From assembly GCA_964447495.1 (NCBI GenBank), contig CAYUTF010000093.1, forward strand, positions 1-11,877: 11,877 nt of DNA. The letters run 5' to 3'. Numbering within the stretch: position 1 is the stretch's first letter; every line of letters starts with the position of its first letter. Origin of the DNA: an uncultured archaeon. Its GTDB lineage: Archaea > Asgardarchaeota > Lokiarchaeia > Sigyniarchaeales > SOKP01. The notes beneath the pieces were generated by a model. It was given only the letters and a program-made list of their open reading frames with translations, was not told where the DNA came from and ran no database searches. Positions 1 through 11,877 of this stretch are shown one piece after another. The position numbers and the translations under genes are program-made.

Positions 1-171
1 TCCATTCTGATATATCCCCATAAACTCGGAAACCTAATGAAAATAAGTGTTTTATAGTTGATATTATGGATTTAATATATATAAAGATAATTGAAATATC
101 AAAATAAGGAAACAGTTATAATTTGAAGAATCATAATATAATCAACATAGAAGATTTTTTAAATTCTAAAA

Positions 172-786
172 ATGTTTGTCGCTCAGCATTTAAGTTCCTA
201 TAAAATAAAGATTTTAATAGTAGGAGCTTCCGATTCTGGGAAGATTGCTTTATGCTCAAAGTATACCAATGGATTTTCAAAAATATTTGAGGAATCTCTT
301 GGGGTTGATATCTTCGTTAGGGAACAAGAAAATCCCGACGGTGAAGAAATAACCTATGCGTGCTGGGTTTGTGCTCCTCAAAAAAGATTTGAATATTATT
401 GGCCAAAATTTTTTAGAGGCGCTTCAGGCGCATTTATCATGTTTGATGTTACCAACAGAGATAGTTTTAATGATATACTATTCTGGTGCAAAACAATTAG
501 AAAGAATTTAGGATCAATTCCTATAATTTTATTAGGAAATAAAATTGATATAAAAAGCAAACGAGTTGTGAAGTTTGAAGAAGCTAAAAAGATTTCTGAG
601 CAATTAAAGCTTGCTGCGTATATAGAAATATCGGTAAAAGAGGATATTAATGTGTCTGCATCGTTTGAATTATTAAATGAAATAATATATAGCTTCTTAA
701 ACTCTGATACGGGAGATTTTAATCCTAAAGACATACAAAAATCCATTAAATTAAAGATAAATAAATTAAATCTTGATCATTGGTAA
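172..786 (+). CDS. Rab-like small GTPase (Ras superfamily) with degenerate G1/G3 motifs
   Basis: KILIVGASDSGK (G1), SLGVD (switch I, cf. TIGVDF), WVCAPQKRF (cf. WDTAGQERF), FFRGASGAFIMFDVTNRDSF (cf. YYRGAxGxxxVYDVTxxxSF), LLGNKID (G4), EISVK (G5). No C-terminal prenylation cysteines. Confidence 0.9.
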   Translation: MFVAQHLSSYKIKILIVGASDSGKIALCSKYTNGFSKIFEESLGVDIFVREQENPDGEEITYACWVCAPQKRFEYYWPKFFRGASGAFIMFDVTNRDSFNDILFWCKTIRKNLGSIPIILLGNKIDIKSKRVVKFEEAKKISEQLKLAAYIEISVKEDINVSASFELLNEIIYSFLNSDTGDFNPKDIQKSIKLKINKLNLDHW

Positions 787-803
787 AATATCAAGATTAT
801 TAA

Positions 804-815
804 GAAAGCTTTATT
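804..815 (+). promoter_or_regulatory. Putative archaeal BRE/TATA-like promoter element upstream of the maltokinase-like gene
   Basis: GAAAGCTTTATT lies about 90 nt upstream of ATG 906. The AAGCTTTA core recurs in two other intergenic regions (5492, 7828). The AT-rich background makes this weak. Confidence 0.3.
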
Positions 816-905
816 CTATATCTTTGATTAAATTGAGTTAGATATATATAACATTTGAATAAAATTTCAAATTATTAATATAAAATACTTTTAATTTTGA
901 TTAAT

Positions 906-2642
906 ATGAAAAACCTCATTGATAAGAACTTATTACAACAAGTATTCAATTCAAATGAATTTAAGGGATGGTTATTATCCCGAGGTTGGTTTGGAAATAA
1001 AACCACACTATCAAGTTTAATCTTTGATGTTTCTATAAAATATTATGAATTAATTTCAGATCACATTGTTTTACTTGTAATTGAGATAAAAACTCAAACA
1101 TTTGTGAAGAATTATTTTTTACCGCTGATTTACTATGAAAAAATAGATGATATTCTTGAGAAGAGGGAGAAAGTAAGTGAGAATATAGTTAAGTTAACAG
1201 AAAATACATTTAGCAAGATGCTAGCAATATATTTTCATGATGAGAAGGAAGAAAGAGTAATTACACTCAACCTTATCGAAGCAGAATACTGCGCTTTCTT
1301 TTGGAGGAAAATTCTTTTTGATAAAAAGCTATCTGAAAATTTTCCGCTCCATTCATTACGTTTAACGCTCTTTACCGAACAATTTGAAGATGAGATAAAT
1401 ATGAGGAAAGTGCAAACCTTAATAGAAGCGGGACTGTATCCTGATAGATATGAATTTTCACTGCAGCAAGTTGGGGGGGCAAATGCTACTAATTTACTCT
1501 TTCGTATTAATATTTTTAATAAAAAAACACCTAATGCACAAGCTTATTCTTTTGTATTAAAATCATATAAAAACTATTCCCAGGGATTAGAAACAAAATC
1601 TTTATATGTTCTTGTCAAAAATAATTTCCCCAATTCACCAAAAATCTATGGGACAATTAGATTCTACGATAATGAGGTAATAGGAATACTCCAAAATATA
1701 GAAAATGAAGGAAATCTTGGTGATATTTATTGGAATGAAGTTAATTTCATGGTAAATGATGTGATTAAGGATGTGAATGCAGATTATTCATATCTCCATA
1801 ATGATGATGAAATTCTCGATATTATTAAAAATTGTTGTAGGGAGAGTTTGATTGTCTCAAAAAAAATAGGACTCGAGATTAAAAATTTACATAAAGCATT
1901 AATTCTTCCAGAAATCTCCCAGTATTCTAAACTAGTTGTCAATAGTCAAGAATATTTAAATACATATAATCAGAAACTAATCACGATGGTTTTAAAAATA
2001 CAGGAGAATATGAAGAGAAAGGGAGGGACTATGTTTTATTCATCACCTAAAATAAGGGCTATCATAATAGATATTCAAGATATCATAGAGAAATACCGTT
2101 CAGAATTTATATCTGATCACATAAAAATCCAACCGGTTCACCAAGACCTTCATATGCAAAAAATTTTATTTAGTAAGATTGATAATGACTATAAATTTTG
2201 GTTCATTGACTTTGAGGGAGATCCACAATTGTTATTGGAAGAAAAAACCCAAAAATTTCCGATAGAGAAAGATTTAGCTTCGTTTTTGCGCTCACTAAGT
2301 TATATTAAGTTTTATACATTACTCAATTTTATTGAAAAGAAAATAATTGAAAAAGACGAATATAGAGTTCCCGAGGAATTTCTTTTTAGTTTATTTTTCA
2401 GAAAAGCAGCTAAAATATCTCAGAAAGATAAGACCTTAGAAACGCTATTATATATCTTAAATATGTGGGAGCGCCAAATGATGAATAAAATTTTTGATAA
2501 AAGTTTAAAAATTAATTTTACATTGATTAACTATTTCACCATCGAAAGAGCTTTACATGAGTTAGATTATGAACTTCTCTATAGACCTAGTAAAATAATC
2601 ATTCCGATACTTGGTTTGAAAGAATTGATTGATAAAATATAA
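906..2642 (+). CDS. Maltokinase (Mak/Pep2, TreS C-terminal)-like kinase, APH/ePK-like fold
   Basis: N-cap WLLSRGWFGNK (cf. WLxxQRWFxGK), FVLKSYK (ATP-binding Lys), VHQDLHMQKIL (cf. IHGDLHLGQVL), FIDFEGDP (cf. IIDFEGEP), KDLASFLRSLSY (cf. RDVAGMLRSFDY), IERALHELDYELLYRP (cf. LEKAxYExxYExxxRP). ATG 906 is preferred over the in-frame TTG 897. Confidence 0.8.
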   Translation: MKNLIDKNLLQQVFNSNEFKGWLLSRGWFGNKTTLSSLIFDVSIKYYELISDHIVLLVIEIKTQTFVKNYFLPLIYYEKIDDILEKREKVSENIVKLTENTFSKMLAIYFHDEKEERVITLNLIEAEYCAFFWRKILFDKKLSENFPLHSLRLTLFTEQFEDEINMRKVQTLIEAGLYPDRYEFSLQQVGGANATNLLFRINIFNKKTPNAQAYSFVLKSYKNYSQGLETKSLYVLVKNNFPNSPKIYGTIRFYDNEVIGILQNIENEGNLGDIYWNEVNFMVNDVIKDVNADYSYLHNDDEILDIIKNCCRESLIVSKKIGLEIKNLHKALILPEISQYSKLVVNSQEYLNTYNQKLITMVLKIQENMKRKGGTMFYSSPKIRAIIIDIQDIIEKYRSEFISDHIKIQPVHQDLHMQKILFSKIDNDYKFWFIDFEGDPQLLLEEKTQKFPIEKDLASFLRSLSYIKFYTLLNFIEKKIIEKDEYRVPEEFLFSLFFRKAAKISQKDKTLETLLYILNMWERQMMNKIFDKSLKINFTLINYFTIERALHELDYELLYRPSKIIIPILGLKELIDKI

Positions 2643-2646
2643 ACTT

Positions 2647-3246
2647 TCATTTTATATTTGCGAATTTGTAGGAATAATGGGAAGATGTTTTATTTTCGGG
2701 CTGTATCTCCTTATTATATTGATCCCGCAGACTTTTACTTCCTTTAAGTTCTTCTTCAATAAATCGCGGATTAAATTCTTTTTTTTTAAACAATCTGTAA
2801 GTGAAAGCCTCAACAAATCGTTGGGGTCCAAACTTTTTTGTTATTAAAATGGAATTTTCCTTGTCACTAAAAAAGGGAAAAAATCCTAAACTATCACATA
2901 AATTTAACTTATATTCAATGTCATCTTCTTTCCCATTAATTCTTCCAATATCATTAATAAAACGAGCTAATTTATCTCCAAGTTTAATTTGTTCCTCCTC
3001 ATTAAGTTTTGTTATGATTTTCCTTAAGTAACTACGTTTTATTATAATGAAGTCTCGATTATTTAATGATTTAATAGAAGACTTTTGTTTCAAGACGTAT
3101 TTTGATAATTCTAAATAATTACGAATTAAGTCTGCTTTAGATACTCCTAGCCTATTTCTCATATAATCCAGATGATCATTCAATTCACTATCTATTCGAA
3201 TTGTTATTATCTTCTGATTACTTTTTGATTCCTTTTTTTGACTCAA
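2647..3246 (-). CDS. Ribbon-helix-helix (CopG/MetJ/Arc-like) DNA-binding protein with an uncharacterised C-terminal domain
   Basis: N-terminal IITIRIDSELNDHLDYMRNRLGVSKADLIRNYL fits the RHH pattern (beta ribbon, helix, GxSxxxLIR helix). The TTG start is supported by GGAG on the minus strand (3257-3260), 10 nt upstream. Confidence 0.8.
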   Translation of the reverse strand: MSQKKESKSNQKIITIRIDSELNDHLDYMRNRLGVSKADLIRNYLELSKYVLKQKSSIKSLNNRDFIIIKRSYLRKIITKLNEEEQIKLGDKLARFINDIGRINGKEDDIEYKLNLCDSLGFFPFFSDKENSILITKKFGPQRFVEAFTYRLFKKKEFNPRFIEEELKGSKSLRDQYNKEIQPENKTSSHYSYKFANIK

Positions 3247-3270
3247 AAGTTATAATCTCCAAATAAATTT

Positions 3271-3305
3271 ATTGTATTCTTTGTAATGTATTGTAATCAA
3301 TGTAA
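3271..3305. promoter_or_regulatory. Phased (A/T)TGTA(A/T) direct repeats, candidate RHH operator
   Basis: TTGTAT 3272, TTGTAA 3281, TTGTAA 3291 and ATGTAA 3300, spaced 9-10 bp apart, 25-60 nt upstream of the RHH start codon. Confidence 0.45.
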
Positions 3306-3854
3306 CTATATTAATCTTTTGTAGTAAATTGCCTTTTTTTTTTGAAAGTTTTTGATTATCATTTATCTATGTTTTTTATTTGATACAATTTAATCCCAAT
3401 ATAGCAAATTAATATAAGAAAATTACTATAAGATGTGATAGTTATCTAAATTTAAGAAAAAGAATATTATTAAAAATACTAATACTTCAAAAATTATACA
3501 ATCATATAATTTCTATTTTCGCTTTAAAACTTACATAATCATATAAATAAAGTTTTAACTAAATAATAATATCGAATAGAATTTAATTTTGAAAATTAAT
3601 TACATAAAATCTTGTATCTCAACTAATATCAGCACATTTTATGATTAGGTTATTGATTAAAAAAAAAAAACCAAGAACTCCATTTTATGGGTTTACTTAA
3701 TTAGACATTTCAATCGTATTCAAGTGTTATTTAATGTAAGAAATTGATTACAAATGATTATTAGATCACACTTAAAAGTATGAATATATTTTGTTTTTAT
3801 GTACCCAATAGTAAAAAATGAGTTAAAATTCTTAGTAAGGGTTGAATTTTATCT

Positions 3855-4214
3855 ATGGAAATAAGCGAATCAAATTTATCAAACTCAGAAATTCGATCAT
3901 CAATTGAAATTCGATTGAAAAATGATATCAAAGATGAAAATATTGTAATTGATCTGGATAATGTTATTGAATTGATCGTAAAAGCACTCTCATCAAAAAC
4001 GAGGCGTGATATCCTTCATCAAATACAAACAGAAAATAATGGAATGGATGTTTCTAATATTGCAAAAAAGCTTGATATGACTGAAGCAAACATTTCGGCA
4101 CAAATTAAAAAGCTCGAAGAGGCAAATTTGATTGAATGTGATTATTGTTCAGGTCAACATGGTGTAAGAAAAATCAGCAAGATAAAGTATAACCAACTTA
4201 TTGTTAATTTTTAA
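3855..4214 (+). CDS. ArsR/SmtB-like winged helix-turn-helix transcriptional regulator
   Basis: KALSSKTRRDIL...MDVSNIAKKLDMTEANISAQIKKLEEANLI is the ArsR-type wHTH signature. The wing carries CDYCSGQHGVRK. Confidence 0.88.
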   Translation: MEISESNLSNSEIRSSIEIRLKNDIKDENIVIDLDNVIELIVKALSSKTRRDILHQIQTENNGMDVSNIAKKLDMTEANISAQIKKLEEANLIECDYCSGQHGVRKISKIKYNQLIVNF

Positions 4215-4281
4215 TCTTTATTCCTCTTTTTAATATGTGATTTCTCAAAGGATTTAGTTACCTCTTTATTGAATTTTTATG

Positions 4282-5427
4282 CTATTGAGTTAACATAGAA
4301 TTAATAAGGGTATTCTTGATCTTCTCAAAATGACCTAAATTAACTTTTAGAAGATCTTGAAGTGCTTCAGTTAACCCAATCTTACTTATTTTTTCGGTAA
4401 TGGTAAAATATGGGCTTTCCTTTATTACTTTTATCAATGCCTTATTTTTTTCTATACCACTTAAGAGAAAAGTTTTAGGTTTAATCTTCTCAGTATTAAG
4501 GATCCTCTGTATAATGGCAAGTAACATTGTATCAAATGTTATTCTTAATACAATTTCTCTATCAAAGTCCTTTTTTATAGGAAGAAGATATTCCTTAAGT
4601 AATGATATTGATTGCTCGAATAATTGAATGGAATCAAATCCAAGGTTTTCGATTTTTTCTTTAAAGTCAGGATTATTGTTAATACTTAAACAGATTGAAG
4701 AAATTACCTGATATTCAGCAATAAAGTGGATAAATCGTGCTTTTGCATTGAGCATTGTCTCCTTAGATTCCGCGTCGTCTAATAAGTCTCCTAAATTATC
4801 AAGAGCTTTTCGGAAGTAGGATGAGATTACATAGAATTTCTCAGAAGCGGCTTCTAATTCATTATTGTTTAATAATAAAAGAGCTCTTTTCTCTTCTTCT
4901 TGATAGAGTTCTTCAAACTTATTTATTTTCATTACCGCTCTTAAGATTAAGTGTTTACCAAGATCTTTTGTTTGGTGAGCCTTTTCAAATGATTGCCCTG
5001 CTTTTAATAATAAAATTGAGGCTAAATTTCGGTATTCATCAGGATCTGTTTCATATAAATAATCTGATGCCTTACTCCAACTTTCACCAGCGGTTTCCCA
5101 ATCATTCATTCTATAAGATATATTTCCCAGTTGAATTAAAAGTTTTGCTGAAATTTCATATAATTTGAGTTCTTCTGTTTTTCTAATAATGGATTTCAAT
5201 CGATAAACAGCTTGAATATTATTTTTAAATTGCAATATGATTTGCGTGATCCGGATAAATAATTCATCTAATTTAATATAACTGCCTAAATCTAGATAAA
5301 TTTGAGCCGCTTTTTCATATATTTTTATAGCCTCATCACCGTTTCCCTTATCAGCAAATGTTTCGGCTCTATCTATCAATTTTATTGCTTCTATCTCTTT
5401 TTCTTCATCGTCATTATTATTATACAT
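4282..5427 (-). CDS. TPR/alpha-SNAP-like all-helical repeat protein
   Basis: Repeated helical-hairpin motifs AIKIYEKAAQIYLDLG, SAKLLIQLGNISYRMNDWETAGESWSKASDYL, ASILLLKAGQSF and LEAASEKFYVISSYF; 381 aa uninterrupted ORF. Confidence 0.65.
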   Translation of the reverse strand: MYNNNDDEEKEIEAIKLIDRAETFADKGNGDEAIKIYEKAAQIYLDLGSYIKLDELFIRITQIILQFKNNIQAVYRLKSIIRKTEELKLYEISAKLLIQLGNISYRMNDWETAGESWSKASDYLYETDPDEYRNLASILLLKAGQSFEKAHQTKDLGKHLILRAVMKINKFEELYQEEEKRALLLLNNNELEAASEKFYVISSYFRKALDNLGDLLDDAESKETMLNAKARFIHFIAEYQVISSICLSINNNPDFKEKIENLGFDSIQLFEQSISLLKEYLLPIKKDFDREIVLRITFDTMLLAIIQRILNTEKIKPKTFLLSGIEKNKALIKVIKESPYFTITEKISKIGLTEALQDLLKVNLGHFEKIKNTLINSMLTQ

Positions 5428-5537
5428 TTAAGTAATCACTATATCAAGATGGAATTTTTAAATTTTCATTCTAATACCTTTTTAAAGAAATAAGCTTTAT
5501 TTAAGTTTTGGCTATAAATTAATTGATTTCTAAATAC

Positions 5538-6422
5538 TTAGAATGAATGAAAAAGCTTAATATTATGATCTTTTAGCATATTTCCAAATGCTCTTGCTTG
5601 ATAAACTGATGCAAAGCATTCTTTGGCATCTTCTATAGCCCCATAAAAGAGAAAATTAGAAAATAAGCTTGCAATAGACATTATACTAGCTCTTCGATAG
5701 CGTGTATGAAATCGAGCATTTAAACGAGGAGAAGAATATTTAAACAAAAATAAACTTGGAGCGGTACCTACGGGTACTTTAAGAGACTTACTTATAATTT
5801 GTTGGGTTTCCAGAATATGAGCTAAGCTTTCTAAATCAATAACTCCCCCATCAATTAAAATTCTTTGGACACCTCTTTCTTTTAATCCTGAAATCAAACT
5901 TTGATTATTTGGTTGGCTTTTATCTGTTATATATGCAAATCTTTGAGTAGAGGACATATTTGCTGAACCAAGAATTAAAATTACAATATTTTTAATTTTA
6001 AAGTTTTGAATTGCATTAACTTCCTTTGGATTTTTTAAATTTGAAATAGAATTGTAAATATAATCATTTGGCTCAATTCCTTGGTCATGGAGATATTGAA
6101 TTCCTGCCATTCTTGCCTCAAAAGCACCACCTAAGACAAAGGGGGGATTAAAGTTTCCTAAGTAAAATTTAAGATACTCAATCATTGAATTAGGCTCATA
6201 TGCAGAGATTTCTATCAAACTAGGCAATTTGTATTGCTCAGATAATGCTTTTTGAGCATTAATTCTTTTTTTCGCTTTTTCTCGATCGAACTTAGCCGAA
6301 TTTCCTCTCTCTATTAAGGTTTGACCTTGATAAAAAATAGTCCCAATTAAAATAGGGGGAAGATCAAAATTGCCATACCCTAATTTAAAGTCTCCAATAT
6401 AAAAAAATGAATTTTCAGGCAT
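5538..6422 (-). CDS. MtrH/MtgA-family pterin-binding methyltransferase homologue (divergent, stand-alone)
   Basis: PPILIGTIFYQGQTLI...FDREKA (cf. MtrH PTVLxGTIFYxxHKIV...FDxxxA), YIYNSI, ILIDGGV and FLFYGAIE (cf. DFxLYGPIE). The 294 aa length is typical of the family. Confidence 0.8.
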   Translation of the reverse strand: MPENSFFYIGDFKLGYGNFDLPPILIGTIFYQGQTLIERGNSAKFDREKAKKRINAQKALSEQYKLPSLIEISAYEPNSMIEYLKFYLGNFNPPFVLGGAFEARMAGIQYLHDQGIEPNDYIYNSISNLKNPKEVNAIQNFKIKNIVILILGSANMSSTQRFAYITDKSQPNNQSLISGLKERGVQRILIDGGVIDLESLAHILETQQIISKSLKVPVGTAPSLFLFKYSSPRLNARFHTRYRRASIMSIASLFSNFLFYGAIEDAKECFASVYQARAFGNMLKDHNIKLFHSF

Positions 6423-6531
6423 ATTTATATCCTTTTTCCTTAAAATGATTATTCATTAATTCTATTTAATACTCTATTCAAACTATTTTGATAGAATTAA
6501 AATCAAGTATAATATAATGTTGGTATGATAT

Positions 6532-7725
6532 TTAAAATAAATGTAGCTTAACACCACAATTTTTACATCGGTTATTTTGTAAATCATCAAAACATGATTT
6601 ATGGTATAAAGTTTTACAATTTCCACACCGAATTAATTCTTGACCTTCTTCGAATATAAAATTACAAACTGGACATGATCCAAATACGTCATCTTCTTTT
6701 AAATCATCATATTTAGTAAGGATTGCTTCTGAAATTTCTGATCCTTTTGATTCAGGTCTTTCTTGTATACGCGGCTTTACTAAACTCGTTAGTTTTCTTG
6801 CTTGAGAAACTTCAGTAGGAATTTTTAAAAGGTAAAAACAATGAGGACATCTTACTGTTCCTGCTCTCCGCATCTTACTATCTTTTTGTGAATCTGCCCA
6901 TGCCGCTAAACAATGAATATGAAATGGTGTTTGACAGTGAGGACAATATCTACCACTAATAAAGAAGGAACTCTTGGTATAAGGATTTGTATCAGAAAAG
7001 CAAATAGAGCATTTTTTATAATCTGCTAAACCTCTTATTTGCAATAAACGTTGTTCTTGATCCTTTGTAAGATCTTGAACTCGTAGTAAATCAGCAGATA
7101 TTTTCCTTAAAAATTTAGGACTTTTCATTACTGATGCCTTACTATCACCATAGGTTTTGATGTTTGAATTGGCTAATTCTTGGACAGCTCTCATTAATGA
7201 TTCAAAATCGTTATTATAGTGATATGTTCCATTCGTAAGATCACTTATCTTTTTAAGAATATTAGAGGTATTTCCTCCTCCTAAGCGAAAAGAATCGATT
7301 TTTATATTTAATCCTTGTGCTAATCGCGCCATTTTTATTGGATCTACAGACATCTTTGTATAATTACCATCAGTTATTAACACTATTTTCGGAGTTTTTG
7401 CTGCGATTTTTCTTAATTCTGCAATAATCATTTTTATTGATAATGCCAATGCTTCTCCTAATGCAGACTTACCGGATAACTCTAATGAATCTAAGCTATC
7501 ATATAATAACTCTTTCGTGTTTGTAAACTCTACAAGTTTTTTTGGTTTATCTGAAAATTTAATAATAGCGAAATAACTAGAAGTATCTTCTAAGAATCGA
7601 TCATTTATTAGTTTTTTAACTGCGTTGATACTTGTTTGTAACCGATTTGGAGGGTAATCCGTTCGATACATTGATCTTGAGGTATCTATACAAATTATAA
7701 TATTTTCCGGCAATCTTTCAGACAA
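6532..7725 (-). CDS. VWA domain protein with two C-terminal C4HC3 RING/PHD-like zinc fingers (p44/Ssl1- or Rpn10-like VWA; putative E3 ligase)
   Basis: IIICIDTSRSMYRTDYPPNRL (MIDAS DxSxS) and VLITDG. Finger 1 is CSIC...CPHCQTPFHIHCLAAW...CPHC (6838-7011). Finger 2 is CPVC...CGNCKTLYHKSC...CKNC (6556-6675). TTG start. Confidence 0.85.
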   Translation of the reverse strand: MSERLPENIIICIDTSRSMYRTDYPPNRLQTSINAVKKLINDRFLEDTSSYFAIIKFSDKPKKLVEFTNTKELLYDSLDSLELSGKSALGEALALSIKMIIAELRKIAAKTPKIVLITDGNYTKMSVDPIKMARLAQGLNIKIDSFRLGGGNTSNILKKISDLTNGTYHYNNDFESLMRAVQELANSNIKTYGDSKASVMKSPKFLRKISADLLRVQDLTKDQEQRLLQIRGLADYKKCSICFSDTNPYTKSSFFISGRYCPHCQTPFHIHCLAAWADSQKDSKMRRAGTVRCPHCFYLLKIPTEVSQARKLTSLVKPRIQERPESKGSEISEAILTKYDDLKEDDVFGSCPVCNFIFEEGQELIRCGNCKTLYHKSCFDDLQNNRCKNCGVKLHLF

Positions 7726-7826
7726 GGAGTAAAAACCTTTATAATTCTATTCTTAAAACGCTAGTAATAATTCTAATTTTTATATGTAACAAAAAGAATA
7801 AATAATTATGTTTTTTTATCAAATGT

Positions 7827-7840
7827 AAAGCTTTAATTAT
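7827..7840 (+). promoter_or_regulatory. Putative BRE/TATA-like element upstream of the GTPase-roadblock gene
   Basis: AAAGCTTTAATTAT lies about 80 nt upstream of ATG 7916. A second candidate, AAAAACCTTTATAA, is at 7731-7744 on the + strand. Confidence 0.3.
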
Positions 7841-7915
7841 TAGAAATTTCATATTAATTAAAACTTTTTTTGATTAGCAAAAATTGAACTTACTAGGATT
7901 CTAGTTGATAAAATT

Positions 7916-9124
7916 ATGTCAGAAAATGATACTAAAAATGTAAAAGTTAAAGATTTCTTTAAAAGAACAGTTATTATTAATGAAATCGACGAAGTATTAG
8001 CCTTTAAACCAGATACTCTAATAGGTATTGATCAAGTGTCTTCTGATACATTAATCGATAATAATATTAAAAATATTGAACAATTAGCAAATCTTCAAGT
8101 CGATAATCTTCCCGATATCAAGGAGATTCCGACAATAATTTTAATTAAATGGGTTAAAACTGCACAAGTTATCGTTCGTGCAATTAAGGAACAACTAAAA
8201 TCTCACAAGAAATTGTTGATGATTGGGTTAGATAATGGGGGAAAGACGTCCATTTTAGCAGTACTCCAAGATAGGTTCTCAATAATTAAATCGCTATTAC
8301 CCACAAGGGGAGTAAAAAGAGAAAAATTGGATTTTTTTGGATATCCTATAATTTCTTGGGATCTTGGAGGACAAGTGCAATATCGAGAAAAACTGTATTT
8401 TAATCGCCCAGAATTGTTTTTCACTGAAGTGGATTTGGTATTATATGTCGTAGACACGCAAGATTCTGAAAGATTTGTAGAATCTGCCAATTATTTCCGT
8501 CAAGTATTAAAAGCTCTACAAGATTTAAATGAAGCTCCACCAGTTTTAGTGGTACTTAGTAAAAGTGATCAAGATTTAAGAACGACACGAGAATGGCAAA
8601 ACAATATTAATGCGATAAAAACCAAATTTTCTCATATCATAAATGAATATGAAAATGTTTCAATCGATTTCGCAGACACCACTATCTATCAAAAAGAAAC
8701 CATTATGCAGATGTTTAGTACCGCATTAAAGAAAGTGTCAGACACTTCGGAGATTATCGAAAATATTCTTGAAGATTTTACAATAACAATTGAGGGTAAA
8801 GCAACAAGCTTAATTTCCATGGATGGCTTAATTTTTGGTAGTTATAATACAACGGATACTGATGAGGCGTTATTAAATAACACCGCTCTGATTATGCAAA
8901 CTCTTTCTAATTTTCATAACTCAATAGGTCTTATAAGAGAAACATCAATAACACTAGATTTCCCTGTAAATAGGTTTGCAATAACAGGAGAAAAGTTGTT
9001 TGAGTATTCGGATTTACATATTCCAGTCTATTTATGGCTTCTTTCTGAGAATCCTGACTTATTATACGAAAAAATAGATTATTTCCGCGAACAATTATTA
9101 CCCTTAATTAATATGTTCTTATAA
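7916..9124 (+). CDS. Arf/Rag-like small GTPase fused to an N-terminal HhH-like domain and a C-terminal roadblock/longin-like domain
   Basis: G1 GLDNGGKT, G2 PTRG, G3 WDLGGQ, G4 SKSD, G5 TTIY. The C-terminal ATSLISMDGLIFGS is a roadblock-like beta hairpin. The N-terminal TLIGIDQVSSDTLIDNNIKNIEQLA resembles RadA/Rad51 N-terminal-type HhH. Confidence 0.85.
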   Translation: MSENDTKNVKVKDFFKRTVIINEIDEVLAFKPDTLIGIDQVSSDTLIDNNIKNIEQLANLQVDNLPDIKEIPTIILIKWVKTAQVIVRAIKEQLKSHKKLLMIGLDNGGKTSILAVLQDRFSIIKSLLPTRGVKREKLDFFGYPIISWDLGGQVQYREKLYFNRPELFFTEVDLVLYVVDTQDSERFVESANYFRQVLKALQDLNEAPPVLVVLSKSDQDLRTTREWQNNINAIKTKFSHIINEYENVSIDFADTTIYQKETIMQMFSTALKKVSDTSEIIENILEDFTITIEGKATSLISMDGLIFGSYNTTDTDEALLNNTALIMQTLSNFHNSIGLIRETSITLDFPVNRFAITGEKLFEYSDLHIPVYLWLLSENPDLLYEKIDYFREQLLPLINMFL

Positions 9125-9136
9125 CCATAATTTTCT

Positions 9137-9343
9137 CTATTCTAACTCATTTTTTGCGGCTATTAAATATTCATTGCATTTATCCATCATAGCCATGGCA
9201 TTCTCTAAATGTTGCGCCACCGAGTTAAGGGCAAGATCAGAAGCAATATTTTTCCACTTTTCAAAACTTTCTTTATGGGAAAGATTATGATTTGCCCAAT
9301 GCTCACATAATTTCTTTAACTTTAAAACATCCTTATCTACCAT
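9137..9343 (-). CDS. Small helical-hairpin protein with HWxxHNxxH motif, putative metal (Ni)-binding protein
   Basis: KLKKLCEHWANHNLSHKESFEKW has three His at helical i/i+4/i+8 spacing. The SD-like AGGGTGA (minus strand, 9349-9355) overlaps the ORF track's GTG at 9352, which favours ATG 9343 (or 9346) as the start. Confidence 0.7.
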   Translation of the reverse strand: MVDKDVLKLKKLCEHWANHNLSHKESFEKWKNIASDLALNSVAQHLENAMAMMDKCNEYLIAAKNELE

Positions 9344-9358
9344 CATTTTCACCCTATT

Positions 9359-9392
9359 AAAATAAATAAAAAATAAAAAAAGAATGAAAAAA
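9359..9392 (-). terminator. Oligo-T tract downstream of cdhA, putative archaeal intrinsic terminator
   Basis: The minus strand reads TTTTTTCATTCTTTTTTTATTTTTTATTTATTTT, beginning about 17 nt after the cdhA stop. Confidence 0.4.
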
Positions 9393-9409
9393 TAATTTGT
9401 GTTGAGATT

Positions 9410-11761
9410 TTAGGTTCTACAGAGTCGCTTAATTAAAGTAGGATCAACGATTTCTCTTGGTTTCCAGTTTCTGTCTTTAAGGAATTGCGTAATTTCATCT
9501 TTTAGATTGATAGGAATATCGGCTTCTACTCGAATGAACCTCTCTAAATCATTTGGAAATTGTACTCCCTTATATTTTCTTTCTAAGTCAATCCAATGAG
9601 AGAGCTTTATCATTCTTCCTTTGGAGTTATCAGCAGGTCTTAAAGCTAATTTAGCAACTAAACATATTGCTTGTTCTATTGTTTCAGCTGTAGTTAATAA
9701 GTGTTCCGGTCCCGGACCAATAAGGACATCCGGAGTCCCATCGCGTGCATTAAATACTTTCCATGTATCCTCATCATCAGAACGTCCAATATACATTCTT
9801 CTATATTCTGCAGCATGCGGCCCACAAACCGCTGGTACACCTAACCCATTAGCTCCAGAAGCAATACTGGCAGCCTTCTGAGACATCGCACCCCAAGCGA
9901 CTCCAACCGCACCAACACGATTTAGGATATAATCCGCAATTTCTTCGAAATTCCCTCGTAACGGACGTCTAGCAAAGATATTGGCAACTTTACATGCTGC
10001 TCCAGTAATATGTGGATTGGACACACATGAACCAACATTTACTAATCCACCACGATCAAAATCTCCTGGGAAACGGTCATATAAGGTTTTTCCATCTTCA
10101 TCCTTAACTAAACCAATATCCATCGCACCGCATCCAGAAACTACAACAATGTAATTTCTTATCAGAAATTCCTCTGCCATCATATACAATTCTTGAATTT
10201 CTTTTCCATAGGCCGGACAACCGATTATTGCAACAATACCAGGAATCTCTCCGAGCACAATTGGAGCACCAACATTACGAATTTCTGTATCTTGAATAGG
10301 ACCTCTTCCTACTCTCATATTGAAAGTTTCATTTCTGATCTTATCTCGTCCCGCAAACATTATTAGTGTCAATGGTGAGACCCCTTTCATACAATCTGCT
10401 TCACATCTACCACAATCTAAACAACTATCAAACGCTTCTGCCAATACAGAAAAGTCTCCTTCTTTAGCTAATCTTACACCCTCAACTAAAGGAAGATCAT
10501 TTGGACAGTTTCGTTGACAATTACCACATCCATTGCAATGATATGCCATATCAATACAACCTTGCTTGTCAGGAATACCACTTCTCGCTTTTCTAATTGG
10601 TTTAACTTTAATTGCTGTTTCAACAGCTACAATACCAGCCTTAACGGGATCTAATATTAAAACACCAGGAACTTTTCCACTCACCAGATCTTCAATGATT
10701 CCTTCAGCAGGATCATCTGTTCTGTCTGGTAAACCTCCCATATTTTTCTCATTTGTCGCAATAAATGGAGCTCCAACTAATTGAGCTTGTTCAAAACTAC
10801 GAAGATTTACACATTGCTCATCCACCATAACAACATCAGCCAAGCCTGAACGTATGAAAAACATTTGTCGCGACATTGAACCAACAACTTTTGCACCATC
10901 ATAATATCGGGTGAGATCAAGCGCAGTACAACAAATCGCACCTACATCAACTTTATCATTTAAATCCTTCTCACGAATATAATCTACTAATTCAATTCCC
11001 GGAGCAACATTATGCCCAATCATCAAAATAGATGCTTTATTTTCAGTATCCATTGTTCCCATGCCTAATTTTACAATAGGGACATCTGCTTCGCCCATTG
11101 GGAACCCATAAGCTGCAATTTGGACGGCATCGGCGATCTCCATACCAACCTCGTCAGCTAATCCCGCAACAAAACTCTTATTTTCATAATCCAAATAATG
11201 CGACTCTTGACCCGTGTGACCTGCAGCTAATAAGTGTGTAATTGTATAATGGACCCATTCCATTGCTGTCTCCAAGTCCTCTAAGGTTTCTGGCTTCATG
11301 CCAACCAGAAGCCGCGTTATAGGCATTTCGACCGCGATATTGTTACCGAAATTAATTGGAACGTTCCCGTATTTCTGTTTAAGCCAATGAAGAAGATGAT
11401 CGCCGTGGGCGCTATGACAAGCCGCTCCAATCGCACAAGCTATCTCTACAATTCGAGCTTGTTGCGTCTCCATATTTATTCCGCATGCTCCTGTTCTACC
11501 TTTGGAAAGATTGCATTTCCCGTACGTACATAAGCAGCACATATCGCAAATGGGCATATAATAAGGTTTATATCGATCCATTAGTTTGAAAAACCAATTA
11601 CGTAGAGTCGGTATATGTGGCTTCGGTGTGGGACCCATTTCTTCCCATTCCGATTCGTCGCCTTCACTTTTTATCTTGCCCGCAGTAAACTCAAATCCTT
11701 TGATTGTTCCGAGCGGCCCTTTATAAGAATCAATTTTGATTTTAGTACCTTTTTCAGTCAT
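9410..11761 (-). CDS. cdhA: CO dehydrogenase/acetyl-CoA synthase (ACDS) complex alpha subunit, archaeal Ni-CODH
   Basis: CDMCCLCTYGKCNL...GACG (D/B clusters), HSAHGDH, C-cluster ligand motifs GHN, ICCT, DEQC, IIGC, SGC and GSCVSN, SQKA Lys, two ferredoxin motifs CNGCGNCQRNCP and CLDCGRCEADC (archaeal E/F clusters), and a C-terminal DPT; 783 aa. Confidence 0.97.
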   Translation of the reverse strand: MTEKGTKIKIDSYKGPLGTIKGFEFTAGKIKSEGDESEWEEMGPTPKPHIPTLRNWFFKLMDRYKPYYMPICDMCCLCTYGKCNLSKGRTGACGINMETQQARIVEIACAIGAACHSAHGDHLLHWLKQKYGNVPINFGNNIAVEMPITRLLVGMKPETLEDLETAMEWVHYTITHLLAAGHTGQESHYLDYENKSFVAGLADEVGMEIADAVQIAAYGFPMGEADVPIVKLGMGTMDTENKASILMIGHNVAPGIELVDYIREKDLNDKVDVGAICCTALDLTRYYDGAKVVGSMSRQMFFIRSGLADVVMVDEQCVNLRSFEQAQLVGAPFIATNEKNMGGLPDRTDDPAEGIIEDLVSGKVPGVLILDPVKAGIVAVETAIKVKPIRKARSGIPDKQGCIDMAYHCNGCGNCQRNCPNDLPLVEGVRLAKEGDFSVLAEAFDSCLDCGRCEADCMKGVSPLTLIMFAGRDKIRNETFNMRVGRGPIQDTEIRNVGAPIVLGEIPGIVAIIGCPAYGKEIQELYMMAEEFLIRNYIVVVSGCGAMDIGLVKDEDGKTLYDRFPGDFDRGGLVNVGSCVSNPHITGAACKVANIFARRPLRGNFEEIADYILNRVGAVGVAWGAMSQKAASIASGANGLGVPAVCGPHAAEYRRMYIGRSDDEDTWKVFNARDGTPDVLIGPGPEHLLTTAETIEQAICLVAKLALRPADNSKGRMIKLSHWIDLERKYKGVQFPNDLERFIRVEADIPINLKDEITQFLKDRNWKPREIVDPTLIKRLCRT

Positions 11762-11877
11762 AATTAATCATTTCTGAGATTTTTTATAAAATTTTTTATT
11801 TATGAATTTATCAATATTTAATTTTATTTTAAACTATGGAATAGATAAATTGCGAATAATAAAGATTAATGATTATA

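Follow-up and report, generated by a model that had tools for sequence, protein, structure and literature searches.

A near-universal Lokiarchaeial protein joining a vWA domain to two RING-like fingers: a candidate ubiquitin ligase adaptor with a p44-like layout

The window, by which we mean the whole stretch of DNA that was analysed (11,877 nucleotides of contig CAYUTF010000093.1, assembly GCA_964447495.1, from an uncultured archaeon of the class Lokiarchaeia), carries on its minus strand a gene for a 397-residue protein in which a vWA domain is followed by two zinc fingers. Its neighbours encode a Rag-like GTPase, an MtrH-like methyltransferase and a TPR protein. The features discussed in this work are the following.

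6532..7725, minus strand: the whole gene of the vWA and double-RING protein, 397 aa, with a TTG start at 7725 and the stop codon at 6532-6534 (open reading frame list and translation)
7156..7707, minus strand: vWA domain, residues 7-190 (Pfam, AF2 and VIA)
7672..7686, minus strand: MIDAS motif D14-x-S16-x-S18 (alignment A2), with S87 and D119 as further candidate metal-site residues
7030..7128, minus strand: helical linker, residues 200-232 (FLRKISADLLRVQDLTKDQEQRLLQIRG), with model helices at 203-209 and 221-231, conserved in A2
6817..7011, minus strand: finger 1, residues 239-303, a C4HC3 cross-brace RING of the FANCL/listerin/NSE1 type, with I241, W276 and P294
6679..6816, minus strand: variable linker, residues 304-349, a helix at 304-315 and then a low-confidence stretch
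6535..6678, minus strand: finger 2, residues 350-397, the C-terminal C4HC3 RING-like finger
7916..9124, plus strand: Rag/Gtr1-like GTPase, a divergent and syntenic neighbour (Gtr1_RagA 77.2 bits; PDB 8yl2, E 1.1e-34)

The homologue search returned 319 proteins at E<=0.001, and the best 120 of these 319 are 370-403 aa long with 58-100% identity. Homologues of 397 aa (P0003 and others, at 100% coverage) back the TTG start at 7725. One recorded copy, P0002, has 379 aa and starts at Met19, so that the DxSxS site is cut off in it. Two alignments were used: A1, which contains 34 family members with 21-72% identity to the query, and A2, a closer alignment of 10 orthologous sequences that also served as the query for the search of related loci. 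Family members of 612-724 aa align over the vWA domain and finger 1 only, and Pfam found no match in their C-terminal parts, which therefore give no hint of function. The metatranscriptome (one run) holds two 151-base contigs at a depth of 2, one at 6941-7086 inside the gene and the other in the MtrH-like gene; this signal is too thin to speak of expression, and DNA carry-over is possible. Among the papers covered by a literature search, none was found that describes a vWA and double-RING family.

The Pfam matches of the 397-aa protein include VWA_2 (66.4 bits), VWA (61.1 bits), Ssl1 (37.3 bits, cut-off 27) and zf-RING_2 (29.4 bits, cut-off 27.3). A vWA domain followed by two C4HC3 fingers at 6532..7725 had been proposed in an earlier, sequence-only reading of this DNA, and the proposal is borne out by the open reading frame, its translation, Pfam and the conservation of the zinc ligands in A1. 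The ends of the vWA domain also lie where that reading put them, the start ICIDTSRSMYRTDYPPNRL corresponding to residues 11-29 and the close ILKKISDLTNGTY to residues 156-168.

In the AF2 model the pLDDT of the vWA domain is mostly 86-97 per ten-residue block, with two blocks at 78-79. Comparison by VIA gave the highest scores to Ssl1 (4wfq, Z 25.3, rmsd 1.9 A, 184 aligned) and p44 (6ro4_D, Z 25.2), the rmsd to the Ssl1/p44 chains being 1.7-1.9 A, followed by the BatA-like 4jdu (Z 23.8) and Rpn10 (8j4a_B, Z 23.7, rmsd 2.0 A); the lead of p44/Ssl1 on the vWA domain of the model alone thus appears small, about 1.5 Z over both BatA-like proteins and Rpn10. The family profile ranked the solved structures in another order, with Rpn10 at the top (69.3 bits, E 3.1e-18, residues 6-168), followed by p44 (60.8 bits), BatA-like proteins (51.2 bits) and yeast Ssl1 (36.5 bits). 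When the same comparison was made with a BatA-like profile, Rpn10 scored 44.5 bits and p44 lay outside the best 60, the lowest of which shown had 30.1 bits. Aligned by hhalign with a profile of 16 BatA-like proteins, the family gave a probability of 99.9 and an E of 1.9e-34 over 178 columns at 30% identity. The Pfam Ssl1 model (PF04056) matches 20 of the 34 members of A1 at E<=0.001, is outscored on the query by the generic VWA_2 and VWA models, and also matches 7 of the 16 BatA-like controls at 16.8-28.0 bits, 2 of them above the cut-off. In the ESM Atlas the vWA domain alone was equally close to archaeal, bacterial and eukaryotic Ssl1 clusters (all 0.89-0.90), without discrimination, and a single-sequence search of 1.84 billion representatives led, beyond the family, to BatA-type proteins of 290-340 aa with a vWA domain from about residue 90.

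Within A2 the MIDAS residues D14, S16 and S18 are kept in at least 90% of sequences and D119 is invariant. The pattern D-x-[ST]-x-[ST] is present in 27 of the 34 members of A1 and absent from 7, including P0122, a record that lacks the N-terminus. Its retention in the orthologue clade fits a vWA domain that binds a ligand, and its absence from the 7 members means that metal-dependent binding is no family-wide requirement. The vWA domain belongs to the Rpn10/p44/BatA branch and its MIDAS is apparently complete. The kinship with vWA domains of the Rpn10, p44 and prokaryotic kind that had been suggested is upheld by the family profile, which places Rpn10 and p44 over the bacterial BatA-type structures.

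Between the vWA domain and the fingers, residues 200-232 contain many columns that are invariant or nearly so in A2, and between the two fingers residues 304-349 vary in length and sequence across A1, with a pLDDT <50 at residues 316-328. Finger 1 has the ligand pattern C239-x2-C242-x18-C261-x2-C264-x4-H269-x2-C272-x20-C293-x2-C296, which includes PFHIHCLAAW...CPHC, and finger 2 the pattern C351-x2-C354-x12-C367-x2-C370-x4-H375-x2-C378-x8-C387-x2-C390. Across the 34 members of A1 none of the eight ligands of finger 1 varies, nor does W276, while I241 and P294 are kept in at least 90%; in finger 2 only C378 shows any variation, being retained in at least 90% of members, and the other seven ligands are invariant. 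Conservation of this extent is far beyond chance. Both the eight-ligand cross-brace RING signature and the RING fold are present, and the matches to the folds of ligase RINGs reach Z 6.4-7.3.

Finger 1 superposes by VIA on the RING of FANCL, both in the structure solved with an E2 (4ccg_Y, Z 6.6, rmsd 2.3 A, 65 aligned) and in 7kzp_L (Z 6.4, rmsd 1.7 A, 63 aligned, 24% identity), and on listerin with Z 5.3. Its profile matches are NSE1 (E 0.0025), FANCL (0.0072) and listerin (0.013), all with marginal E-values. In the HMMER alignments to FANCL and listerin the 8 ligands coincide, as do the Ile that follows the first Cys and a Trp placed four residues beyond ligand 6. Sequence and fold agree on a FANCL-like finger, including the Trp by which it had been recognised, and Ile241 and Trp276 align with FANCL. 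In c-Cbl and FANCL the corresponding Ile, Trp and Pro contact the E2. Past its last Cys, finger 1 has Phe or Tyr in place of the Arg/Lys 'linchpin' that is found in many active RINGs, and this position matters for activity.

The profile of the C-terminal part matches the Arkadia RING (E 2e-6) and the JADE1 PZP domain (E 2.8e-5). By VIA the fold of finger 2 resembles those of ZNRF1 (Z 7.3), RNF165 (Z 7.0) and RING-H2 ligases overall (Z 6.5-7.3), the C-terminal RING of p44 (8ebs_E 327-386, Z 6.8, rmsd 2.2 A, 58 aligned), a fungal p44ct bound to p34 (Z 6.2) and, weakly, the RINGs of the Rag regulators SEA/GATOR2 (Z 4.8 and 4.7). Finger 2 is equally like RING-H2 ligases and the p44 C-terminal RING. 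Among the Pfam models, Prok-RING_1 (PF14446) scores 29.0 bits on finger 2 against a cut-off of 29.1 and matches 16 of the 34 members at E<=0.001. PHD (PF00628), on finger 2 only, scores 23.6 bits, which is below its cut-off of 24, and matches 8 of the 34 at E<=0.001; the ligand spacing of finger 2 is PHD-like and PHD_NSD matches 6 of the 34. The C1_4 model (PF07975) is absent from the Pfam matches of the protein at E<=0.01, and a genome-wide search with it at E<=0.1 found two other places, the vWA-RING gene not being among them.

The genome encodes a ubiquitin system, as had been supposed of an Asgard archaeon: one operon contains Ubl, E1 (ThiF 197 bits), E2 (UQ_con 90.5 bits) and JAB genes, and a second E2 lies near an E1-like gene. 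The operon is located on another contig, and the vWA-RING gene is neither within it nor near it. We read the protein as a soluble three-module adaptor of the Lokiarchaeial E1/E2 system, a RING-type ligase for ubiquitin or a ubiquitin-like protein, and put the probability of this reading at roughly one half. In such a ligase the MIDAS face of the vWA domain would bind a partner or substrate through an acidic residue, finger 1 would recruit the charged E2 through the conserved surface of Ile241, Trp276 and Pro294, and finger 2 may act either as a protein-protein contact, for dimerisation or for docking in the manner of the p44 C-terminal RING, or as a second E2 site. When the E2 of the operon was folded with residues 200-397 the ipSAE was 0.33, a weak pass (runs 0.35, 0.33 and 0.00; best of 3 controls 0.00) that may stem from memorised structures because RING-E2 complexes have already been solved; the agreement of contacts between the runs has a lower bound of 0%, the pLDDT of the partner has one of 68, and the fold returned no interface. 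For scale, of 157 solved complexes 116 reach the ipSAE mark, and of 215 mismatched pairs 2 do; the band at or below 0.60 contains only 18 of those 157 complexes together with both of the passing mismatches. A preprint describes the reconstitution in vitro of an Asgard E1/E2/RING E3 cascade that used a different, small RING protein (bioRxiv 10.1101/2023.07.25.550441).

Several observations speak against a ligase. The residue at the linchpin position is Phe or Tyr, one of the three runs with the E2 scored 0.00, the DxSxS pattern is missing from 7 of the 34 members of A1, the gene is away from the ubiquitin operon, and RING folds also serve as pure scaffolds, as they do in p44, GATOR2 and NSE1. 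Moreover, the nearest neighbour of the protein, both in whole-length structure and by language model, is p44, which acts mainly as a scaffold.

These last points lead to a second explanation, which we regard as unlikely: that the protein is a non-catalytic scaffold of the p44/Ssl1 type and a true archaeal relative of the vWA subunits of the TFIIH core, its vWA domain binding and regulating a helicase, for example the XPD-like one of the genome, and its C-terminal RING docking on the vWA domain of the paralogue as p44 docks on p34. The two proteins share similar lengths and the same order of modules, with an N-terminal vWA domain, a zinc module and a C-terminal RING-like domain. In the Foldseek search over the whole length, p44/Ssl1 chains take every one of the first 17 ranks (E 1.9e-17, about 400 aligned columns), and p44/Ssl1 also heads the VIA list for the vWA domain. 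The Ssl1 score of 37.3 bits is above the Pfam cut-off and above the highest value among the 16 BatA-like controls (28.0), and finger 2 resembles both the p44 RING and the p34-bound fungal p44ct. The nearest non-self clusters of the protein in the ESM Atlas are eukaryotic GTF2H2 clusters at 0.90, 0.89 and 0.87, which we take at lead level only; 'GTF2H2 zinc ribbon' occurs there as a cluster name. The same genome contains an XPD-like gene (PF06733, 118 bits) and a full-length paralogue of the vWA-RING gene, which has different neighbour genes.

Against a p44-type scaffold stands the middle module. In p44 a small C4 zinc ribbon lies between the vWA domain and the C-terminal domain, whereas here that position is taken by a complete eight-ligand C4HC3 RING of the FANCL type (fold Z 6.6) with conserved E2-contact residues, and a p44-type central C4 ribbon was not found. 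The idea of equating the second zinc site in finger 1 with the p44 ribbon was dropped for lack of support: beyond the 184 residues of the vWA domain the whole-length VIA alignments to p44 gain only about 65, and the C-terminal RING by itself makes up 58. The lead on the vWA domain is only about 1.5 Z, the family profile favours Rpn10 over p44 and gives yeast Ssl1 36.5 bits, the BatA-like profile aligns with E 1.9e-34, and C1_4 has no match to the gene. In addition, the Lokiarchaeal protein keeps the MIDAS DxSxS, shares just 14-19% identity with p44 and comes from a family restricted to one archaeal class, with no full-length member in the 239 other genomes of the phylum. Both paralogue clades are limited to that class, so the split between them need not match the split between p44 and p34. 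Of the proposed relationship to p44/Ssl1, then, the top whole-length structural match stands, and the thin vWA margin, the BatA-like profile match and the unmatched C1_4 model weigh against it. The parallel proposal for Rpn10 keeps its vWA profile score and its fold similarity (Z 23.7), but RING fingers stand where Rpn10 carries UIMs, and no UIM is among the Pfam matches of the 397-aa protein, for which reason we rejected its identification as an Rpn10-like receptor.

The ligase reading can also be weighed against, or combined with, a role suggested by the gene order. The protein could be a partner (effector, regulator or anchor) of the divergent Rag/Gtr1-like GTPase, with or without ubiquitin transfer, and its vWA domain or linker helix would then sense the nucleotide state; we think this tentative and rather improbable. 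The Rag-like gene adjoins the vWA-RING gene and diverges from it in 74 of 80 related loci, and it is still adjacent at locus L136, which comes from another family of the order and whose two genes share just 37% identity with those of the window. The neighbour is related to a crystallised Loki Rag-like GTPase, 8yl2, and the resemblance of finger 2 to the SEA/GATOR2 RINGs adds a mere hint. Against this, synteny across the 80 loci extends to the entire neighbourhood and takes in metabolic genes that are unrelated (MtrH-like in 77 of 80, CdhA in 57 of 80), and gene order alone therefore shows no functional link. Furthermore, no Rag-like gene was found within the 1.5-kb flanks of loci L133-L135, which come from three other families of the class, and the neighbours of the paralogue differ.

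Very improbable, finally, is an ordinary prokaryotic vWA adaptor of the BatA/MoxR type with zinc fingers, or a PHD-type reader of histone tails, in either case unrelated to ubiquitin and TFIIH: the hhalign match, the BatA-type proteins found beyond the family and, for PHD, the spacing and profile matches of finger 2, JADE1 included, favour it, but the vWA domain begins at residue 7 with no match to the N-terminal membrane domain PF07584 (present in 9 of the 16 BatA-like controls at E<=0.01), the window contains no MoxR-type ATPase gene, the BatA-like profile ranks Rpn10 and p44 far lower than the Asgard profile does, the PHD score is under its cut-off and finger 1 matches ligase RINGs instead of PHD fingers.

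Parts of the protein can be found in other known systems. BatA and BatB share with it a strong similarity of vWA profile and the type of start motif, D-x-S-x-S-M...D..P-x-R-L, and differ in that BatA-type proteins have no RING fingers. FANCL, listerin (Ltn1) and NSE1 share the ligand spacing, the Ile and Trp positions and the fold of finger 1, but the Lokiarchaeal protein has neither the ELF/DRWD domains of FANCL nor the HEAT repeats of listerin. The small RING E3s of Asgard archaea and Caldiarchaeum are approached by finger 2 through Prok-RING_1; those are single-RING proteins encoded in ubiquitin operons, whereas here a 397-aa fusion of a vWA domain and two fingers is encoded elsewhere. The plant ligases RGLG and WAV3 (vWA/copine-RING) also have a vWA-type domain, used for partner binding, and a RING in one chain; they carry a single RING, and the domain order of WAV3 is different.

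Of the 160 other genomes in the class of the window, 159 have the three-domain architecture, and none of the 239 other genomes in the phylum has it. All 80 of the related loci kept are from MAGs labelled Promethearchaeota/Promethearchaeia, with other Asgard names or as uncultured archaeon, which bears out the Asgard origin that had been guessed. The vWA genes of other Asgard classes were considered as split forms of the family and rejected, the weak matches being VWA_3 proteins whose neighbours have FHA domains and zinc ribbons. Limitation of the architecture to one Asgard class counts against a simple vertical ancestry of the TFIIH and proteasome subunits. It could still be imagined that the family is the surviving archaeal stock of the vWA domains of p44/Ssl1, p34/Tfb4 and perhaps Rpn10; an Asgard vWA-RING ligase would then have become a scaffold of the TFIIH core, with E2 binding lost later and the middle RING decayed to a zinc ribbon, and the line would have been lost, or would be unsampled, in the other Asgard classes. 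We hold this scenario to be decidedly improbable. The best reading is that of a vWA-RING adaptor of the E3 type with a p44-like layout, which we file neither as an orthologue of p44 or Rpn10 nor as an ancestor of TFIIH or Rpn10.

The prokaryotic roots of the vWA subunits in eukaryotic TFIIH and in the proteasome lid are unclear, and it is among the Asgard archaea that they are being looked for. The protein described here, near-universal in its class, joins a vWA domain of the TFIIH/proteasome branch to two RINGs, one of which retains the surface by which ligase RINGs engage an E2. If it is an active ligase, as predicted, an archaeal ubiquitin system would have in it a substrate-specific E3 whose docking domain can be recognised, and with it a handle on the targets of that system. 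The fixed pairing with the Rag-like GTPase gene provides a concrete candidate partner. Lokiarchaeia exist in culture, which brings the biochemistry within reach. Should phylogeny place the family beside p44/p34, the origin of the TFIIH core would become testable.

We predict, at roughly even odds (about 0.5), that the vWA-RING protein is a vWA-RING ligase-type adaptor. Its gene lies in the window among the following features.

172-786 (+): Ras-family small GTPase (Pfam Ras, 113.7 bits)
897-2642 (+): 581-aa protein adjoining the Ras-family GTPase (TreS_Cterm, 76 bits, far under the cut-off)
2647-3246 (-): 199-aa ribbon-helix-helix protein, weakly matching the model of the aCcr1 cell-cycle regulator (17.6 bits, cut-off 60)
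4282-6422 (-): MtrH-like methyltransferase and 381-aa TPR protein, downstream of the vWA-RING gene and co-directional with it, the genes being about 110 bases apart
6532-7725 (-): vWA-RING gene, a single long ORF of 397 aa with a TTG start
7672-7725 (-): N-terminal stretch holding the DxSxS of the metal site (MIDAS), missing from the public gene call, which starts at Met19
7916-9124 (+): Rag/Gtr1-like GTPase (Pfam Gtr1_RagA, 77.2 bits) of 402 aa, extended by about 95 aa at the N-terminus
9410-11761 (-): CdhA, CO dehydrogenase/acetyl-CoA synthase alpha subunit (TIGR00314, 1059.6 bits)

The C-terminal third of the 581-aa protein resembles maltokinase-type kinases, and the G+C content of CdhA (0.36-0.41) is clearly above that of the rest of the window (0.22-0.32).

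The translation of 6532-7725 (-) contains all of the vWA strings and both finger patterns described in the sequence-only reading: ICIDTSRSMYRTDYPPNRL forms the start of the vWA (residues 11-29), ILKKISDLTNGTY lies at residues 156-168, and the spacing C-x2-C...C-x2-C-x4-H-x2-C...C-x2-C occurs at residues 239-296 (finger 1) and 351-390 (finger 2). The public gene call (P0002) is 379 aa long and so is without DxSxS; the TTG start is supported because many 397-aa homologues align from residue 1. Several further 379-aa database members probably carry the same mis-called start. Pfam recognizes the vWA as VWA_2 (66.4 bits), VWA (61.1 bits) and Ssl1 (37.3 bits, cut-off 27, compared with 16.8-28.0 bits for the same model in 7 of 16 BatA-like controls at E<=0.01), with Tfb4 below threshold at 23.9 bits (cut-off 27). 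On finger 2, zf-RING_2 scores 29.4 bits (cut-off 27.3), Prok-RING_1 falls just under its cut-off (29.0 against 29.1 bits) and PHD is also under (23.6 against 24 bits). The NCBIfam matches, to BatA-like and tfb4 models, are all partial and lie far under the cut-offs, and Pfam C1_4, the model of the p44 C-terminal domain, did not match the gene.

To analyze the fingers, residues 200-397 were folded alone (pLDDT 80.2) and structures were searched without Foldseek's filter. Finger 1 aligned with the FANCL RING in its E2 complex (4ccg_Y; Z 6.6, rmsd 2.3 A, 65 aligned), with 7kzp_L (Z 6.4, 1.7 A, 63 aligned, 24% identity) and with listerin (Z 5.3), and its sequence profile found NSE1 (E 0.0025), FANCL (0.0072) and listerin (0.013). 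Aligned with these three proteins are the ligands, the Ile that follows the first Cys and the Trp four positions past ligand 6. That Ile, the Trp and the Pro after ligand 7, which we take to be E2 contacts in c-Cbl and FANCL, are kept in all or at least 90% of 34 family members. The earlier description of finger 1 as FANCL-like is thus borne out by both the fold matches and the aligned residues. Finger 2 aligned with the ligase RINGs of ZNRF1 (Z 7.3), RNF165 (7.0) and RNF12 (6.7), as well as with the p44 C-terminal RING (8ebs_E 327-386; Z 6.8, 2.2 A, 58 aligned) and fungal p44ct (Z 6.2); in these model comparisons the two kinds of match are effectively tied, within about one Z unit. The finger 2 sequence profile reached Arkadia at E 2e-6, and p44 was not among the best 60 rows listed. 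Foldseek with the model of residues 200-397 returned nothing at E<=0.001, its top rows being ligase RINGs at about E 5e-3.

A word-indexed search identified 319 homologues at E<=0.001. The best 120 of these are 370-403 aa long and 58-100% identical. Those with a name are listed as 'VWA domain-containing protein' or 'YegL', their sources being Lokiarchaeota/Promethearchaeota-type MAGs, and one record has a bacterial label (P0024). An exhaustive search of 1.84 billion representatives gave 1189 proteins at E<=0.001, of which 98 reach E<=1e-10 and 33 reach E<=1e-30; weaker than about E 1e-12, the matches are 290-340 aa proteins, BatA-type by Pfam, whose vWA begins near residue 90. The 34 diverse members are identical at W276, at all eight finger 1 ligands and at seven of the finger 2 ligands; D-x-[ST]-x-[ST] is present in 27 and missing in 7, including P0122, a record without its N-terminus. 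The tree of these members has two clades (support 100/99 each), one holding the vWA-RING gene and the other a paralogue from the same genome (contig C11) that is 32-35% identical. A screen of 400 genomes in the phylum gave a full-length match for 159 of the 160 others in the window's class and for none of the remaining 239, which limits the architecture to one class; only 18 of the 239 contain any match at E<=1e-10, all at 1e-11 to 1e-13. In 5 of these 18 genomes, each of the 53 listed matches covers the vWA or finger 2 alone and none covers both. Longer relatives, with open frames of 612-724 aa, are encoded at three loci of other families in the class (L139, L140 and L141, in G123, G128 and G127); they match the vWA and finger 1 only (profile positions 3-318/327), and their C-terminal half has no Pfam match.

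The genome (98% complete, 3.8 Mb, 223 contigs) encodes an operon with Ubl, E1, E2 and JAB on one contig and another E2 near an E1-like gene on a second, and neither site is near the vWA-RING gene. A 386-aa protein without a Pfam match follows JAB at the end of the operon (contig C62, 10121-11281, +); in other archaeal ubiquitin operons a small RING protein occupies this place. The second E2, which lies on contig C67 and has HPN and Cys motifs (5191-5700, +, 169 aa), and the E1-like protein (7337-8920, -, 527 aa) about 1.6 kb away are a possible second conjugation pair. Folding the operon E2 with residues 200-397 (alignments of 14 and 17 rows, respectively) gave an ipSAE of 0.33 (runs 0.35, 0.33 and 0.00), the best of three controls giving 0.00; 116 of 157 solved complexes attain the mark, as do 2 of 215 mismatched pairs, and at ipSAE <=0.60 only 18 of the 157 do, along with both passing mismatches. 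Contact agreement between runs was at least 0%, partner pLDDT was 68 or higher, and the result came without an interface. This modeled pairing is a weak pass, and it may reflect likeness alone because RING-E2 complexes have already been solved.

An alternative, which we consider unlikely, is a p44-type scaffold. The AlphaFold2 model (pLDDT 84.3, pTM 0.69) recovered only p44/Ssl1 chains at Foldseek ranks 1-17 (best E 1.9e-17, about 400 aligned columns); the whole-length rmsd of more than 20 A indicates that the domain placement differs. In the ESM Atlas, where likeness counts as a lead only, own-family clusters (0.97) were followed by eukaryotic GTF2H2 clusters (0.90, 0.89 and 0.87), and the vWA alone gave no discrimination.

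Structural matches of the vWA domain (Foldseek TMt and rmsd; VIA-align Z, rmsd and aligned residues)
Ssl1 4wfq: 0.85, 1.8 A; Z 25.3, 1.9 A, 184
p44 5of4_E: 0.88, 1.9 A; Z 24.6, 1.7 A, 180
p44 6ro4_D: 0.58, 10.3 A (282 columns); Z 25.2, 1.7 A, 182
Rpn10: 0.72-0.80, 2.5-3.9 A (several entries); 8j4a_B Z 23.7, 2.0 A, 181
BatA-like 4jdu: 0.73, 4.9 A; Z 23.8, 2.0 A, 171
BatB 3ibs: 0.74, 5.6 A; Z 23.1, 2.0 A, 177

In the predicted model p44/Ssl1 is the top vWA fold match, but its lead is only about 1.5 Z units. A single-sequence search of solved structures is ambiguous (BatA-like chain 26.7, p44 21.5, Rpn10 21.4, BatB 18.8 bits). The family profile ranked Rpn10 first (69.3 bits, E 3.1e-18), followed by p44 (60.8), BatA-like 4rck (51.2), BatB (40.0), 4jdu (37.5), BABAM1 (36.9) and yeast Ssl1 (36.5 bits). 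As a reverse control, a profile from 16 BatA-like proteins gave 144-237 bits for proteins of its own type and only 44.5 for Rpn10, with p44 not in its best 60 rows (lowest 30.1 bits), so the Asgard family lies closer to Rpn10 and p44 than do BatA-type proteins. The vWA nevertheless also strongly resembles BatA-type vWAs (hhalign E 1.9e-34 over 178 columns). Together the controls lean slightly but consistently towards Rpn10 and p44, too little to claim orthology, and the interpretation in the sequence-only reading is supported in part.

The vWA-RING protein could also be a partner of the Rag-like GTPase, which we regard as equally improbable. The two genes are divergent with a 190-bp spacer, and the GTPase matches a crystallized Loki Rag-like GTPase (PDB 8yl2, E 1.1e-34). 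In 80 loci kept of 133 relatives in species-representative genomes, where short contigs account for some missing neighbors, we found the downstream co-directional MtrH-like gene in 77, the upstream divergent Rag-like GTPase in 74, the TPR gene in 73, a 71-aa gene in 68, ArsR in 58 and CdhA in 57. The Rag-like pairing is kept in one locus of another family of the order (L136), both genes being only 37% identical to those of the window, and at three loci from further families of the class it was not seen in flanks of 1.5 kb. Metabolic genes with no relation to the pair are kept too, so gene order alone gives no functional link. The MtrH-like gene itself scores 181 bits against its NCBIfam subfamily, under the cut-off of 287. 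The window's DNA is present in several salt-marsh metagenome runs, and one salt-marsh metatranscriptome run gave two 151-base contigs, at 6941-7086 (vWA-RING gene) and 5710-5860 (MtrH-like gene), which at depth 2 and at least 99% identity are too thin for an expression call.

A full-text literature search, whose coverage did not extend to Asgard gene catalogues and the 2011 prokaryotic RING-finger paper, found no description of an Asgard vWA-RING or p44-like protein. In one study 'TFIIH-like' denotes a RAD25-type helicase family, not p44 (PMC9258230), and two others place RING E3 ligases among Asgard-eukaryote structural clusters (PMC13734099) and describe an Asgard E1/E2/RING E3 cascade reconstituted with a small RING protein (bioRxiv 10.1101/2023.07.25.550441). 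For TFIIH or proteasome subunits, direct descent from this family is possible but disfavored, because the architecture is found in one class only and the C1_4 and UIM tests failed; the reading that we prefer for this class-restricted family is that of a predicted vWA-RING ligase-type adaptor.
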